Part shown: positions 1-64,000 of the stretch, in pieces
Layout of the letters: each line of letters opens with the position of its first letter
How positions within the stretch are numbered: the first letter of the stretch is position 1
Sequence record: PZ476263.1
Reading direction: 5' to 3' (one strand)
From: a phage
Length of the DNA: 64,000 nt
Program-made: the position numbers and the translations under genes
The notes under the pieces: generated by a model
Database searches by the model: none
The model's input: only the letters and a program-made list of their open reading frames with translations
Told to the model about the DNA's origin: nothing

Positions 1-8160: not shown

Positions 8161-8291
8161 AACTCCCCCATTATATCTAAAACTACAGGAATCATAAACA
8201 ACACCAAAATGGTCCCCCATGTAAGGTATGCGTACCAATCAGGCCAAAGTAAGTAATCGCAATTTTCCCATTCCCTGTTTGGATTTTTCAT
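8157..8291 (-). CDS. Possible small membrane protein (44 aa)
   Basis: Not in the track. MKNPNREWENCDYLLWPDWYAYLTWGTILVLFMIPVVLDIMGEL, with a hydrophobic C-terminal half. Confidence 0.4.
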   Translation of the reverse strand: MKNPNREWENCDYLLWPDWYAYLTWGTILVLFMIPVVLDIMGEL

Positions 8292-8292
8292 A

Positions 8293-8412
8293 TCAGAGAA
8301 CCAGAAGAACAAACAGTGTAGCAACGATCATCACGGCAATTTCTTTCTTAGAGAAAGATGTGGAAGGTAAAGCCTTGGTATCGCTGTAATTTTTCCAGAT
8401 ATTGTTTTGCAT
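8293..8412 (-). CDS. Possible small membrane protein (39 aa)
   Basis: Not in the track. MQNNIWKNYSDTKALPSTSFSKKEIAVMIVATLFVLLVL. Its start overlaps the upstream stop. Confidence 0.4.
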   Translation of the reverse strand: MQNNIWKNYSDTKALPSTSFSKKEIAVMIVATLFVLLVL

Positions 8413-8600
8413 CAGTAGATCCCCATAATAAATTCATCACCTTTGAAAATACCGTTAGTCATGGTATTCCCCCATGTGCCGAAGAAAGACTCGCCAGATG
8501 CCTCGTTCTCAAGGTCTACCCATAGACTCTCTTCGTCTTCAATGAGATCACTATACAGATGGGCGTTCACGAAGTCAAGTGCAGAACTAATAGTTTTCAT
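8412..8600 (-). CDS. Hypothetical acidic protein (62 aa)
   Basis: Intact co-oriented ORF. Confidence 0.55.
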   Translation of the reverse strand: MKTISSALDFVNAHLYSDLIEDEESLWVDLENEASGESFFGTWGNTMTNGIFKGDEFIMGIY

Positions 8601-8603
8601 AAT

Positions 8604-8936
8604 TTATTCTTCTTCTCCTGGGAAATGGTCGATGATTTCATTAATTTTTTCTTCTAGGGCAACGGTATGCATTTCTAACATCGCTTCCGCCACAAGTCTT
8701 TTGAATTCGCTATTGCTATCTTCAAGTCGCGCTTGAAAAGTCTCCACACAGACTACATGGAACCTTAAGAGATCATTGTATTTGATGATTGTCGGAATGT
8801 AATCTCGAAGACAATCTGCCAGACTAGAATACTTTTCAGCCATGTAATTAATGACCATGTACAATCTGTCGATTTCTTTTTTCAAGGTGGGATTTTTTAC
8901 GTACTCTTCCTTTAAGTCTTTGATATCTTTTTTCAT
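8604..8936 (-). CDS. Hypothetical protein (110 aa)
   Basis: Intact co-oriented ORF. Confidence 0.6.
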   Translation of the reverse strand: MKKDIKDLKEEYVKNPTLKKEIDRLYMVINYMAEKYSSLADCLRDYIPTIIKYNDLLRFHVVCVETFQARLEDSNSEFKRLVAEAMLEMHTVALEEKINEIIDHFPGEEE

Positions 8937-8947
8937 TTTGTTCTCCC

Positions 8948-9160
8948 CTATTCTTTGTATACTACAACAGATTTTTCTTTTGTGTACCAGCCCTTAACAA
9001 TCTCAATTGCTTGTTTTGCTTCAGTGTAGCTTTCAAAATCTTTGTGTTCATGAGGTCCAAGGCGAACAGTCATGAAAGGAGTAAACCAGTGGGGCTTATA
9101 CTTAACTTGATAATACGTTGAATTATCTAACCTTTTAAATTTTATAATCTTAAATTTCAT
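8948..9160 (-). CDS. Hypothetical protein (70 aa)
   Basis: Intact ORF with a 4-nt overlap on the upstream gene. Confidence 0.55.
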   Translation of the reverse strand: MKFKIIKFKRLDNSTYYQVKYKPHWFTPFMTVRLGPHEHKDFESYTEAKQAIEIVKGWYTKEKSVVVYKE

Positions 9161-9624
9161 TTGTCCTCCCAGTTACCCGTCTTATACCCCGTCATAAATT
9201 GTTCAATATCGTATGCTGATTTAATGTTCCGATTAACGAAGTCCATCCACTCAGGAAATAAGGCCGTCATCATCATGTGTATTTCATCGTCAATTATCTC
9301 AGTCCCTTCTTCTTCGAGATAATCTCTTACAACAATAGGCATAAGGATGTGTACTCTTTTGCCTTTAAATTCAACGACTTTTGTACATAACATACTGTCT
9401 CCGTTTTCAGAAGGTATCCAAGTAAAACCGGATTCATTCATAGACACTCGAAATTTATCGTAGATACTCGATCTAGAATGCAACTCCAAGCAAAATCTAC
9501 GTTCACTGGATAGGTGGTGTTTGTTATCTTCATGGAGGATGGTGGCTTTTCTTCCTTTGTTTTTACCACGAAGGATCCTTACTGTTTCTCCTGCGGCAAA
9601 CATATCAATTCCTTTCTGAATCAT
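9157..9624 (-). CDS. DFFEDP-family paralog A, with an N-terminal KOW-like motif
   Basis: C-terminal RDYLEEEGTEIIDDEIHMMMTALFPEW. N-terminal GETVRILRGKNKGRKATI. ATG at 9624 preferred over the TTG at 9630. Confidence 0.55.
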   Translation of the reverse strand: MIQKGIDMFAAGETVRILRGKNKGRKATILHEDNKHHLSSERRFCLELHSRSSIYDKFRVSMNESGFTWIPSENGDSMLCTKVVEFKGKRVHILMPIVVRDYLEEEGTEIIDDEIHMMMTALFPEWMDFVNRNIKSAYDIEQFMTGYKTGNWEDK

Positions 9625-10145
9625 CCACAAAACCTCTCTCTTAATTTATCTCTGATATTATTAAGTCCTTCATTAAGCTTGGGCAATTCTGTCACAATAC
9701 CAGGGAAGAGTACATCAAAGAAATTCACTTCTTCCAATGTCGGACGACTCATGTCTTCAAAGAAGTCTTCTACCCTAATAAAATCTGTCCAAACTTTTGC
9801 TCTTCGTACTGCCAAGTGAACAGGTGTTCCATCAGAGAAGATCATCCAAGATATGCGAACATCATCAGTCTTAGGCTTAGGCAGTGTCGATATACAGAAC
9901 CGAGGCTTGTCTCTTAGGTTTGTCGAGGTCTGGCCCCAAAAACTCCCACGACCATACTGAAATTTGAACTTTACCTTCCCCACTTTCTGGGTGGTCTTCA
10001 TATCCCTGCGGAAGTCATGACCTTCTGTATATACAAGGTTCCGAATGTATTGATGTCGGCTACGGATGTGGCTCCATTGGGACCACTCCATAGATAGACG
10101 ATTCATTATACCCCTGAAATTTCTGAAATCAATCTCCGTTATCAT
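9621..10145 (-). CDS. DFFEDP-family paralog B (174 aa)
   Basis: VEDFFEDMSRPTLEEVNFFDVLFPGIV. Confidence 0.6.
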   Translation of the reverse strand: MITEIDFRNFRGIMNRLSMEWSQWSHIRSRHQYIRNLVYTEGHDFRRDMKTTQKVGKVKFKFQYGRGSFWGQTSTNLRDKPRFCISTLPKPKTDDVRISWMIFSDGTPVHLAVRRAKVWTDFIRVEDFFEDMSRPTLEEVNFFDVLFPGIVTELPKLNEGLNNIRDKLRERFCG

Positions 10146-10389
10146 CTTCTTCTTTATCCTCAGCTACTGTAGTCTTTGGTGGCTCTGCCCCAACAATTTC
10201 AAATTTGGCAACACCCAGTACAACAACATGCCCCAGTGAGGATACTCCTGTCCAAGCTGTGCCGTTCTTTTTAGTGCGGTCACCAGTGATATCACAGAAA
10301 TCATTCTTCATCTCTGTAGCTTCGTATACTTTACCCTTTTGAAATACGTCTGTAAAGTCTTTAATTACATTTACACATTTGATTTCCAC
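10129..10389 (-). CDS. Hypothetical protein (86 aa)
   Basis: Intact ORF with an acidic tail. Confidence 0.55.
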   Translation of the reverse strand: MEIKCVNVIKDFTDVFQKGKVYEATEMKNDFCDITGDRTKKNGTAWTGVSSLGHVVVLGVAKFEIVGAEPPKTTVAEDKEEDDNGD

Positions 10390-10398
10390 AATCTCTCC

Positions 10399-10683
10399 TC
10401 ACCCTATTGAAAAGTTAACTACCAGTTCTCGCCTTTGTATATGAGATTTCTCGATAGCAATGTTTTTATAAAAATCTAAAACTTCGTGTAATCTTATAGC
10501 TCTCATCTTCAACTCATCGCTGAATAAGCCTCTATCCTTAGTTAACCAAGCAATTTCGTTAGCCTCTTCTTCAAGAGACGAGTCCTCAAAAATACCTTTT
10601 ATACTCAGGCGATCAATTGTTGAACAAATTGCTTCAAATTCGTACCAGTTCATATCTTCAATTTCCAATTTAGCAATCCTCAT
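10399..10683 (-). CDS. Hypothetical protein (94 aa)
   Basis: Intact co-oriented ORF. Confidence 0.55.
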   Translation of the reverse strand: MRIAKLEIEDMNWYEFEAICSTIDRLSIKGIFEDSSLEEEANEIAWLTKDRGLFSDELKMRAIRLHEVLDFYKNIAIEKSHIQRRELVVNFSIG

Positions 10684-10804
10684 CTTTATTTGAACGTTTT
10701 AATCGAATTTAAGGCCCCTAGAAGCCACGTAGGATTAAATTTAAAGAGAGGATGATAAATCACCTTACCTATCTTTAAACTTCGTCAGAGGCTTTCTGAG
10801 AGCG

Positions 10805-11068
10805 TTATAGACCGAGAGCTTCCATTTCGTACTTTAAACCTTGCAGCGTACCATTAAAAATAACAGGTTTGCCCTCGACAGGTTGATTGATAAAAACCTG
10901 ATTAGTGACTTCATCAATGTAAGTTAATTCTTCTTTTATCAACGGCTCTTCAAAGACTTGCTTGTTGATCCCTGGAAGAACCATAAGGACAGCCATTGTC
11001 GCATCAGATCCAAATCCACATTCAACTGCTTTATCTTCTTCTCGGTTGTAAATCCAAATAGTTACCAT
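10805..11068 (-). CDS. Hypothetical protein (87 aa)
   Basis: Intact co-oriented ORF. Confidence 0.55.
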   Translation of the reverse strand: MVTIWIYNREEDKAVECGFGSDATMAVLMVLPGINKQVFEEPLIKEELTYIDEVTNQVFINQPVEGKPVIFNGTLQGLKYEMEALGL

Positions 11069-11358
11069 TCGATATCTCCTGCGATATTTTTAATTTTCTG
11101 AATTGCAGCCTCGCGATGTTGATTAGATAAAGAAAAATCTCGAATCACCATGTTGCCACTCAATTTTGTTTTACAGACATTAACAAAATTCTGTGCACAA
11201 TTCAAGGCTTCTTTTGCTTCTTCTGGATAAGCGATCTCGAACAATCTCCATTCATGCTCTAATTTTTCTTCGGATGTTTCTAGACATTCAAAGAAGTCTT
11301 CACGCAGTTTCTTTGGGAGGTAGTAAACTGCAAAACCTACGTAACGAAGGCTACTCAT
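11062..11358 (-). CDS. DFFEDP-family paralog C (98 aa)
   Basis: LREDFFECLETSEEKLEHEWRLFEIAYPEEA. The ATG at 11358 overlaps the upstream stop (ATGA). Confidence 0.55.
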   Translation of the reverse strand: MSSLRYVGFAVYYLPKKLREDFFECLETSEEKLEHEWRLFEIAYPEEAKEALNCAQNFVNVCKTKLSGNMVIRDFSLSNQHREAAIQKIKNIAGDIEW

Positions 11359-11510
11359 CGGATATACCTTACAGCAGCAATCCCCAGCAATGCACCAGCA
11401 ATACACGATACAAATAGACTATCCATGACTGTAATGCCTGATAGGCCACATACTGTTGCGATAATAACAGAACCTGCATTAATGAACGCTACACGTTTTA
11501 CGGTTTTCAT
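11355..11510 (-). CDS. Possible small membrane protein (51 aa)
   Basis: Not in the track. MKTVKRVAFINAGSVIIATVCGLSGITVMDSLFVSCIAGALLGIAAVRYIR. ATGA overlaps at both ends. Confidence 0.45.
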   Translation of the reverse strand: MKTVKRVAFINAGSVIIATVCGLSGITVMDSLFVSCIAGALLGIAAVRYIR

Positions 11511-11857
11511 TTTATTTCCTCATTAGTTTTGTAAAATTCTTTTTCTGCTTGCAATTCCATCCATGCAGACTTCCAAGCGCTCTTTATTCTCTTTGCAACT
11601 TCTGGGAATGATACATCCAAAAGCATAAACTCGTCAAGAGAAATTTTCAAAGGGTCTTCAAAGAAGTCTAAAATTTCTTTATCGACAGCGACCGCAAATG
11701 TAATACCTTTGTACCCTAAGTTAGTGGTCTTGTATGAATTATTAAACGCACCGCCGTATTTTGTTTCCAGCATATCAAGAATACTTTGCTTAGATGTTGT
11801 TACTGTACCGTTCAACATAGAAGGCGAAGCCTGTATACTATTGTTATAAAGTGTCAT
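11507..11857 (-). CDS. DFFEDP-family paralog D (116 aa)
   Basis: EILDFFEDPLKISLDEFMLLDVSFPEVA. Confidence 0.6.
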   Translation of the reverse strand: MTLYNNSIQASPSMLNGTVTTSKQSILDMLETKYGGAFNNSYKTTNLGYKGITFAVAVDKEILDFFEDPLKISLDEFMLLDVSFPEVAKRIKSAWKSAWMELQAEKEFYKTNEEIK

Positions 11858-12300
11858 TTTCCATACATCTCCAAAAGTTTATGTTCCGCTTCATCTAAGA
11901 AGTATCCCATCTTCTCTATATGTACGCAAATTTCTGGGTACAGAGTCTTGAACATCTCATACTCGGAATCTTCAATTTCATTTGGATCCAAAAAGATATC
12001 TTCTAGTGCCACACGAACAGTCTTTCGAACCTCAGAGAAGTAATCGATATAGATCAGACGATTTTGCTTTTCCATGCAACTACGCCATTGCAGAGCGCAA
12101 GTGGAGAAAGCTGCATGAATACGTATATCATTACTTGTTTTTGGTCGTAAGAAAGATGCCTTCATTCCCGACTCAGGACTAGGCTCCTCTATCGTTAATG
12201 CTCCGTTTCCATTACCAAAAGCTTTCTTTCTCAGGTTGTGATTCATTGCTTTCTCAATGGACCAATCACGGATCAGACGTTCTAAAGTTTGTTTACTCAA
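11854..12300 (-). CDS. DFFEDP-family paralog E (148 aa)
   Basis: ALEDIFLDPNEIEDSEYEMFKTLYPEIC. Confidence 0.6.
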   Translation of the reverse strand: MSKQTLERLIRDWSIEKAMNHNLRKKAFGNGNGALTIEEPSPESGMKASFLRPKTSNDIRIHAAFSTCALQWRSCMEKQNRLIYIDYFSEVRKTVRVALEDIFLDPNEIEDSEYEMFKTLYPEICVHIEKMGYFLDEAEHKLLEMYGK

Positions 12301-12815
12301 AATGGAATCTCCTCAATAATTTTCATAACAATCGTACCGTTTAATCTAGCCTTCTCCAATGCTCGGAAAGTAGGGAAGAAATCTTTATTCATATCCACAA
12401 GGATAAAATCATCACCGTAAACCATTTCAAAGAAGTCGAGTTCTTGATCTGTTGGGTGAGTTGCATTCTCAAACATTTCATCGATAACCAGTGTTGGCTC
12501 ATTTACCCGAAGAAGCTTTGAGCTAGTTTCTGAAATTTCCAGTATTGTAAGCTGCTCCGAGAAAACTGTCAAGTATTTTAAATCACCTGTTTTCTGATCT
12601 AAGTGAACCTGCATATAGTTCCTGTTTCTGCCCCAAGCCGAGATCTGAGGAAGCAACTCAAAAGATGCACGATTGCCGATCTCTTTACCTTGCTTAACCT
12701 TCTCTTCAATAAATTGGAAGAGTGGTTGGTGCTTAAGCCAATGATTCCAACCTATCCAACGTGCACCGCGACCATAATTATCCAGAATTGCCTTTTGAAT
12801 GTTACGATTACTCAT
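12297..12815 (-). CDS. DFFEDP-family paralog F (172 aa)
   Basis: VIDEMFENATHPTDQELDFFEMVYGDDF. The track start at 12842 lies inside the terminator stem. The ATG at 12815 is preceded by GGGGG. Confidence 0.6.
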   Translation of the reverse strand: MSNRNIQKAILDNYGRGARWIGWNHWLKHQPLFQFIEEKVKQGKEIGNRASFELLPQISAWGRNRNYMQVHLDQKTGDLKYLTVFSEQLTILEISETSSKLLRVNEPTLVIDEMFENATHPTDQELDFFEMVYGDDFILVDMNKDFFPTFRALEKARLNGTIVMKIIEEIPF

Positions 12816-12827
12816 AAAACCCCCAAT

Positions 12828-12858
12828 AAAAAAGCCAGCCACCTTTCAGTGACTGGCT
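12828..12858 (-). terminator. Rho-independent terminator
   Basis: 8-bp stem ccagtcac/gtggctgg (minus sense) followed by CTTTTTT, just after the stop at 12863. Confidence 0.65.
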
Positions 12859-12862
12859 AGAA

Positions 12863-13321
12863 TCAGCTACTAATCACCACGAATAGGGTAATTATAGCGT
12901 ATACAATTGCGATTGCAAGAAAAACTTTACTAATTGGGTCATCGGTTAATCTCTTGATCCTCCCAAAGAATGTTGCTTTGGCTTTGTGCTCCCTCTCCAT
13001 CTTGTGAATCAAGACGATAAGGGAGTTTATATGAAGTTCGTCAGCACCTTGTGCGAAGGGTGTGTACTTGAATGTACCTTCTGAGTTCGCCATAAAGCTG
13101 CTGTGATACTTTTTGCCATCATAACTTTCGATGATAAGACCATCCTTAATCACCCGATAACTGACAGAACGGAATTTATCATAAAAAACATATGACCTAA
13201 AACCTTCAGAGTCGGGAGAACTTTTTCTGACATAGCCGTCGAAAAATTCCAATCTCTTTCCAGAATTAAGTTCCATGTTGTCAGCTAACATAGGGAGTTG
13301 ATTTACGTATGTGTAGAACAT
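12863..13321 (-). CDS. Hypothetical protein with a C-terminal TM helix (152 aa)
   Basis: Ends in the hydrophobic stretch VFLAIAIVYAIITLFVVISS. ATG at 13321 preferred over the GTG at 13339. Confidence 0.55.
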   Translation of the reverse strand: MFYTYVNQLPMLADNMELNSGKRLEFFDGYVRKSSPDSEGFRSYVFYDKFRSVSYRVIKDGLIIESYDGKKYHSSFMANSEGTFKYTPFAQGADELHINSLIVLIHKMEREHKAKATFFGRIKRLTDDPISKVFLAIAIVYAIITLFVVISS

Positions 13322-13352
13322 ATGGATCACCCCTTCCACTAAGCTGGGGTCA

Positions 13353-13423
13353 TTTTATCATATTATGAAAAAATACAACAGAGAAGATCACTATGTTTTA
13401 TCATATTGTGAATTTTTACAACA
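13353..13423. repeat. Two copies of a 28-nt element (ttttatcatattRtgaaWWWWtacaaca), period 43 nt
   Basis: Copies at 13353-13380 and 13396-13423. 23 of 28 positions are identical; the aaaa/tttt swap gives 4 of the 5 mismatches. Confidence 0.8.
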
Positions 13424-13470
13424 TTCGTGTTAAAGTGGTATTAATTAAAATAAATAGATTTTAATACATA

Positions 13471-13503
13471 GAAAATACCTATGAACCAGATCTGATCCAT
13501 AGG
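13471..13503 (-). terminator. Hairpin terminator after the aaRS-like gene
   Basis: cctatg...catagg stem enclosing the palindrome cagatctg, followed on the minus strand by TATTTTC. Confidence 0.5.
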
Positions 13504-13517
13504 CATTACATTTTTAT

Positions 13518-14102
13518 TCATTTTCGAAGAGAAGCTTTCTCTAAAACTAAGGATGTTCGAGGTTCAGCCAATCCTGTGCCATAAACATACCAATCACCGC
13601 TCAAATTTTGCCTTGCACCATAGGAACCGAGTTCAACTCCTCTGTATTTAACATCGTAACCGCCGTTTTCAGATACGATGACCATGTTATCAAAATCTAA
13701 ACCTAAGTGATTCAGGAGTTGAGTCATTTCTCTTGCCATATCTAAGCTCTCCATATTTCCTGACTTCTTATCCTTTGTGGGCTGGTAAAGCTCAAGTTTC
13801 AAAAATACATTTTGATGAATATCGTCAAGCTCGGCCTCGTCACGATAGCAAGGTGTCAGTGCCTGTAATTTTCCAGCAGGTAGGATTCCATCTTTTTCAA
13901 GCTGTAAAAAAGATTGCTCGGCGGAAGCAACAGCGCTTTTGCCGTTTGGCTGTTTAATTCTACCATCTTTAACGTCATCAGGGCAAGTTTTGGACATCAC
14001 ATCTTCATCAACATAACCTGGGACAGTTGTTTTTTCAAACCCTCTCTGCTCCCAAAAGTAAGAGGCTTCAAAAATAACCGCTAAACTAATTGGACTGTTC
14101 AT
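13518..14102 (-). CDS. Minimal class II aminoacyl-tRNA-synthetase-like catalytic core (194 aa), no anticodon-binding domain
   Basis: Motif-1-like FWEQRGFEKTTVPGYV. Motif-2-like LTPCYRDEAELDDIHQNVFLKLELY. Motif-3-like YGTGLAEPRTSLVLE. Confidence 0.4.
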   Translation of the reverse strand: MNSPISLAVIFEASYFWEQRGFEKTTVPGYVDEDVMSKTCPDDVKDGRIKQPNGKSAVASAEQSFLQLEKDGILPAGKLQALTPCYRDEAELDDIHQNVFLKLELYQPTKDKKSGNMESLDMAREMTQLLNHLGLDFDNMVIVSENGGYDVKYRGVELGSYGARQNLSGDWYVYGTGLAEPRTSLVLEKASLRK

Positions 14103-14111
14103 GTTATCTCC

Positions 14112-14618
14112 TTAGCGTTTACCGTTTTCAAATGCACGTTTGGTTATAGATGACATTTTGATCAGATCGTCTAATGTCACACCCTCATGGCTACTTTTTA
14201 GATAGCCTTCAATTGCACCGATCAAATCAGAAAGCTCTACCAGCTCCATGATCTTGCATCCTTGACTTTTGGCATCCAGTAATTCTTGAACCTCTTCAAG
14301 AATTTTTTCTGCTGTACCATATTGATGCTTTTCAATTTTAGCAAGATGATAACCGACAGATTTAGGATTTCGAGTGCTCGCTTCGAAGTTTCCACCAGCA
14401 ACATACCAATTCTTGTTGATAGTTACTATAAAAACTCCAATATCTTTTACATTGATACAGCTATAATCTTCACATGCCGACTTTGTTGTTTCAAATGGAT
14501 AATTGTCATCAACGCCTTTTTCTGCGACGAGATTCAACTTCAATCCGTGCATATCGAGCACACCGTTACGTCGTGCAACTTCCAGCAGATCTCGGTATTT
14601 GATTTGTTTATTTTTCAT
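14112..14618 (-). CDS. Protein with a C-terminal MazG/HisE-like all-alpha NTP pyrophosphohydrolase region (168 aa)
   Basis: GTAEKILEEVQELLDA...ELVELSDLIGAIEGYL...TKRAFENGKR fits the EExxE/D helical pattern. Confidence 0.4.
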   Translation of the reverse strand: MKNKQIKYRDLLEVARRNGVLDMHGLKLNLVAEKGVDDNYPFETTKSACEDYSCINVKDIGVFIVTINKNWYVAGGNFEASTRNPKSVGYHLAKIEKHQYGTAEKILEEVQELLDAKSQGCKIMELVELSDLIGAIEGYLKSSHEGVTLDDLIKMSSITKRAFENGKR

Positions 14619-14644
14619 TTTATCCTCTTTTTTTTTTGTTTAGA

Positions 14645-15130
14645 CTATGAAGCAGGCATACACCCCAACATTCTCCAACAATAATACCTTGTATTTTTAT
14701 CATGGTCAATATGATTTACGGGTCCTATCCTATTGCAACCGCAACATTTTTTCTCCTCTCTTAGATAATCTATGCTACAAGAGTGTGGGTGGTCGAAAGC
14801 ATCTCTCATCTCGAAACATAATTCAAGAAGCCACTTGAACCTCTTGGGGTAAGCAACTGAAAGCAATTCAAGTTCTTGAAAAGTAGGATTAACTGGGTCT
14901 TCAAAAAAGTCAAGCATGTCTTCATAAAGTATAACATTCTTAACTTTACCATTCTCAATTTCATAGGAGAAATCTTCTGTTAACCTTACCGTAACCTCTT
15001 TTACAAATAATTTATCTTCCTCATTTCTTCCCAGGTGGTCTTCGATCCATTTTATAACGAAGAATCTGCTTCTTTGAACATCCATGTTCAAAATTTCAAG
15101 CATATCTTCAATGCTTAAAGGTCTTTCCAT
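14645..15130 (-). CDS. DFFEDP-family paralog G with a Cys/His-rich tail (161 aa)
   Basis: EDMLDFFEDPVNPTFQELELLSVAYPKRF. C-terminus HPHSCSIDYLREEKKCCGCNRIGPVNHIDHD. Confidence 0.6.
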   Translation of the reverse strand: MERPLSIEDMLEILNMDVQRSRFFVIKWIEDHLGRNEEDKLFVKEVTVRLTEDFSYEIENGKVKNVILYEDMLDFFEDPVNPTFQELELLSVAYPKRFKWLLELCFEMRDAFDHPHSCSIDYLREEKKCCGCNRIGPVNHIDHDKNTRYYCWRMLGCMPAS

Positions 15131-16242
15131 ACCTGATCCTGTGCCTTTATAATCAAAGCCTCCGCAATTTTCAAATCACTTCGTTTAGGCAACTTTGTAG
15201 TCTTGTACAATTCACCACGGATCTCATTATCTTTCTTTTCTGCCCATTCAACAATCTCTTCGTAAGTTTTTGCACCGTTACGAATAGATAGTAGCTCTTC
15301 TGCATCTGGTCGCTTAACAATCACGTTACCAGTTCGAAGAATTTCTTCACCCATACGAAGAAGTCGTACAAGATGCATTGCATGTTTTGTGTCAAAACCG
15401 TACTTAACTTCAAGCTCGTGACGTTTTGCATTCCGGTTCTCTACCCATGTCCAATAATTACGATGTTTCTCTTTAGCTAAGTTGTGTTCTTGACGAAGAT
15501 ACTTAACGATAAACAGCGGACAGGTTGTTTTAACATCATCTCCGATTTTGTCGTATTCGAGAGCACGGATTGAACCATCCGGATTAAACATTGATGCACT
15601 TTCGAAATATGTCGACACAACACCATAAATATCTCCACCATAAGGGACCAACGTACAAAAATCATTCATGTTTCGTAATTTACGCGTGAAGACTTCATGG
15701 CTCATAACAGGATCGGATTGTAAATAACTTTGTACCAGTCGCATATAATCAAACTGGGTGGGCATTTCTTTCGGTTGCGGGTTGTTAATATGCTTATTGT
15801 GACCCTTGATCCGTTTTAACTGAGCCATAGCATAACCGCTGAAACGAAAAGCAACATTACTGTTCAACAGTTTGTGGAGATTCTCTTTAATGCCAAACCA
15901 AGCCTCATGCTCGTACAAAGTGGATTCTTTGTCTGTGAATCCTAATTCAATGATGTTTGGATTCATTTCTTTAAAAAGCGTCATGAATGTACCAAGTTCA
16001 TAAACCTTACCATCCTCTTCACCCTCAATGTTTAATTCGGTGACTGTTTTGAAAGGTGTACGAACAATATTTTCTTTTGCCACGAAGATCCCACGGATGT
16101 CTACATCACTTCCTTCCATGTTAGTCCCATAAGCATGTGATCCCGATAATGTCAGAAGAAGAACCTTCGCCACGTCTGGATGTTTTTCCAGTTTCTCTAC
16201 GATGCTTTTTACCTTTCCAGCACTCACAACAGAATTTGCCAT
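15115..16242 (-). CDS. Pol-beta-superfamily nucleotidyltransferase, RlaP-like (375 aa)
   Basis: LLLTLSGSHAYGTNMEGSDVDIRGIF is the GS-x10-DxD nucleotidyltransferase signature. RBS GGAGG. Confidence 0.6.
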   Translation of the reverse strand: MANSVVSAGKVKSIVEKLEKHPDVAKVLLLTLSGSHAYGTNMEGSDVDIRGIFVAKENIVRTPFKTVTELNIEGEEDGKVYELGTFMTLFKEMNPNIIELGFTDKESTLYEHEAWFGIKENLHKLLNSNVAFRFSGYAMAQLKRIKGHNKHINNPQPKEMPTQFDYMRLVQSYLQSDPVMSHEVFTRKLRNMNDFCTLVPYGGDIYGVVSTYFESASMFNPDGSIRALEYDKIGDDVKTTCPLFIVKYLRQEHNLAKEKHRNYWTWVENRNAKRHELEVKYGFDTKHAMHLVRLLRMGEEILRTGNVIVKRPDAEELLSIRNGAKTYEEIVEWAEKKDNEIRGELYKTTKLPKRSDLKIAEALIIKAQDQVWKDL

Positions 16243-16332
16243 TTATCCTCCAATCATTCTTATCACAGAGGCCAACCCAGTTGGCCTGTTTTATTTTTAT
16301 AAAGTATACGCAACTAGTGCAATCTTTTTTAC

Positions 16333-16722
16333 TTATAGGCATTGTACACCATAAAGAATCAACATAGCCACCATTGCGAGTACGTAAGTTAAGCTCAGAT
16401 AAATTTGATAACCTTTGATTGTTACTTCTTTTTCAAAAGATCGGTAGTTGCTATAAATAACACCCACCCAATGAACGGCTAAAATTGCATATCCCAGATC
16501 CGAACGTGCCCAATCTGCAAGTGAGTAACTACAATACATTGCCAGACCAGATAGAAACAGTCCAAAAATAATATTCATGGGACTTCGCTCTTTTACTTTC
16601 ACGACTTGATTTTCTAACTCTTTTGATTTTACTTTGTAATAACAACTCACTAAAACTTGGACAATTGCCCCGAGAATAAAGAAAGCAAGCAGAGCTACAT
16701 ATTGTGAAGTTGGTGCAGTCAT
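16333..16722 (-). CDS. Integral membrane protein (129 aa, about 4 TM)
   Basis: Several hydrophobic spans. Confidence 0.6.
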   Translation of the reverse strand: MTAPTSQYVALLAFFILGAIVQVLVSCYYKVKSKELENQVVKVKERSPMNIIFGLFLSGLAMYCSYSLADWARSDLGYAILAVHWVGVIYSNYRSFEKEVTIKGYQIYLSLTYVLAMVAMLILYGVQCL

Positions 16723-17108
16723 TAAATATCCCCTTCTAAAATATCGTTGATAAGATCTAAAATTTCAAGTTCTGAATTACCGTTGGACAAAATCATATTG
16801 AGTCTTTGCACAACTCCGTCTCTAAACATCACATGATTAATTTCCCCTTTACCTCTTAAACTACTCACCATCTGTTTGTATCGGATGTGTTCAGTATATT
16901 CTTCTTTAGACATCGTTGTCAATGCATTTCTGCTGTTTCTTAAAAATACTTTTCCAGTATCCCAATCAAACCCTTGCCGGACGTAATCAACCGTAACAGC
17001 TGAGTTAGCTCCTATGGTTACTGTCCCGCTCTCAACAGGGATAACCACTTCAAAGTCTTCATTCACCGTACCTAACAGATCTCTCAATTCTCTTACTTTC
17101 ATAGTCAC
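16722..17108 (-). CDS. Hypothetical protein (128 aa)
   Basis: Intact ORF abutting its neighbours. Confidence 0.6.
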   Translation of the reverse strand: MTMKVRELRDLLGTVNEDFEVVIPVESGTVTIGANSAVTVDYVRQGFDWDTGKVFLRNSRNALTTMSKEEYTEHIRYKQMVSSLRGKGEINHVMFRDGVVQRLNMILSNGNSELEILDLINDILEGDI

Positions 17109-17542
17109 CCCTTCAATTTCATCTTTTTAAATTCATATACAAACCTTTTTTCTTGTGGTGTAAGTTCTTCATTTCCGATAACCTCACCCTCCTTGTTTAC
17201 ATAGGTGTTCCAAAGCTTCTCTGGCAAAACAAAAGCGATTGCGGTAAGAGCGCCGTTCAATGCATGTTGTTCCTCATGAAAATATGTAAAGGGGATTTCA
17301 TCGGCAATAGGTAAAATAAATTCATCAGTAAAATCATACATTGCCTTCTGATACCCACCATTCAATAAAATCATAGTTTCATCTTTAGTTACCCACTGCT
17401 TCATTAATTTAACTCGGCAGTCGTCAGGATCAACATTTGTTGAATAATTGTGTACCAGCCGACATGCTGCATGGGCTGCTTGGATACCTGCCTGAATACC
17501 AGAAATGTATTGGTTAACAATCACGTACATACGGCTCTTCAT
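17105..17542 (-). CDS. Possible PTH2-like (peptidyl-tRNA hydrolase 2 fold) protein (145 aa)
   Basis: MYVIVNQ..SGIQAGIQAAHAA...LMKQWVTKDETMILLNG resembles the PTH2 pattern V.V.R.DL.MGKGK.AAQ..HAA...W......KVVL. Confidence 0.35.
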   Translation of the reverse strand: MKSRMYVIVNQYISGIQAGIQAAHAACRLVHNYSTNVDPDDCRVKLMKQWVTKDETMILLNGGYQKAMYDFTDEFILPIADEIPFTYFHEEQHALNGALTAIAFVLPEKLWNTYVNKEGEVIGNEELTPQEKRFVYEFKKMKLKG

Positions 17543-17553
17543 TTCACCTCCTC

Positions 17554-17898
17554 TTACTTAACACCAAAAAGTCGTTTAGAAAAACTGCCAGACTTAAACA
17601 AATAGTTGAACAAAACTATCAAAGAGTAAATAGTCCATACAAAAACATAAGTGAAAACTAAAAATCCCCAAGTGAAAGGCCAAAATAATGCATAACCTAC
17701 AGATTTAAACAGTAGAACATTATAATCGCTTTCCGTCAACTGGTCCTCTTTTAATTCTTTAAAGGCAACGATCGGTTCACCTGGTGGCATGATCAATTGG
17801 AAACCTTTTAGGCGTGCACGTACTAGAGCGATATAAAACACATTCAAAAATAATGCAATGGCAAAATAAGCCGTAACATACGTGGTGATATCATTCAT
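17554..17898 (-). CDS. Membrane protein, paralog of 17909..18235
   Basis: Shared FWPF(T/G)W(G/A)FL motif and TM layout. Confidence 0.6.
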   Translation of the reverse strand: MNDITTYVTAYFAIALFLNVFYIALVRARLKGFQLIMPPGEPIVAFKELKEDQLTESDYNVLLFKSVGYALFWPFTWGFLVFTYVFVWTIYSLIVLFNYLFKSGSFSKRLFGVK

Positions 17899-17908
17899 AT
17901 TCTTTCCC

Positions 17909-18235
17909 TCAATTATCTTTCATGTTAAATATTTTTCTTGCTAATTTTTCATTACCGATAGTAATTTGCCATAACCGGATTAGAAGAGTTAGCGCACAAA
18001 CTATCAGGTAGAACAAAATCAAGAAGGCCCACCCGAAAGGCCAAAATACTGCCATCACTAGCCACCCAATCATCAAGGCATTCCAATTAATCCTCCCCCT
18101 ATTTAAAGGGTCCAATAGATTACCACCATTCTTTGCAGGTAAAGGTATATAAAACCCACATTGCCGTAATTTTATTAAAATGAACCACACACCTGCACTT
18201 ATAATAACCCCTAAAAAATAAACTAATATGCTCAT
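17909..18235 (-). CDS. Membrane protein, paralog of 17554..17898
   Basis: AVFWPFGWAFLILFYLIV. Confidence 0.6.
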   Translation of the reverse strand: MSILVYFLGVIISAGVWFILIKLRQCGFYIPLPAKNGGNLLDPLNRGRINWNALMIGWLVMAVFWPFGWAFLILFYLIVCALTLLIRLWQITIGNEKLARKIFNMKDN

Positions 18236-19506
18236 ATTTCTTTCTCCTCCTCTTCTTTCAGTTTTAATTTTATCTCGGCAAGTGCCTTCTTAACATAACC
18301 TACTTTGAGGTCCCTTACTTTTGAACGAATAACTTCTGGTCGTCCTTTGAATTTTTCAGCGATATCTTTACTCTCTTCAGAGATAGCTACACTGTTTTGA
18401 GTAATCCCTGCCAGTGCTGAATATAATACTTCAACAGAGTCGTACTTGTCAAACATTTTTTCTTCCCCACGTCCTCGTGCATCACAAAGACAAGCCTCTG
18501 CAAACTTCCCAAAAAATTCTTGGTCTTTTTCTCCACGTAGCCGATAGATAAGGTCATACACGGAGGTTGCTTTCATATCTTTGATTCTATGCATACGTGT
18601 ATGTTCTTCGGTCACAATCATGGCAAGCTTTTTCCAACTATTTGGAACACCCATACGATCACAAAGTTCTTCAACAATCGGAACTCCGTATTGTTCATGA
18701 CCATGAAGCTTTTTATCTCTCCAATAAATACTCTTCCCTAGGTCATGACAAAGAACAGCCCACTTAACATCCGGCGGTGACATGATCTTTTGAGCGTAGT
18801 CCAAACACAAAAAGGTATGGATCAGTGCGTCACCTTCTGGATGGTGTTTCTTCGGCTGCTCAACATAATGAAGATTGAACAGCTCAGGAAATTCACCAAG
18901 TCCTGTCAAGAAGCGGAACATAAGGCTAGGCTTATTCTTCTCAGAGTTATCCATGAGACATTTATTAATCTCTGCCCACTTGCGTTCTTTTGGTAGGTAC
19001 TTAACTTGAGCATATCCATTAAAACATGCAGTTAAAGTATCAGGGTGGATACTGAAATCATCACCATATCGAGCATATAACCTTGCAAGTCGATAAATAC
19101 GCAAAGGGTCTTCTTGGAATGCAGTTTTGGAAACACACCGCAAAGATTTTTGCTTTAGGTGCTCAATACCTCCAAATGGATCAATATACTCACCTGTTTC
19201 GAGGTCTTTTGCAATAGCGTTGATAGTTAGGTCGCGTCTTTCCAAATCTTGTTCGATAGTCACATCTGGAGAAAACACAACTTCGAAATCATGATAGCCA
19301 GGTCCTGTTGATTTTTCAGTACGGGCCAGTGCATATTCTTCTTTTGTTAACGGATCAAGGTATACAGGAAACGCCGCCCCCACTTTTGTAAATCCCTTTG
19401 CGATCATTTCTTCATGGGTTGAGCCGACGACAACATAATCTCGGTCTTTACTTTCAACACCCAGAATCTCGTCACGTACTGCACCACCAACTAAATAGAT
19501 TTTCAT
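18232..19506 (-). CDS. cca: CCA-adding tRNA nucleotidyltransferase with a C-terminal HD domain (424 aa)
   Basis: N-terminus MKIYLVGGAVRDEILGVESKDRDYVVVG matches bacterial Cca. HD motif HHPEGDALIHT. Confidence 0.9.
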   Translation of the reverse strand: MKIYLVGGAVRDEILGVESKDRDYVVVGSTHEEMIAKGFTKVGAAFPVYLDPLTKEEYALARTEKSTGPGYHDFEVVFSPDVTIEQDLERRDLTINAIAKDLETGEYIDPFGGIEHLKQKSLRCVSKTAFQEDPLRIYRLARLYARYGDDFSIHPDTLTACFNGYAQVKYLPKERKWAEINKCLMDNSEKNKPSLMFRFLTGLGEFPELFNLHYVEQPKKHHPEGDALIHTFLCLDYAQKIMSPPDVKWAVLCHDLGKSIYWRDKKLHGHEQYGVPIVEELCDRMGVPNSWKKLAMIVTEEHTRMHRIKDMKATSVYDLIYRLRGEKDQEFFGKFAEACLCDARGRGEEKMFDKYDSVEVLYSALAGITQNSVAISEESKDIAEKFKGRPEVIRSKVRDLKVGYVKKALAEIKLKLKEEEEKEI

Positions 19507-19835
19507 ACTTTTTCCCCTCTTAAATTTACAGACCAGTCATCTACTTGATTTTTCCAGTCATCGTTTAATCTTCTAACCACTTTTTCACCACGTATGTACA
19601 TTAACAGATCCACAGGGTGCTTGTCAATAAAAGACACTTCATATTTTGGGTCATAACTCATGGAGAGCATTCGGATGATCCGGCTATGTTCTAAAGCCCC
19701 ATCTTCCTTTTCTACACTGATAACCTCATACCCTTCCCATGATTCTTTTATGTATATGATTCTACAAGCTACATCGTAGCCTCTTAACTCACCACGAGAA
19801 CTGAACACAGGTTTATATATTAAATGATATTTCAT
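19503..19835 (-). CDS. Hypothetical protein (110 aa)
   Basis: First ORF after the promoter at 19860-19887. RBS GAGGAG. Confidence 0.6.
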   Translation of the reverse strand: MKYHLIYKPVFSSRGELRGYDVACRIIYIKESWEGYEVISVEKEDGALEHSRIIRMLSMSYDPKYEVSFIDKHPVDLLMYIRGEKVVRRLNDDWKNQVDDWSVNLRGEKV

Positions 19836-19859
19836 GTTGTCTCCTCATTTGATGAAATC

Positions 19860-19887
19860 ATTATACACCATCATAAAAATAAAGCAA
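19860..19887 (-). promoter_or_regulatory. Sigma70-type promoter TTGCTT-N16-TATAAT
   Basis: -35 at 19882-19887 and -10 at 19860-19865 on the minus strand. Confidence 0.55.
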
Positions 19888-19888
19888 C

Positions 19889-19912
19889 AAAAAAGGCCAC
19901 CCGAAGGTGACC
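19889..19912 (-). terminator. Rho-independent terminator GGUCACC-UUCG-GGUGGCC-U6
   Basis: 7-bp stem, UUCG tetraloop and T6. The same 18-mer occurs at 61171 on the plus strand. Confidence 0.8.
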
Positions 19913-19919
19913 TTTAAAT

Positions 19920-20429
19920 TTAAGGATTTACCCAATAGAAGGGCTTATCCAATCCTAGTTTTCCCTGCTTATCCCAAACGAAATAGGCATAAGCTGCACC
20001 ATCTGTTTTACCGTTATCGGTAAACGATGGACGCTTTGAAAGAGTGATCAAGTGATCCACCGGATACTTTTTCCAAAACTCAACTCGCTTTGTACTCTCA
20101 AGAAAACCTAAACGAAGTAACATGATAATCACATCAGCATCTTCATGTGCTTTCTCTACAAACTCCTGAGCCAAACAGTAAGGAGGGTTCGTAATAATGC
20201 AATCTACACGATTGTATTTTGTAGAAAGGTAATCAACACCTTCACGAATCTCTCCCCACGCAGAACCGATAGGTAATTCATTGTAGAATCTTCCAGATGC
20301 TCGGCAAGGTTCCAGATATGTCCAGTCATTTCTAATCGGTACGATATCTAAAAGGCAATCAACTGCCCACTCCGGAGTTTCATAAAGATCATATGCATTT
20401 CGTTCTGCTTTCGGCTTCAACGCTGCCAT
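19920..20429 (-). CDS. DNA N6-adenine methyltransferase, small gamma-type (169 aa)
   Basis: Motif I-like LEPCRASGRF lies upstream of motif IV IITNPPY. Confidence 0.7.
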   Translation of the reverse strand: MAALKPKAERNAYDLYETPEWAVDCLLDIVPIRNDWTYLEPCRASGRFYNELPIGSAWGEIREGVDYLSTKYNRVDCIITNPPYCLAQEFVEKAHEDADVIIMLLRLGFLESTKRVEFWKKYPVDHLITLSKRPSFTDNGKTDGAAYAYFVWDKQGKLGLDKPFYWVNP

Positions 20430-21280
20430 TACTGATTAACCCCCTTTTTGATTTCAGTGATAAGAGTATCGATAGCTTCTTCCCAATTCAACTCATTCAG
20501 CTGAAGACCAAAACACTCCCCGATCTCATCGATCTCTTCTAAAGTGTACTCATTGAAGTCTTTAGGGTTAATGTCGAAAATGTTGAAGGCTTTTGTATAT
20601 CCGCAGTCCAGTTCAATTGTAAACGAACCTTCGAGAGATCCTTCTTTTTCTTCAGTAACTTCAGGACTCGGTTCGACTGCCGTTTCAACTTGTGACTCCT
20701 CCTGTTCCTCGACTTCAATCTGTTTTTTAATGATCTTGTCTTCTTGTTCAAGACGTGCTTGCATTTCTTCATGATCGAAATAGATTTCACCAGACCGTTC
20801 AAACAGCTCGGCAATTTCTTCAGGTGTCATGATGTTTTCATACATCGGCAGATATTTCTTTTTAAACAGTTTACGATAAAAATCTGTACGTGTCACCAAA
20901 TGGGCCATATCACCACCAAAACCCAACTGAACGTTGTGGAACATGTAATAAGAACCTGGACGACAGATTCGAACATGCCCTGCTAAGAAAATACCCGTTG
21001 CAGCACTTGCAACTTCACCGATCCCGTGGGTAACCACTGTTGCTTTACTTTCAGAGATGGCTGCGATGTACATGTCTTCTACATTACACAAACCGCCGCA
21101 GGATGTTACATAAAGATTAATAATGTCACCTTCCGGCGCTGTACGGATCAGGTCTACAACTTCGACATGTTGATTTGGTGAATCACCCAACTCAGTTACA
21201 TACACACGCCATTCAGTAGAGGTATGTGGAGTTGCCCAAATGTTACTCTTTTGCGGTAAAGTCATTTCCATCTCAGACAT
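20429..21280 (-). CDS. ClpP/S14-like serine protease with an acidic C-terminal extension (283 aa)
   Basis: INLYVTSCGGLCNVEDMYIAAI...GEVASAATGIFLAG...YMFHNV aligns with the ClpP Ser and His regions. Confidence 0.6.
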   Translation of the reverse strand: MSEMEMTLPQKSNIWATPHTSTEWRVYVTELGDSPNQHVEVVDLIRTAPEGDIINLYVTSCGGLCNVEDMYIAAISESKATVVTHGIGEVASAATGIFLAGHVRICRPGSYYMFHNVQLGFGGDMAHLVTRTDFYRKLFKKKYLPMYENIMTPEEIAELFERSGEIYFDHEEMQARLEQEDKIIKKQIEVEEQEESQVETAVEPSPEVTEEKEGSLEGSFTIELDCGYTKAFNIFDINPKDFNEYTLEEIDEIGECFGLQLNELNWEEAIDTLITEIKKGVNQ

Positions 21281-21281
21281 A

Positions 21282-21767
21282 TTAAATACCTCGCTCGTTA
21301 AGTAAATTACGGATGTTCGGTGCGTTTTGTATTACCCATTCTACTACAACAGAATGATCAGAGTCAACAATTACTTCGTGGTGACGCTTAAACATATCAA
21401 GAATCTTTTCTGCTTCTTTAACGTAACGTACTGCACGATCAACAAGAATCAGTTCATCCTTATCTTCTTGAGATACAGGGCATAACTCAGAAGGCACTGT
21501 TATTTCAGAAAGATGATTTACCAGCTCATCCCGATTACTGAACATAATGTCGACTTCTTGACTGATCGGGTAGGATCCGAATGTTAAGATTTTATCCAGC
21601 CAACTTTTATTTTCCTGCTTAAGAAGACGAGCGTCTTTAATTTTGTAACGCAGAGAAATAAACACCTGATTTGCGAGTCGCTCTAGTCGTTCAATTTCTA
21701 GAATACCGCAATTTTTTAACATCATCAATTTACGATGCTCGACTGTACCAAACATACCTTTATCCAC
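21282..21767 (-). CDS. Hypothetical protein (161 aa)
   Basis: Intact co-oriented ORF. Confidence 0.6.
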   Translation of the reverse strand: MDKGMFGTVEHRKLMMLKNCGILEIERLERLANQVFISLRYKIKDARLLKQENKSWLDKILTFGSYPISQEVDIMFSNRDELVNHLSEITVPSELCPVSQEDKDELILVDRAVRYVKEAEKILDMFKRHHEVIVDSDHSVVVEWVIQNAPNIRNLLNERGI

Positions 21768-21776
21768 TAAAACCCC

Positions 21777-22127
21777 CTAGATCGCAACTAAATATTTAAA
21801 TGTACCATTCTCTCGACTTAATTCAAAAATAACATAGAACCAAACATCATGCCCTGATTCGTTTTCGACTAATACGCGATCACCTTGTTTTAATTCTATT
21901 CCTGAAATGTACTCTTGAGATTCTGTAAAATAACGCCAACGAGACATTTCTTTAAACGAACAGATTAGTTCGCATTTCCCATCTACTGACCAAAGATCTT
22001 GGTTTACCCAATTACCAACCACAAACTCATTAGACTTCTTATACTTACCCAAGGAGTACACTGAATTTAATCGTTTAGCCTTTTCTGATTCCACGTTTAT
22101 TCTCCATGTTTTGTAAGAATGTTTCAA
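21777..22127 (-). CDS. Hypothetical protein (116 aa)
   Basis: Intact ORF overlapping the 3' end of the upstream gene. Confidence 0.55.
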   Translation of the reverse strand: MKHSYKTWRINVESEKAKRLNSVYSLGKYKKSNEFVVGNWVNQDLWSVDGKCELICSFKEMSRWRYFTESQEYISGIELKQGDRVLVENESGHDVWFYVIFELSRENGTFKYLVAI

Positions 22128-22698
22128 GGACGGACAAGTTCTCTTCTTTCCACAGATTCAGAGTACGTATCCCATGCTTTTTAGCCATATTCACTGCGGA
22201 GGCTGTTCCGCCTAAAGCGTTACCGCTTCTTGTTTCTTTAGCGTAGTATATAACAAACTTACTCGATGTCAAGTAAGCATTTGACAAATCTGCACCAAAT
22301 ACTTGGTGAATATTACGCTCATGCAATTTTCTAGCTCCTTGACTCAACCTCTCCCAGCCACCATGTACTTCTTTAACCCATTCCCATCGCATCTCTTTCA
22401 TTTCAGGATTTAATTTGTCCAAGGTATCTAAATCGATATTGTAAATATCGAGAAGTCCTTCACCACCTTTAAAATTTTTCCAAGGTACATAAATTTCAGC
22501 TATTGTTTTTGGTGATTGGGTCATATTGCAATCCTTATGGTATCTTTGAGCACCCCTTTGAAATGCTGCATCTGCACCATTTGCTCCACCGGATCTCAAT
22601 ACTAAGCCAATCCTTGCTAAACGATAACCTGTATCCTCCATTATGTCAATTACATTTGGAGGTGTTTCTCTTGACCCTATTCCTGTATAAGCTGCCAT
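22075..22698 (-). CDS. SLOG/DprA-like Rossmann-fold protein (207 aa)
   Basis: GIGSRETP...LRSGGANGADAAFQRGA...GGTASAVNMAKKHGIRTLNL. Confidence 0.45.
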   Translation of the reverse strand: MAAYTGIGSRETPPNVIDIMEDTGYRLARIGLVLRSGGANGADAAFQRGAQRYHKDCNMTQSPKTIAEIYVPWKNFKGGEGLLDIYNIDLDTLDKLNPEMKEMRWEWVKEVHGGWERLSQGARKLHERNIHQVFGADLSNAYLTSSKFVIYYAKETRSGNALGGTASAVNMAKKHGIRTLNLWKEENLSVLETFLQNMENKRGIRKG

Positions 22699-23169
22699 TT
22701 AATCAACCTCCCAACCATATGAAGTTTTTCTCCATAACCTCTGATTATCAGATCCACGGAATTTCTTCTCAGTGGGATTATCTTTTTCAAACTTACCGTC
22801 TATTATTACATCTGTCAAAATTTTAATTTCTTCAGGTATGTTTTCAAAAGTGTATCCCGTCCATAAATAAATATCTTTCGAACCTCCAAACTTCTTCCTT
22901 ACCGAATTTAAAATATCAATAACAAATTCGATATTTTCTGAGTCGAGAGGCTCACCACCCAAAACTGAAAGACCTTTAATGAATGGTCGGGATAAGTCTG
23001 CAAGTAATTTTTCCTGGTCCTCTTCTGTATATAACTTACCGGAAGTATAGGACCAGAATTTTTTATTAAAACATCCCTTGCATTTGTGGCTACACCCACT
23101 AACCCATAAAGACGTTCTAACCCCATCCCCATTTATGAGGTCTGTGTTTTCGTAGCCACAAATATTCAC
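22699..23169 (-). CDS. nrdG: Anaerobic ribonucleotide reductase activating protein (radical SAM)
   Basis: SGCSHKCKGCFNKKFW cluster. 4-nt overlap with nrdD. Confidence 0.85.
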   Translation of the reverse strand: MNICGYENTDLINGDGVRTSLWVSGCSHKCKGCFNKKFWSYTSGKLYTEEDQEKLLADLSRPFIKGLSVLGGEPLDSENIEFVIDILNSVRKKFGGSKDIYLWTGYTFENIPEEIKILTDVIIDGKFEKDNPTEKKFRGSDNQRLWRKTSYGWEVD

Positions 23170-25253
23170 CGATGCTTCTCCCTTTGTAAGACTTCTTGCA
23201 TTTTACCTTTATTATAAGGTCTTGAGTTAGGTGCTGACAAATATCCAGATACCCGTCGAATCACCGATATCGTCCCTTCTTCATTGTTTCCACAACACGG
23301 ACATTCAAATCCTTTAGCTGTAGCATTGAACTCCCCAGAGAAATTACATTTAAAACACTGGTCTACTGGTTGGTTAATCCCGAAGTAAGGAATAGTATCA
23401 TAGCCGTAATCGATCAAAGTTTCAAGAGCTTCCATATTATTTTTCAAATTTGGAGTCTCCACGTAGCCAATATTGCCACCGCTACTGATTGTCGCAAAAC
23501 CTTTCTCATAATTCCACTTGCTGAAAGGATCAGACAGTTCCCAAACAGGTAAATGAAAAGAGTTCGTCAGGTAATCCCTGTTCATTTCTTCAGGGAACTT
23601 CTCTTTCAGTTTTGTAGCGAAACGATAGCATAAGCTTTCAGCAGGCGTACCGTACAGACTAAAAGATAAACGAGAACGCTCTTTAAACTCATCACATTTT
23701 AACTTCATATGATTAAGTACCATAATCGCCAACGTTTTATCAAGATCTCCGGTTACAATCTTTATAGCTTCTGCAAGACCGACGTAACCTATACTAATTG
23801 AGGCATACCCATCATAAAACAACTTACCGATCTTTTCTTCAGGCTCTAATCGGGAAAGTGCACCCTCTACAAAAAGTGTTGGGTTCTGCCCTGCTTTTAC
23901 ATCCTTTAAGCGATCAACCCGAACCATTTGAGCTTCATATGCCTTTTCCATATGCTTATCTAACGATTCATAAAAATCACAGCCGATAGTTTTAGATTCT
24001 GCTGCAATTAAAGGTAGGTTTATTGAAACAACCCCCAAATTAAAACGTCCGTCGTATTTTTCTCCGTTATCTGTCGTAAATTTTGACAGGAAGCTCCTAC
24101 ATCCCATGCTTGTTACCTTACCTTCTGTAGAACCCGTAACTTCTTTATTTAAAGGAACCGAAATAAAATCAGGATAGATTCTTTCAACACAACAATCCAT
24201 CGCCAACTTCTTAAGATCGTAGTTCGGATCTTCAGGTTTCATGTTCACACCATCTTGAAGGAAGAAAACTACCTTCGGAAAAACAGGTGTTACACGATCC
24301 TTTCCCAAGCCCCCAACATGAACCTTAAAATAGTTCTTAGTTATCATCCTACCAAAAACAGAAGTGTCTAAACCCAGACTAATAGTTATAAAAGGAGATT
24401 GACCGTTAACACTCATCAACGTATTTACTTGATACAACAATGTTTGCATCGCATCGTAAACGTCACGATCCGTCATTTCCATTGCTTTATCTTTATCTAC
24501 CACTCCGATATCTTCGAGTAGTTTTACGTTCTTCTTATAACTCATTTCTGCGTATTGCTTAAGCCCTTCATCGATATGGGCACAAGTTTGTCCACCATAC
24601 TGACTAGAGGCAACAGCTTGGATTATCTGGGTAAGTACAGTTGTTGCAACACCGATAGATTTAGGCTTTTCAATCTTTGCATTACCAATCTTAAATCCAT
24701 TTTCCAACATGTCGCGATAATTAACAAGGCAACAGTTTGTCAGTGGACTGATCAGGTAATCCAAATCATGAATGTGACCGTAACCATCATTGTGCCAAGC
24801 TGCAAGGTCTTTCGGTAAGATCTGACTTGTTGCTACATGCTTACTTAGGATACCTGCTAAAAGATCACGATGACTATTTACCAAGTTCGCTGGCTTGTTT
24901 GCATTTTCTCTCGTAAACTCTTCTGCGGATTGATCAAGAAATCCAGAGATATCTGAATAAAGTTTACCTTTACCTTCTCGATAGCTATCACGATCATGTC
25001 GATATTCAATATATTTTCGTGCAGCATCACGAGTCACCTTTGAACTCATCATGATATTCTCTACAGCTGTATGAATACTTTCTACAGAGATTGTATCATT
25101 ACCTTCTAATGACTTAACCACTTTTGCTGTAACGTTATTTGAAATCTTTTCATTTTTGATTTCACCTGCTGAAAAAAGAGCGGCCTCCACTGCCGCTTTA
25201 ATTTTCAAACTATCAAATGCTTCCTTGCAACCATCCCTTTTTATAACATTCAC
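23166..25253 (-). CDS. nrdD: Anaerobic (class III) ribonucleoside-triphosphate reductase
   Basis: N-terminal ATP-cone MNVIKRDGCKEAFD. Zn-ribbon CFKCNF...CPCCG. Glycyl-radical motif RRVSGYLS. Confidence 0.9.
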   Translation of the reverse strand: MNVIKRDGCKEAFDSLKIKAAVEAALFSAGEIKNEKISNNVTAKVVKSLEGNDTISVESIHTAVENIMMSSKVTRDAARKYIEYRHDRDSYREGKGKLYSDISGFLDQSAEEFTRENANKPANLVNSHRDLLAGILSKHVATSQILPKDLAAWHNDGYGHIHDLDYLISPLTNCCLVNYRDMLENGFKIGNAKIEKPKSIGVATTVLTQIIQAVASSQYGGQTCAHIDEGLKQYAEMSYKKNVKLLEDIGVVDKDKAMEMTDRDVYDAMQTLLYQVNTLMSVNGQSPFITISLGLDTSVFGRMITKNYFKVHVGGLGKDRVTPVFPKVVFFLQDGVNMKPEDPNYDLKKLAMDCCVERIYPDFISVPLNKEVTGSTEGKVTSMGCRSFLSKFTTDNGEKYDGRFNLGVVSINLPLIAAESKTIGCDFYESLDKHMEKAYEAQMVRVDRLKDVKAGQNPTLFVEGALSRLEPEEKIGKLFYDGYASISIGYVGLAEAIKIVTGDLDKTLAIMVLNHMKLKCDEFKERSRLSFSLYGTPAESLCYRFATKLKEKFPEEMNRDYLTNSFHLPVWELSDPFSKWNYEKGFATISSGGNIGYVETPNLKNNMEALETLIDYGYDTIPYFGINQPVDQCFKCNFSGEFNATAKGFECPCCGNNEEGTISVIRRVSGYLSAPNSRPYNKGKMQEVLQREKHR

Positions 25254-25255
25254 TA

Positions 25256-25999
25256 TTAACGACCTCCAAGATCTCGTTCACGAGCTTTAACAACTGCCTT
25301 ACAGAATCCACCACGAACAATCTCATCACTTGTGGTTTCAACGAAATCTGCAAAATCAAACAGATTGTGTCGGTCGATAAATTCAATCGCCCATTCCAAC
25401 CCTGTCTCCCGATTACGCATATCATTCTGAGAAATATCGCCCAAACAAACCAGTTTTGAACCTTCTGCAAGTCGAGTCATGATCGTGTATGCTGTATCTT
25501 CATCGGTGTTTTGGAATTCATCAATGATAACAACCGCATTTTCAAAAGAACGACCACGAATATACTCCAAAGGCACAAACTCAATGTTACCACAACCAAC
25601 CTGAGTCTCAAAGAATCCATGACCATATCGTTGTTGGATAACTTGAATCATAGGCTGAAGATAAGGTTCGAATTTTTCTCGAACTGTACCAGGCAGCAAA
25701 CCTAAGCTATTCCCCATTCCCAATGTAGGGCGAGAAAGAACGATCTTGTCAATCTTGCCCTGCTTTAACCAATCAATAACGGTACTCATAATAATAAACG
25801 TCTTACCTGTACCAGCCGGAGCATTCACGAACACTGCATCCTTAGTATTTACAAGAGATAACAGTTTTTCTTGAAAGCGGTTTTTCGGTCGGACTGGTTT
25901 TTTCAACTCTTCAAAAGCTTTCGGTGCTACTTGACGGCCTTTTACTCGTTTCTCTTCACGGCGTTCCTGACGAGATTTACGGTTTGTATGACGTTGCAT
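25256..25999 (-). CDS. phoH: PhoH-like ATPase
   Basis: Walker A NAPAGTGKTF and Walker B VVIIDEFQN. Confidence 0.85.
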   Translation of the reverse strand: MQRHTNRKSRQERREEKRVKGRQVAPKAFEELKKPVRPKNRFQEKLLSLVNTKDAVFVNAPAGTGKTFIIMSTVIDWLKQGKIDKIVLSRPTLGMGNSLGLLPGTVREKFEPYLQPMIQVIQQRYGHGFFETQVGCGNIEFVPLEYIRGRSFENAVVIIDEFQNTDEDTAYTIMTRLAEGSKLVCLGDISQNDMRNRETGLEWAIEFIDRHNLFDFADFVETTSDEIVRGGFCKAVVKARERDLGGR

Positions 26000-26017
26000 A
26001 ATAAGTACCTCTCTAGG

Positions 26018-26404
26018 TTAAGGATAAGTTTTTGAAGGGAGTTGGAAATGTGGACCATCTTTAAAAGATTTCCAGTCACCACCCCATTCGATCTGTATAT
26101 TCAACTCCTTTGCTGCATTCTTCATTGCTTCTGCCACTGGGTAGTAATATTTCCAATCCCAAGTAACAGAGCCGTTAACCAAAGGCCACAGGTCAACTGC
26201 GTGTCCGGTAAGATGACGACTGTTCATCGTTTTACTCTTCCCTTCCGCTACATATTTACGCTGTGTTTCTATTGTACGTAATCCTTCCCCCACTGTAAAG
26301 TCAATTTCGCTTTTTTCTATCGCCAATTTGACAACTTTAACGAGGTCAGGATGAACGCCCTTAAGGCGTTCAAGACTGCGTGTACCTAATTTAAATCCCA
26401 TCAA
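26018..26404 (-). CDS. Endolysin, M15-family (VanY / L-alanyl-D-glutamate peptidase-like)
   Basis: SRHLTGHAVDL...GGDW...DGPHFQL zinc-peptidase motifs, resembling the T5-type endolysin. Confidence 0.75.
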   Translation of the reverse strand: MMGFKLGTRSLERLKGVHPDLVKVVKLAIEKSEIDFTVGEGLRTIETQRKYVAEGKSKTMNSRHLTGHAVDLWPLVNGSVTWDWKYYYPVAEAMKNAAKELNIQIEWGGDWKSFKDGPHFQLPSKTYP

Positions 26405-26409
26405 ATCTC

Positions 26410-26820
26410 CTAGTGAGTTACTTTAGTTTTTACAAATCCAAGGTTCAAATTATCTTGGATCTCTTGAAGCCCAACTGCCATTTTCAGTTGAACTTCATTG
26501 ATCGCTGCCATATAGTCCAGTTCATCAGAGAATCGTTGAAGATGCTCTGTGGATAAAGAATCCATATTTTCAGCGATACAATTCTGCATTTCTTTTTCAT
26601 ATTCTTCTGAAGTCAAAGTTTCAACCACACGACTTTGGAATTTGATCTTTTCCATATCTTCTTCAGTCTTATCTTCAATGCCCTTCAGGAAGTCGAGGGT
26701 CATCACCGCAATCTCAATATTCGGAGCAGTAGCTTGTTCTGTTACTGCACGGGCGATCTTGTGGAGAAGTTTTTCACGTACAGTCAGTTCGGATTCGATT
26801 TTTGCATTTACATCAGTCAT
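26410..26820 (-). CDS. Hypothetical acidic protein (136 aa)
   Basis: Intact co-oriented ORF. Confidence 0.6.
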   Translation of the reverse strand: MTDVNAKIESELTVREKLLHKIARAVTEQATAPNIEIAVMTLDFLKGIEDKTEEDMEKIKFQSRVVETLTSEEYEKEMQNCIAENMDSLSTEHLQRFSDELDYMAAINEVQLKMAVGLQEIQDNLNLGFVKTKVTH

Positions 26821-27110
26821 TATAAGTCTCCCAGGTCATCTTCAGTGAAATCAACGTTTACATTACTTGGCAAATTCAAAGCTACCAACTCAGTATAGCC
26901 ACCCACATACTTATTGTCAATAATAATTTGAGGTACAGTACGAGGCGGAAACTTAGTATGTTCCGTAACTTCAACAACCATACGTTCCAAGTTCTTAGGG
27001 TTTGCCGCAACATCAATATATTCAAAATCGTAAGCCTTGTTATGTAACAGTTCTTTAGCACGATCACAATATGGGCAGTTAGGCTTTCCAAAAACTACAA
27101 TACTCATCAC
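26820..27110 (-). CDS. Glutaredoxin-like redoxin
   Basis: FGKPNCPYCDRAKELL active site. Sits beside nrdB and nrdA. Confidence 0.8.
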   Translation of the reverse strand: MMSIVVFGKPNCPYCDRAKELLHNKAYDFEYIDVAANPKNLERMVVEVTEHTKFPPRTVPQIIIDNKYVGGYTELVALNLPSNVNVDFTEDDLGDL

Positions 27111-27137
27111 TCAATCTCCTTTAATACACTGATGTTA

Positions 27138-27344
27138 TTATTTCACTTGCTTAAATGTCGCAAGAACTTCTGAATCCAGATCGTAATAATCTTTTCGAAC
27201 TTTCAAGTCTTCATTGAGTGCCCAAGGAATGTCTGTACCCTCTTCATGAACATATTCATAACCCGTAGAACTTTTATAAATTTTTCCAGGTACAAAAACG
27301 AAATCTTTGTTTGCAGTTACACACTCTACATTAATATCTAACAT
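27138..27344 (-). CDS. Hypothetical protein (68 aa)
   Basis: RBS AAGGAG. Confidence 0.55.
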   Translation of the reverse strand: MLDINVECVTANKDFVFVPGKIYKSSTGYEYVHEEGTDIPWALNEDLKVRKDYYDLDSEVLATFKQVK

Positions 27345-27362
27345 TATTCAACTCCTTAAGTA

Positions 27363-27380
27363 AAGGGCCTTACGGCCCTT
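27363..27380 (-). terminator. Hairpin agggcc-N4-ggccct after nrdB
   Basis: 6-7 bp GC stem with a weak T-run. Confidence 0.45.
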
Positions 27381-27391
27381 ATTGATTCTAA

Positions 27392-28489
27392 TCACAGTTC
27401 CATATCAAAGTCGTTTGCACTTACGGATGCATCAACCTGTCCTGACAGATATTGACCATTCTCCAGTTCCTGTGGTGTAACCTGAACATTTTTAGTGTTC
27501 AGATGGCTATTCGTCCAAGGGATCGGGTTTTTCAGTGGTTTGTCTGAGAAACTGCTCAATCCAGCTGCTCGCATACGTTCATCTGCCATATAATCAACAT
27601 ATTGCCACAGAATTTCTTTATTCAGACCAACCATAGACCCGTCTTTAAAGAGGTACTCTGCCCAATCACGCTCTTGTTGACGTGCCTGTAAGAATAAATC
27701 TTCTGCTTCTTCTTTGGAATCTTCGGCTACACGCGCCATAAGATCACCTTCCCCGCCATTCTGCATTTCTTTCAGGATATACTGCGTCCCTGACATATGA
27801 AGAGCTTCATCACGGGCGATCAGTTCGATGATGTTTGTATTGCCTGTCATCAAAGAACGCTCACCGAATGCAAAAGAACAGGCGAAGCTAACATAAAAAC
27901 GAATCGCTTCCAATGCGTTAATGCTGTGCATACAAAGATAAAGCGCTCGTGCGTGAGTATATTCGCAAACTGGCAGACCTAATGCATATCGGCAGTTAAT
28001 CTCAAATAACTCATCATACAACTTCGTTACTGCCTCTGCTCGCTGGAGAATCTCCGGCGTTTTCATAATATCATCAAGAATCGCAGAAGGATCACTAAAT
28101 ACATTTCGAATAATGTGTGTATAGGATCGACTATGGATTGTCTCACTGAAACCCCAAGTCTCGATCCATGTTTCCAAAGCTGGATCAGATACAATTGGGA
28201 GTAATACAGCGTTCGGACCACGCCCCTGAACGGAGTCCAACAACGTTTGGTATTTAAGGTTGCTAATAAAAATGTGTTTTTCATGATCAGGAAGTCCCAT
28301 AAAGTCAATACGGTCACGAGAAACATCGATTTCTTCTGGTCGCCAGAAAAACGCCAATTGTTTTTCAGTCAACTTTTCAAATTTACGATGCTTTTGTTTA
28401 TCATAACGAGAAACGTTAACACTCTCACCAAAGAACATAGGTTGTTTCATAAAATCAAACTGGTTTTTATTAAAAGTCGTGTAACTCAC
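27392..28489 (-). CDS. nrdB: Class Ia ribonucleotide reductase beta subunit
   Basis: Di-iron and tyrosyl ferritin-like motifs ([19 protein letters not shown]). 365 aa. Confidence 0.9.
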
Positions 28490-28548
28490 TATTCTCTCCT
28501 CTCTTCTCTTTCATTATGTGAATCATTATACAGATTATTTTAAAAGAA

Positions 28549-28890
28549 TCAATAATTATTTCTCAAAATTTGAATTCTTTTTGAAGCGAAAAACTCTTTA
28601 GCTCCCATAAACTTTTCAGCAGCTGAAGGATTGCTTGTATGAACAAACAGAAGCGTATCGTACAGTATTGGCTTTCCAAATGCAAGTTTTTCTTCCAAGT
28701 ATTCGAAACAACGATAACCTTCTAAAGAGTCTTCTCCGAGATCGTTATCAAAATGCCATTCTTTCACGTATCGATACATCTTATCTTTTCTGTCCATAAA
28801 CTTAAAAAATTCGTCAGAGTTTTTTAGCCAGACTGCATCTTCTTGATCATAATCTTTAGGATCTCTTAAATCATCAAGCCAAATTTTCAT
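28549..28890 (-). CDS. Receiver-like small protein (113 aa), possibly of the cREC (cyclic-phosphate processing receiver) type
   Basis: MKIWLDDLRDP...HFDNDLGEDSLEGY...VHTSNPSAAEKF. ATG at 28890 with a GGAGGA RBS. The family assignment is from memory only. Confidence 0.35.
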   Translation of the reverse strand: MKIWLDDLRDPKDYDQEDAVWLKNSDEFFKFMDRKDKMYRYVKEWHFDNDLGEDSLEGYRCFEYLEEKLAFGKPILYDTLLFVHTSNPSAAEKFMGAKEFFASKRIQILRNNY

Positions 28891-28915
28891 ATGTCCTCCT
28901 GTTTTTGATAAGTAC

Positions 28916-28944
28916 ACTATACCAGTATATTAAAATTACGTCAA
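28916..28944 (-). promoter_or_regulatory. Sigma70-type promoter TTGACG-N17-TATAGT
   Basis: -35 at 28939-28944 and -10 at 28916-28921 on the minus strand. Confidence 0.6.
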
Positions 28945-28945
28945 C

Positions 28946-28968
28946 AAAAAACCGCCCCGAAGGGCGGT
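28946..28968 (-). terminator. Rho-independent terminator accgccc-cgaa-gggcggt
   Basis: The same 18-mer occurs at 35100-35117. Flanked by A5 and T runs. Confidence 0.75.
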
Positions 28969-28974
28969 TTATTT

Positions 28975-29166
28975 TTAATTATATTTTAATAGTATTCTCA
29001 ACATATCCTTGGCGATTGTCTTATTGTCTCGACAACCTGCAAGATTGTTTCTTATTGCAGCTGAGTAAACTTCTCCAGCCGAACCAGGGAACTTTTTACC
29101 AAAAACCTTTGCTGATTTTTCAAATTGCCAACGATGTAAAATAAACCACTTGATAGTTAATAGCAT
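28975..29166 (-). CDS. Hypothetical basic protein (63 aa)
   Basis: RBS AAGGAG. Lies between nrdA and the terminator. Confidence 0.5.
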   Translation of the reverse strand: MLLTIKWFILHRWQFEKSAKVFGKKFPGSAGEVYSAAIRNNLAGCRDNKTIAKDMLRILLKYN

Positions 29167-29211
29167 TCACTCTCCTTAAAAGCTCCCTAAAAAGGGGGCC
29201 TGTTTTACCAA

Positions 29212-31470
29212 TCACAACTTGCAAGCACCTGACTCACAACCTTCGTCTTCTTCATCTTCACCATCACGAGTTTCCTGATAGTAAACAGTCTTGATTCCGA
29301 ATTTATAAGCATACATCAGGTCACGCAGAACAACCTTAATCGGTAATTTACCGTCTGGGAAATCCCAAGGTTTGTAGAACGTGTTCGTAGAGATCGATTG
29401 GTCAATAAATTTCTGAATGATTGCCATCAAATTAAGATAAGCAGTCGGACCATTCATTTCCCATTTATACTCATAAACTACGCCTTCTTCACCCAACCCA
29501 GGAACCAGTGTTGGCAACATACCCGCCGGAGACTTTTTGTAAGTTACCGGACCACGAGGAGGTTCGATACCGTTCGTCGAGTTAGTGATCTGACTTGAAG
29601 TCTCACAAGGCATCATTGTAGACAGTGTGGAGTTACGAAGACCGTGCAATGCAATGTCTAAACGTAAAGCTTCCCAATCCTGTTTCAATTCTGCCGTATG
29701 CAGCTGATCAACTTCCTTCTTGTAACGGTCGATTGGTAAAATGCCTTTCGAATACGTCGTCTGATCAAACCATTCACAAGCCCCACGTTCTTTCGCCAGC
29801 TGGACAGATGCTTTAAGCAGATAATACTGGAAAGCTTCTGCCAATTCATGGACTGCATTCGCTGCTTCTTTAGAACTGTATTTTAAACCACGCTTAGCCA
29901 AGTAGTAGGCCAAGTTAGTCCAACCAACACCTAATGTACGACGAAGCTTAGTTTTCTCTGCTGCCAGTACCGGATAGTTCTGATAGTCAAGAAGGTTATC
30001 AAGAGCACGGACTGTAACCATGATCGGTGCTTCGAGGTCTTCTAACTTCTCAATTTTACCTAAGTTGATTGCAGAAAGTGTACATAGTGCAACTTCGCCA
30101 TCGTCTTTCGGATCCTTAATGTTGTTGATCGGGTGAGTAGGTAACGCGATCTCCATACACAGGTTAGACTGCTTAATTGGTGCAACAGAAGAAATAAACG
30201 GACTGTTCGTATTACAATGGTCTACGTTTTGAATGTAGATTCGACCAGTCTGACTACGCTCCTGAGCCAATCGGCTAAATGCATCAACCGCTTCCAGTTC
30301 TTTACGTGGAACCTTAGGATCCGATTCAAGTTTTTCGTACAGCTCTGCAAATTTATCCTGATCTTCGAAGAAGAATTTATACAGGTCACCATTCGCTACG
30401 TTCGGGTGGAAGAAACTAATTTTTCCACCTTTCTGAAGACGAGTATACAGGAACTTGTTAATCTGTACACCATAATCAACATGTCGAGCACGGGTACTTT
30501 CTGTTCCTCGGTTATTCTTCATAACGATCAGGTTTTCAAAGTCCCAATGCCACATCGGATAGAAGTAGTTAGCCGAAGCTTTACGAAGACCACCTTGAGA
30601 TGCCCAACCTAAAGATTCTTGATACATTCGAACAATCCCGACTGTACCTGCATGTTTCACTTCACCACCACGAATCGGAGCGTCCTGACCACGAATAGCA
30701 CCAAAGTTCAGACCAATCCCCGCACGTTGAGCTGCATACTTACCTTGCGCTTCAACGGCTGCAAAGATTTGGTTAATATCGTCACCAGACTCGATCAGTA
30801 CGCAAGAACTGAACTGACGAGTTGGAGTACGAACACCGCCCATAATCGGAGTTGGCAACGAAACCTTCATCTGAGACACAGAGTTATAAAGATCTGCAAT
30901 TCGCTCCAGTCGTACAGATTTGTTTTCTTTACTCATCAGACCCATAGCAATCAACATAAGCGCCGTCTGAGGAGATTCATAAATTTCACCAGTTACACGA
31001 TCCTTAACCAGATATTTATCTTCATACTGACGCATAGCTGCATAAGTATAATCATAATCACGATCATGATCGATAACAGTATCTAAAAATTCAATCTCTT
31101 CTTTCGTATAATCACGAATAAGATGCTCGTCATATTTACCTTTTGCAACCGTAGTCAACAAATGTTGATACAGAGGCGTTGGTTCAAATCCACCGTATGC
31201 CATTTTACGCAGTTTAAACAAAAGCAGTCGAGCCGCTGGATACTGGTAATTTGGATTTTGAATACTAATTAAGTCCGCAGCAGATTTGATCAAAGTATCG
31301 TGAATCGAATCTGTTTCAACACCATCATACATCTGGATCTGAGCTTTCATCAAAATGTCAGAAGGACTTACATCATTAACACCTTCACAAGACCAAAATA
31401 CTACACGGTTAATTTTTTCAGCGTCAAATTTCTCTACAGTGCCATTACGTTTGCGAACATTGATACTCAA
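29212..31470 (-). CDS. nrdA: Class Ia ribonucleotide reductase alpha subunit
   Basis: ATP-cone N-terminus (RKRNGTVEKFDAEKINRV). C-terminal CESGACKL. 752 aa. Confidence 0.95.
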   Translation of the reverse strand: MSINVRKRNGTVEKFDAEKINRVVFWSCEGVNDVSPSDILMKAQIQMYDGVETDSIHDTLIKSAADLISIQNPNYQYPAARLLLFKLRKMAYGGFEPTPLYQHLLTTVAKGKYDEHLIRDYTKEEIEFLDTVIDHDRDYDYTYAAMRQYEDKYLVKDRVTGEIYESPQTALMLIAMGLMSKENKSVRLERIADLYNSVSQMKVSLPTPIMGGVRTPTRQFSSCVLIESGDDINQIFAAVEAQGKYAAQRAGIGLNFGAIRGQDAPIRGGEVKHAGTVGIVRMYQESLGWASQGGLRKASANYFYPMWHWDFENLIVMKNNRGTESTRARHVDYGVQINKFLYTRLQKGGKISFFHPNVANGDLYKFFFEDQDKFAELYEKLESDPKVPRKELEAVDAFSRLAQERSQTGRIYIQNVDHCNTNSPFISSVAPIKQSNLCMEIALPTHPINNIKDPKDDGEVALCTLSAINLGKIEKLEDLEAPIMVTVRALDNLLDYQNYPVLAAEKTKLRRTLGVGWTNLAYYLAKRGLKYSSKEAANAVHELAEAFQYYLLKASVQLAKERGACEWFDQTTYSKGILPIDRYKKEVDQLHTAELKQDWEALRLDIALHGLRNSTLSTMMPCETSSQITNSTNGIEPPRGPVTYKKSPAGMLPTLVPGLGEEGVVYEYKWEMNGPTAYLNLMAIIQKFIDQSISTNTFYKPWDFPDGKLPIKVVLRDLMYAYKFGIKTVYYQETRDGEDEEDEGCESGACKL

Positions 31471-31482
31471 CTTTATTTCTCC

Positions 31483-31731
31483 TTATTTAGATTCAGCTTT
31501 AGATGCAGTCTTAGTGTTAGCTACTTCATATTTTTCTACGTTTTCAAGAGTAGGCTCACCAAGTCGTACTGTTAGTCCTGTGTACTGGTCATGATAAGTG
31601 TCGTCATAACCAAAAGAGTCGTCTACAAGGTCATTAAATTGTAACCAACCCAGATATTCATGCTTACTTGCGAAACCACGTTGAAACCATTTTGTATTTT
31701 CATCAGGAACGTTAACTTTACCTTTTGCCAT
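31483..31731 (-). CDS. Hypothetical protein (82 aa)
   Basis: Intact co-oriented ORF. Confidence 0.55.
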   Translation of the reverse strand: MAKGKVNVPDENTKWFQRGFASKHEYLGWLQFNDLVDDSFGYDDTYHDQYTGLTVRLGEPTLENVEKYEVANTKTASKAESK

Positions 31732-31743
31732 TTATTATTCCCC

Positions 31744-32220
31744 TTATTTAGTCAGACTTTCGATATTGAATTCAGGAAGATCCATAACAATTGTTTCAGA
31801 GCGATCTTCTTTTCGTGTATACTTACGGGTATTTACTTTTTCTACCACTGGGATATCGAAATCCAAGGAGTTAACAAAAGCTGTTCCGATTGAAGAACTC
31901 ACATCCAGAATATCCATCTTTTCATAAATATCAACTAACGGGAATTCAGATTTGTCACGAAGACGGCCCGAAAACACCGTTGTCTCTCGACACATGTAAG
32001 GTTTATCAATACAACGAACATTTACACGATTAATTCGGTCAATCTGACAAGGCTTATATTCTCCAGTTTCTTCATTAAGAATAGATACTTGGAATCCGAT
32101 TAGGTGAAGAACTTTACGAAGCGTTTTATCATCCTTTGGATCAAACTTCATGATTTTTGCACATTCCAGAATGAAATCCAGAGTTACTGCACCGTATTTA
32201 ACTTCTTTCTTAAAACCCAT
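31744..32220 (-). CDS. Hypothetical protein (158 aa)
   Basis: Intact co-oriented ORF. Confidence 0.6.
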   Translation of the reverse strand: MGFKKEVKYGAVTLDFILECAKIMKFDPKDDKTLRKVLHLIGFQVSILNEETGEYKPCQIDRINRVNVRCIDKPYMCRETTVFSGRLRDKSEFPLVDIYEKMDILDVSSSIGTAFVNSLDFDIPVVEKVNTRKYTRKEDRSETIVMDLPEFNIESLTK

Positions 32221-32307
32221 AATTTTCTCCTCGACAACTCTTTAAAAGAGGGAGCTAATTGCTCCCATTCCTCGTATAATATAAAATTAACTAACCAATG
32301 TCAAACA

Positions 32308-33345
32308 TTATTTTGCAACATTTCCAGGAATTAGTTGTCGATGCTGGACAAAACCTTTCAAGTTACCACTCCAGAAATTACCATCACGATCTACATGGGT
32401 AATTCCTTCTTCCCAACTGGCAGGATCCCAAGCCACATTCACCATTGGAACATTAGGGATAAAATCTTCCTCTGTTTCAGCGATCTCTTTAGCTTGGTGT
32501 TCAAAAGGAGACGCGTGTACCTTTTTACCACCCACAAGTCGAGAATAAATATCTAAAGCTTTATCTTTTGTACTGTCAAGTCGGCGATAACTTACCTGAC
32601 CGCAGCAAGAAGAGGAAATTCGTAAAGCCTCTTCTTCACTAAGCATAACGGGCTTGCCATCCTCATCCTCTACATAATAACCAGAGAATACGAAACAGTC
32701 ATCACCACACAATCCAATATTTTCGTAAGCATGTTCAACATATGGAGTATGCCAAACACCCTTTTCCAATTTTTCTGGATGAGAAGCATCATACGCTTCT
32801 TTCATTTTCTTTGCAAGAACTTCGATTGTTGGATCTGCATCTGCATCTACACGCAACCAGAAGAAATTTTCAAACTCTGTTGCTGTAACTACCGTCTTCA
32901 TCATTTGAAAAGGTTCGATCAGTCGGTTAGCAATTTGCTTATGATATCCTGCCGTTTCAAATCGTTCAGCCCATTCCGATGCAGACTCTGCCGCTTTAAC
33001 CCAAGCTTCTCGGCCTGTACAGAAAAGATTGTGAGCCAGACCATCTTCACCATCAACCCAATCATACCAAACTTTACCGTCGTGTTCCACACCATGATCT
33101 TGCATACCTGGTTTGTTAGCCCCAAATCGAACAGGCATTGCTGTGTTATTACGAACAAGCTCAATCATCTTCTTGATCGGAACTGCACGAGAAGACATTG
33201 CGTTTCGACTAAACAGTCGATGGGTCATCAACTCAGAATGAATAAAACGAGGATACGTCAATTCAAAAGTTGTGATTCGAGAATTTGTTACCGTACCAAT
33301 AGAGTCTGCAATAATTTTAACTTCAATTTGATTCAGCTTGTCCAC
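32308..33345 (-). CDS. thyX: FAD-dependent thymidylate synthase
   Basis: ThyX signature THRLFSRNAMSSRA (RHRxxSxxxxSxR type). Confidence 0.85.
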   Translation of the reverse strand: MDKLNQIEVKIIADSIGTVTNSRITTFELTYPRFIHSELMTHRLFSRNAMSSRAVPIKKMIELVRNNTAMPVRFGANKPGMQDHGVEHDGKVWYDWVDGEDGLAHNLFCTGREAWVKAAESASEWAERFETAGYHKQIANRLIEPFQMMKTVVTATEFENFFWLRVDADADPTIEVLAKKMKEAYDASHPEKLEKGVWHTPYVEHAYENIGLCGDDCFVFSGYYVEDEDGKPVMLSEEEALRISSSCCGQVSYRRLDSTKDKALDIYSRLVGGKKVHASPFEHQAKEIAETEEDFIPNVPMVNVAWDPASWEEGITHVDRDGNFWSGNLKGFVQHRQLIPGNVAK

Positions 33346-33348
33346 TTA

Positions 33349-33576
33349 TTACTCCTTATTCTTTTCTTTAAGTACATTCAAATTATATGGTAGATAGCCT
33401 TCTAATTCTAACCAATCACCTTTTTCATTAATATATTCTAAAGATTCAATCTTGTCACCCTTTTTCTTTAGAACATTTAAAACTTGATCAACATCAAGAG
33501 AGTTATCGGAAAGCTGAAGTTTATCATCAACATACATACCTTCCCAATCATACCCTCGGAATATTACAATTTTCAT
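33349..33576 (-). CDS. Hypothetical protein (75 aa)
   Basis: Intact co-oriented ORF. Confidence 0.55.
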   Translation of the reverse strand: MKIVIFRGYDWEGMYVDDKLQLSDNSLDVDQVLNVLKKKGDKIESLEYINEKGDWLELEGYLPYNLNVLKEKNKE

Positions 33577-33758
33577 TTTAATCTCCGTATCTTATAATCA
33601 ACTGTCACATTATGCATGACTTTAAGGTACATGTCAAACACTTCTTTGCACATATCACTTCTTACCCTGAAGGAAGCAAGAATGCTTCCATTTTCAGATG
33701 ATAAGATCTCTACATACTCTCCGTACTTAACAATCCATCTTCCCTTTCCACACTTCAT
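33573..33758 (-). CDS. Hypothetical protein (61 aa)
   Basis: 4-nt overlaps at both ends. Confidence 0.5.
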   Translation of the reverse strand: MKCGKGRWIVKYGEYVEILSSENGSILASFRVRSDMCKEVFDMYLKVMHNVTVDYKIRRLK

Positions 33759-34372
33759 TGCCCCTTCCCTAAAATAAAGTCACGAATACGAAGCCAACAC
33801 ATGGTTTCCAAGTCATATTGGCAACGAGGCTCTTCTTTCTGTGTAAAAGGAGTATCGTATTTAATCTTAACAACATGATCACCAAATTGATTCAAGAATT
33901 CATTACGGTCATCGATAATGTAAGAACCTGCAACACCCGCCTTATATTTAGTAGCATAAAAACCACAACCGTCTGTTCCGCCATCAAGGTCCAACAACGG
34001 GAAATGACGTTTTAAGAAACGTACCTTACTGGAGAAGTGACCCTTCTTGCAATAAGAGACGAATCGAATCGGATGACCAGCATTATACAGATCCGTAATC
34101 GCTTGTACAGCATTTTCTATAGGCAGCATCTTATCATATAAGAAAGGATCTTCCCAATAATCATACGGCTGAATCATCTTCTTACATCGGTCAGGGAAAT
34201 AAACAGAAAGGTTATAATCAAAGTACCCCTTCTCTTCAAGATCCTTGTTCATCATCTCAGCATTTGGTTCGGTTCCATAAACCTCCGTCATCCACTTCAT
34301 CCAAGGCCAGCCAGACTCTACGATAGTAAGATCAACATCAATGATGATCGCTGGTTTATTCATAATCGGCAT
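33755..34372 (-). CDS. HAD-superfamily phosphatase, probable 5'(3')-deoxyribonucleotidase
   Basis: DxDxT motif IIIDVDLTIV. Adjacent to the dNMP kinase and thyX. Confidence 0.6.
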   Translation of the reverse strand: MPIMNKPAIIIDVDLTIVESGWPWMKWMTEVYGTEPNAEMMNKDLEEKGYFDYNLSVYFPDRCKKMIQPYDYWEDPFLYDKMLPIENAVQAITDLYNAGHPIRFVSYCKKGHFSSKVRFLKRHFPLLDLDGGTDGCGFYATKYKAGVAGSYIIDDRNEFLNQFGDHVVKIKYDTPFTQKEEPRCQYDLETMCWLRIRDFILGKGQ

Positions 34373-34373
34373 A

Positions 34374-35003
34374 TTATTCCCCTTTGCTGGTCAGTTTAAT
34401 AATTTTACGTGCAGTTCCGCTAAGATCACCATTCACATTTTCAACTTCGAAGTAATTAAACTTCAGAGATGGGTCAAAATCTTCAGGAGAAAGATATCGA
34501 CGGGAATCCCCATCAAAATTCAGATACTCACCAGTCTCTTGATTTTTACGCGTTAGTTTGATCAAGTTAAAATTCCCTTTTGCAGCATTAATAACAGGAA
34601 CCGCTTCATCGGGGAAACCACCATCCGAAATAACAAAAGTAACATTGTAATCCGGCAAAGATTGTTCGATATCTACTAATTTTTTAGATAATGCGTCACC
34701 AAAAACAGATTCACCGAAGACTGGTTTTACTACATCTTCCGAAATGTGGATCAACCAGTTTCGTGCGGAAACTTGTTTACCTGCAACAATAAAATACGGC
34801 TGTGGAACTTCTTTATAATCACGATGATAAAGAGCATTCCAAAGTTCACGATTAATACCTGCTGTACGAATTGCGATATCGAACAACATCTCTTTAAATT
34901 CTACATGAATTCCAATTTCCTTCCCATGGAGATTCAAACAGATTTCTTCTGCTAATGCATCTTTACCAGACATTGCAGGACCGTTCAGATTGATAACTTT
35001 CAT
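34374..35003 (-). CDS. Deoxynucleoside monophosphate kinase-like P-loop protein
   Basis: MKVINLNGPAMSGKDALAEE resembles the T4 gp1 / T5 dNMP kinase N-terminus. Confidence 0.6.
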   Translation of the reverse strand: MKVINLNGPAMSGKDALAEEICLNLHGKEIGIHVEFKEMLFDIAIRTAGINRELWNALYHRDYKEVPQPYFIVAGKQVSARNWLIHISEDVVKPVFGESVFGDALSKKLVDIEQSLPDYNVTFVISDGGFPDEAVPVINAAKGNFNLIKLTRKNQETGEYLNFDGDSRRYLSPEDFDPSLKFNYFEVENVNGDLSGTARKIIKLTSKGE

Positions 35004-35037
35004 TTCTTCTCTCCTCTCTGTTGTTTAGATAAGACGT

Positions 35038-35066
35038 ATACTACTCACTTTTAATCTTTAAGTCAA
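35038..35066 (-). promoter_or_regulatory. Sigma70-type promoter TTGACT-N17-TAGTAT
   Basis: -35 at 35061-35066 and -10 at 35038-35043 on the minus strand. Confidence 0.5.
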
Positions 35067-35095
35067 TATACTTTATTAAATATTTTCACTTAAAG

Positions 35096-35117
35096 AAAAA
35101 CCGCCCCGAAGGGCGGT
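35096..35117 (-). terminator. Rho-independent terminator accgccc-cgaa-gggcggt
   Basis: Identical to the hairpin at 28951-28968, with a T5 run on the minus strand. Confidence 0.75.
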
Positions 35118-35127
35118 TAAATCATTT

Positions 35128-36174
35128 TTAGCTTACGATATTTGCAAGCAGTTGTGCACGTTTTTCTTTCGGCAACAAGTTGACACGTCCACGGCGCTGC
35201 TGGCCTGTTTTCTTGTTACGATAACGAACGTATTTACCGAGGTTTGTATAATGGAAGCCATCTTCAACCCATTCAGACATGTCCACCAGATCGTCAGTGT
35301 ACAGATCGAAGTTCGGAAGTCGATTGTCCCAAGCCATAAGGATTTCATAAAGCTCCTGGTTAGAAAGAACATCGTACATGTTGTAGTCTTTCATTTCATC
35401 CCAAGCTTCCATATTACCTTTTAAGCATTCTGCCCAAAGCTTATGACCTGCAAACTTACCATGCTTTGATTTCTTATATTTACTACACAGCTTATCTGTC
35501 AGATATTCCAGTTTGTTGGAAGTAAATGCAAATGTTGCTTTTGCAATTTGTAGAGTGTCGATCATTCGATAATTCGAAGGCTTATCATAACCATTCAAAA
35601 TAAATCGTGCATTGATCTTCTTCATATCAAATTTCTTAATGTTGTGACCAACAACCACATCAGCATCGTCTAGCAGCGACCAAAGATCAGGCATTAATGT
35701 TGCATCGCTCTCTGATTCATAATTTTCACGAATATCACGATAGATGATCTCTTCTGAATCTGCCCATTTCGCAACGAAGGACATGATATACCAATCCGAC
35801 TGCAACTGATTAAGGCCAATGTTGTTATTCCAAAGGCTCCAGCAATGACCCAGTAGAGGCGCTGTCTCGATATCAATAAACAAGATTCGGGCACGATTAT
35901 AAGAGAATTTACGATTATGGTCTTGCAGTTTAAAGTCCACAGTGTTCTTAGCTGTGGCTGCAAACGCTTCTTGATCCGCCATGAATCGATCATATTCAGA
36001 AAGAAGATCTTGAACTGAACTTACACCCTGTTTTTCAACTTCTCGACGCAACATATTTCGAACTGTAGATTCTTGAGATTCTTTACCCAACTGTCGGGCA
36101 ACTTCACGTTGAGACATACCGTGCTTCATCAGATCCAGAACTTGCTCAACAGTAAAAGTTACTTTATTAGACAT
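35128..36174 (-). CDS. HTH plus DnaQ/RNase H-like 3'-5' exonuclease domain protein (348 aa)
   Basis: N-terminal HTH MSQREVARQLG. Exo motifs ILFIDIETAP, GHNIKKFD and YNMYDV. Confidence 0.55.
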   Translation of the reverse strand: MSNKVTFTVEQVLDLMKHGMSQREVARQLGKESQESTVRNMLRREVEKQGVSSVQDLLSEYDRFMADQEAFAATAKNTVDFKLQDHNRKFSYNRARILFIDIETAPLLGHCWSLWNNNIGLNQLQSDWYIMSFVAKWADSEEIIYRDIRENYESESDATLMPDLWSLLDDADVVVGHNIKKFDMKKINARFILNGYDKPSNYRMIDTLQIAKATFAFTSNKLEYLTDKLCSKYKKSKHGKFAGHKLWAECLKGNMEAWDEMKDYNMYDVLSNQELYEILMAWDNRLPNFDLYTDDLVDMSEWVEDGFHYTNLGKYVRYRNKKTGQQRRGRVNLLPKEKRAQLLANIVS

Positions 36175-36184
36175 TTATTACTCC

Positions 36185-36409
36185 TTATTTTGAAAATTCG
36201 ATAATATCTACAACAGCGAAGTCGCGGATTTCTTGTTTGTCTGCATCATATGCACGTAGGAACCACTGAGGACCTTTATGGTAAGGACTTTCCCCGTACC
36301 ACATGGTTGGCGCACCTAAAACTGTGCGATAACCACACTCTCCTTTCCAATTCTTATAAAAGAATCGAATAGCCGGACAATCAATTCCCGACAAAAGTTT
36401 TTCGCTCAT
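36185..36409 (-). CDS. Hypothetical protein (74 aa)
   Basis: Intact co-oriented ORF. Confidence 0.55.
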   Translation of the reverse strand: MSEKLLSGIDCPAIRFFYKNWKGECGYRTVLGAPTMWYGESPYHKGPQWFLRAYDADKQEIRDFAVVDIIEFSK

Positions 36410-36971
36410 ACAAATAACTCTCCTCCAGCTCTTTTATGAATGCCTTCACATAAATCTCAATCATTGTGCTCTTATCGAGATTTTCATCAATAACTACGCC
36501 GTATCTTTCTAAACCGTTTCGAGCTATTGTTTCCTTTTTTATCCGCTTAAGATATTTTTTCAAATCTGCGACAATCTCTCCGTGAAATTTATTCAATGAA
36601 TAATCTCTTTCAAGATAATCAGCCATTCTACGCAAGACTTCACTCATTGTCAAGGATGTTTTATCTTCCATGTGCTTAGACCAAAGCTTTTGCACACCAC
36701 CTTCAAAAAGGTTTATTGTGCTCCCGATAACACCCCTGACTTTACCATCAAAGTGGTCATGGTCAAGACAAGGTTTTTCCATAACCTCCCCCAGTATAGC
36801 ACAAACTCCCTGTTGGTCAAGTAAAATTTCATCACGATATTTGGAAATTTCTTTAGAACCACTTACCCAAATTTCCTTATTCAGTTTTACACGTATCGGT
36901 TTAGTTGCCTTATCCTTTGCTACGAATAATGGCTTCTTGGACCGCCTCTTCCTCGATCTGCGTGCTTGCAT
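36381..36971 (-). CDS. Endonuclease VII-family (T4 gp49-like) nuclease with a basic N-terminus
   Basis: GVCAILGEVMEKPCLDHDHFDGKVRGVIGSTINLFEG. Strong RBS GGAGGG 5 nt before the ATG at 36971. Confidence 0.6.
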   Translation of the reverse strand: MQARRSRKRRSKKPLFVAKDKATKPIRVKLNKEIWVSGSKEISKYRDEILLDQQGVCAILGEVMEKPCLDHDHFDGKVRGVIGSTINLFEGGVQKLWSKHMEDKTSLTMSEVLRRMADYLERDYSLNKFHGEIVADLKKYLKRIKKETIARNGLERYGVVIDENLDKSTMIEIYVKAFIKELEESYLYERKTFVGN

Positions 36972-37545
36972 TAATTCCCTCCAAAGCCAGAGCCATTAAA
37001 AACTCCCCGTGTGTAGGAGCTTCAGGATCATCAAAGTATTGATCCATACCTTTTCGATAAAGACTTACAGGGAAATTTATATTTTCAAACAAACTATGGC
37101 CTGTGTGATCCTTATACTTGCTTGAAACACCCTCTTCAATATCTTCCAAAATGCCTCTTCCAAATTTTGAAGAGTTCAGGGCTATACGGATAAGGAAAGA
37201 ATCCTTACCTTCCTTTTTAACATTGTTCTTTATAATGCCTTCCAATGCGTGCTTATCATTTATTGCTTTTAATCCAAGCCGAGTTACGATCATTTCATCA
37301 AAATATTTTCCTTTGAGATGATTCCAGAATGACCATTGAGAGGTACAGATACTTGAGATAGTAATCTCCTTCCCACCTTGATAATCAAAAACTTTTAAAT
37401 CATACCCACCATAAGCCCTTTCGGCTTCATAACCAATATCTTCAAGAGACTTCTTTAAACGTGGGATGATATGCCCACGCTCAATAGTATTCCAGCAAAT
37501 TATTACTTTATTTACCTTTTTAAGTTTAATATCCGTTTCGCTCAA
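36910..37545 (-). CDS. Hypothetical protein (about 211 aa)
   Basis: Track ORF 36910..37572. The TTG at 37545 is preceded by GGGAGG. The 3' end overlaps the next gene by 62 nt. Confidence 0.5.
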   Translation of the reverse strand: MSETDIKLKKVNKVIICWNTIERGHIIPRLKKSLEDIGYEAERAYGGYDLKVFDYQGGKEITISSICTSQWSFWNHLKGKYFDEMIVTRLGLKAINDKHALEGIIKNNVKKEGKDSFLIRIALNSSKFGRGILEDIEEGVSSKYKDHTGHSLFENINFPVSLYRKGMDQYFDDPEAPTHGEFLMALALEGINASTQIEEEAVQEAIIRSKG

Positions 37546-38104
37546 GATAACACCTCCCGATAAGAAAAGCATCTGCTAAATCTGTCGCACCACCATTCTT
37601 TCCACTTTTGGTATACCCTTTTAGGAAATCTGGTTGAAGACTTTCACAGACCTTCATCATTTCATCTTTGCCCATTTTGATCTTGACCATCTTCGTCCCT
37701 TTATCATTCATGACCTCCTGCTCTTCACCTGGCAACTTATCACGCGCCCAAGATTTAACCGAAGTTGGTGCAACAGTATGTATGTTTTGCATAGTATACC
37801 CAGAACGGAGCAGTGTCAACTGAATACAGAAAAATAATCCTGCGAGATCTCTCGTTGCATTGCCTGCGGATCCGAAACTAAGAGATTCAAGTACAATATG
37901 CTCAACTTCAAATGATACACAAAGTTCAAGGATACGTCCAGAGATATATTCCATCTGCTCAGCTGGATTTTCAAAATACATTTGCCAATCTTTCGCATTG
38001 GACGACCCTGTAGTCTTCATAACTTCCTTAAAGATCGGTTCACCATTATCAAAAATTACACAAGCGCAGGATGCCATACTCTGATCAATCGATAATAGTT
38101 TCAT
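37526..38104 (-). CDS. RuvC-like Holliday junction resolvase (192 aa)
   Basis: MKLLSIDQS, HIVLESLSF and DLADAFLIG acidic motifs. ATG at 38104 with an AAGGAG RBS. Confidence 0.6.
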   Translation of the reverse strand: MKLLSIDQSMASCACVIFDNGEPIFKEVMKTTGSSNAKDWQMYFENPAEQMEYISGRILELCVSFEVEHIVLESLSFGSAGNATRDLAGLFFCIQLTLLRSGYTMQNIHTVAPTSVKSWARDKLPGEEQEVMNDKGTKMVKIKMGKDEMMKVCESLQPDFLKGYTKSGKNGGATDLADAFLIGRCYLERNGY

Positions 38105-38411
38105 CTTCTTCTCCTTTTGTCTCTTCGTCAAGGTAATGGTATTGATCAATCAGAAAAACATAGTTTTTAATTTCACCATCCATATAGACCATGAAGGTAA
38201 CGTATTTCTCGTCGTAGAATGGATCTCCTACAACATAGACCTGACATACCTTATCGATACGATTATCGTACCATTGCACTCGCCAAGGCTCTTCGATCAT
38301 AGTCCAAGGACCTTCTACCTTGTAAATCTGGCGACCAGCGCCAGTTACGATAGAGGAGCGGATCTTATCCGCTTCCATTACATCATCAAAGCTTTTAGAA
38401 AAATCTGACAT
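38085..38411 (-). CDS. Hypothetical protein (108 aa)
   Basis: Intact ORF abutting the exonuclease gene. Confidence 0.55.
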   Translation of the reverse strand: MSDFSKSFDDVMEADKIRSSIVTGAGRQIYKVEGPWTMIEEPWRVQWYDNRIDKVCQVYVVGDPFYDEKYVTFMVYMDGEIKNYVFLIDQYHYLDEETKGEEDETIID

Positions 38412-39520
38412 TAAATCCCCACACGTTTCAGAGTAGATGCTAAAGTTGTCTTATCATTTTCTGTACGCTTCATATACACGCATTGGAAAATAATAGATGC
38501 CCATTGTCCCGCTGAATATTTACGTGGAATACCCATATGATCAACGTATTCAACACCGTCAGGGAACCAAGTTTTATACTGATCAATGATCGCCATCCAC
38601 ATCGATTTTTCATCAACACAAGGAGAAATAACCTGGAAAGCAGAAGTCTCACCAAATCGAATACCCTCAAATGTCTGATAAGGCTTAACGTTATCCGCAG
38701 AATCCCCAAACAACATTTGGTAACCGAAGAATTTTTTACCCCAACCTTTCACTTTTCCTGATTCCATCCAAATATCCCCCATAGAATCATCAATAAGCCA
38801 AAGCTCAGGATGCTTCCAACTACGTTCAGTAGGATCACGCATTGTATTAAAAAGCAGTGACGGAACCTGTACCTGATCCTTATCAAAGGATGCCACAATA
38901 TGACTGAACTTACCAGTCTTTTTGTAATTTAAATATCCCTTGTATCCAAGCATAGAAAGGTAATCATCTGCCTCGATACCATCGATAACGATAGCCCCAT
39001 ACTTTTTCTGCACATATCGTCGAGTTTCTCCAAGCAGCAAAGGACGAAGAGAATCTTCACGGTTACCTTTATAGATCTCCGGTGTAGGCAATGCCAATCG
39101 GAAGTTACCGCTCCCGCCGAGAACACCAAGGCCGTTTGACGATCCAACGTGCTCAAGTAATGCGTTGATCTTTACTTTCAAGAGATGCAGACAGTTCTCT
39201 ACTGGCTCTGGAGTTTGCTTCTCTATAATTTCAAAGTCATCACGGGTCCAAGGTTTAAATTCCTTACCTTTTGCCACGGCTTTCGCTTCCATGTTGATAT
39301 TCTGATCTTTAAGCCAACCACCAACGACATTTTTCTGTCGGCCCCAAAACTCTGTTTTGTTCTTAAATTCCTTTTCTCGTCCCGTACCTTTATGCCGTGC
39401 AATGATCGTTCGTTTTTCTGCACCTGCGGCAGCTACGAAACACGTTTGATCGAGGTCTAAAGCAACAACAACGTTGTCTTCAACAATGCCTGACCAATCT
39501 TCAACTAATGGATAACCCAT
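38411..39520 (-). CDS. 5'-3' exonuclease, T7 gp6-like / FEN-type (369 aa)
   Basis: VALDLDQT, GIEADDYLSMLGY, SFDKDQVQVP and FGDSADNVKPY parallel the T7 gp6 acidic motifs as I recall them. Confidence 0.55.
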   Translation of the reverse strand: MGYPLVEDWSGIVEDNVVVALDLDQTCFVAAAGAEKRTIIARHKGTGREKEFKNKTEFWGRQKNVVGGWLKDQNINMEAKAVAKGKEFKPWTRDDFEIIEKQTPEPVENCLHLLKVKINALLEHVGSSNGLGVLGGSGNFRLALPTPEIYKGNREDSLRPLLLGETRRYVQKKYGAIVIDGIEADDYLSMLGYKGYLNYKKTGKFSHIVASFDKDQVQVPSLLFNTMRDPTERSWKHPELWLIDDSMGDIWMESGKVKGWGKKFFGYQMLFGDSADNVKPYQTFEGIRFGETSAFQVISPCVDEKSMWMAIIDQYKTWFPDGVEYVDHMGIPRKYSAGQWASIIFQCVYMKRTENDKTTLASTLKRVGI

Positions 39521-39700
39521 TTAATCCTCCTTAAGAAATTTTTGCAATACCTTGATAATTTTTTCGCAGCAATCTTTTTCACTAACAATGATCACGTCTG
39601 TTGAATCACCATCATTTTGTAGGATGCTGACATACTTATGACCATTCGGACTTTTTCTTATTTCAATTCGAGTATCACCATAATCTTCATATTCAAACAT
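39521..39700 (-). CDS. Possible small protein (59 aa)
   Basis: Not in the track. MFEYEDYGDTRIEIRK... Its start overlaps the upstream stop (TAATG). Confidence 0.45.
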   Translation of the reverse strand: MFEYEDYGDTRIEIRKSPNGHKYVSILQNDGDSTDVIIVSEKDCCEKIIKVLQKFLKED

Positions 39701-40209
39701 TAAAACGCCTCCCCATAATCTTCATCATCTTGTTTAGCCTCTGGACGCTTAAATTTAAAATCCGTCCCCATGTATTCGGCAAGATAATCAATATTTAAAG
39801 ACCACTCTTTTTGACTACGCTCTCGCCATACATCAAATTCAGACTTCAAATATTCAATTGCTTCTTCACGAGTGATCCCATTAACTTTCATAAACTGACG
39901 GATCGCTCGTTCAAGTTTACCGTTCTTTTCAGCAAGACCTGGATGATGGAATTCATGACAAGGTGGACAAAGACACATCAAACCAACAAGCTTAACTTCA
40001 TCATTCTCGAATATCCAATCCTCATGACATTCTACCGGATGTTTACGTCCATTGCCACCCTGACCACCACAAATTTGACAGTGATGGTTGTGCTCTGCAT
40101 AACATTTTCGACGAACCTTGTCCCAACCTGCTTGCGTAAGATAAGAACGAAGGTTAGTATTCCAAGCTGTCTTTGGAATTACACAAATCTTGTGCTTAAT
40201 ATTTTTCAT
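39700..40209 (-). CDS. Zn-binding HNH-like protein (169 aa)
   Basis: HHCQICGG...VECHEDW...CLCPPCHEFHH. Confidence 0.45.
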   Translation of the reverse strand: MKNIKHKICVIPKTAWNTNLRSYLTQAGWDKVRRKCYAEHNHHCQICGGQGGNGRKHPVECHEDWIFENDEVKLVGLMCLCPPCHEFHHPGLAEKNGKLERAIRQFMKVNGITREEAIEYLKSEFDVWRERSQKEWSLNIDYLAEYMGTDFKFKRPEAKQDDEDYGEAF

Positions 40210-40421
40210 CAGACTTTACCCTCTTGTTTCTTGAATACGATAATGAATAACCCAAAAAGATAGAACAAAGAAACCACTAAAGACGTTACCATCGTGAATC
40301 CAATAGCATCCCGAGCATCATACCCGATACTTAATAAACTGTCAACCAAAACTGAAGGGAAGTAGTAAAGTGATGTTGTTACTATGAAAATGTAAGCTGT
40401 CATGATTGATAAGAATTTCAT
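40209..40421 (-). CDS. Small membrane protein (70 aa, 2 TM)
   Basis: Two hydrophobic spans. Confidence 0.55.
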   Translation of the reverse strand: MKFLSIMTAYIFIVTTSLYYFPSVLVDSLLSIGYDARDAIGFTMVTSLVVSLFYLFGLFIIVFKKQEGKV

Positions 40422-40430
40422 TTTATGTCC

Positions 40431-40772
40431 TCACTTGTTAACTATTGCAAGCATGTTACGCGGCATCTTGATAATGCATGAATCTTCCATATTGAACTGA
40501 TCAAGATAGTCAGATAAAACACAGTAGTGATGCCAATCATAATCACCAAAGAAGATTTCAATCTTTGTGATACGATCAATAACAGGATTATCGCCAACAA
40601 CCTTTTCTAAAAGCAACCCTTCAAAAATATATTCCTTATCTTTGTAAAATGTACAAAGCTTTGATGGGATGTTCATTGCCCAGCGATCACGATTTTCTGA
40701 GTTTTCAAATCTGAACAATCCAACATCTTCAACCATATCAACTGCACGAATTTCAAGAATGATTTCTTTCAT
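40431..40772 (-). CDS. Hypothetical protein (113 aa)
   Basis: Intact co-oriented ORF. Confidence 0.55.
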   Translation of the reverse strand: MKEIILEIRAVDMVEDVGLFRFENSENRDRWAMNIPSKLCTFYKDKEYIFEGLLLEKVVGDNPVIDRITKIEIFFGDYDWHHYCVLSDYLDQFNMEDSCIIKMPRNMLAIVNK

Positions 40773-41245
40773 TAGTAAAGGTCCTCAGAGTAAAGTTCTT
40801 TCCTGTCCTTAACGACTTCAGGATCGACTTGATTAGCATATGTTGCAATAATCATTGCTTCTTCACGAGTCCAATAATTTGAGTATTGGTCGATAAATCC
40901 TTGGTCGTCACCACAAACATGGCGCGACACAAGTTTACCACTAACTTGATCAATAACTTCAGCCATATCTTTAGAATAATGACGAGCACCAGGAATAACT
41001 AGTGCACCACCATCTTTTAATTTAAAACGATTAGCTGCACAAACAATTATTCGTTGAAACTTCCGATCTTCGTACCAATGAGCGATCTGCCAACAGATTT
41101 CAGGAACATTGTTCAACACATCCTCTTCAGTATATTTAGTAAAATCACCATAAGAATTCAATTTTGCAGCCAAACTTTCTGGAGTCTCGCGTTGCAATGC
41201 TTTATCCAGCAAGGCCAAACGTTCTTCAAATGTTAACTTGGTCAT
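40772..41245 (-). CDS. Hypothetical protein (157 aa)
   Basis: Intact co-oriented ORF. Confidence 0.6.
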
Positions 41246-41443
41246 TTAGTTTCTCCAATAGATATTTTTGAATTTTTGCATTTTCCAAAGAACTTCAAAA
41301 TACGGCATTGCATAATAAGATATACCATCTTTTGTATACTCTCCGCAGGTACTAAAGCCTTCGGGATATTTTTTAAAGATGTTACCCTTTCTGATCTCTT
41401 CTTCAAGCCACTCAGGATCCGCCCTCAAAAGTTTAAAGTACAT
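41246..41443 (-). CDS. Hypothetical protein (65 aa)
   Basis: Intact co-oriented ORF. Confidence 0.5.
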   Translation of the reverse strand: MYFKLLRADPEWLEEEIRKGNIFKKYPEGFSTCGEYTKDGISYYAMPYFEVLWKMQKFKNIYWRN

Positions 41444-41454
41444 AGTTCGTCTCC

Positions 41455-41658
41455 TTATCGTTTAATATACTTGGAAGGACATGATCCTGCAAGTGATTTT
41501 CTGACTTCTGCGGAATTTCTTCCATCCGAATAAACACATACCTTTTTATTACCGTCACGATACTCATCTTCTAGGCTCAAGGTTTGAGATCCCTTGCAAT
41601 TGCCAACAAAAAACAATGTCATTGTTGAAACCACTAAAGCAGCTGCTATGTTTTTCAT
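41455..41658 (-). CDS. Small secreted or lipoprotein-like protein (67 aa)
   Basis: Signal-like N-terminus MKNIAAALVVSTMTLFFVGNC. RBS GAGGAGAGGG. Confidence 0.5.
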   Translation of the reverse strand: MKNIAAALVVSTMTLFFVGNCKGSQTLSLEDEYRDGNKKVCVYSDGRNSAEVRKSLAGSCPSKYIKR

Positions 41659-41688
41659 TTACCCTCTCCTCTTTGATTTGATGGATAC

Positions 41689-41717
41689 ATCATATTATAA
41701 AACAAACCTCGTGTCAA
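41689..41717 (-). promoter_or_regulatory. Sigma70-type promoter TTGACA-N17-TATGAT
   Basis: -35 at 41712-41717 and -10 at 41689-41694 on the minus strand. Confidence 0.55.
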
Positions 41718-41728
41718 CACATAAAAAC

Positions 41729-41751
41729 AAAAAACCACCCCAAAGGGTGGT
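41729..41751 (-). terminator. Rho-independent terminator accaccc-caaa-gggtggt
   Basis: 7-bp stem followed by a T-run on the minus strand. Confidence 0.7.
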
Positions 41752-41763
41752 CTATTTTAAAAA

Positions 41764-42006
41764 TCATTCAGTGTAATTTACGTTCTCTTCGTTATCCTGA
41801 ATGTTATCTTTTCGTGGGTTTGGTGTCAGATCCAAATGTGCCAACTTAGTGCCTTCAGGTAAATCATTTAAGCTGTATTCCACATTAACCAGTTGACCCG
41901 TCAGTTCATCCATTTTGTTAGAGATGTAAGCTGCAATTGAACGGCCTTCAAGAGTCGCCAGGTATTTCAGTTTCTGATAAGTAGTGTCGTTGAAATCAAT
42001 ATGCAT
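41764..42006 (-). CDS. Ribbon-helix-helix (CopG/Arc-like) DNA-binding protein (80 aa)
   Basis: MHIDFNDTTYQKLKYLATLEGRSIAAYISNKM. ATG at 42006 with an AAGGGGA RBS. Confidence 0.5.
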   Translation of the reverse strand: MHIDFNDTTYQKLKYLATLEGRSIAAYISNKMDELTGQLVNVEYSLNDLPEGTKLAHLDLTPNPRKDNIQDNEENVNYTE

Positions 42007-42064
42007 TTTTATCCCCTTTATTATTTTCATTATGCCCCTATCTAAAGGGGCTTGTTAACAATTC

Positions 42065-42295
42065 TTAAGCTAAACGAACATCTTCTGGCGTTGTGTAGAA
42101 ACCATCAACAACTTCCGAGGTTTGAGTTGTAAAGTCAACGATCACATCTTCTTGACCATATTCATTTTCCAAACCAACCACGATACCTTTGTCACCGATG
42201 TTAACACCTGCCAAAAAATATTCATTGTAAATATTTTCTACGTCAGTAGGATCGAAAATTACTTCATCACCCAGTTTCAATTCGCTAAATTGCAT
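42065..42295 (-). CDS. Hypothetical acidic protein (76 aa)
   Basis: Intact co-oriented ORF. Confidence 0.55.
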   Translation of the reverse strand: MQFSELKLGDEVIFDPTDVENIYNEYFLAGVNIGDKGIVVGLENEYGQEDVIVDFTTQTSEVVDGFYTTPEDVRLA

Positions 42296-42639
42296 TATTC
42301 GTTGTCCTCTTCAACATCATCTTCTTCAAGATTTGCAGGATTGCTACGTCCCATCAGCAGATCAAGTTCATTGAGTTGTTCAATCTTATCTTCCAGTTCA
42401 GCACGTTTCTTCTCGGCTGCATCCTGCTTGTCGTATTCACCATTAATCAGAGTACGCAGATACTTAGGATCAATGTTCAAGTCTTCTTTAGTGATTGCAA
42501 GAATATCTTTCAGGTCTTGAGCTGCATCTTTTTGACGACGAATTGCTTCGACACCTTCTTGAATGATATTAGCCAGGCGTTTACGAGCTTCTACGTCAGA
42601 CGGCAGGGTTTTCAGCAGTTCGATTTTAGATTTAGCCAT
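42295..42639 (-). CDS. Coiled-coil protein, possibly GapR/DUF2312-like DNA binding (114 aa)
   Basis: RRQKDAAQDLKDILAITKEDLNIDPKYLRTLI pattern. ATG at 42639 follows AAGGAG. Confidence 0.3.
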   Translation of the reverse strand: MAKSKIELLKTLPSDVEARKRLANIIQEGVEAIRRQKDAAQDLKDILAITKEDLNIDPKYLRTLINGEYDKQDAAEKKRAELEDKIEQLNELDLLMGRSNPANLEEDDVEEDNE

Positions 42640-42702
42640 TTTTAATTTCTCCTTCATTGATTAATATAAGTTAATTATACAGATTATTTAAAACAAGTCA
42701 AC

Positions 42703-43062
42703 TTAATTTTTAAAAGTTTTTTCGATCAGGGCGATAGCTTCTTTCCAGTTAGTTTCATCAACACGAAGACTCATATAATGCTGTTCCGTGTTGTCAACCA
42801 CTTCTTCAGTAACTTCTTCAAAGAATTTAAATTCTTCAGGAAGGATCTCAAAATAATCACCGCCTCCTGAATATGCCCTTTTTATGCTGCCGTTTGGAAA
42901 AACAACTGAACAAACACTACCGTAATCATCTACTAATTCCAAAACTTCGAATTGACCACCATTGTATGCAATCTTTTGAATAAGATCCTCGTTGTGAACT
43001 GAAGCATTTTTAAAATCACGAATAGTGTCGACCTTAAGTTTATATTTCTTTCCGATTTTCAT
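42703..43062 (-). CDS. Hypothetical protein (119 aa)
   Basis: Intact co-oriented ORF. Confidence 0.6.
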   Translation of the reverse strand: MKIGKKYKLKVDTIRDFKNASVHNEDLIQKIAYNGGQFEVLELVDDYGSVCSVVFPNGSIKRAYSGGGDYFEILPEEFKFFEEVTEEVVDNTEQHYMSLRVDETNWKEAIALIEKTFKN

Positions 43063-43130
43063 CTTCGTTTCCTCTCTTGGTTAAGTGAGGCCATTATGCC
43101 TCACTATTGATACCTTGTCAAATCTTTATT

Positions 43131-43463
43131 TTAAAATTCTTTAAACAAGATCTGCAAGATTGGAACTTCCAATCCTAGCTCGTCAAAGTTAATATCTGAC
43201 ATAAATACCGGAATTGTTCGAGTAATGAAAGAATCCCCGCCTGTATGGACTTTGAGTACCAACATCCCTTTGTACCCCGCCTTAAATTCTTGAACAAATG
43301 GACTTAAAGCACTTACGTAGATAACATGTTTCCCATCTGCAAATTTCTTGTAACGAGTACCTTTTGCCAGACCAGAGATCGGAATACCATCAAAAGTGAT
43401 TGTCGTCATTGTTGGATCGTATGCAATAATCGGACTTGGTTTACTTTGTGATTCTGTGCTCAT
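43131..43463 (-). CDS. Hypothetical protein (110 aa)
   Basis: Intact co-oriented ORF. Confidence 0.6.
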   Translation of the reverse strand: MSTESQSKPSPIIAYDPTMTTITFDGIPISGLAKGTRYKKFADGKHVIYVSALSPFVQEFKAGYKGMLVLKVHTGGDSFITRTIPVFMSDINFDELGLEVPILQILFKEF

Positions 43464-43476
43464 ATATTATCTCCTC

Positions 43477-43653
43477 TTATCGAACAAACATCTTGCCTTG
43501 GTCACAATAACCATTCTTGATCCCACGCGGCGCACTCAATTCTTTAAGTGCAACACCACCACACTTACAAACTGTACTTTCACGTTCAGATATTTTACGA
43601 TTCTGATCGAACTCTTCACCACACTTAGTGCATTTATAATTATACAGCGGCAT
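43477..43653 (-). CDS. FmdB-type zinc-ribbon protein (58 aa)
   Basis: Not in the track. MPLYNYKCTKCGEEFDQ...VCKCGG. Confidence 0.55.
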   Translation of the reverse strand: MPLYNYKCTKCGEEFDQNRKISERESTVCKCGGVALKELSAPRGIKNGYCDQGKMFVR

Positions 43654-43656
43654 TAC

Positions 43657-44457
43657 TTAAAAACCTCCCAGCTTTGCTTCAAAATATGTCAGCGGCTTCA
43701 TGATCTTGCCATTGCAATCTTTCCAGACTACACGATTAACACCGTTGACTTTCACAACATTACCTTTAACACCAGTATATCGACCCTTGTTACGTTTTTC
43801 AATAAGATCAGATTCCAGTTGAATCATCTCTTCAAGAGCTACATCATTCTCACTGAAATAGAAGTGCTGCTTGTAAAATTCCTTGTTGAATTCTTCAACT
43901 GTAGGAATCTTAGAATCATTAGAGTCAAGGACTTCTTCAAGTGCATCAATATAATCGAAATTAAATTTACGCATGATCTCAATTGTGTTTCGAACAACGC
44001 CGTTCGCCAGTTGTTGTCCAACATAATAAGTAAGAATGCTTAAGTTGTCAAAGATGTCTGAATTTTTCTCTGTGACGTAAGGAAAAATATCATATGGTCC
44101 ATCTTTATAAGTTTCATGCAAGCTTCGAGTTTGAAAATCTGCATAAACAGAAACAACGAAAAGATCACACAGTGCATCAATGACTTCTTTACGATTATTT
44201 TTACTAATGCCGAGTTCGTAAAGCTCATTATATTCTTCTTCTACAAGCTCCCACTGAAAGAGAAGCTCGGATGTGGATAGGGCGTGTTTACCACGCGCTG
44301 CAAAATTCCAATCAATAACACGCTGTGCACATTGAGAAACTTTTTCATTTTCGTCAATCTTTAACAGACTGCTAACAAATTCTTTCTCTTTAGTGTTCAT
44401 TTCTAGGAAATCAAACATCATACTCTCCTCTTTCTTAAGTGCAGGGCCATTATACAT
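43657..44457 (-). CDS. Hypothetical protein, possible all-alpha NTP pyrophosphohydrolase (MazG / dimeric dUTPase-like) (266 aa)
   Basis: WELVEEEYNELYE...EVIDALCDLFVV helical acidic pattern. Confidence 0.3.
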   Translation of the reverse strand: MYNGPALKKEESMMFDFLEMNTKEKEFVSSLLKIDENEKVSQCAQRVIDWNFAARGKHALSTSELLFQWELVEEEYNELYELGISKNNRKEVIDALCDLFVVSVYADFQTRSLHETYKDGPYDIFPYVTEKNSDIFDNLSILTYYVGQQLANGVVRNTIEIMRKFNFDYIDALEEVLDSNDSKIPTVEEFNKEFYKQHFYFSENDVALEEMIQLESDLIEKRNKGRYTGVKGNVVKVNGVNRVVWKDCNGKIMKPLTYFEAKLGGF

Positions 44458-44472
44458 GACCCTTTCAATAAA

Positions 44473-44952
44473 TCAATAGTTATTGTAAATATCTTTCGCT
44501 TCTTCTCGTCGAGAATCCATAAGGATCTTTTCTTTAGCCAAAGAATCTTTTTTCAACTTGGCTTTCTTGTCAGATACCTTTTTCTTGATTGCATAGTACA
44601 ATACATCTCTTTCAACGTGGTTCATCCATTCGAGATCACCATTTACAAACAAAGTATCTCTCAAAACACCAGGCCACCTCTCAAAATATGTAACCCTGCT
44701 AGGATTCATAGAATCCACCAAAGTAAATTCCACTTCCCATGTATCAGGTGCATCATCATCTGAGTCTGGATTATCCGTGTAATAACCTGTGTGGATCGTG
44801 AACCAGCCAAGGTCATTGCGAATAGATCCGATTATCTTATCAGCAGGTGCTTTAACCATAATGTACTCGTAAACTTTGCAAATCACAATGTAAATCAGTA
44901 CAAATCCGATAGTAATGAAGATCCCTACAAAATCTGACAAAAACTCAATCAT
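44473..44952 (-). CDS. Membrane-anchored protein (159 aa)
   Basis: N-terminal TM FVGIFITIGFVLIYIVI. Confidence 0.55.
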   Translation of the reverse strand: MIEFLSDFVGIFITIGFVLIYIVICKVYEYIMVKAPADKIIGSIRNDLGWFTIHTGYYTDNPDSDDDAPDTWEVEFTLVDSMNPSRVTYFERWPGVLRDTLFVNGDLEWMNHVERDVLYYAIKKKVSDKKAKLKKDSLAKEKILMDSRREEAKDIYNNY

Positions 44953-46322
44953 TTCTTAGTCCTCTTAACCAGCGCTCGTAATGTCTCAAGAAGAGAATCG
45001 GCATGTTCAATAACTTCACCAAGGGTATTCGCTTTAGTCTTATCATGACGGATCTCAACGAACTTATAATTTAGTCGTGGTAAAAACAGAGACTTAAGAT
45101 CCTTATTCTCAGCATCTGTAATATCATTTGCCTTGATCGTGATAATCTGACCAATAAAATATTCCGGTGCTTTCTTACGTAAAGCGTCTGTCAGTCCTGA
45201 ACCTACACCAACTTCCAAAAGACCATCTCGTGTACGGCAAACAAGAGAACCGACAAGCGAAGGATCTTTTTTGTGAGGTAAGGTAGCAACAACCTCAAGA
45301 TCCACGTCGAATTCGTTCTTCAGCTTAATACCTTTCTTAGTCTTATTGTCACCCCAAGGCATGTTTGCCTCTTTCAAGACCGTACCTTCCTTCTTCTGTT
45401 GACGCATCTCGATGAAGTGGTCAATAGCCTCTTCAAGACTATCGATCTGACGACCACGGATCATCTTTAAATGAGAAGACTCATCCACATAGTTGACAAT
45501 ATTTTCAACCTGCTTACGGCGGTCTTTATATTTTTTCTTAGACTTACGTGCAATATACTCGTCCATAGAAACAACATCCCAAACAACCAAGCGTACCAAA
45601 TTAGGATCAATATTTTCAGGATCCTGGTTCAGATAGCCGTTACCGATCTCTCGTGGCTGAACTCCGTGTGGATAAGACAGATCAATAACTAAACCTTCCC
45701 CGTGCATAACAAAAGGACCATCAGAATTGGCTTTTTCTTTCAGGTTTTGCTCAAGTGAAGGAATACACCGGAAATTAAGCTCTTTCCCTGATCGTGAACG
45801 ATAAATGATCTGTTCAGGCCAAACCATAATGTCTGCATAAAGTCCGTCCATCTTCTCGTCGGAGAAAGCGCCCTCATAATCAAACTTGATCAACAGATCC
45901 TCTTTAAAAAGCGTATAACTTTGGTAAGGTGGCTCTGTGATCAGACCTTTCCACACCTTGTTTGTAAGAGTGGTCTGTACACCACAGTCGAGATCACGAT
46001 TTATAACTTTTAACAGAGTTTCCGGCTCAGAGCAAAGCTGAACAGTGTTGATCATTTCTTCACGGGCTGCATAGCCTGTAATTTTTCGACCGCAAACAAA
46101 TTTAACCAGATATCGGATCGAGTCAACAAGACTGTTATTGCCTTGGTGGAATGTTGATTCCATGACTTTCAAGCCACGGACATAAAAATTCAACTCTTTG
46201 GAATAGGTGACTTGGAATACATATTCCAGATCTTTATTATCTCGATTTGCGACCAAGATTGCTTCTTTCTCTTTTGTGGATCGGGTTGCTGCCAGTTGAT
46301 TGATAATATCTGTTACTTTCAT
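44949..46322 (-). CDS. lig: ATP-dependent DNA ligase (457 aa)
   Basis: Motif I EKMDG. Also HGEGLV, VVWDV and EGTVLK. ATG at 46322 with an AAGGAG RBS; the track start at 46430 is an upstream extension. Confidence 0.85.
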   Translation of the reverse strand: MKVTDIINQLAATRSTKEKEAILVANRDNKDLEYVFQVTYSKELNFYVRGLKVMESTFHQGNNSLVDSIRYLVKFVCGRKITGYAAREEMINTVQLCSEPETLLKVINRDLDCGVQTTLTNKVWKGLITEPPYQSYTLFKEDLLIKFDYEGAFSDEKMDGLYADIMVWPEQIIYRSRSGKELNFRCIPSLEQNLKEKANSDGPFVMHGEGLVIDLSYPHGVQPREIGNGYLNQDPENIDPNLVRLVVWDVVSMDEYIARKSKKKYKDRRKQVENIVNYVDESSHLKMIRGRQIDSLEEAIDHFIEMRQQKKEGTVLKEANMPWGDNKTKKGIKLKNEFDVDLEVVATLPHKKDPSLVGSLVCRTRDGLLEVGVGSGLTDALRKKAPEYFIGQIITIKANDITDAENKDLKSLFLPRLNYKFVEIRHDKTKANTLGEVIEHADSLLETLRALVKRTKK

Positions 46323-46332
46323 TTTGTCTCCT

Positions 46333-46656
46333 TTATTTTTTAATAACTCGAAGTCTTTTCGCCAACACCCAAGTCCCGCCTTGACTTTCAGGACGATTGA
46401 ACATTTCGATACCTTCCACTTCAACTTCATACCATTTGCGTATTTCTCCCGACTTGAGATTCATACTCAAATGTGGTGCATGAGGTTTCAATGTGCAATG
46501 CCAACCTGGTCTTATTGCAAACCCCCGTGTCGGGTGGTTCTCCGCCTCCATCCAAACATCTGGCTCAATCACCAATTTACGATTGATAAATAATGGTCCT
46601 ATTGTACCATCCTTTCTTACTCGAAACAACTTATATGCTTTGATCTTTTTAATCAT
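46333..46656 (-). CDS. Hypothetical protein (107 aa)
   Basis: Intact co-oriented ORF. Confidence 0.6.
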   Translation of the reverse strand: MIKKIKAYKLFRVRKDGTIGPLFINRKLVIEPDVWMEAENHPTRGFAIRPGWHCTLKPHAPHLSMNLKSGEIRKWYEVEVEGIEMFNRPESQGGTWVLAKRLRVIKK

Positions 46657-46881
46657 TTAGTTTTTCCTTTTGAGTTTTCCACACAAAGGGCCTTCTTTAT
46701 AATCAGGATTCTCTTCGAAGAATTCCTCATTCTTTAATAGCATAGCGATCATACTTTTACGCAATGTTGAAGATGCCTTCATACCACGATACCAAGCGTC
46801 AAACCAACTCTTTTTAAGTGGGCTTTTATACATCTTAGTAAAGTATTGAGGATGACTTTCATGACTGATCTTGATTCTCAT
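46657..46881 (-). CDS. Hypothetical protein (74 aa)
   Basis: Intact co-oriented ORF. Confidence 0.55.
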   Translation of the reverse strand: MRIKISHESHPQYFTKMYKSPLKKSWFDAWYRGMKASSTLRKSMIAMLLKNEEFFEENPDYKEGPLCGKLKRKN

Positions 46882-47189
46882 TATACATCACCTGTTGACC
46901 AAAGCAAGTAAAATTTTTCAGGGATAAAATAAAAATCTTCCACAGTACCATCCTCTCTGTTTATGTCTTCATGATAACGACACTTAACCGAATAAACACC
47001 AGGTTTCATTGCCTTAAGATCGTGCTTAGTCATACTCTCAAGAAAGTTATTTTCAAGCAAGGAAGGTGCGATATTTGGTTGTTTAATGATGCACGACTCT
47101 CCGCCGATACCTATTGCAACAATAAACTCGGCATTGTAAGGTGAATCATATACAGGTTTATCACTTTTATTTTTAAGGCAATTGATCAT
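46881..47189 (-). CDS. Hypothetical protein (102 aa)
   Basis: Track ORF extends to 47330. The ATG at 47189 avoids overlap with the upstream gene. Confidence 0.5.
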   Translation of the reverse strand: MINCLKNKSDKPVYDSPYNAEFIVAIGIGGESCIIKQPNIAPSLLENNFLESMTKHDLKAMKPGVYSVKCRYHEDINREDGTVEDFYFIPEKFYLLWSTGDV

Positions 47190-47208
47190 TCCTGCATTAA
47201 GCCATGTT

Positions 47209-47577
47209 TCAGACAGACTTTTTCTTTTTGACGACACGTTTCTTCTCCTTAACCTGTTCAACAGGTTTTCTCTTAGGCTTAGGTTTTGGTTTGTACGGTT
47301 CCTCAGGCTTCTGGTAAAGCCCAAGAACAACTCTTTCTATTGCACTCATAGGAACGGTAGTCATCTTACGTCTCTCTGCGTCAGGGAGCTGTAATTCCCA
47401 CACACCCAACCAATAAGTTAAATCATCTATACGTTCCTGAACCCAAGGGTCTGGTTTCGGAATAGTTAAGAGTCTAACCAACTCTTCTTCGCATGTCAAT
47501 AGACATTCTTTAAGTTTTTCAATAGGTGTATTGAAAACAAAAGCAGTCTTATCAAAAGGCTTCTTCTCTTCTACCAT
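47209..47577 (-). CDS. Hypothetical protein with a Lys/Pro-rich tail (122 aa)
   Basis: The ATG at 47577 overlaps the upstream stop (TAATG). Confidence 0.55.
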   Translation of the reverse strand: MVEEKKPFDKTAFVFNTPIEKLKECLLTCEEELVRLLTIPKPDPWVQERIDDLTYWLGVWELQLPDAERRKMTTVPMSAIERVVLGLYQKPEEPYKPKPKPKRKPVEQVKEKKRVVKKKKSV

Positions 47578-47807
47578 TACTCCCCCTTTTCTTCTTCCCA
47601 ACCATATTTTCTCATACGCTCTTTGTATTGAGGCCACTTCTTCTCAATCACAGCCTGTGTAATCTCCGCATCCATAGAGACATGAACGTATTCACTATAA
47701 AGCTCGTCAATGTGCTCTACAAGGTCATCGCGTCCCTCTGAACGCAAGAATGCACGGACAGTTGCAATCTTTCGCCCAAGGAGGCACTCTTTGCACTCAC
47801 AAGTCAT
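47577..47807 (-). CDS. Hypothetical protein (76 aa)
   Basis: Intact co-oriented ORF. Confidence 0.55.
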   Translation of the reverse strand: MTCECKECLLGRKIATVRAFLRSEGRDDLVEHIDELYSEYVHVSMDAEITQAVIEKKWPQYKERMRKYGWEEEKGE

Positions 47808-48106
47808 TCCCCCTCCTTATTTAAAATTAACATATGTTTAAATTTATTTTTTCTTGCATAGATCAAGAGACTCATATCCACACAAGCGATCCTGTCCTTA
47901 TCCCCTGCACAAACCAGAATGAAGTTATCACCGTCTTGTTCCACATTCACAACTTCGAGGTCTGTGTCATGCTTCTCAAGGAGCTTTTCAAGCCAATCAA
48001 ACTGATAGTTTAAATCCACAAGCCATTTATAGTACCGAGGCTTGCTCTGTGCCTTATAGATCTCCTCCATCTTCTCAATAACGTTATCACACATAGTCAA
48101 AGACAT
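47804..48106 (-). CDS. Hypothetical protein (100 aa)
   Basis: Intact co-oriented ORF. Confidence 0.55.
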   Translation of the reverse strand: MSLTMCDNVIEKMEEIYKAQSKPRYYKWLVDLNYQFDWLEKLLEKHDTDLEVVNVEQDGDNFILVCAGDKDRIACVDMSLLIYARKNKFKHMLILNKEGE

Positions 48107-48122
48107 TTCTTATCTCCCTTTG

Positions 48123-48281
48123 TTATTTATTGTTCTTACGGTCTTTACCAATATCTTGATTGAGGTATCTCACAAGAGAGCAACCCAACCAAATAACGGA
48201 TACCACAAATCCAATCACACATACAGTGTGAAACTCTACAGAGTTCATCCCAAAAGCCACAATGTCGTTAGTACACTCCAT
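48123..48281 (-). CDS. Possible small membrane protein (52 aa)
   Basis: Not in the track. MECTNDIVAFGMNSVEFHTVCVIGFVVSVIWLGCSLVRYLNQDIGKDRKNNK. Confidence 0.4.
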   Translation of the reverse strand: MECTNDIVAFGMNSVEFHTVCVIGFVVSVIWLGCSLVRYLNQDIGKDRKNNK

Positions 48282-48562
48282 CAGATCATCTCCAAAGTTA
48301 TTAATACATTATCCAAATCATCAGCCACAAGCTGAAGCTCAGGTTTCATAGTATCTTCCACACGATGATAAATCAAACCTTTTTCCACATATTGATTCAT
48401 CACTCCGTGATAGTTCCCCAAAATGGTGTACCAGTCACATTCGTAAACAGTCACTACACATACCTTGAGGCCAGCTTTCGCAGAGTGCCAAGCTTCACGC
48501 ATAGCTTGAAGATGACTTAATTCATTTTCTGATAACTTTTTAGATTTATTATTCAATAACAT
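48281..48562 (-). CDS. First leftward gene, hypothetical (93 aa)
   Basis: Track start TTG at 48589 sits only about 9 nt from the -10 element; ATG at 48562 preferred. Confidence 0.5.
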   Translation of the reverse strand: MLLNNKSKKLSENELSHLQAMREAWHSAKAGLKVCVVTVYECDWYTILGNYHGVMNQYVEKGLIYHRVEDTMKPELQLVADDLDNVLITLEMI

Positions 48563-48597
48563 TATAAGTAATTCTCTCTTTCGTTTCAATGATGTGC

Positions 48598-48626
48598 ACT
48601 ATATCTATGTAAAAATCTCATGTCAA
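48598..48626 (-). promoter_or_regulatory. Leftward sigma70 promoter TTGACA-N17-TATAGT
   Basis: -35 at 48621-48626 and -10 at 48598-48603 on the minus strand. Confidence 0.65.
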
Positions 48627-48679
48627 TACTTTTAATTAATAAATTTTAAGATAAAATATAAAAGATCTCTAAAGATCTG

Positions 48680-48708
48680 TTGACTTGATCTATAGATCTA
48701 TGTTAAAT
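48680..48708 (+). promoter_or_regulatory. Rightward promoter TTGACT-N17-TTAAAT with a 12-bp perfect palindrome in the spacer
   Basis: -35 at 48680-48685 and -10 at 48703-48708. Palindrome gatctatagatc at 48687-48698. Confidence 0.45.
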
Positions 48709-48774
48709 ATGTTAAATGTTTATAAAGATCTTGTTTTTTTTTAATGTTTTTATTATTTATTGTTTTAATAATAA

Positions 48775-48824
48775 TTATGAATGAAATGAATAATTATTAT
48801 ATAATTTATGAATGAAATGAATAA
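48775..48824. repeat. Two exact 19-nt direct repeats ttatgaatgaaatgaataa, period 31 nt
   Basis: Copies at 48775-48793 and 48806-48824, flanking ttattatataat. Confidence 0.9.
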
Positions 48825-48908
48825 ATTATAATGTAAAGGGGTTTGGTGAGCGGCGGCGAGCCAGGGAATTCTAATATAGTATTGTATGCCTAAACGGGCA
48901 TAAAGGGT

Positions 48909-48936
48909 TTGACTTGTTAAGAAGCTCGTGTATGAT
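48909..48936 (+). promoter_or_regulatory. Rightward promoter TTGACT-N16-TATGAT
   Basis: -35 at 48909-48914 and -10 at 48931-48936, about 30 nt upstream of the AGGAGG RBS of 48967. Confidence 0.55.
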
Positions 48937-48966
48937 GGGTAACGAAGACCAGAAGGAGGTGAAGTT

Positions 48967-49353
48967 ATGTTTGATGTAAACACCTCTGTTGGGAAGAAAT
49001 CATTTGAAGATGATACATTCACCATGTTGCCTCTCCGGTGGGTTGTTGAACTCTCTGGGGAGGATTTGAAAAGGATGATACTTTTGAGGTGGAGGTTTTC
49101 ATTCTTTGCAGAGTTTGCTTCCCGACAGGGTGAACCTGTGGCTATGTGTTTTTATGAATCTCAGGTTGCGTTGTGTGAGTTGTTCCAGATGTCCAGTACA
49201 AGTCAAGCTAAGGTAAGCGCATTCCTTAAGAAGATGGAAGCTGGGGGTTACATAAGTATACAAAGAGAGAAGGTTATCATTAACGGAAAGTCGAAACCTC
49301 GGCACTATATCGTTATCAATGACCCAATCCTTAAAGAAAAGTATAACTACTGA
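48967..49353 (+). CDS. Putative winged-helix DNA-binding regulator, first rightward gene (128 aa)
   Basis: ESQVALCELFQMSSTSQAKVSAFLKKMEAGGYISIQRE is wHTH-like. RBS AGGAGGTG. Confidence 0.45.
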   Translation: MFDVNTSVGKKSFEDDTFTMLPLRWVVELSGEDLKRMILLRWRFSFFAEFASRQGEPVAMCFYESQVALCELFQMSSTSQAKVSAFLKKMEAGGYISIQREKVIINGKSKPRHYIVINDPILKEKYNY

Positions 49354-49363
49354 GGAGAAAACT

Positions 49364-49585
49364 ATGATGTTCGAAAACAATATCGATAAACCAAATTTAA
49401 AGCCTCTAGAAAGCTCTCTAGCTAAAAGAACTGAAGAGGTCGGGTGTTTGCTTACCTTTATGGCTTTTAACGCTCAGAACGTTTCTAAGGAAGTTTATAA
49501 AATTGTTGATGAATCACTGCTCCCAAAGGCAAAGGTTAATCACATGATTGAGCTAAACGAGATGCTTGATTCGTTTGTTCGTTAA
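49364..49585 (+). CDS. Hypothetical protein (73 aa)
   Basis: ATG at 49364 preceded by GAGGAG. Confidence 0.55.
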   Translation: MMFENNIDKPNLKPLESSLAKRTEEVGCLLTFMAFNAQNVSKEVYKIVDESLLPKAKVNHMIELNEMLDSFVR

Positions 49586-49614
49586 TTGACTATCGTCCAT
49601 TATCCCAGTAAAAT
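49586..49614 (+). promoter_or_regulatory. Sigma70-type promoter TTGACT-N17-TAAAAT
   Basis: -35 at 49586-49591 and -10 at 49609-49614. Confidence 0.55.
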
Positions 49615-49641
49615 GAAGATATACTCTTACTTAACTGATTA

Positions 49642-49893
49642 ATGGATATGAAAAAATTTAAACTTTACTTAGACTACTGTTCTTCGGACTATACGACTGA
49701 AGAATACGCAAGCCTGACCGACAGCTACGATGAGGCATTTGAAGAAGGTAATGATGTAGCTTTCGATACAACAGGTTTTTCACTTGAGTGTTGGAAAAAG
49801 GTTGACTTTGGTAGAGGAAACAGCATATACTTCTTCTACCCCAACGAGAACGACTACTCAACTCGTTACAAAATGACTTTTATGGAGGATTAA
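49642..49893 (+). CDS. Hypothetical acidic protein (83 aa)
   Basis: Intact ORF. Confidence 0.55.
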   Translation: MDMKKFKLYLDYCSSDYTTEEYASLTDSYDEAFEEGNDVAFDTTGFSLECWKKVDFGRGNSIYFFYPNENDYSTRYKMTFMED

Positions 49894-50109
49894 ATGAAAT
49901 TCAGTATCATTATTGATTTTGAAGTAGATGAAACCAATGAGCAGCTTTTAGAAGCACTTAACGACGAGATTCAACGTACTGGTCAAACTATCCAGGAAAA
50001 ATTTGCAACGTTCCCTCAGGCATTTTATGAAACTCTTGTTGACGATATGCAAGGTCAAGATGAAGAGTTCCCTGGTTTGGAAATTAAAGTTCGTATGATG
50101 GAGGAATAA
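49894..50109 (+). CDS. Small acidic protein, paralog of 50109..50327
   Basis: Shared D-x-TN-QL...TG-T...F...PG...V layout. Confidence 0.55.
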   Translation: MKFSIIIDFEVDETNEQLLEALNDEIQRTGQTIQEKFATFPQAFYETLVDDMQGQDEEFPGLEIKVRMMEE

Positions 50110-50327
50110 TGACAACTCAATCTTTAAAGTACACTTTGACACTGGACATCGACTACACAAACCCTCAGCTTGCTGAAATGGTTAAAGAGAAGATGGAAAA
50201 AACAGGTATGACTGTTGAACAGATCAAGACGAATGTTGAAAAGGAAATTTTTACAGGTTTTAACGAGCTGATCGAAAGTGACCTTAAAAACATGCCAGGT
50301 TTTTCTTTCAATGTCGAACGAGGATGA
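50109..50327 (+). CDS. Small acidic protein, paralog of 49894..50109
   Basis: Its start overlaps the upstream stop (TAATG). Confidence 0.55.
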   Translation: MTTQSLKYTLTLDIDYTNPQLAEMVKEKMEKTGMTVEQIKTNVEKEIFTGFNELIESDLKNMPGFSFNVERG

Positions 50328-50333
50328 TTAGAG

Positions 50334-50408
50334 ATGGAAGGCCAGATCTTTTACGAATATGAAGGTTGTGACGAATACGACGGCTTCATTACATGGGGGG
50401 CGGGTTAA
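50334..50408 (+). CDS. Possible micro-ORF (24 aa)
   Basis: MEGQIFYEYEGCDEYDGFITWGAG. Its stop overlaps the next ATG (TAATG). Confidence 0.3.
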   Translation: MEGQIFYEYEGCDEYDGFITWGAG

Positions 50409-50440
50409 TGGGAGAAGAAAATTGGGACGTTTAGAAAAAA

Positions 50441-50653
50441 TTGAAGATTGGTTTTACGGCGGGATCTCTGGATGCTTTGAAGATGAACACCCAGACTTCT
50501 AATTATTTTCCTCTGGAAGATAATCCTCGTAATCATGAGTGTAAAGATTACGATTGCCTATGTTATTGCTGCGGTCATCGATTTGCAGGGCCAAAGAGAA
50601 GCATAATGTGTAATCTTTGTCTTAACAAGAAGAAACCTGTTGACAATAGCTGA
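50441..50653 (+). CDS. Cys-rich zinc-ribbon-like protein (up to 70 aa; start uncertain)
   Basis: HECKDYDCLCYCCGHRF...MCNLCLNKKK. An in-frame TAG at 50432-50434 separates it from a coupled ATG at 50408. Confidence 0.4.
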   Translation: MKIGFTAGSLDALKMNTQTSNYFPLEDNPRNHECKDYDCLCYCCGHRFAGPKRSIMCNLCLNKKKPVDNS

Positions 50654-50668
50654 TTAAATATGTAAGAT
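50640..50668 (+). promoter_or_regulatory. Sigma70-type promoter TTGACA-N17-TAAGAT driving the tRNA island
   Basis: -35 at 50640-50645 and -10 at 50663-50668. Confidence 0.55.
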
Positions 50669-50964
50669 TATTTTGTTGCCTGAGAGATTAGTCATCTTGA
50701 AGGCTGGGTGGGCAAATATAAGTTGGAACCATTATACCACCGACGCGATTTACGCTTTTGGTTGACTGTGACTAAATGGGATGCCCAGTCCATCCTTCTT
50801 TAAAACGGGGAGCCGTCGAAGATTGTCTGATTAGTGATTTACGGATCACTATAGTTTTACTACCACGACAATCTTTTACGGTGTACCCCTTGTCATGATG
50901 ACGAGGTTTAAGGTTATCCTGTCGTTAAATATCCAAAACCTGTTACCACCCACAAGAGAATTTA

Positions 50965-51047
50965 GCGCGGGTGTATCTCAACGGTCTTCTAAACCGTCGT
51001 TAATCGAGTAATTGGAGTATGAAGGTTCGAGTCCTTCCTCCCGCGCT
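50965..51047 (+). tRNA. Atypical tRNA-like element, possibly tRNA-Arg(TCT) or a pseudo-tRNA
   Basis: Canonical features: acceptor pairing gcgcggg/cccgcgc, T-arm gaagg-ttcgagt-ccttc, anticodon arm acggt-cttctaa-accgt. Atypical features: only 9 nt where the D-arm should be, a 23-nt variable region, 2 extra nt between the T-stem and acceptor, and no encoded CCA. Confidence 0.35.
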
Positions 51048-51064
51048 AAGTTCTTTTAAATGCA

Positions 51065-51140
51065 GGCCCTTTAGCTCAGTGGTTAGAGCAGGCGACTCAT
51101 AATCGCTTGGTCGCTGGTTCAAGTCCGGCAAGGGCCACCA
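51065..51140 (+). tRNA. tRNA-Met(CAT), elongator type (could be Ile2 if C34 is modified)
   Basis: Full cloverleaf folded by hand, G1-C72, anticodon loop ctCATaa, CCA encoded. Confidence 0.85.
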
Positions 51141-51157
51141 CTCAATAGTTTATTTAC

Positions 51158-51249
51158 AAGATCATTCAGTAATTAAGCGAATGCCGGAAGCAGAACCGGA
51201 TCAACAAATGCGTACGGGTGTCATCGCCACCTAGCAACTGAATGATCTT
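51158..51249 (+). ncRNA. Long hairpin: 13-bp perfect inverted repeat enclosing 66 nt
   Basis: aagatcattcagt (51158-51170) pairs with actgaatgatctt (51237-51249). Inner stem ccgg-N8-ccgg. Followed by TTTT. Confidence 0.5.
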
Positions 51250-51276
51250 TTAAATTCTCTTAACCTCATAAAATCC

Positions 51277-51305
51277 TTGACATAATAAGAAATTCCTGAT
51301 AACAT
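51277..51305 (+). promoter_or_regulatory. Promoter TTGACA-N17-TAACAT with a TGn extended -10
   Basis: -35 at 51277-51282 and -10 at 51300-51305. Confidence 0.55.
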
Positions 51306-51332
51306 CTCTATATCGACTTAATTGAGGTGCTT

Positions 51333-51707
51333 ATGCCTAAAGCTGAAATCGTTACTAGAAAACGGGGTCGGCCTACTACAGAGGAAAGTATCGCTATCAA
51401 CACCGAGAAGGCGATTCTTCATGCTCGTTCAGAGTTTGCAAGACTTACTCCTCAGGCGATTAAGACTCTGGAAGGTCTACTCACTTCCGGTACAGAGAAA
51501 GTTAAAGAAACTACTGCGAAGTATATTCTTGAACAGGCTGAAAAAGCTAACAATCTGTACACGATGGAAGATAATGAGGAAGATTTAGCGGGAGGTTCAA
51601 CTTCTGCGGATTCTGATACTCATAAAGGCCCTTCTGATGTATTTAAGGATGCAATTCCTCTTACTACTCAAATCAGAGAGTATAAAATTGCAGAAGGTGA
51701 AAACTAA
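51333..51707 (+). CDS. Hypothetical DNA-binding-like protein; weak small-terminase candidate (124 aa)
   Basis: RKRGRPTTEES N-terminus and an acidic tail. ATG at 51333 follows GAGGTG. Confidence 0.3.
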   Translation: MPKAEIVTRKRGRPTTEESIAINTEKAILHARSEFARLTPQAIKTLEGLLTSGTEKVKETTAKYILEQAEKANNLYTMEDNEEDLAGGSTSADSDTHKGPSDVFKDAIPLTTQIREYKIAEGEN

Positions 51708-51727
51708 AGGCTCTTAGGGGCCTTTTA
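51707..51727 (+). terminator. Rho-independent terminator
   Basis: Stem aaggctc/gggcctt with a 4-nt loop, followed by TTAT. Overlaps the stop codon. Confidence 0.55.
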
Positions 51728-51946
51728 TTAATAGTTCTTTTTAATGTAGTTGCTTGGTGTAATTTTTCGGCAGATGGCTGCAACCATCCTATCGATAACT
51801 CATAGTTAGTGCTGCAAACACTGGCTACCTTAAAGAGAATTTAACTCGTCGAATAAGGAAGATGCTGATCTCAAAGTGAGGTCACTTACCGCAAGGGGTG
51901 TGCATAGACTCCCGCTTCCGAATAGACTATGTGGCGAGATGTATTT

Positions 51947-52028
51947 GGGGACGTGGCAGAGCGGTCGAATGCGCCTGACTGTAAATCAGGTATCCCACAC
52001 GGTGGTTCGAATCCATCCGGCCCCACCA
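51947..52028 (+). tRNA. tRNA-Tyr(GTA)
   Basis: Anticodon arm cctga-ctGTAaa-tcagg, 10-nt variable region, T-arm ggtgg-ttcgaat-ccatc, one A-G mismatch in the acceptor stem, CCA encoded. Confidence 0.8.
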
Positions 52029-52282
52029 AATTAAGAAGCAGGGTCGCTACCTGCAAGTCGTCGGACTGAGATTCCCTGAATAAGACCCGACTTTAAGGCG
52101 TACAAATGTTCGGTTTAAAGTCCCTTATCTCACAGTCGAAACGGCGCATCCTATTCAGCCGTGATGTGATGTAATCACTGACCTCTTTGAAGGATCATGG
52201 CATCCTATACAAAAAAAAAACCTGAATAATTTAGGTTTTAATGCCTGGGGGTTCGTAGCCCTATTACTAAGAGGACTTAACT

Positions 52283-52492
52283 ATGTTTACTATTAAAATT
52301 ATTGATATCGATGGAAATGAGACGGGTGTTTCAACAAGGCACTACAGATGGTACTCAAAAATGAATATTTTTGATGTGGAGGGTGGAGAATCTGTTTCTG
52401 TACCACCAAAAAGTCGTGCTTATGTAATGAATGACAAAGGAATAACCATCGGTAGATACACAAATACAGCGGATCAACGCGTTCTTAATTAA
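52283..52492 (+). CDS. Hypothetical protein (69 aa) embedded in the tRNA island
   Basis: RBS AAGAGGA. Its stop lies 1 nt before tRNA-Gly. Confidence 0.55.
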   Translation: MFTIKIIDIDGNETGVSTRHYRWYSKMNIFDVEGGESVSVPPKSRAYVMNDKGITIGRYTNTADQRVLN

Positions 52493-52493
52493 A

Positions 52494-52568
<75 letters not shown>

Positions 52569-52667
52569 AACACATATCCATCTGACGCGTTTATGGGGTT
52601 GACCTGATCAATCTTCTCCTAATTTCGTGTGAAGACATCATGATTGTTGGGATGGATAAACTTATTT

Positions 52668-52742
52668 TGGGGATTAGCCAAGCGGTAAGGCATCGGATTT
52701 TGATTCCGACATTCACTGGTTCGAGTCCAGTATCCCCAGCCA
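52668..52742 (+). tRNA. tRNA-Gln(TTG)
   Basis: Acceptor tggggat/atcccca, anticodon arm tcgga-ttTTGat-tccga, T-arm actgg-ttcgagt-ccagt, CCA encoded. Confidence 0.85.
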
Positions 52743-52747
52743 ATTAA

Positions 52748-52824
52748 CGGTGTGTAGCGCAGCTTGGTAGCGCATCTGGTTTGGGGCCAGAGGGCCGTTG
52801 GTTCGAATCCAACTACACCGACCA
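52748..52824 (+). tRNA. tRNA-Pro(TGG)
   Basis: Acceptor cggtgtg/tacaccg, D-arm gcgc-agcttggta-gcgc, anticodon arm tctgg-ttTGGgg-ccaga, T-arm gttgg-ttcgaat-ccaac, CCA encoded. Confidence 0.9.
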
Positions 52825-52871
52825 ATTTACCCTCATATAACAATAATAAATATTCTCCTCTCCTTCGCCTC

Positions 52872-52899
52872 GGCTCTCCTTTTTTGGAGGGCCTTTTTT
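52872..52899 (+). terminator. Rho-independent terminator closing the tRNA island
   Basis: 8-bp stem ggctctcc/ggagggcc followed by T6. Confidence 0.7.
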
Positions 52900-52939
52900 A
52901 TTTGGTCTTTCGGTGATAAAATACTCAAAGGAGGTAATC

Positions 52940-53302
52940 ATGCCAGATTTTAAAAAATATTTATTCATTGCTATATTCATAGTGTTCTTAATTTCATCTG
53001 CTAAGCTTTATCTTAATCATGTTGAATCAGTAGGTTACGAAAAAGGTTTCAATGTTGCTAACTCTGCTTGGGTAAAAAAGGCAGGGGAGTACAAAAAGAA
53101 AATTGACGATACATATGAAGAAAACAAGCGTCTTAACGAGGAGCTTTCCCGATCCAATCAGGAAAAGATAAAGGATGAAAAGGCAAAAGAAGAAAAAATT
53201 ACCGATATGCAGATCGAATACTACAAGTCTGAAAAAGGTAAGGATGTCTTTGACAATAATGAAATAATTGACATATACAACGAATCCTTGGGGGTAAAAT
53301 GA
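52940..53302 (+). CDS. i-spanin (Rz-like) candidate (120 aa)
   Basis: N-terminal TM YLFIAIFIVFLISSA followed by a charged coiled-coil. RBS GGAGGT. A TGaTAAAAT extended -10 lies at 52914-52922. Confidence 0.55.
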   Translation: MPDFKKYLFIAIFIVFLISSAKLYLNHVESVGYEKGFNVANSAWVKKAGEYKKKIDDTYEENKRLNEELSRSNQEKIKDEKAKEEKITDMQIEYYKSEKGKDVFDNNEIIDIYNESLGVK

Positions 53303-53598
53303 GAAAAATATTTATAGCTTTCTTCTTTTGCTTTTTACTTTCCGGTTGTCAATCAGCAGAAATCTGTGGCCCTACGGAAGAAGTAACTATTGAGAAGATT
53401 CTTCCTAAACCTGATCTTGAACTCCTTGTCAAAGAAAAGGAAAAGAAGCTCATCCAGAAGGGATCTACTAATGCAGACGTTGGAAAGGTCATGAGTGATA
53501 ACAATCTTCGTTCCAATCGTATAGAGCGCCGTTGGGAAGGCTTAAGGACTTACGTTTGCAACAGTTTCAAAAATATCCCTAAAGAATACTGCGATTAA
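53299..53598 (+). CDS. o-spanin (Rz1-like outer-membrane lipoprotein) candidate (99 aa)
   Basis: Lipobox FLLSGC after a signal sequence. ATGA overlap with the i-spanin gene. Confidence 0.6.
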   Translation: MRKIFIAFFFCFLLSGCQSAEICGPTEEVTIEKILPKPDLELLVKEKEKKLIQKGSTNADVGKVMSDNNLRSNRIERRWEGLRTYVCNSFKNIPKEYCD

Positions 53599-53607
53599 CA
53601 TTGACAG

Positions 53608-53638
53608 GCCCTTGCTTTTATGCAAGGGCTTTATTTTT
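53608..53638 (+). terminator. Rho-independent terminator
   Basis: 8-bp stem gcccttgc/gcaagggc followed by TTTATTTTT. Confidence 0.75.
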
Positions 53639-53649
53639 AGTGCTTTTTG

Positions 53650-53658
53650 TGGTAATAT
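53650..53658 (+). promoter_or_regulatory. Extended -10 element TGgTAATAT upstream of terL
   Basis: Same TGnTAAWAT architecture as at 52914-52922. No clear -35. Confidence 0.35.
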
Positions 53659-53695
53659 ACCTTTTATCGACAGAAGTCAATAGTTAAGGAGAATT

Positions 53696-54050
53696 ATGTC
53701 TGCTACATTCGCACCTGCGAGTCGCAAGCAACAAATGGTTCTCGAATCTACAGCACAGATTATGGTAATAGGTGGTGCAGCAGGATCAGGTAAATCATAC
53801 CTTTTACAGTTGATGCCTTTGCTTATTGTAAACGACCCTAAAACAGCCTGCATCATGTTTCGTCGTACTGTACCGCAGATTCGTGGACAAGGTGGCTTGT
53901 TTGACAAAGCTAAAGATATTTATAACCAGCTGCCTCCGGTAGTTAAGCCGAAGTTTAAAGAGAACGAGATGACTGCTACATTCCCTAACGGAGCAACCGT
54001 TAAGTGGCAGTCTATGCAACACGTAAGTGATAAATACGACATCCAGGGGT
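53696..54050 (+). CDS. terL: Terminase large subunit, exon 1 (Walker A)
   Basis: GGAAGSGKS. The ORF stops at TAA 54050-54052, right after KYDIQG. The exon ends on the U at 54050. Confidence 0.8.
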
Positions 54051-54960
54051 AAAAATTTCCTGCCCATCGTATCTTAATCGGTGAAACTCTGTTATAATAA
54101 GTACAGACAATACCGAGATCCATTACCTGAAATGACAGTAGGGAGATATGATGAAAAAATTTGAAATTGTTCCAAGCAAACCTGAATTTTCCGTAAGTGA
54201 AGACGGGCTGATTATGTTTACCTCTACAGGTACTATTCTTAAGCCGTATGTTGATAAGGATGGTTACCACAGGGTTAGAAATTTCTCTGCTGGAGGTAAA
54301 TCTCATTACATCGCCGTTCATCGCGCCGTTGCTGAGGTTTTTGTTAAAAACCCTAACCCAAAAGTGTTTAAGATTGTTAATCACTTGGATAATGTTAAGA
54401 GCAACAATCATAAAACCAATTTGGAATGGACAACCGAATCATTAAACCGAGTTCATGCAGTTCATGCCAACGGTACAGCATCTGTTAGAAACAATGTTAA
54501 ATTTACAGAAGGTCAAGTCAGAAAGGTGTGTGAACTTTTGAGCTTGGGCTATCGGATAGTTGATATTGTGAAACTTACAGGCGTTGATAGATTCAATGTG
54601 ATGGCAATTAGAAGCGGAAAATCTTGGGTTCAGATCTCTTGTGAGTTTGAAACTTTAAAAGTAGAAAGAAAAGATACACTGTCTGAAAAGACGATTCTTT
54701 GGATTAAAGACCAAATTAATCGCCAAAGGTCAGATGATGAAATACTTTTAATGTCGGTAAGACTTACAAAAGAAGAGCTTGAAAGAGCAAAGAAGATTAT
54801 TTCATTGATGGATTGTAACGACTAATGCTGATGAGTGTAAGCATGTAGGGCCAAGCGGTCCGAAACGATACGCCAAGGATGGAAGATATAGTCTGAACTA
54901 TATGGTGACATATAGCTGCTTAAGCAGGGTTAAGATTAGCGATCTTAATCGAACACAATG
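54051..54960 (+). mobile_element. Group I intron (td-like, IA2-type core) carrying an HNH homing endonuclease gene
   Basis: The 3' part gaagatatagtctgaactatatggtgacatatagctg...ggttaagattagcgatcttaatcgaacacaatg closely parallels the T4 td intron 3' end as I recall it. It starts after a U and ends in G. Confidence 0.7.
54148..54825 (+). CDS. Intron-encoded HNH homing endonuclease (225 aa)
   Basis: GYHRV...HRAVAEVFVKNPNPKVFKIVNHLDNVKSNNHKTNLEWTT (I-HmuI / HNH_3-like). RBS AGGGAG. Confidence 0.8.
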   Translation: MMKKFEIVPSKPEFSVSEDGLIMFTSTGTILKPYVDKDGYHRVRNFSAGGKSHYIAVHRAVAEVFVKNPNPKVFKIVNHLDNVKSNNHKTNLEWTTESLNRVHAVHANGTASVRNNVKFTEGQVRKVCELLSLGYRIVDIVKLTGVDRFNVMAIRSGKSWVQISCEFETLKVERKDTLSEKTILWIKDQINRQRSDDEILLMSVRLTKEELERAKKIISLMDCND

Positions 54961-55020
54961 TGGAATTTACATTTATAGGTGTGGACGAAGGCACTCAGTT
55001 TGAGTGGGAGCAGTTAATCT
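54961..55020 (+). CDS. terL: Terminase large subunit, 60-nt exon 2 (Walker B)
   Basis: Joining gives ...KYDIQG-L-EFTFIGVDEGTQFEWEQLI, in frame. Ends on the U at 55020. Confidence 0.65.
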
Positions 55021-55341
55021 AGCTGCCTCGTACAGTAATGTACGATGAGAAATTCTTGTGAATTGCTGGAAAATCCTTAGAGCTTGTAAAACTACAACAT
55101 GACCTGCAAAGGTGAGTGTGAATGTTAAAAATTTACAAGATTGGACGATCAGCCTCCAAGCCTCTTTACGAGAGGAAGGTTCAACGACTAGCCGAAAGGC
55201 GTAGATCATAAGCAAATGATGATCGAAGTGCAAGACCCCTACCTTATTGGTAGGGTGAAGATATAGTCTGATCTGCATGGTAACATGCAGCAGTGCTTGA
55301 GTGCACGGCAACGAACTTGCGATCCGTTGCGAACATAACAG
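55021..55341 (+). mobile_element. ORF-less group I intron (td-like core)
   Basis: gaagatatagtctgatctgcatggtaacatgcagc...gcgaacataacag mirrors the 3' core of intron 1. Internal ggttcaacgactagccgaaaggc. The alternative 3' end at 55329 is also in frame. Confidence 0.6.
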
Positions 55342-56420
55342 TAGAATACATGATGTCTCGTCTTCGTTCCAGTTCTTCTTACCCTTCACGAATGGTAATT
55401 AGTTGTAACCCTGATCCTGATCATTATCTTCGTAAGATGGTTGATTGGTATCTCGATAAGGATGGTTATCCTGATCCTACAAAGGATGGAGTCATTCGAT
55501 ATTTCGTTCGAGTTGATGACCAATACATGTGGGGCGAATCAGTAGAAGAGCTTAAGAAGCGGTACGGTAAGAAATGTAAGCCTGTTTCTTTTACATTTAT
55601 ATCTTCTACTATTTACGATAACCCACCAATGCTTATTAACAACCCAGACTATCTAGCACAGCTGGAAGGTCTTAATGAGGTTGACAGAGCAAGACTGTTA
55701 CACGGCAACTGGGATGCACGTCCTCAGGGTGCTAACTATTTTAAACGTTCTTTTCTTAAAGAGGTTGATGTTCTTCCTTTAGGTGTAGATAAGGTTAGAT
55801 CATACGATAAAGCAGGAACTGAACGTTCTACAGGTAATAAAACACCTGACTTTACAGCCGGAATCGGTGTGGCGAGAGATCAGGACGGAATTTATTATCT
55901 TTTTGGCGATTATTGTGAAGAGTTTGTTGATGAAGGTGATTGGTCTACTGGCAACCTTGGTAGGTTCTGTAAGAAAGCTGGTGAACGAGATACGATCATT
56001 ATGAAACAAGCAATTCATGACGGTGATGATGTTAGAATAATATTCCCTGTTGACCCTGGTCAAGCGGGTATTGCTGAATTCACTACATCTTCCCGAGAAT
56101 TATTAAATCAAGGATTCATTGTTGAGAAAGACCCAACTCCTGGTAACAAGAAGAAGCTTGTACGCTTCTCTCCGTTTGCTAACCTTGCTCAGAACGGATT
56201 TGTTAGGATTGTTAAAAAGTCTTTCCCTTTGGATACCTATGAAGCATTAATGAAAGAGCTTGAATCTTTCAATGGTGAAAGGTCAACAGGGACACGTAAA
56301 GATGACTGGGTGGATGCTATCTCAACCGGAATAAATTTCCTTGAGAAAACAGAAATAGTCAGGGCTGTTACAATACCACGACCTTCTGCCCCAACACTTT
56401 ATTCGAAGTATCGACGATAA
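55342..56420 (+). CDS. terL: Terminase large subunit, exon 3 (nuclease domain)
   Basis: ...L-EYMMSRLRSSSSYPSRMVISCNPDPDH.... Spliced total is 1494 nt, giving 497 aa. Confidence 0.7.
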
Positions 56421-56429
56421 CCGAGGGGA

Positions 56430-57962
56430 ATGATTTTGAAAAATAAGAAAAGTCGTAAAACTAATGTTCGCAAAGCAACTAGCGAAGAATTAAATGTTTC
56501 TCGTCTTCGTATGAGTGAACAAGGTACTTTTGCACTGGCTAAGGTTCAGATCGAAACTGAACGAATGAAAGCCGAAGAAATTAAATGGCCTCAGCTTATC
56601 GGTACTGTTGAAGCTATGAAGCAAGATGCTACGGTAGCGACTGGCCTTGATATGCTGTATACTTTCGTAGAAAAAGCATTTAAGGATTTTAAAGTTATTC
56701 CTGGTAAATCAAAAGAATCACAGGATGCTGCCGACTTTATCACTTATTGTTTGAAGAATATGGAAGGACAAACTCTTCGCCAGTTTGCTCGTGATGCTGC
56801 AACATTTAATGAATACGGAATCTCCGTAGTAGAAAAAGTTTATACGCAGATCCTTACTGGTGAATATGCTGGCAAGTTTAAAATTAAAAATCTTGCTTTC
56901 CGACCACAAGCGTCTTTAAGTCGTAAAAATCCTCTCGTATATAGCGATGACGGTTCTAGAGTAATTGGCGTTAAACAGACCCTTACTTCTTTCAAGAATT
57001 ACACAAATAGCGTATTGGGCAATAGTTCTGGATTTATTGGTTCTCGCAACGGTGATGATGTTATCATTCCTGCAAACAAGGTTATGATCATGACCACTGG
57101 CGGATCTTCGTCTCAGGCACTAGGCGTTTCACCTCTGGTTGCTTGCTATCGACCTTGGCGTGAAAAGGTTCTGATTGAAAACTTAGAAGTTGTTGGTGCT
57201 ACAAAAGATATGGGCGGTGTTATCGAATTAAAGATACCTTCTTCCATACTTAACAAAGCTGCAATTGACCCATCAAGCTACGAAGCTGAAATGGTTCAGG
57301 GTCTAATGGCTGACGCAGCCAACGCCCACTCTGGTGAGCAATCTTTCTTTATGCTGCCTTCTGACACTAAAGATAACGCTCCTTTATACTCAATGTCTCT
57401 GAAAGGCATTGACGGTATGGGTAAACAGTACAGCACTCGTGACCTTATCAGTGATCGTAAGAAATCAATCCTTGATCGTTTGGGAGCAGGATTCCTTAAC
57501 GTGGGTAATGATGATGCTGGTTCTTATAATCTGTCTGAGTCTAAGCAAACAATCCACACTCAATTTGTACAACGTGTAAATGAAATTATTGCTGAAGCAT
57601 TAAATGAGAATTTACTCCCTCAGCTTCTGGCATTAAATGGTATTCGCCTTGAACAAAAAGAAATGCCTTTCATTAAATTCGGTCAGATTGTTGACACAGA
57701 TATGGAAGGATTCTCCAAAGCTGTACAGCGTATGGGTGCTGTAGGTTATCTGCCTAAGACTCCAGAAGTAATCAATAAGATCCTTGACGTACTTGGAATT
57801 GATTATCAGTTGGCAGAAGATATTTCTCAAGAAGACCTTATGTTGCTTCTTGGAGATAATACCAGTCGTTCAGGTGATGGCTTTGCGCCAGGTTCGACAG
57901 GAAACGGGACTGGAAAGATTAGTGCTTCAAGAGACAATTCAATTTCTAACTTAGAAAATTGA
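56430..57962 (+). CDS. Portal protein (510 aa)
   Basis: Size and position directly after terL and before the protease and scaffold genes. Confidence 0.7.
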   Translation: MILKNKKSRKTNVRKATSEELNVSRLRMSEQGTFALAKVQIETERMKAEEIKWPQLIGTVEAMKQDATVATGLDMLYTFVEKAFKDFKVIPGKSKESQDAADFITYCLKNMEGQTLRQFARDAATFNEYGISVVEKVYTQILTGEYAGKFKIKNLAFRPQASLSRKNPLVYSDDGSRVIGVKQTLTSFKNYTNSVLGNSSGFIGSRNGDDVIIPANKVMIMTTGGSSSQALGVSPLVACYRPWREKVLIENLEVVGATKDMGGVIELKIPSSILNKAAIDPSSYEAEMVQGLMADAANAHSGEQSFFMLPSDTKDNAPLYSMSLKGIDGMGKQYSTRDLISDRKKSILDRLGAGFLNVGNDDAGSYNLSESKQTIHTQFVQRVNEIIAEALNENLLPQLLALNGIRLEQKEMPFIKFGQIVDTDMEGFSKAVQRMGAVGYLPKTPEVINKILDVLGIDYQLAEDISQEDLMLLLGDNTSRSGDGFAPGSTGNGTGKISASRDNSISNLEN

Positions 57963-58028
57963 TCTTTGCTTTAAATCAATCTCTTGCAAAACGTATCGTT
58001 CAGTGTTAAAATAAATATCACGGGAGCA

Positions 58029-58601
58029 ATGATGGAAAACATTACTATCTCCGACCTTCCTTCACATACCTATCTGTCTCGAATTCAAAAGAGTCGGGCT
58101 GTGAAAAAGGCCAATGAGCTACTTGAAAAGGGCTTCAATAAGGAAGCCTCTATATCAGGAGCCATTGGCTCCGTTCTTATTCAAAAATCCAATCAGCAAG
58201 AAGAAATGATTTCTTATGAAATTATTTACGAACCTGATACTCCTGACCTGCATGGTCAGTGGATGAGTAAAGAAACATTAGTTAAGGCGCAACAGGATTT
58301 CAAAAAGGCTCAAGAAATAGGGGCCGTAACTGAAAACCTTTATCACTTGGTTGATACCGAAGCATTCAAGATCGTAGATCATTGGATTCAGCCAGAATTT
58401 GATGTAACTGTCGCTGCGACAGGTGAAGTCATTAAAGCAGGATCTTGGGTAGCAAAAGTTCAATATACACCTGAAGCATGGGAATTGAAAAAGGCTGGCA
58501 TCGTCGGCGGATTATCTCTTCAATGTGGCGGGATGTTGAATGAAGAAACAAATGAGCTATCCGATCTTGATTTCAGTATCGCATTGGAAGAGGAAGAATA
58601 A
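58029..58601 (+). CDS. XkdF-like (Peptidase_S78_2-type) prohead protease candidate (190 aa)
   Basis: IIYEPDTPDLHGQWMSKETLVKAQQDF motif. ATG at 58029 after GGGAG. Confidence 0.5.
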   Translation: MMENITISDLPSHTYLSRIQKSRAVKKANELLEKGFNKEASISGAIGSVLIQKSNQQEEMISYEIIYEPDTPDLHGQWMSKETLVKAQQDFKKAQEIGAVTENLYHLVDTEAFKIVDHWIQPEFDVTVAATGEVIKAGSWVAKVQYTPEAWELKKAGIVGGLSLQCGGMLNEETNELSDLDFSIALEEEE

Positions 58602-59686
58602 TGATTAAGACGTTGATAGAGAAAGGACGCAAGATTAAATCTCGCGGAATTGCTCTAACTCACAAAGACCAAGGTTACAGTGCTAATAATCGTCCTGTAA
58701 GCCTTCTCACCAAATCTGATATTGACCCGAATAAATTGACGGTTGATATTATCAAAACTTTAGAGCAAGTTCAGGTAACCCTGAGCATGGAAGAATTTCT
58801 TCGTAGATTCTTCGGTCTGTGGTCAGACGATGCTGAATTACTCGCAAAGATTCTGGGTTTTAAAACTGAATTTGAAGAGTATGTAGAAAATACAGACGAT
58901 CCTGATACATACGAAGAAGCTTATATTAAGCGTCATCAAGAATATATTGAAGAAAAGCTTACCACACTTTCAATTATCAACAAAGCAAAAGAAGGTGCTG
59001 ACCTTTCACTGTTGGAACGCTACGAACTAATTAAGACTCGTAAGCAATTCGAAGAAGGTTGTGCTGAACTGAATCTTGATTTTGGTGATACATCAACCTT
59101 ACGCAAGCCAGAAATTGATAAGGTAGAGAAATCTGCTGAATCTAAACCTGCAAGCTCCGCTGGAGCTACCACAACCATTAAGGAGACTCCTGTGGAAAAA
59201 GAAGTAGACGTGACTAAGTCTAAGCAATTCATTGACCTTATGAAAGCCAATGAAGCGCTGATGGCACAAGTACAGGGTATGCAAGAGACTTTCCTTGCTG
59301 CTCAAGATATCGTTAAAGCTCAAGCTGTTGCTAAACGTGAAATTGCAATCAACAAAGCTGCAAGCTTTGCATTTGTTGCTGAAGAACAGCGTGAAGCAGT
59401 TGCTGATCTGATTGAAGACCCAGCTAAAGCTACTGTTGTTGCTGTACTGGAAAAAGCCGCCGCCTCCCTGAAAGAAAAAGATGAAGCACTGGCAGCTAAA
59501 GACGCAGAAATCGAAGAGATCAAAAAATCCTTCGCTAATGGTGAAGAAACTGGTGCTGATGGTCAACTGACTGAAGTTGCTAAAGGTGCTGAAGATGCTC
59601 AAGCTCGCTTGAATCGTATTATCGCAGACCGCGCTGCTGAAATTGCTAAAGCTGCAAGTGGCACTTCTGAATTTATTAACGTCTAA
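58601..59686 (+). CDS. Scaffolding protein (361 aa)
   Basis: Ala/Glu/Lys-rich coiled-coil C-terminal half. Lies between the protease and capsid genes. Confidence 0.6.
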   Translation: MIKTLIEKGRKIKSRGIALTHKDQGYSANNRPVSLLTKSDIDPNKLTVDIIKTLEQVQVTLSMEEFLRRFFGLWSDDAELLAKILGFKTEFEEYVENTDDPDTYEEAYIKRHQEYIEEKLTTLSIINKAKEGADLSLLERYELIKTRKQFEEGCAELNLDFGDTSTLRKPEIDKVEKSAESKPASSAGATTTIKETPVEKEVDVTKSKQFIDLMKANEALMAQVQGMQETFLAAQDIVKAQAVAKREIAINKAASFAFVAEEQREAVADLIEDPAKATVVAVLEKAAASLKEKDEALAAKDAEIEEIKKSFANGEETGADGQLTEVAKGAEDAQARLNRIIADRAAEIAKAASGTSEFINV

Positions 59687-59706
59687 TTATCGAGGAAACA
59701 AATAGA

Positions 59707-60132
59707 ATGGCTAAAGCACACGTTGTAACTCTTGAAGGGAACTATTCCGATATCGTACTGGGCCGTGTTGTTGCATTTGGTGACACGGGTTGGAACTTTG
59801 AAGAAGTAGATATGGCATACACCGCTGACCTAGTGGCTGGCCTGCTGGTAGCTGCCGATGGTACTCCGGCTGCGGCTGCTGCTGATGTATACGGTGTTCT
59901 GGTTGACCGTAAAGTCCTGCCTGGTGTTACTAAGCATGATGGTGCAACCCCTATGGCTGGTGAAACCCTGCCTATGACTATCGCTGTTCGTGGTCTGACC
60001 CTGAACGCAACTAAACTGGTTTACGCTGATGGTAGCCCAATTGACGACGCTGGTAAGCTGGCTCTGTCTAAAGCTGGTAACCAAGTAACTGATCGTGTAG
60101 TAGCTACCGAATTCCTCGGCGCTATCCTGTAA
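59707..60132 (+). CDS. Head decoration protein candidate (141 aa)
   Basis: Small Ala/Gly/Val-rich protein immediately upstream of the major capsid gene, with the same strong codon bias. Confidence 0.5.
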   Translation: MAKAHVVTLEGNYSDIVLGRVVAFGDTGWNFEEVDMAYTADLVAGLLVAADGTPAAAAADVYGVLVDRKVLPGVTKHDGATPMAGETLPMTIAVRGLTLNATKLVYADGSPIDDAGKLALSKAGNQVTDRVVATEFLGAIL

Positions 60133-60155
60133 TTATTTCGAAGGAGACATTTTAA

Positions 60156-61151
60156 ATGCAAAACGGTGATTTTCAAATTCTGGATTATACTGGCCTGATT
60201 CAAACCCTGCCGCGTGTTGATACCCTGCTGCAAAGCATGAATCTGTTCACTGAGAACTTTGGTCGTACTACTATCGCTAAAATCGAACGTCGTGATGACG
60301 GTGCTGGTCAGATCAATGCTGTTCAGCGTGGTAGCGTTCGTCAGCACCTGGGTAATGATCGTAAAAAGATCGCAAACCTGAACATCCCGTTCTTCCCTCT
60401 GGACCGTTCTATTGACCGTGCTGATATCCAGAACTTCCGTGAATTCGGTACGGATAATGCTCCGGCAACCGTAGAAGCTGAAGTTGCTCGTCACCTGGCT
60501 CGTATTCGTCGTAGCCATGCGGCACTGAAATCCAAAGCAATGTATGCTGCACTGAAGGGTACTTCTTGGTCCCCGAACGATCCGGTTTGTGATTACGACT
60601 ACTACGATGTTTGGGGTGTTACCCAGCAGACCGCCGATATCGACTTCACCGCTCTGGCGGTTGACCCGATTGAAGTTATCGAAGCTGAAGCTCGTGCTCA
60701 CATCATCGATTACGCTGGCGACAGTGGTGACAACTACGAAATCGTAGTTATGGCATCCCGTCAGTGGTTCTCTGCACTGATCGCTCACCCGCAGGTAACT
60801 GGTGCTTACTCTCAGTATCCGTCTACTCAGGAAGTTCTGCGTCGTCGTCTGGGTGGCAATGCTAACAACCGTATCTTCGAACACAAGAACGTGCTGTTCA
60901 TCGAAGATATTTCCGGTAACATCCCAGCTGGTGAAGCTTATATCTTCCCTCGTGGCATCGACCGTATGTTTGAAATCTACTACGCGCCGAGCGACACTCT
61001 GGAAGGTGCTAACCAAGTTGCACAGGAACTGTATGTATTCTTCAAAGAATCTCAGTACCTGCGTGAAGCTAAGATCGAATCTGAAACTTCCTTCCTGACA
61101 GTTAACAACCGCCCTGAGCTGGTAGTTAAGTCAACTGGTAAGTTTGAATAA
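60156..61151 (+). CDS. Major capsid protein, lambda gpE-like family by size and layout (331 aa)
   Basis: Position, strong RBS GAAGGAGA, extreme CTG/CGT/GGT codon bias, and a terminator immediately downstream. Confidence 0.7.
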   Translation: MQNGDFQILDYTGLIQTLPRVDTLLQSMNLFTENFGRTTIAKIERRDDGAGQINAVQRGSVRQHLGNDRKKIANLNIPFFPLDRSIDRADIQNFREFGTDNAPATVEAEVARHLARIRRSHAALKSKAMYAALKGTSWSPNDPVCDYDYYDVWGVTQQTADIDFTALAVDPIEVIEAEARAHIIDYAGDSGDNYEIVVMASRQWFSALIAHPQVTGAYSQYPSTQEVLRRRLGGNANNRIFEHKNVLFIEDISGNIPAGEAYIFPRGIDRMFEIYYAPSDTLEGANQVAQELYVFFKESQYLREAKIESETSFLTVNNRPELVVKSTGKFE

Positions 61152-61170
61152 TTTTAATAACTATCTTAAA

Positions 61171-61194
61171 GGTCACCTTCGGGTGGCCTTTTTT
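61171..61194 (+). terminator. Rho-independent terminator GGUCACC-UUCG-GGUGGCC-U6
   Basis: The same 18-mer occurs at 19895-19912 on the other strand. Confidence 0.85.
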
Positions 61195-61275
61195 ATTATG
61201 CCTGTACATTTTGGATAAAATAGTGTACTATTATAAGATAGGCCCTTAATATAATCAATGACGAAGGAGTTATTA

Positions 61276-61887
61276 ATGTCTAAATCAACTCACTTAGAAA
61301 TCTTTCGAAGTGAATATCACATGCTCAAATTCTTTGGGGAATATCTTGAAAAGTTAGATGTTAATACATCTGCTCGATTGGGAGCTTTCCTTTATAGTTA
61401 TGACGGAAACTTAGTTCTGGCCCGTGGCCTTTATGATTTTCTTTCTCAAATGGAAAAAATGACTGCCTTGGGTATTGATGTTAAATCATCTACTCAGAAA
61501 GGTACTAGCTTCTTGGTATTTTTTAAAGAAAAACCAAAAGCCCCTGAAAAATTCCGTCAAGATGTTAAAAAGATTGAAGCTTTGAAAGAAGCAATTGTAG
61601 TAGCTACTCCAGCTAAAACTATGGAGGAGACTATCCTTGTTTCTACGAAAGTAGAAGAAGAGGGTAAATCTGAAGAGACTGTGGAAGTAGAAGAAAAAGT
61701 TGTTAAGTCTTCTCGTAGTCAAGAAGAAAAAGCAGAGATCTTAGCAAAAGCGGAAGAACTTCGTGATGACAGTAAGAAAGCTGCTGCAAAAGCTGCACTC
61801 GAAGCTTTCGGTATGGAACACGGTGTTTCTCTGAGCAAAGGTAAAACCTTTGATGCGATGTTGGAAGATTTAGCTGCTGCACTTTAA
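61276..61887 (+). CDS. Hypothetical structural-module protein (203 aa)
   Basis: ATG at 61276 follows AAGGAG. Lys/Glu/Ala-rich C-terminal half. Confidence 0.55.
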   Translation: MSKSTHLEIFRSEYHMLKFFGEYLEKLDVNTSARLGAFLYSYDGNLVLARGLYDFLSQMEKMTALGIDVKSSTQKGTSFLVFFKEKPKAPEKFRQDVKKIEALKEAIVVATPAKTMEETILVSTKVEEEGKSEETVEVEEKVVKSSRSQEEKAEILAKAEELRDDSKKAAAKAALEAFGMEHGVSLSKGKTFDAMLEDLAAAL

Positions 61888-61940
61888 TCCCGCCTCAAGC
61901 CCCTACTCTGGGGCTTAAATTCCTAGGAGAAATTTAATAA

Positions 61941-64000
61941 ATGTCTGAATACAATGATAAGGTCGTAGAGGCTTTTGTTACTGCCCCAGATCCTGTCGTT
62001 ACTACCAGTGGTGGTGGAGTTATTTTTAACGGTATTGAAACTCGTGATACCGTTTCTACCACTTTGGTTGGTGATGGTACTGTAACTGCGCCTCTTCAAG
62101 CACAAATTCGTGTTTCTCGTCGAGCAGGTAACGCCCTTCAGGTAGTTCAAACTGAAAGTGAACAAGGTCTGTTTGCATCGGCAGGCGAAGCTAAAGTTTC
62201 CGTATCTGCTGTCAACGTTGCAAAATATGTTACAGCTGAAGAAGCTGCAAGTCAAGGTGATGCTGCACTGGAAGGTGTTTTAGTAGAACCTGTTCACTTA
62301 ACCACCACAGCAGCAACATCTGGATTACAGATCAGTGCAGATCCTCTGACTGGTAAAAAATCTCGAATCGGTCTTGTTGTTTCACCTGCTGCCACTAACG
62401 CACTGTCTTTAGAAGAAGATGGTTTGTCTGTTAAAGTGTCTCCAGCTATTGATAACAACATTCAAGTTCGTGAAGGTGCTCTGTATGTTCCTCCGAGCAA
62501 TGCAGAAGTATCTCCTGATTCCGACAACAAGCTTGAATTACGTTCCAATGGTCTTTATGTTGCCACTGTAAAAGGTGACAAAGGCGACCAGGGTGAACAA
62601 GGCCCAGCGGGTCCTCAAGGTGAAGTAGGTCCAGAAGGTCCGCAAGGTCCGGCTGGAGAGAAGGGTGACCAAGGTGAACAAGGACCTCAAGGTGACAAAG
62701 GGGATCAGGGCGTAGCTGGTCCAGCAGGTCCACAAGGTGCTCGTGGTCCAGAAGGTCCTCGTGGTGAAACTGGCTTGGGCATTAATGTTCTGAGTTCTTT
62801 AGACTCGGAAGATCAGTTGCCTTCTGTTGTTGATTTACAGAATGGTGATACCTATGTAATCGGACAAAACTTCTTTACTGTCATCACTGAAGGTGGTGTA
62901 AAACAGTGGAGAAATATTGGTAACTTCGCAGGCCCAGAAGGTCAATCTGCATTTGAAGTTGCTGAGACTGCTGGATTTGTTGGTACTGTAGATGATTGGT
63001 TAGCAAGTCTTCGCGGTGCTGATGGTATCGGTCTTCAGCTTCTTGGCGCTCTGCGTCGTGTGGAAGACTTACCGGAAGAAGGCAACCGACAAGGCGATGC
63101 TTATATCATTCAGGAACAAATGTATGTTTGGACTGGTGATGTAGATCGTTGGCAGATTGTAGGTCAGATTGGCCCAGAAGGTCGTTCTGCTTATCAGGTT
63201 TGGTTGGCGAATGGCAATACTGGATCACAAGTTGACTTCCTTAACTCACTCAAGGGTGAAAAGGGAGATACGGGTGAGCAAGGTCCTCAGGGGGAAAGGG
63301 GCGAAGACGGTAAAAACGCAAACGCAATCAACATCCTTGGTAGTGTAGCTGATGAAGCTTCTCTTCCAGAAGGCGCTGATGCAGGTGATGCCTACCTTAT
63401 TGGGACTAACGTCTTTGTATCAGACGGCGCTGGTAACTGGGAAAATTTGGGATCTTTCCAAGGCCCACAAGGTGATCAGGGTGTTAAAGGTGACAAAGGC
63501 GATAAGGGAGACAAGGGCGATAAAGGTGATAAAGGTGATGACAACTACACCATTGCTGTTGCTAACGGTTTCGTCGGATCTGTAACTGAATACCTTGCGT
63601 CCATTAAGGGTGAGAAAGGTGATGTAGGTGCAACTGGTCCCCGTGGTCTTACTGGTCCACAGGGTGAACAGGGTCCCGTCGGTGCTGGTCTGAATATTCT
63701 CGGATCTTTCGAGGATGAGTCTGAACTGCCAACTTCTGGAATTACCGAAGGTGATGCCTACCTGATCCAAGGATTCCTTTATATCTTTACTGGAGGTTCT
63801 TTTAAGAACGTTGGTGAAGTTAAGGGTCCTAAAGGAGATCAGGGCGATGTAGGACCTGCGGGTCCACAGGGTGAGCAGGGTATTGCGGGACCACAAGGCC
63901 AGCAAGGTTTAGTTGGACCTGCGGGTCCTCAAGGCGAGACTGGTCCACAAGGCCCAGAAGGTCCAGAAGGTCCTCAAGGTCCTCAAGGAGCGCAGGGTGA
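61941..64000 (+). CDS. Collagen-like modular tail fibre protein, 5' partial (open to the window end)
   Basis: ATG at 61941 after TAGGAGA, with no stop through 64000. Contains five Gly-X-Y tracts alternating with repeated globular modules. Confidence 0.8.
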   Translation, partial: MSEYNDKVVEAFVTAPDPVVTTSGGGVIFNGIETRDTVSTTLVGDGTVTAPLQAQIRVSRRAGNALQVVQTESEQGLFASAGEAKVSVSAVNVAKYVTAEEAASQGDAALEGVLVEPVHLTTTAATSGLQISADPLTGKKSRIGLVVSPAATNALSLEEDGLSVKVSPAIDNNIQVREGALYVPPSNAEVSPDSDNKLELRSNGLYVATVKGDKGDQGEQGPAGPQGEVGPEGPQGPAGEKGDQGEQGPQGDKGDQGVAGPAGPQGARGPEGPRGETGLGINVLSSLDSEDQLPSVVDLQNGDTYVIGQNFFTVITEGGVKQWRNIGNFAGPEGQSAFEVAETAGFVGTVDDWLASLRGADGIGLQLLGALRRVEDLPEEGNRQGDAYIIQEQMYVWTGDVDRWQIVGQIGPEGRSAYQVWLANGNTGSQVDFLNSLKGEKGDTGEQGPQGERGEDGKNANAINILGSVADEASLPEGADAGDAYLIGTNVFVSDGAGNWENLGSFQGPQGDQGVKGDKGDKGDKGDKGDKGDDNYTIAVANGFVGSVTEYLASIKGEKGDVGATGPRGLTGPQGEQGPVGAGLNILGSFEDESELPTSGITEGDAYLIQGFLYIFTGGSFKNVGEVKGPKGDQGDVGPAGPQGEQGIAGPQGQQGLVGPAGPQGETGPQGPEGPEGPQGPQGAQG
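62574..62780 (+). repeat. Gly-X-Y collagen-like tract 1 (23 triplets)
   Basis: GDKGDQGEQGPAGPQGEVGPEGPQGPAGEKGDQGEQGPQGDKGDQGVAGPAGPQGARGPEGPRGETGLG. Confidence 0.95.
63255..63317 (+). repeat. Gly-X-Y tract 2 (7 triplets)
   Basis: GEKGDTGEQGPQGERGEDGKN. Confidence 0.9.
63462..63542 (+). repeat. Gly-X-Y tract 3 (9 triplets, including GDK x5)
   Basis: GPQGDQGVKGDKGDKGDKGDKGDKGDD. Confidence 0.9.
63609..63689 (+). repeat. Gly-X-Y tract 4 (9 triplets)
   Basis: GEKGDVGATGPRGLTGPQGEQGPVGAG. Confidence 0.9.
63825..64000 (+). repeat. Gly-X-Y tract 5 (runs off the window)
   Basis: GPKGDQGDVGPAGPQGEQGIAGPQGQQGLVGPAGPQGETGPQGPEGPEGPQGPQGAQG... Confidence 0.9.

Follow-up and report, generated by a model that had tools for sequence, protein, structure and literature searches.

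Between a short open reading frame and a tRNA gene, the phage DNA analysed here (the window, 64,000 nt of a ~140-kb genome; record PZ476263.1) carries an interval that the first-pass annotation described as a promoter-driven, structured leader of ~290 nt. At its end stands an atypical tRNA-like element, for which a decayed tRNA, a functional non-canonical tRNA and a decoy had all been proposed. Which of these is it, and does it belong with the leader? The interval was found to be composite, with a promoter followed by a unit of ~580 nt that holds, in order, a 5′ segment, a structured module (module A), the tRNA-like element (module B), a tRNA-Ile2 gene and a terminator-like hairpin, all read from the + strand. 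With a probability that we put at roughly 60%, this unit is the promoter-driven front of an operon supplying tRNAs for the codons AGA/AGG and AUA, which are rare in E. coli; module B would be a genuine but rearranged tRNA-Arg, and module A an independent element.

Layout of the transcription unit

The putative sigma-70-type promoter at 50640-50668 is present as claimed, with TTGACA (50640-50645) and TAAGAT (50663-50668) on either side of a 17-nt spacer and 10 of 12 consensus matches in a scan. The −35 hexamer falls within the 3′-terminal part of an ORF (50441-50653), and the promoter sequence is the same in the relatives LTH01 and W70. Promoter-like sites in the region were no more frequent than in shuffled sequence (6 found, 5.0 expected), and the motif is therefore no proof by itself. 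A Pfam search with the eight neighbouring ORFs gave nothing informative. The whole leader folds better than its shuffles (z = −3.2). A single leader of ~290 nt proved too simple a description: a lineage-specific part is joined to a module that T4-type phages have as well. Neither is it free of ORFs, as first stated: ORFs of 30-40 aa are present, although none looks conserved as coding.

The lineage-specific 5′ segment (50672-50803; fold z = −2.0) is present in only six closely related phages. A hairpin is predicted at ~50678-50704, next to a multibranch domain whose closing helix joins GGGUGGGC (50706-50713) to GUCCAUCC; this minimum-energy long-range helix tolerates the substitutions of the relatives. 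The TGGGCA/TGCCCA pairing proposed earlier does exist in the window, but relatives have TGGATA for TGGGCA with no compensating change. Small ORFs lie in the segment, among them 50708-50803 (31 aa), whose stop codon is not kept in LTH01. No Rfam family was found for the 5′ segment at E values up to 10 in a search of 50400-53200.

At the other end of the unit, ARAGORN and Rfam both recognize a tRNA with anticodon CAT and an encoded CCA (51065-51140), labelled tRNA-Met by ARAGORN. This gene is 98.7% identical to an E. coli tRNA-Ile of the ileX type, which reads AUA, and the matching features are annotated as tRNA-Ile in 5424 of 5426 E. coli genomes; on the strength of this identity we assign it as tRNA-Ile2 and not tRNA-Met. 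It is followed by a long hairpin (51158-51249; fold z = −3.9) with a 13-bp closing stem, AAGAUCAUUCAGU/ACUGAAUGAUCUU, and then UUUUAAAUU. As a putative terminator, the hairpin probably closes the unit, and the next promoter-like site follows at 51277-51305.

The tRNA-like element and its family

Module B and its flanking clamp (50954-51057) were assigned as a non-canonical tRNA-Arg(UCU) by the Rfam tRNA model, a family model, covariation and conservation. The T arm (51021-51037, GAAGG-TTCGAGT-CCTTC), the anticodon arm (50981-50997, ACGGT-CTTCTAA-ACCGT; 5-bp stem, 7-nt loop with U33, anticodon TCT at 50988-50990) and the missing CCA had been read correctly; the discriminator is a G (51045). The ‘perfect’ acceptor pairing first proposed, GCGCGGG/CCCGCGC, had to be revised: in it, T stem and acceptor are 2 nt apart, and the tRNA register given by both Rfam and the family model is GCGGGTG/CTCCCGC (50967-50973 with 51038-51044), with a U-U mismatch at 6:67. 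Outside it, 50954-50966 and 51045-51057 can form 13 contiguous pairs, the outer helix of the predicted fold (z = −4.6), and acceptor and clamp together make a helix of ~20 bp.

The Rfam tRNA model RF00005 finds 50967-51045 with 35.8 bits (gathering score 29), aligning the D-arm as a deletion (4 nt for 15) and placing a 20-nt insertion in the variable region; beyond this general tRNA model, no specific Rfam family matched module B. ARAGORN does not call the window’s copy as a tRNA. Only 7 nt (UAUCUCA) separate the acceptor and anticodon stems, and the D hairpin that a canonical tRNA has between position 9 and position 26 is missing. On the surface, the element thus has no D-arm and a variable region of 23 nt, as previously described, but part of that variable region pairs with nucleotides 5′ of the anticodon stem. 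A GG-containing loop and a helix equivalent to the D-stem are both present, with their connectivity swapped. The stretch in question reads TAT (U8 A9 U, 50974-50976), CUCA (50977-50980, one strand of the swapped D-stem), the anticodon arm, a bulge CGTTAAT (50998-51004), CGAG (51005-51008, the partner strand) and the D-loop-like TAATTGGAGTAT (51009-51020).

Viral and metagenome scans yielded 143 distinct members of this family from unrelated phages and metagenomes. The element occurs in 270 phage records of unrelated groups, always within tRNA clusters, and is almost never annotated. A family model separates members (92-99 bits; a divergent copy 54) from canonical tRNAs (at most 32 bits), and the window’s copy scores 96.3 bits (E = 2e-25, full length 1-79) on a model built without it. 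The TAT, CGTTAAT and TAATTGGAGTAT of the window correspond to the family’s U8 A9 U, its CGUUAAY-type bulge and its D-loop-like UAAYUGG-A-GUAU. Part of the invariance of CGTTAA, GTAA and TGGAGTATG across the family stems from the two scan patterns, neither of which imposed TAT-C.

Covariation backs four helices. In a family alignment of 40 sequences, 93.9% of cells are paired compared with 65% in shuffles and 35-46% in slid registers, and double-sided changes number 229 compared with 63 in shuffles. Paired cells reach 98.9% in the acceptor and 98.5% in the T stem, and four of the five anticodon-stem pairs change on both sides. The fourth helix is new: it joins the 3-4 nt 5′ of the anticodon stem to 3-4 nt in the ‘variable region’, directly before UAAYUGGAGUAU, and in the window it corresponds to CUC(A) at 50977-50980 with (C)GAG at 51005-51008. 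In the 40 sequences, pair 12-43 is UA 28 times, AU six times and GC six times, pair 13-42 is CG 34 times, GC four times and UA twice, and no cell is unpaired; across 144 parsed cores the helix takes more than 10 Watson-Crick combinations. A V-arm hairpin, UUAAU-CGAGUA-AUUGG, was also considered for the variable region and rejected, since its two variable positions fail to covary and fit the alternative helix instead.

Conservation within the subclass of the window’s copy adds to this picture. The element is 100% identical in five relatives in which the adjacent tRNA differs, and where the copy in SSBI34 departs from it, in the anticodon stem, the T stem and at pair 6:67, the changes are compensatory. 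A decayed tRNA is ruled out by the full conservation beside a diverged tRNA, the score of 96 bits and the covarying helices. We regard as extremely improbable the broader proposal that module B is a pseudogene behind a leader that is non-functional spacer or recombination debris. The absent ARAGORN call, the U-U in the acceptor stem, the missing CCA and the deletion of the 3′ block of module A in viable relatives would all suit it, but not the match to a family model made without this copy, the compensatory changes relative to SSBI34, or covariation that includes the non-canonical helix across the family and the rod of module A. Far from lacking conservation and covariation of their predicted helices in relatives, the tRNA-like element and the 5′ rod of module A display both.

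The element belongs to a widespread and apparently undescribed family of arginine tRNAs from phages, with one half of the D-arm shifted across the anticodon arm. After U8-A9, the chain would pass through the 3′ strand of the D-stem, the anticodon arm, the 7-nt bulge CGUUAAY and the 5′ strand of the D-stem into the D-loop-like stretch. That stretch would supply A14, R15, Y16, Y17, G18, G19, A20 and A21, then Y48, before the chain enters an ordinary T arm. As a net result, segment 10-21 would be transposed to the position of the variable region with the canonical core nucleotides all present, and an L-shaped core with the determinants for ArgRS (A20, C35, U36/G36, A/G73) could form as a consequence. 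Judging from sequence, we infer that the element is equivalent to a canonical tRNA in three dimensions, is charged by ArgRS and takes part in decoding.

Its identity as an arginine tRNA is supported by several lines of evidence. Anticodons were counted with an anchor pattern that places no constraint on them, and 142 of 143 members have an arginine anticodon (UCU 129, ACG 6, CCU 6, UCG 1; the remaining one is ACU). The identity set of E. coli ArgRS consists of A20, C35, U/G36 and A/G73. Of 40 copies, 39 have an A directly after the GG of the D-loop-like stretch; 137 of 144 carry G or A as discriminator, and 97 of the 143 whose 3′ tail was scored encode a CCA. The window’s copy has C35, U36 and G73, and its A may be predicted to occupy position 20 in three dimensions. 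G3:U70, the alanine identity element, was rejected as a family feature, being found in only seven of 40 members and absent from the window.

The genomic context points in the same direction. Large arrays of 15-28 tRNAs carry the element and no canonical Arg(tct) (L061, L065, L119, L125, L116), and L162 combines canonical Arg acg and ccg with two family members, CCU and UCU. ARAGORN itself calls four family copies tRNA-Arg(tct), namely those of L032, L155 and L160 and the second copy of L162. Within the 64 kb of the window ARAGORN found no canonical tRNA-Arg, though the rest of the ~140-kb genome may hold one, and AGA and AGG make up 23.5% of the Arg codons in the window’s ORFs. A functional non-canonical tRNA, one of the first proposals, is thus favoured at the level of the family by the 142 arginine anticodons of 143, the 97 encoded CCA ends and the arrays without canonical tRNA-Arg(UCU), but a decoy still has some claim on the clamped, CCA-less subclass to which the window’s copy belongs.

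Clamped copies without an encoded CCA

Among members with flanking sequence, 24 of 65 lack the CCA, and nine of these 24 have 8-15 further contiguous pairs between their flanks; none of the 41 CCA-type members with flanks has more than two. The window’s copy is such a CCA-less variant, with GCUA where most members have GCCA, clamped in its helix of ~20 bp. It also has the U-U mismatch in its acceptor stem, and the locking of its 5′ and 3′ ends in this helix could hinder both RNase P cleavage and aminoacylation. In one array of 23 tRNAs (L061) a clamped copy is the sole UCU decoder. In another phage (L102) a clamped copy lies directly beside a canonical tRNA-Arg(tct), which means that the element is not needed there as the only UCU decoder.

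These differences could indicate that the clamped CCA-less subclass, including the window’s copy, is not aminoacylated and serves as a tRNA-Arg mimic, a decoy or inhibitor for some host enzyme with tRNA-Arg as its target, for instance a colicin D-type anticodon nuclease or a modification enzyme. The confinement of long flank pairing to CCA-less members, the location in L102 and the canonical, strongly conserved anticodon stem-loop are all consistent with a mimic. However, the clamped copies keep all features of the CCA type, including C74 and A76 (GCUA or GCAA for GCCA), the discriminator and the A20 of the D-loop-like stretch, and the clamped copy of L061 alone decodes UCU in its array. Furthermore, four different arginine anticodons point to decoding rather than mimicry of one loop, and the repair of CCA-less phage tRNAs by host enzymes is well established for T4. 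On balance we consider a mimic rather unlikely.

As a rearranged tRNA-Arg, the window’s copy would have to be cut from its transcript, presumably by RNase III in the clamp and/or by RNase P together with 3′ trimming of the RNase BN type. Once trimmed, it would receive its CCA from the host enzyme, as the CCA-less tRNAs of T4 do.

The same cleavages could be the point of the element. It might mainly be a processing handle, a tRNA-shaped or double-stranded mark for RNase P or RNase III, that parts the leader from tRNA-Ile2 and sets the 3′ end of a stable leader RNA. Its position in the predicted transcription unit, with a structured leader before it and a tRNA after it, would suit this role, as would the likely resemblance of the ~20-bp helix to an RNase III substrate, and the species 1 and 2 RNAs of T4 are matured from tRNA-containing precursors. 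A handle, however, has no need of an arginine-restricted anticodon loop, an A20-like nucleotide or the CCA encoded in two thirds of the family, and the neighbours of the element in most phages are just ordinary tRNAs or ORFs, with no module A. A main function in processing therefore seems distinctly improbable to us.

A structured RNA module in common with T4-type phages

Module A (50804-50943) has a counterpart of ~87% identity in hundreds of T4-type phages, in the intergenic region of rIII and 30.9. With 50790-50950 as query, hundreds of Tevenvirinae including T4 match at 81-87% identity over 85-87% of the length, and 776 records match overall. It folds better than shuffled sequence (50803-50945; z = −4.5). 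The 5′ rod (50804-50889) consists of P1 (50807-50810 with 50886-50889), P2 (50813-50816 with 50878-50881), P3 (50820-50827 with 50867-50874) and P4 (50832-50839 with 50844-50851). Its inner helices take up the hairpins described in the first-pass annotation, which are indeed in place: aagattgtc/gacaatctt at 50819-50827 with 50867-50875, and agtgat/atcact at 50833-50838 with 50845-50850. In 12 sequences of the rod, 98.9% of cells are paired and ten pairs show double-sided changes, compared with 3.1 in shuffles and at most one in slid registers. This covariation extends between the lineage of the window and T4.

The 3′ part (50888-50943) comprises the hairpin CCTTGTCA-TGA-TGACGAGG at 50888-50906, which had also been noted correctly, and a block, TGACGAGGTTTAAGGTTATCCTGTCGTTAAATATCCAAAACCT, that is nearly invariant in T4-type phages, even in copies without the 5′ rod (PM2, L011). 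In some T4-type phages the tip of the hairpin bears insertions of 50 nt or ~170 nt. W70 has lost 50894-50953, and A73 shows the same two-piece match; both relatives are viable, and the 3′ block is therefore dispensable in them. The whole of module A could be a passenger of recombination.

Two further functions were considered for the 3′ block and rejected. As coding sequence (MMTRF.. at 50895-51011; MVILSLNIQNL.. in T4-type phages), it suffers from 1-nt indels in T4 and SA21RB that shift the frame, from AAG in the window where T4-type phages have ATG, and from a spacing to the Shine-Dalgarno-like GAGG that is too short. As a promoter (GTTTAT-N14-TAAATA), its −10 is poor by eye and a scan of the T4 locus reports no site. 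A link to the genes next to it in T4 was likewise discarded for this phage: tblastn found no homolog of rIII or 30.9 in the window, where module A stands between a promoter and tRNA genes. The expression of rIII and 30.9 is the topic of a paper by Driukas and Nivinskas (2003, Biologija), cited in PMC9409239. No Rfam family was found for module A at E values up to 10, neither in 50400-53200 nor in the copies of T4, RB69 and SA21RB, including those with the 50-nt and 170-nt insertions, and a full-text literature search found nothing on module A or module B.

Module A would be an independent structured RNA module gained by exchange with T4-type phages. Its 5′ rod would most likely act as a stabilising or processing structure in cis, or be released as a stable RNA. 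In T4 itself it constitutes an unannotated RNA element, supported by covariation, in a region annotated as empty. As a separate observation, the 8-mer GUCGUUAA occurs both in a loop of module A and in the bulge of module B; ~0.17 such matches are expected by chance.

Exchange between phages also raises the question of whether these features act in DNA. The clamp arms could be terminal inverted repeats of a small mobile element carrying a tRNA, and module A a site of recombination or homing. Module B has spread across unrelated phage families at 83-90% identity, HNH endonuclease genes lie directly downstream of it in Roth49 and SSBI34, and module A is common to T4-type phages and Vequintavirinae. 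Homing endonucleases would explain such spread but not a conserved fold. Moreover, the stems of the module B family and the rod of module A contain G-U pairs that fit only a transcript of the + strand. Terminal inverted repeats were rejected for the clamp arms, whose sequences are wholly different between lineages with only their complementarity kept, and whose G-U pairs would be mismatches in DNA. We therefore judge features at the DNA level to be very improbable.

Significance and comparison with known systems

If the fold is as proposed, the family represents a natural tRNA with canonical core nucleotides but altered strand connectivity, a variant not described in the reviews of non-canonical tRNAs that we found. 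It would show how far the tRNA core stands re-threading while serving ArgRS, EF-Tu and the ribosome, and a structurally distinct tRNA scaffold is of possible interest for orthogonal translation. Hundreds of deposited phage genomes appear to have an AGA/AGG decoder that is unannotated or labelled ‘tRNA-OTHER’ or ‘hypothetical protein’, which biases work on phage tRNA repertoires and on codon adaptation.

A more far-reaching synthesis is possible, which we offer tentatively and hold to be unlikely as a whole. A widespread natural tRNA, threaded differently through the L-shaped core, would be the arginine tRNA of many phages, re-wired for a reason beyond decoding. The clamped CCA-less subclass would be a regulated or RNase III-dependent pro-form, and T4-type and rV5-type phages would exchange module A as a new, mobile structured RNA. 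Users would include FelixO1-like, phi92-like, rV5-like and T5-like phages and jumbo coliphages of 350-380 kb. One possibility is that the re-wiring hides the phage tRNA-Arg from a nuclease or modification enzyme, of the host or of a competitor, that recognizes tRNA-Arg by its D-arm. Sublineages with G3:U70 and A73, as in copies of the FelixO1 type, could even be charged by AlaRS, resulting in AGA-to-alanine or dual decoding.

The closest known counterpart is canonical tRNA-Arg(UCU), as in E. coli argU and T4. In common with it, module B has a 7-bp acceptor, a 5-bp T stem with the loop TTCGAGT, a 5-bp anticodon stem with the loop CUUCUAA, an A/G discriminator and a GG-A motif that could offer A20 to ArgRS, and, as for canonical phage tRNA-Arg, the setting is a phage tRNA cluster and the codon rare in the host. 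In contrast, its anticodon arm separates the two strands of the D-stem, its D-loop-like stretch runs into the T stem and a 7-nt bulge CGUUAAY is conserved; the window’s copy in addition lacks the CCA and has a 13-bp extension of the acceptor.

Mitochondrial tRNAs that lack the D-arm, such as metazoan mt-tRNA-Ser for AGY/AGN and nematode mt-tRNAs, are reviewed in PMC7609411. Like them, the phage element has no conventional D hairpin and is presumed to be a working tRNA; AGN decoding in both is probably a coincidence. However, mt-tRNAs are truncated and have lost the contacts between D-loop and T-loop, whereas in the phage family the D-stem is kept but re-wired, together with a D-loop that resembles the consensus. 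At 79 nt without CCA, the phage molecule exceeds the length of a standard tRNA, and it belongs to bacterial hosts with standard translation machinery. Allo-tRNAs and the 8/4 or 9/3 tRNAs of bacteria and phages are also non-canonical, were found by sequence mining and come partly from phage tRNA clusters (PMC5389517). Those tRNAs redivide the 12 base pairs of acceptor and T stem and keep the D-arm, whereas the phage family keeps 7/5 and alters the connectivity of the D-arm.

Small RNAs and tRNAs of well-studied phages offer further parallels. The first-pass annotation likened the leader to the small RNAs of the T4 tRNA region. Of these, species 1 and 2 (rnaC, rnaD) are structured and non-coding, share a transcript with phage tRNAs and are freed by the enzymes of tRNA processing; the T4 counterpart of module A, in contrast, is found at rIII-30.9, a long way from the tRNA cluster of T4. 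Phage tRNAs also act against tRNA-cleaving defences, as do T5 tRNA-Lys against PARIS and T5 tRNA-Tyr against the retron-associated PtuAB. The rearranged family is similarly a phage tRNA variant whose altered structure could escape or soak up a host nuclease, but the T5 tRNAs are canonical cloverleaves with point differences, and the family has an ordinary, host-like anticodon loop. We know of no tRNA-Arg-directed defence linked to it. Among coliphages, rare-codon tRNA cassettes are represented by ileZ-argN-argO of Stx phages, with a canonical cloverleaf tRNA-Arg, and many records of Stx-converting phages matched a query that took in the tRNA-Ile2 gene. Like those cassettes, the unit described here sets an AUA-reading tRNA-Ile2 and an AGA/AGG-reading tRNA-Arg behind a phage promoter; unlike them, it has the order Arg then Ile, a structured leader in front and a tRNA-Arg of non-canonical form.

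A mosaic leader upstream of the tRNA genes

The closest matches to the region were Escherichia myophages of about 140 kb (Vequintavirinae), with A7_1 (96%) and UPEC06 nearest to the window, followed by A5-4, LTH01, A73 and W70. The sequence features listed in the first-pass annotation proved real overall. Its promoter, TTGACA-17-TAAGAT, was recovered by scan at 50640-50668 on the + strand, with identical copies in LTH01 and W70; the leader hairpins are in place, and the strong folding it had described was confirmed against shuffles (z = -3.2 for the whole leader, -4.5 for 50803-50945). Some points need correcting: small ORFs exist in the leader, which had been described as free of them, and a proposed tgggca/tgccca pairing is not kept by relatives.

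The leader is a mosaic, in which three segments searched separately gave three different distributions. Segment 50630-50800 had matches in six close relatives only. Segment 50790-50950, holding a structured RNA (module A, 50804-50943), matched 776 phage records, nearly all from T4-type phages (Tevenvirinae) at 80-87% identity, and segment 50955-51058, corresponding to a tRNA-like element (module B, 50954-51057), matched 270 records spread over many unrelated groups of phages. The best reading of module B is a functional, though non-canonical, tRNA-Arg from an apparently undescribed family; ahead of it lies an independent structured module common to T4-type phages.

A structured RNA common to T4-type phages

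In T4-type phages, T4 itself included, the counterpart of module A always lies between the rIII stop codon and the gene 30.9 start and is unannotated; no rIII or 30.9 homologs were found in the 64-kb window. No part of the module matched an Rfam family, and a literature search found no publication on it. The 5' rod (helices P1-P4, 50804-50889) has its full length in T4, RB69 and the window, but is reduced to a short hairpin in IME339 and CF-SP2; PM2 and one further locus (L011) lack it. Depending on the phage, the tip of the second hairpin (50888-50906) is bare or holds an insertion of 50 nt or about 170 nt, and the 3' block, TGACGAGGTTTATGGTTATCCTGTCGTTAAATATCCAAAACCT, is nearly invariant. 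A coding function for this block was ruled out, as indels break the frame and the ATG is absent in the window.

Across 12 sequences, the four rod helices were 98.9% paired, with 10 pairs changed on both sides; shuffles gave 3.1 such pairs and slid registers no more than 1. P1 is GGGG/CCCC in the window vs GAGG/CCUC in T4-type phages, with further variants in P2 (CCGC/GUGG, CCAU/AUGG) and P3 (AUUAUC/GAUAAU). About 10 G-U cells in the rod are compatible with pairing of the + strand only, the strand transcribed from the promoter in the window and from rIII in T4. Because the covarying rod was kept after transfer between phage families, these data argue for an RNA-level role, most likely as a cis-acting stabilising or processing structure or as a released stable RNA. 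W70 (L199) offers a natural experiment on the dispensability of the T4-invariant block: a clean 60-nt deletion (50894-50953) removes this block of module A and nothing else. Since promoter, rod and module B are all retained, the 3' block is dispensable in the window's lineage. The window match of A73 has the same gap.

Several smaller observations concern this module and its border. The ~170-nt insertion in the second-hairpin tip is closed by CUUAUAGC/GCUAUAAG (SA21RB, L003 1575-1750; also in loci L008 and L010) and had no Rfam match. Within the ~50-nt insertion of RB69 (L001 2578-2650) lies AAGGTTATCTGTCTAAGTC, apparently a degenerate second copy of the invariant 3' block. An 8-mer, GUCGUUAA, occurs both in the conserved loop of module A (50921-50928) and in the conserved bulge region of module B (50996-51003), probably by coincidence, since chance alone would give about 0.17 such matches for the two modules. 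The 5' arm of the helix that clamps module B, AAGAGAATTTA (50954-50964), recurs as an identical 11-nt stretch immediately before the 30.9 start codon of T4-type phages (AAAAGAGAATTTATAATG; T4, L004 ~797-810), which could mark the right-hand recombination boundary of the T4-derived segment or be due to chance.

A probable phage tRNA-Arg family with a rearranged D-arm

ARAGORN called five tRNAs in the window, at 51065-52824, and the Rfam tRNA model added a sixth, weak match at 50967-51045 (35.8 bits vs a gathering score of 29), the core of module B. BLAST matches to module B were located in tRNA clusters of Klebsiella and Proteus Mydovirus phages, Salmonella phage SSBI34, Asteriusvirus jumbo phages (350-380 kb), Felixounavirus, phi92-like phages, Kuravirus, T5-like Klebsiella phages, a Vibrio phage and Streptomyces phages, almost always without annotation and twice labeled "tRNA-OTHER". 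Pattern scans, two on IMG/VR and one on metagenome contigs, enlarged the family to 144 parsed cores, one of which was a false positive (an ordinary tRNA-Ile), leaving 143 true members. The family looks phage-borne, as a scan of 185,579 species genomes gave only 10 copies, every one of them on a contig from a metagenome-assembled genome.

Covariation among relatives, which the first-pass annotation had proposed as a check, was found here as in the module A rod. In 40 sequences the proposed structure was 93.9% paired, whereas shuffles reached 65.1% and slid registers 35-46%, and it had 229 double-sided changes vs 63 in shuffles. Besides the acceptor, anticodon and T helices, a fourth helix joins the 3-4 nt after an invariant U-A-U with the 3-4 nt before UAAYUGGAGUAU. 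Its two central pairs had no unpaired cells in the 40 sequences (first, UA 28, AU 6, GC 6; second, CG 34, GC 4, UA 2), and the larger set of parsed cores added CC/GG, GG/CC, UU/AA, AG/CU, UG/CA and others. In standard tRNA numbering, we infer the chain order 7, U8, A9, 22-25, 26, 27-43, a 7-nt bulge, 44, 10-13, A14, R15, Y16, Y17, G18, G19, A20, 2 nt, A21, Y48, and 49 onwards. All conserved tRNA core nucleotides would thus be present, with segment 10-21 moved from before to after the anticodon arm. On a covariance model built from 34 members, leaving out the window's copy and that of SSBI34, the window's copy scored 96.3 bits, other members 92-99 and canonical tRNAs at most 32; by these scores the family is discrete from canonical tRNAs. 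A divergent second member inside one 28-tRNA array (L162 13337-13431) scored 53.6 bits; its bulge is shorter (AGAAA), its swapped helix has only 2 bp and its D-loop-like stretch is longer, so the family is broader than the search patterns capture.

The anticodons point to arginine. The third and fourth scans were anchored on the D-loop-like block and T loop only, and the 143 true members carry UCU (129), ACG (6), CCU (6), UCG (1) and ACU (1). Four of these are arginine anticodons, with both codon boxes represented, and ACU is the one exception. In 39/40 copies GG is followed by an A, the discriminator is G or A in 137/144, and 97 of the 143 tails that were scored encode CCA. Canonical tRNA-Arg(tct) is missing from element-bearing arrays L061 (23 tRNAs), L065 (28), L119 (15) and L125 (22), the last with no other Arg tRNA at all; array L116 has Arg gcg, tcg and cct with the element, and L162 has canonical Arg acg and ccg with two family members (CCU, UCU). 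Only in L102 does a canonical Arg(tct) adjoin the element. ARAGORN itself called tRNA-Arg(tct) for four family copies. We put the probability that the family represents true arginine tRNAs at roughly 85%, judging from sequence comparison.

A G3:U70 acceptor pair occurs in 7/40 members, with pairs 1 and 2 varying (L019, KB57; L020, JNE01; L021, Roth49; L050; L095; L121; and L125, FelixO1-like). In the FelixO1-type copies (L050, L125) it stands together with A73, the AlaRS identity set, so that an AGA-reading tRNA might there accept alanine or be dually charged; the window's copy has G3-C70. HNH endonuclease genes lie directly downstream of the rearranged tRNA in two unrelated phages (Roth49, L021 1289-1798; SSBI34, L027 1315-1674), a possible vehicle for its horizontal spread. 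Family-bearing arrays also gave ARAGORN oddities: 2-base or 4-base anticodons ("tRNA-???"; L019 763-837, L042 262-337, L065 7278-7348, L125 2806-2882, L188 1770-1845), a tRNA-Pyl(cta) call (L180 2109-2182) and a tmRNA in a phage contig (L116 6424-6703).

The window's copy falls in a CCA-less, clamped subclass. Among 65 members with flanks, none of the 41 ending in N-CCA had more than 2 flank pairs, and 9 of the 24 without CCA had 8-15 further contiguous pairs, a few more having interrupted helices. Where the first-pass annotation saw a perfect acceptor pairing, the acceptor register of the window's copy has a U-U mismatch at 6:67 and 13 extra flank pairs (50954-50966 facing 51045-51057, including two G-U pairs); GCUA replaces the GCCA of most members. 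Clamp sequences vary among lineages with complementarity kept, which points to selection at the RNA level. The copy is not a decayed tRNA, as had been considered: it is 100% identical in five relatives though the adjacent tRNA diverged, and it differs from SSBI34 by compensatory changes. It is thus under selection, and the other option raised, a functional non-canonical tRNA, is the best reading given the covarying fold and arginine anticodons of its family. The clamped subclass could possibly be a non-charged mimic. We lean towards the window's copy being matured and charged: it would be excised from the transcript by RNase III and/or RNase P, then be trimmed at its 3' end and given a CCA by the host, a route known from T4 tRNAs that lack CCA.

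A probable tRNA operon and nearby intron

Further downstream, a full-length Rfam group I intron match (54986-55290, +, 78.7 bits) lies between + strand ORFs 54148-54825 and 55293-56420, which together are probably the large terminase subunit. As this gene is single and uninterrupted in LTH01, the arrangement suggests an intron-split terL in the window.

Next to module B is a CAT tRNA (51065-51140; ARAGORN, tRNA-Met(cat)) that shares 98.7% identity with the AUA-reading, ileX-type tRNA-Ile of E. coli. LTH01 and W70 have a clearly different CAT tRNA at this position; given this and the near-identity to E. coli, the window's gene may have been replaced by a host-like version. A 92-nt hairpin (51158-51249, fold z = -3.9) with a 13-bp closing stem, internal sub-hairpins and then a U-run, UUUUAAAUU, may be more than a terminator, and a second strong promoter-like site (TTGACA-17-TAACAT, TG extension) was found by promoter scan at 51277-51305. 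Across 54 ORFs of the window, 23.5% of the Arg codons are AGA or AGG, a share several times that in E. coli. With an AUA-reading tRNA-Ile next to module B, this codon usage, and a hairpin and U-run before the next promoter-like site, the unit has the look of a cassette of rare-codon tRNAs, with a content comparable to that of ileZ-argN-argO in Stx phages.

Follow-up and report, generated by a model that had tools for sequence, protein, structure and literature searches.

Two putative td-type group I introns on either side of the Walker B codons in the large terminase gene of a Vequintavirinae phage

How a phage could obtain a complete large terminase from a gene whose reading frame is closed twice by stop codons is the question raised by terL (53696-56420, plus strand) in the 64-kb stretch of DNA analyzed here (the window), which belongs to a Vequintavirinae (rV5-like) phage. 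An initial annotation of this DNA had proposed that two td-like group I introns divide terL into three exons, and the combination of Rfam searches, helix checks, covariation and comparison with homologues supports that proposal. Judged from the sequence, terL is very probably interrupted by two independent introns of the T4 td type (subgroup IA2), whose removal would yield a 495-aa TerL.

Exons of terL and the predicted terminase

Both the ORF list and the translation agree with the initial reading that the terL frame opens at 53696, carries the Walker A motif (GGAAGSGKS) and halts directly after KYDIQG, where an in-frame TAA (54050-54052) spans the 5' splice site of intron 1. Exon 1, taken from the ORF list (53696..54050, plus strand), encodes residues 1-118 and ends on the first base of codon 119 (Leu); up to 54048 it shares 88% DNA identity with the intron-less terL genes of UPEC06 and LTH01. 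As also described initially, the frame is open again from 54961 to the TAG at 55019-55021, and for a final time from before 55342 to the stop codon TAA at 56418-56420. Exon 2 (54961..55014, plus strand) is only 54 nt long. It completes the Leu119 codon with two bases, encodes residues 120-136 (EFTFIGVDEGTQFEWEQ) and ends on the first base of codon 137 (Leu). Walker B and the catalytic Glu (FIGVDE) are encoded inside this segment, which is collinear with the terL of UPEC06, LTH01, phiTE and rV5. Exon 3 (55342..56420, plus strand) completes the Leu137 codon with two bases, encodes residues 138-495, covers the RNaseH-like nuclease domain (Pfam Terminase_6C) and has 81.5% DNA identity to intron-less terL.

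The annotation of terL consequently needs a three-part join (53696..54050, 54961..55014, 55342..56420), where automatic gene callers would overlook the 54-nt Walker B exon and give a pair of truncated "terminase" fragments. The joined message encodes a 495-aa TerL of the T4-like type, with an N-terminal ATPase carrying Walker A and B and a C-terminal RNaseH-like nuclease, and this protein passes both Pfam Terminase_6N (74.9 bits; cut-off 22) and Terminase_6C (29.8 bits; cut-off 22.6). It aligns over its full length and in one piece with the intron-less terL products of six Escherichia phages at ~92% identity, and likewise over its full length with many intron-less Certrevirus terL products at ~83% identity. 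The intron-less homologues are 495 aa long and 92.6% identical to it, and on the terL DNA of UPEC06 and LTH01 the three exons follow directly on one another, with neither gap nor overlap. The initial annotation had treated the three segments as collinear parts of one protein, and the comparison with intron-less terminases bore this out.

Ribozyme anatomy of the two intervening sequences

Each intervening sequence is preceded by a U and ends in G (G54960 and G55341), as had been noted from the start, and GATATAGTCTG occurs exactly twice in the window (54885 and 55260), one copy per intervening sequence; the T4 td sequence that the initial annotation had quoted agrees with the T4 record. Searches with the Rfam group I model (RF00028) confirmed the family assignment for intron 2 (55015..55341, plus strand, 327 nt, ORF-less, subgroup IA2), which was matched over the full model (1-253) at 54986-55290 with 78.7 bits (gathering score 50; E 2.5e-18), but did not do so for intron 1 as a whole (54051..54960, plus strand, 910 nt, td-like, subgroup IA2), where only the 3' part was matched (54793-54915, 23.6 bits, E 0.0019, below the gathering threshold). 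When the 5' half of intron 1 was searched alone (54035-54150), Rfam returned no group I match, just a chance match to a snoRNA. Intron 1 falls under the threshold because a 225-aa HNH gene occupies its P6 loop, and such a score is to be expected, since Rfam at E <= 0.01 also misses the ORF-containing td and nrdB introns of T4, both of which are experimentally proven.

Base-by-base checking of intron 2 found a core that includes the P3/P7 pseudoknot and J8/7. Its helices are P1 (55007-55014 with 55022-55029; 7/8 bp, U55014.G55022), P2 (55029-55034 with 55039-55044), P3 (55054-55060 with 55229-55235), P4 (55065-55069 with 55149-55153), P6 (55161-55166 with 55170-55175), P7 (55186-55190 with 55264-55268), P7.1 (the GCCGAAAGGC hairpin), P7.2 (55204-55209 with 55219-55224), P8 (55237-55243 with 55249-55255), P9 (55273-55279 with 55284-55290) and P9.2 (55308-55313 with 55325-55330), and its fold has a z-score of -3.6. 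The first hairpin of the Rfam match (54990-54998 with 55019-55027) was rejected as P1 of this intron, because splicing at its U.G (U54995) would lead into a stop codon and remove conserved residues.

Where intron 2 begins determines the length of the terminase. A scan of all U/G combinations found the best U.G-closed P1 at U54050 for intron 1 and at U55014 for intron 2, the latter with five contiguous base pairs plus two more, and P10 of intron 2 (55018-55021, UCUA, with 55342-55345, UAGA) is paired 4/4 in register. P1, P10 and the homologues fix the 3' boundary of exon 2, with the predicted 5' cut of intron 2 at 55014/55015, which gives an exon 2 of 54 nt and a TerL of 495 aa. The initial annotation had placed the junctions at 54050/54961 for intron 1, which stands, and at 55020/55021 for the start of intron 2, which is 6 nt too far downstream and had led to a terminase of 497 aa, whereas the homologues have 495 aa and the best P1 follows U55014. 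A cut after U55020, with a 60-nt exon 2, an exon 2/3 message reading CAGTTAATCTTAGAATAC (junction CAGTTAATCT|TAGAATAC) and an extra Ile-Leu after Gln136-Leu137, would be in frame and after a U, and it would fall in the stop codon TAG, at its first base, a parallel to the splice site of intron 1 inside TAA. We consider this cut very unlikely, however, given that the two-residue insert is missing from UPEC06, LTH01, phiTE, rV5 and TH18, each of which has Q-(L/I)-(E/D)-Y at this point, that U55020 is without a usable U.G-closed P1, being absent among the six best candidates listed, and that bases 55018-55021 are required in P10, where they guide the 3' exon.

For intron 1, too, a base-by-base check found every core helix present, including the P3/P7 pseudoknot and J8/7. 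P1 (54047-54050 with 54062-54065; GGGU/GCCC, 4 bp, U54050.G54062) is followed, with no P2, by P3 (54068-54073 with 54867-54872), P4 (54079-54083 with 54111-54115), P5 (54088-54092 with 54103-54107), P6 (54118-54123 with 54808-54813), P7 (54820-54824 with 54889-54893), P7.1 (54825-54829 with 54840-54844), P7.2 (54848-54852 with 54857-54861), P8 (54873-54875 with 54880-54882; only 3 bp), P9 (54898-54904 with 54909-54915), P9.1 (54916-54919 with 54924-54927) and P9.2 (54928-54936 with 54942-54950). The hairpins P7.1 (54825-54844), P7.2 (54848-54861) and P9.1/P9.2 (54916-54950) of intron 1, like P7.1, P7.2 (55204-55224) and P9.2 (55308-55330) of intron 2, are hallmarks of subgroup IA2. The P10 guide (54054-54060, facing positions 54962-54968 of exon 2) lies in a P10 with 6/9 paired in register; against exon 3 the same guide pairs at 3/7 bases only. 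An unconstrained minimum free energy fold of the ORF-deleted intron recovered P1, P3-P6, P7.1, P7.2, P8, P9, P9.1 and P9.2, and the fold of the 3' domain has a z-score of -2.4. Furthermore, in an alignment of intron 1 with nine relatives, including T4 td and nrdB, 83.9% of cells were paired, compared with 30-39% in slid-partner controls on the same alignment. Twenty-three pairs in this alignment had changes on both sides, the observed covariation was reached by 0/500 shuffles on four of five measures and by 1/500 on the fifth, and the long-range P3 was altered on both strands yet complementary in six introns.

These data also bear on whether the inserts are spliced at all. If they were not, terL would be a pseudogene of a defective genome or would encode separate polypeptides that assemble, as is reported for the Aeh1 nrdA split by mobE; there is precedent in that the HNH-interrupted CB7_245 and Aeh1 NrdA are not spliced (PMC7344957), and intron 1, with its minimal P8 and missing P2, may need help to splice or may splice poorly in vitro. 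We regard this as highly improbable. The ribozyme core is complete in each insert and has the backing of covariation, purifying selection clearly acts on the exons (92.6% amino acid identity against ~82-88% DNA identity), and related terL introns splice in vivo, as RT-PCR and sequencing showed for the intron of CB7 (PMC7344957). The middle piece, moreover, would be an 18-aa Walker B peptide without a start codon of its own, which makes a split-protein arrangement implausible.

The intron 1 endonuclease gene and the proposed course of splicing and mobility

The P6 loop of intron 1 contains an ORF for a predicted, I-HmuI-like HNH homing endonuclease (54148..54825, plus strand, 225 aa). The initial annotation had credited this ORF with its own ribosome-binding site, and a GGGAG Shine-Dalgarno sequence is indeed present upstream, the second ATG (54151) being the better spaced. 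The ORF overlaps P6', J6/7 and P7 with its final 18 nt, and its stop codon TAA sits within GACUAA. The likeness to I-HmuI, the enzyme of the DNA polymerase intron in Bacillus phage SPO1, also held: a phmmer search of the PDB matched 1U3E with E 3.6e-12. The N-terminal HNH domain is homologous and keeps the equivalents of the catalytic His75 and of Asn87 and Asn96, but the match spans residues 13-114 only and the C-terminal DNA-binding half is without detectable similarity. Asp74, a metal ligand in I-HmuI, is replaced by Asn; the enzyme of the phiTE terL intron, 27% identical to the protein described here, has the same Asn-His pair. PHROG 59 (HNH endonuclease) was matched with E 1.3e-30, while Pfam HNH_3 (16.6 bits) and NUMOD4 (18.8 bits) stayed below their cut-offs. 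The exact protein was not found in the contig collection, and a sigma-70 scan for a separate promoter of the endonuclease gene was at background level.

In the course of events that we propose, the terL pre-mRNA would be made as one transcription unit, and each intron would fold into its ribozyme core and, with the guanosine cofactor, be cut after the U of the P1 U.G pair (U54050 and U55014); ligation would then join the exons behind the terminal G of each intron. The expected junctions are CAGGGGT|TGGAATTT between exons 1 and 2 and GAGCAGT|TAGAATAC between exons 2 and 3; the message across 55014/55342 would read CAGTTAGAATAC, and the junction peptides of the spliced TerL would be YDIQGLEFTFIGVDEGTQFEWEQLEYMMSR. 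Since the Walker B motif and the catalytic Glu lie wholly in exon 2, an active terminase would need both splicing events, and the in-frame stops that lie on or shortly within the 5' splice sites (TAA 54050-54052 and TAG 55019-55021) would terminate translation on any unspliced RNA, as they do in T4 td.

In a co-infection, the HNH enzyme presumably nicks or cuts intron-less terL, and recombinational repair would then spread intron 1. Intron 2, with no endonuclease gene and 54 nt from intron 1, would most likely spread by co-conversion. Two further ideas concern exon 2 and its flanks, namely that exon-2-skipped or cryptic-site isoforms of TerL are made and, separately, that the introns home as a single two-intron unit; we think them very unlikely. 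Because exon 2 is a multiple of three and contains the whole Walker B segment, skipping it would give an in-frame, ATPase-dead TerL minus 18 residues. A second CAGU, at 54996-54999, could likewise serve as a cryptic in-frame 5' site. Such skipped or cryptic isoforms, if real, could tune packaging or merely be by-products.

Related terL introns

The initial annotation considered the arrangement notable, and while the two-intron terL is real, it is less remarkable than claimed: the terL of rV5 was published in 2013 as three segments, with a homing endonuclease in one intron (Kropinski et al., 2013; PMC3606486), and a two-intron terL with an HNH gene is thus not new, having been described in related phages since that year. 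Possibly new are the position of intron 2 and the very short Walker B exon. In the rV5 record (NC_011041; terL, ORF64ABC; HNH, ORF 65), as in the window, two group I introns leave a Vequintavirinae terL in three exons: one intron is ORF-less (~320 nt; 84.9 bits in Rfam for rV5) and adjoins the Walker B codons, the other has an HNH gene, and the gene order is spanins, terL, portal. The sites differ, however, lying in rV5 after Gly129 (equivalent to 54992/54993 of the window) and after Ile227, and in the window in the Leu119 and Leu137 codons, so that the HNH intron is distal in rV5 and proximal here. The two HNH proteins are about 34% identical. The possibility that intron 2 is the ORF-less intron of rV5 shifted by 22 nt was rejected, the 57% identity between the two being the generic IA2 level.

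The ORF-less 245-nt homologue of intron 1 in Escherichia phage vB_EcoM_TH18 (ON075799) is located at the Gly118/Leu119 junction, one nucleotide off in the reading frame (GGU|UUG versus GGGU|UG in the window). It shares with intron 1 the P1 (GGGU/GCCC), the lack of P2 and the P7.1 loop, and has 64% core identity with compensatory changes in P3, P5, P7.1 and P9, although it is without an endonuclease gene. The 10-nt mini-P8 (CCAAGGAUGG) is identical in both, and its conservation argues that intron 1 is functional. The Pectobacterium phages CB7 and phiTE (JQ015307), of the same subfamily, carry in the Walker B region of terL an IA2 intron of the td type that is ~970 nt long and contains an HNH ORF of 225 aa, but this is their single intron, and its site between Asp127 and Glu128 (window 54986/54987) lies within exon 2 and is unoccupied in the window. 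Taking the window, rV5, TH18 and CB7/phiTE together, Vequintavirinae terL has four group I insertion sites within 64 nt around Walker B, in addition to the distal intron site, which in TH18 holds an HNH intron as in rV5, and a Walker A intein, also in TH18. This clustering makes terL a convenient natural system for the repeated targeting of one conserved active-site sequence by homing elements; the terL introns of the window reveal no new mechanism, and their importance is modest.

Outside the subfamily, the td and nrdB introns of T4 resemble both introns as IA2 members with P7.1, P7.2 and a near-identical J8/7-P7-P9, and resemble intron 1 in the ORF in the P6 loop and the stop codon at the intron start. 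Their host genes are different, and T4 td has a P2, a long P8 and an endonuclease (I-TevI) that is a GIY-YIG rather than an HNH enzyme. Multi-intron terL genes with short internal exons also occur in the unrelated Bastillevirinae, phages of Bacillus hosts such as SIOphi, with two or three introns that self-splice in vitro and in vivo, and exon skipping has been seen in SIOphi terL (PMC11878797).

In IMG/VR, 21-mers taken at the 5' end of each intron had no exact match, and 10 loci related to exon 3 had no intron at the two sites of the window. A metagenome scan with the exon 2/intron 2 junction 17-mer returned 94 loci, none of them blastn-similar to the terL region, and these were discarded as chance matches. 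One of the IMG/VR relatives of exon 3 (L011) has a group I match on the minus strand at its end.

The split terminase gene and its exon junctions

The terL (large terminase) gene spans 53696-56420 on the plus strand, where its frame starts at 53696, encodes the Walker A motif GGAAGSGKS and meets a TAA at 54050-54052 straight after KYDIQG; it reopens at 54961 and stops again at a TAG (55019-55021), and the last segment, open from before 55342, ends at the stop codon 56418-56420. This ORF reading agrees with the anatomy in the initial annotation, in which terL is interrupted twice and the first insert holds an ORF. The spliced product proposed there scored 74.9 bits against Pfam Terminase_6N and 29.8 bits against Terminase_6C, and in tblastn it aligned as one full-length piece to the intron-less terL of the Escherichia phages A5-4, UPEC06, LTH01, A73, W70 and A7_1 (~92% identity), which bears out the collinearity of the three segments with one protein; many Certrevirus terL genes also aligned full-length (~83% identity). 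Compared with UPEC06 terL at the DNA level, exon 1 covered nt 1-353, the middle piece covered nt 356-410, and exon 3 ran from nt 404 through the end. At least 80% of the terL region was covered at one place in 841 of the 919 matching records, indicating that most homologues are unsplit here. Judged by these sequence comparisons, the three pieces are one gene.

For intron 1 (54051-54960, 910 nt), the junctions 54050/54051 and 54960/54961 proposed initially are the only pair that reproduces the Gly-Leu-Glu of the homologues, and they hold up in that P1 at this position (GGGU/GCCC) is the best available and P10 forms 6 of 9 pairs in register. The 5' site of intron 2, previously placed at 55020/55021, had to be shifted by 6 nt. 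That junction gives a 497-aa product reading FEWEQLILEYMM, two residues too many compared with the 495-aa intron-less homologues (FEWEQLEYMM); the TerL proteins of phiTE, rV5 and TH18 likewise lack the two additional residues. Cleavage after U55014 (CAGU|UAAUCUAGCUGCC) together with a 3' site at G55341|U55342 yields CAG-UUA-GAA-UAC, in exact collinearity with the homologues. In a scan of all U/G combinations, the top U.G-closed P1 was U55014.G55022 (GCAGU/GCUGC; 7 of 8 bp when extended), and none of the six best candidates listed paired at U55020. Since a P10 also lies in register between 55018-55021 (UCUA) and the UAGA that opens exon 3, we assign exon 2 to 54961-55014 (54 nt) and intron 2 to 55015-55341 (327 nt). 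A second CAGU in exon 2 (54996-54999), 15 nt upstream of the proposed site, can form 4 bp (CAGU/GCUG) with the same guide sequence and is possibly a cryptic in-frame site, use of which would delete FEWEQ.

Gene order around terL is that of phage rV5 (tRNA cluster, two spanin genes, terminator, terL, portal, protease), and the phage is a member of the Vequintavirinae; no close relative (>90% DNA identity) was present in the phage collection searched. The tRNA cluster (50967-52824), which precedes the lysis and packaging genes, has ARAGORN calls for Met, Tyr, Gly, Gln and Pro, and a sixth, weak tRNA-like Rfam match (50967-51045, 35.8 bits) is without an ARAGORN call. Directly 5' of terL, as in rV5, is an overlapping spanin gene pair (52913-53631) with products of 129 aa and 99 aa, the latter carrying a lipoprotein-type LLSGC signal; a strong intrinsic terminator (53606-53631) lies 3' of these genes.

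Ribozyme cores of the two introns

One 11-mer of the group I J8/7-P7 core, GATATAGTCTG, has exactly two occurrences in the 64-kb window (54885 and 55260), one per intervening sequence, and the T4 td sequence quoted for comparison in the initial annotation agrees with the T4 record. The Rfam group I model matched 54986-55290 over its full length (78.7 bits against a gathering score of 50, E 2.5e-18), confirming intron 2 as a group I intron. Each of its helices P1-P9.2 was checked, its RNA fold beat 100 of 100 shuffles (z = -3.6), and its P7.1 and P7.2 hairpins place it in subgroup IA2. No credible ORF was found within it. Stretches of intron 2 share 70-79% identity with group I introns from Staphylococcus, Bacillus, Lactococcus and Vibrio phages and with one in the W70 primase/helicase gene; no relative was found at the same terL site. 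In W70 (OP778610), whose terL is intron-less, the primase/helicase region (374-1412) has one group I intron scoring 70.4 bits and a second stretch 79% identical to intron 2 beside an HNH gene, so that related introns occupy different genes in sister phages.

Intron 1 gave only a weak Rfam match, in its 3' part (23.6 bits), and its 5' part searched alone gave nothing. This score is not counterevidence, as the same search (RF00028 on T4, NC_000866, 134000-147000) returned no match at E <= 0.01 for the proven ORF-containing td and nrdB introns, a reminder that covariance-model scans systematically overlook ORF-bearing group I introns. Inspected directly, intron 1 has a complete core: P1 and P3 to P5 lie within the 97 nt preceding the ORF, P6 (AUCCAU/AUGGAU) encloses it, and P7, P7.1, P7.2, P3', P8, P9, P9.1 and P9.2 follow, with the final codons overlapping P6', J6/7 and P7 and the stop lying within GACUAA. 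With the ORF deleted, the intron folded without constraints (MFE) to give P1, P3, P4, P5, P6, P7.1, P7.2, P8, P9, P9.1 and P9.2, and P7 formed too when the 3' domain was folded alone.

We aligned this 3' domain with nine relatives (intron 2, T4 td, T4 nrdB, phiTE terL, W70, a Felixounavirus nrdD intron and three Vibrio phage introns). For the intron 1 structure, 83.9% of cells in the alignment were paired, versus 30-39% with partners slid; both sides had changed in 23 pairs, and the observed value was reached by 0 of 500 shuffles on four of five measures and by 1 of 500 on the fifth. In the long-range P3 helix both strands changed in six introns with complementarity kept. Comparative support for the predicted structure is therefore good, and the description of intron 1 as td-like stands. 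Its absence of P2 and its P8 of only 3 bp are unusual; the closest relatives likewise lack P2, and the TH18 homologue has the 10-nt P8 (CCAAGGAUGG) unchanged although other helices have diverged, so these look like traits of the lineage rather than decay.

Putative HNH endonuclease and proposed splicing and homing

The intron 1 ORF (54148-54825, 225 aa, GGGAG upstream) was originally described as I-HmuI-like, which database comparison upholds: its product matches the SPO1 enzyme (PDB 1U3E) over residues 13-114 (E 3.6e-12), with counterparts of His75, Asn87 and Asn96 retained and Asp74 replaced by Asn, and PHROG 59 'HNH endonuclease' (E 1.3e-30). Pfam HNH_3 and NUMOD4 scored below cut-offs. This putative HNH endonuclease has <38% identity to any phage collection entry and is 27% identical to the phiTE terL intron HNH protein.

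From established group I intron chemistry and the homing known from T4 td and SPO1, we infer that both terL introns are spliced and may spread by homing. Each intron would fold, bind guanosine and cleave 3' of the U in the P1 U.G pair, after which the freed 5' exon would attack behind the terminal G of the intron. The Walker B/catalytic-Glu segment FIGVDE is encoded wholly within the 54-nt exon, and its assembly would depend on both events. At the start of each intron, an in-frame stop would hold ribosomes off the ribozyme, as it does in td. In a co-infecting relative, the HNH enzyme would cut the intron-less terL; intron 1 would then be copied during repair, probably together with intron 2, given the distance of just 54 nt between them.

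Insertion sites among related phages

The split terL with two group I introns is real, and its initial interpretation was essentially right save for the one shifted splice site. Introns in terL are not a new kind of feature and are well documented in this subfamily: rV5 terL was reported in three segments, one intron having a homing endonuclease (Kropinski et al., PMC3606486), and its GenBank record gives a three-part join, the ORF-less intron scoring 84.9 bits in Rfam. Splicing of the CB7 terL intron, common to phiTE, was demonstrated by RT-PCR and sequencing (Buttimer et al., 2020; PMC7344957), and LL12 terL is likewise reported to be intron-disrupted (PMC6658697). Outside the subfamily, as many as three introns occur in terL genes of the Bastillevirinae (PMC11878797).

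Five insertion sites can be placed. Site A (Gly118/Leu119; 54050/54961) holds intron 1 and, with a 1-nt offset, the ORF-less TH18 homologue; site B (Asp127/Glu128; 54986/54987) is used in phiTE and CB7 and site B' (Gly129/Thr130; 54992/54993) in rV5; site C, inside the Leu137 codon (55014/55342), holds only intron 2 among the genomes examined; and site D (Ile227/Tyr228), in exon 3 here, holds an HNH intron in rV5 and TH18. The combination of an HNH-bearing site A intron and a site C intron flanking a 54-nt Walker B exon was absent from the collections searched. TH18 differs in having an additional intein inside Walker A.

The terL of TH18 (Escherichia phage vB_EcoM_TH18, ON075799) thus carries three selfish elements (loci ~1005-1990, 2256-2500 and 2918-3827): the intein-like insert splitting the P-loop (GGAAG|C...VVTGN|SGKS), a group I intron without an ORF (245 nt) at Gly118/Leu119 and the HNH-containing intron at the distal rV5 site; the record lists the pieces as separate 'terminase large subunit' CDSs. 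Additionally, Vibrio phage vB_CoeS_P1 (PV206818) has four successive Rfam group I matches (1365-2551, 50-74 bits) between two CDSs that each bear the annotation tail length tape measure protein, so that four tandem introns may interrupt a single tape-measure gene.

Follow-up and report, generated by a model that had tools for sequence, protein, structure and literature searches.

In this study, we found that the terL gene of the window, which is the whole stretch of phage DNA analysed here (64,000 nt; sequence record PZ476263.1), consists of three exons and two group I introns, with a micro-exon encoding FIGVDE located between the introns. Considering all the evidence given below, we think it probable that these self-splicing group I introns were acquired independently of each other and are lodged in two of at least three slots at Walker B, with intron 1 as the mobile element and intron 2 as its possible passenger. 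The initial annotation had described a 60-nt micro-exon holding Walker B between two introns; the layout and the FIGVDE codons stand, but the exon is 54 nt long. Gene structure, splice sites, folds, endonuclease family, intron lineages, site occupancy and the mosaic cassette were all obtained by sequence analysis, and the features of the locus are as follows:

53696..54050, plus strand: terL exon 1, 355 nt, M1 to G118, followed by base 1 of codon Leu119
54051..54960, plus strand: intron 1 at site 118/119, 910 nt, predicted phage IA2-like group I intron
54148..54825, plus strand: putative I-HmuI-like HNH endonuclease (NUMOD4 + HNH_3), 225 aa, in the P6 loop of intron 1
54961..55014, plus strand: terL micro-exon 2, 54 nt, last two bases of Leu119, E120 to Q136 and the first base of Leu137
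55015..55341, plus strand: intron 2 at site 137, 327 nt, ORF-less group I intron
55342..56420, plus strand: terL exon 3, 1079 nt, last two bases of Leu137 to R495 and the stop codon

The window belongs to a Vequintavirinae-like (rV5-like) myovirus. Its nearest annotated relatives are the Escherichia phages A5-4, UPEC06, LTH01, A73, W70 and A7_1 (about 83% DNA identity and 93% TerL protein identity), in all of which terL is uninterrupted and has 495 codons. The spliced TerL of the window is likewise 495 aa long and colinear with the uninterrupted proteins, and 461 of its 495 residues are identical to those of UPEC06. It gave a single continuous Terminase_6N match (PF03237, 82.2 bits, residues 25-274), compared with 22 and 34 bits when the two large exons were scanned separately, and it also matched PF17289 (29.8 bits), which places it among the TerL proteins with Terminase_6N and Terminase_6C, comprising an ATPase with Walker A and B and an RNaseH-like nuclease. 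Walker A (GGAAGSGKS) is located in exon 1, and micro-exon 2 encodes (L)EFTFIGVDEGTQFEWEQ(L), with the FIGVDE codons at 54972-54989. FIGVDE was assigned as Walker B by its motif pattern, and it was not tied to a solved structure because the PDB sequence search with spliced TerL returned only a spurious endolysin. The suggestion that the introns sit at a conserved catalytic motif, the kind of site favoured by homing elements, is supported. A motif scan of the whole window for further hidden intron cores found none.

The splice sites were fixed by enumerating every U/...G/ pair (slash, splice point) with an open frame and comparing the products with the uninterrupted relatives. For intron 1, U54050/...G54960/ was the sole solution, and for intron 2, 55014 with 55341 was the sole pair that restored 495 aa and the ...EWEQLEYMM... 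of the uninterrupted relatives. The U/...G/ rule was obeyed by all 14 introns mapped in relatives. The 3' site of intron 2 had been considered ambiguous, with 55341 favoured and 55329 as the alternative; frame enumeration, P1 and P10 all agree on 55341, and use of 55329 would lengthen the protein by four residues whichever 5' site it is combined with. The 5' site implied earlier, after 55020, is displaced by 6 nt from the correct one after U55014, and its use with 55341 was rejected as it would insert two residues (LI). The P1 that Rfam itself draws for intron 2, GGCACUCAG with CUAGCUGCC, implies splicing after 54995 and was also rejected, because every in-frame 3' partner of 54995 deletes or replaces QFEWEQL.

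Both introns carry the ends of group I introns, namely a 5'-exon U in a U.G pair of P1, a 3' G and a P10. In intron 1, P1 pairs GGGU with GCCC, the last base of exon 1 forming the U54050.G54062 pair, and P10 pairs GGAA with UUCC. In intron 2, P1 pairs GCAGU (55010-14) with the IGS GCUGC (55022-26), so that the splice site falls at the U55014.G55022 pair; P10 joins UAGA (55342-45) to UCUA (55018-21). The ortholog of intron 2 in a metagenomic contig (L030) has the same splice position, and its P10 is longer through matched co-variation of exon and intron. The predicted spliced junctions are GGGGU/UGGAA for exons 1 and 2 and GCAGU/UAGAA for exons 2 and 3, or, in longer form, CAGGGGU/UGGAAUUU for intron 1 and GGAGCAGU/UAGAAUAC for intron 2. 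The arrangement is not a twintron, as a 54-nt coding exon separates the introns and each has its own complete P1-P10. The guide and core elements located in the two introns are as follows:

54057-54060: intron 1, P10 strand UUCC
54062-54065: intron 1, IGS GCCC
54068-54073: intron 1, P3
54118-54123: intron 1, P6 5' strand
54808-54813: intron 1, P6 3' strand
54820-54824: intron 1, P7 5' strand
54960: intron 1, omega-G
55186-90 with 55264-68: intron 2, P7
55341: intron 2, omega-G

Intron 2 was recognized as a group I intron by Rfam RF00028 at 78.7 bits (E=2.5e-18; model positions 1-253 of 253), above the gathering score of 50. In our P1-P10 model, 86 of 86 pairs form in the window and 83 of 86 in the L030 ortholog, with 18 double compensatory changes, and the architecture includes P2, P5a/P5b, P6a and a 7-bp P8. 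The intron had been described as ORF-less, and this was confirmed: no ORF on the sense strand exceeds 33 aa, and no conserved ORF was found on either strand. A 138-aa antisense ORF across the intron (54973-55389) was dismissed, being broken in the L030 ortholog.

Intron 1 scored only 23.6 bits with RF00028, through its 3' part, and its orthologs at site 118 scored 25.7-36 bits. The score of intron 1 is low because its core is interrupted by an ORF of about 680 nt lying in the P6 loop; the intron was missed by Rfam at the gathering threshold of 50, and its detection needed the E-value mode and a hand-built covariation test. For this test, the ORF was deleted from six site-118 orthologs, the remainders were aligned, and the hand-drawn pairs of P3-P9.2 were counted. 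Across the six orthologs, 97.7% of the cells were paired, and compensatory double changes occurred in 23 of 52 pairs, involving P3, P6, P7, P7.1, P7.2, P9 and P9.2. None of 500 shuffles matched this result, and slid partners paired at 30-37%. The covariation thus supports a P3-P9 core including the P3/P7 pseudoknot, and by this modelled fold intron 1 is a genuine group I ribozyme. It lacks P2 and has a minimal P5, and its P8 is just 2-3 bp but conserved (CCAAGGAUGG). Folding of the two introns, which had been proposed as a check on the initial annotation with intron 2 in doubt, gave a group I core in each.

P7.1 and P7.2 are present in both introns, and both helices covary in intron 1 as well as in intron 2. 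The presence of P7.1 and P7.2 between P7 and P3' is a hallmark of subgroup IA2, the type of the phage T4 td, nrdB and sunY introns. Judged by this motif and the modelled architecture, both introns are IA2-like.

The first intron had been said to carry an endonuclease gene, and we can now identify the ORF as an I-HmuI-like HNH gene. It is preceded by a Shine-Dalgarno sequence (GGGAG), its last codons overlap P6', J6/7 and P7, and its stop codon TAA (54823-25) lies within P7. The single window protein scored 16.6 and 18.8 bits against Pfam HNH_3 and NUMOD4, below the cut-offs of 24.8 and 23.4; HNH_3 was matched by 26 of its 27 homologs (best E=3.4e-11). H79, N87, N91, N100 and H103 are invariant among these 27. 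A profile built from them matched I-HmuI (PDB 1U3E) over residues 11-161 with E=1.8e-21, and the protein matched phrog_59 with E=1.3e-30. It therefore has both the HNH His/Asn motif and the N-terminal NUMOD4-type region of the I-HmuI-like family. An exact-sequence look-up of the window protein found no record, and IMG/VR searched with it gave no related loci. In eight diverged contigs the ORF was always found at the same terL site, and by analogy with its family the enzyme presumably nicks or cuts near codon 118/119.

Relatives carrying the introns were found through HNH homologs that are 96-47% identical to the window protein, as metagenomic contigs (Logan/ENA) onto which the exons were mapped at the nucleotide level. 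They are metagenomic assemblies, one of just 980 nt, and chimeric assembly is possible. The occupancy of the insertion sites, numbered by terL codon, is as follows:

Window: 118/119 HNH intron; 127/128 empty; 137 ORF-less intron
L029: 118/119 HNH intron; 127/128 ORF-less intron; 137 empty; 26-nt exon
L030: 118/119 HNH intron; 127/128 ORF-less intron; 137 ORF-less intron; micro-exons of 26 and 28 nt
L031: 118/119 HNH intron; 127/128 empty; 137 empty
L032: 118/119 HNH intron; 127/128 and 137 empty; site 254 with HTH ORF
L033: 118/119 HNH intron; 127/128 ORF-less intron; contig ends before 137
L034: 118/119 HNH intron; 127/128 and 137 empty; site 458 ORF-less
L035: 118/119 HNH intron; 127/128 and 137 empty; site 129 with Endonuclease_7 ORF
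phiTE and CB7: 118/119 empty; 127/128 HNH intron; 137 empty
rV5: 118/119, 127/128 and 137 empty; site 129 ORF-less, site 227 HNH
Escherichia coli phages: 118/119, 127/128 and 137 all empty

The three sites 118/119, 127/128 and 137 are thus packed within 57 nt of coding sequence and filled in varied combinations. The 54-nt exon of the window corresponds to the two micro-exons of L030 without the middle intron, and the window codon at site 127 is GAC rather than GAU, without the U needed at the splice site. Among terL relatives in IMG/VR, all were intron-less except phiTE and one rV5-like contig, and sites 118/119 and 137 were not found in the annotated phage collection. L030 is the sole site-137 ortholog found, because searches of metagenomic and viral contig collections with a degenerate 24-nt pattern of the intron 2 5' end gave no matches. 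Among the contigs available, none had a site-137 intron without a site-118 intron. As a separate observation, L034 and L035 contain an apparent intein in Walker A.

The comparison that bears on turnover is that with L029, which is about 98% identical to the window and differs from it only in an intron cassette of about 1.2 kb (54157-55343). The two are 97-100% identical over 52600 to 54150 and from 55344 onward; exon 1 is 98% identical at the nucleotide level, and the first 300 nt of exon 3 contain 2 mismatches. Within the cassette, identity falls to 72% in the HNH ORF and 84% in the 3' part of intron 1, the micro-exon differs at 7 of 54 nt, all synonymous, and a different ORF-less intron is located at a different site. 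A mosaic of this kind would be expected if an endonuclease drove the replacement and flanking exon sequence was co-converted. In L033, intron 1 is 94% identical to that of the window yet is followed by the site-127 intron. As a near-identical intron 1 is thus paired with another ORF-less intron, the ORF-less introns are separable from the intron 1 variants and reassort against them, which counts against hitch-hiking.

We have proposed a probable model for the two introns on this basis, in which the splicing itself, the activity and target of the endonuclease and the hitch-hiking are taken from what is generally known about group I introns and I-HmuI-type enzymes. Group I splicing is a guanosine-initiated two-step transesterification. 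Each ribozyme would fold alone, its IGS pairing with the end of the upstream exon (P1, with the U.G pair) and with the start of the downstream exon (P10), and both introns would remove themselves with guanosine to give an mRNA for the 495-aa TerL. Recombinational repair would copy intron 1 into terL alleles nicked or cut by the HNH enzyme close to codon 118/119; alternatively, the enzyme could displace rival intron 1 variants. Goodrich-Blair and Shub are said to have described in 1996 that I-HmuI-type enzymes nick near their site and attack the intron-containing allele of a rival, replacing the intron together with flanking markers. By analogy, competition of this type fits the exchange of cassettes that separates the window from L029. 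Intron 2 would be the ortholog of the site-137 intron of L030, vertically inherited. Since it lies only 54 nt from the insertion site of intron 1, homing of intron 1 or an exchange of rival intron 1 variants could take it along as part of the co-conversion tract.

A broader reading, which we offer tentatively and with rather more doubt than confidence, is that the Walker B region of terL serves as a three-slot landing pad. The contents of the slots would reassort among nearly identical phages, rival site-118 introns with diverged I-HmuI-like endonucleases would swap as cassettes of about 1.2 kb and drag hitch-hiking ORF-less introns along, and the latter would persist through the endonuclease of the neighbouring intron. 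In-frame skipping would also be possible under this reading: as the exon has 54 nt (18 codons) and each intron is in phase 1, joining exon 1 directly to exon 3 would remove Walker B from TerL while keeping the frame, and, by analogy with other phage genes, such skipping could take place in the window terL.

The origin of intron 2 was assessed from a block comparison panel of 19 introns, from 3' halves, and from identity matrices and a neighbour-joining (NJ) tree on pairwise identities without bootstrap, in which the introns group by insertion site. The 3' half of intron 1 is 83-98% identical to those of the site-118 orthologs, and that of intron 2 is 84% identical to the site-137 intron of L030 and 78% to the site-129 intron of rV5. 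The last value bears on an alternative explanation, namely that the lineage of intron 2 arose from the site-129 lineage of rV5 and L035, moved ectopically 22 nt downstream with a new guide sequence; reverse splicing or illegitimate homing are examples of routes suggested for such a move. The rV5 site-129 intron joins the two site-137 introns in the 3'-half tree (74-78% identity against a background of about 70%), both lineages begin UAAU and end GAACAUAA.., and the near-identical site-129 intron of L035 contains an Endonuclease_7 ORF, indicating that the lineage can carry an ORF. However, global identity is just 57%, identity between the 5' halves (66%) stays at background level, and the grouping, drawn without bootstrap, may reflect shared subclass only. 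We regard this origin as unlikely, and prefer the reading of intron 2 as an independently acquired, vertically inherited site-137 intron.

The initial annotation had suggested instead that intron 2 derives from intron 1, duplicated or transposed to the neighbouring site, with the endonuclease gene lost or never gained. Its starting point, a shared 3' core of about 35 nt with 80% identity, was reproduced (BLAST 36/45, E=5e-7), and the introns, only 54 nt apart, are of the same broad type and share their 3' architecture, which comprises P7.1, P7.2 (loop CAAGCG), P9, P9.2 and the tail GAACA..G. However, the shared block of 35-45 nt is the J8/7-P7-P9 consensus, printed in the Rfam consensus line itself, and is not specific to this pair. 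It is equally or better conserved (86-97%) in unrelated phages and genes: the block of intron 1 has 97% identity with its counterpart in a primase/helicase intron of marine Zobellviridae, and that of intron 2 is 86-91% identical to Aeromonas phage PhAER-4, rV5 and W70 primase/helicase introns. Outside the block, BLAST gave no alignment between the window introns. Their match scored 39 bits, compared with 63-73 bits for intron 1 against Vibrio and Felix-O1-like nrdD introns and 121-165 bits for intron 2 against Staphylococcus and Aeromonas phage introns. The 3' halves of introns 1 and 2 are 67% identical, among the least similar pairs (one value of 68% aside, no comparison of either intron gave less), and the introns differ in P2, P5, P6a and P8. 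Intron 2 has an ortholog at the same site in L030 with 80% identity over the full length, and closer relatives of its 5' half were found at site 254 of L032 and in PhAER-4. The phylogeny proposed as a check, realized here as the NJ panel, places intron 2 with the site-137 and site-129 introns and not with intron 1. Given that introns cluster by insertion site and that the whole family has the shared block, we find no support for duplication of intron 1 and consider it very improbable. By these comparisons, the similarity of the block is real homology at the level of the whole family, and the two introns are separate lineages rather than copies of each other.

That either intron is a decayed, non-splicing remnant, leaving terL as a pseudogene or a source of split polypeptides, is hardly credible: the P8 of intron 1 is very short and some HNH insertions (CB7_245, Aeh1 nrdA) do not splice (cited in PMC7344957), but the core helices are all intact and kept by compensatory changes, the exon differences are synonymous, the same introns are kept in several diverged phages, and split translation could not yield a working ATPase because the 18-codon exon with Walker B has no start codon or RBS.

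The preferred reading, two independently acquired introns with intron 2 as a possible passenger of intron 1, can be compared with several known systems. The terL gene of rV5 (ORF64ABC; DQ832317) is in three segments, one with a homing endonuclease (Kropinski et al., 2013; PMC3606486). It comes from the same subfamily and, like the window gene, has three exons, an ORF-less intron beside Walker B and another intron with an HNH gene. In contrast, its introns are at DEG/TQF 129/130 and at 227/228 rather than 118/119 and 137, the ORF-less intron precedes the one with the HNH gene, identity between the HNH proteins is just 34%, and the middle exon has about 98 codons instead of 18. The Pectobacterium phages phiTE and CB7, of the same subfamily, have an HNH group I intron inside the Walker B codons, and that of CB7 (site 127) splices in vivo, as established by RT-PCR and sequencing (PMC7344957). 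However, theirs is a single intron at FIGVD/EG (site 127), a slot that the window leaves unfilled and that is occupied in L029, L030 and L033 by ORF-less versions of the intron.

The I-HmuI and I-HmuII introns of SPO1 and SP82 (PDB 1U3E) involve the same endonuclease family and a similar intron type, but they interrupt DNA polymerase in another phage group. Multiple introns with small exons have been reported in Gram-positive phages: Twort orf142 has three introns and undergoes exon skipping, as does SIOphi, and Pol and TerL genes of Bastillevirinae have two to three introns and a small internal exon, and skip exons as well (PMC11878797). These resemble the window in their closely spaced group I introns in an essential gene, small exons and a mixture of introns with and without ORFs, whereas their sites differ, and the window exon measures 54 nt, with exons of 26 and 28 nt in L030. 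In T4, mobE acts in trans to mobilise the defunct I-TevIII intron by 'collaborative homing' (PMC2790892). Here too an endonuclease-less intron would spread by a nearby cut and co-conversion, which for the window is deduced from the mosaic only; the T4 helper is free-standing, while the putative helper of the window is located in a neighbouring intron 54 nt away.

The element type and the multi-intron arrangement of terL are thus already established from rV5, CB7 and Bastillevirinae, and the terL introns of the window do not reveal a new kind of element. What the window adds is the sites 118/119 and 137 and a very short Walker B exon. Together with five or six contigs, it forms a natural series for group I intron turnover, spanning adjacent sites that are empty or hold one, two or three introns, introns that occur both with and without an ORF, and a clean exchange of cassettes against a 98%-identical background. 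Such a series lends itself to measuring the persistence of an ORF-less intron beside an endonuclease-encoding neighbour. The exact junctions also provide the correct terL join for annotation; gene callers split the gene into a 118-aa fragment, the HNH gene and a 375-aa fragment, and miss the 18-codon Walker B exon.

The open reading frame (ORF) of the HNH endonuclease in intron 1, which interrupts the large terminase gene (terL) at codons 118/119, runs into the ribozyme itself: in the window its final six codons double as core sequence and its TAA stop lies within and adjoining P7, and the 3′ strand of P6 covaries with its partner strand despite being coding sequence. P2 is absent from this intron, and P8 is unusually small (CCAAGGAnGG, window 54893-54902), with a stem of 2-3 bp compared with 4-8 bp in intron 2 and in the site-127 and site-129 introns; the same P8 sequence is invariant in all six site-118 orthologs. 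In the metagenomic contig L032, P7 of the site-118 intron is GAUCA/UGAUC (3666-3672 and 3737-3741) in place of the near-universal GACUA/UAGUC, a double compensatory change affecting a helix that ranks among the most conserved.

Features of the window and of related sequences
Window 54808-54825: P6 3′ strand, J6/7 and P7 5′ strand, overlapped by the end of the HNH ORF
Window 54973-55389, minus strand: antisense ORF of 138 aa, covering the whole of intron 2
L030 3818-4483: terL introns at sites 118/119, 127/128 and 137
L007 2408-2946 (Aeromonas phage PhAER-4): close pair of group I intron matches
L006 1274-2982 (Escherichia phage W70, primase/helicase): close pair of group I intron matches
L034 ~1669-2652 and L035 ~1883-2578: in-frame Walker A insertion, 230-330 aa, first residue Cys
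L031 367-1596 and L034 1-792: gene with a Gad2 (PF26128) match, Pfam

Three group I introns lie inside 57 nt of terL coding sequence in the metagenomic contig L030 (Logan SRR21707705_1055), separated by two micro-exons, one 26 nt long (TGGAATTTACTTTTATCGGTGTGGAT) and the other 28 nt long (GAAGGTACACAATTTGAGTGGGAGCAGT). Two neighbouring group I intron matches in one gene were also observed in PhAER-4 and W70; the W70 primase/helicase gene carries intron-2-like sequence, and W70 terL itself is intron-less. The antisense ORF over intron 2 is probably spurious, because it is reduced to fragments of at most 60 aa in the L030 ortholog.

In more distant relatives, Walker A of terL is interrupted in frame in the contigs L034 and L035 (IIGGAAG/C ... 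N/SGKS, slashes marking the junctions), and the inserted segment probably represents an intein lodged in the P-loop of the terminase. L035 also carries an rV5-type intron (3843-4758) inserted at DEG/TQF (site 129), whose ribozyme ends are near-identical to those of the rV5 intron; the L035 intron contains an Endonuclease_7 (PF02945) ORF (4094-4684), whereas its counterpart in phage rV5 is ORF-less.

Immediately upstream of the terL region, six tRNA genes are clustered at window 50967-52821 (Rfam/tRNA model), an arrangement common to the window, rV5 and Escherichia phage LTH01. Two relatives, L031 and L034, have a gene located a few genes upstream of terL whose product matches Gad2, a family that takes its name from an anti-Gabija protein.
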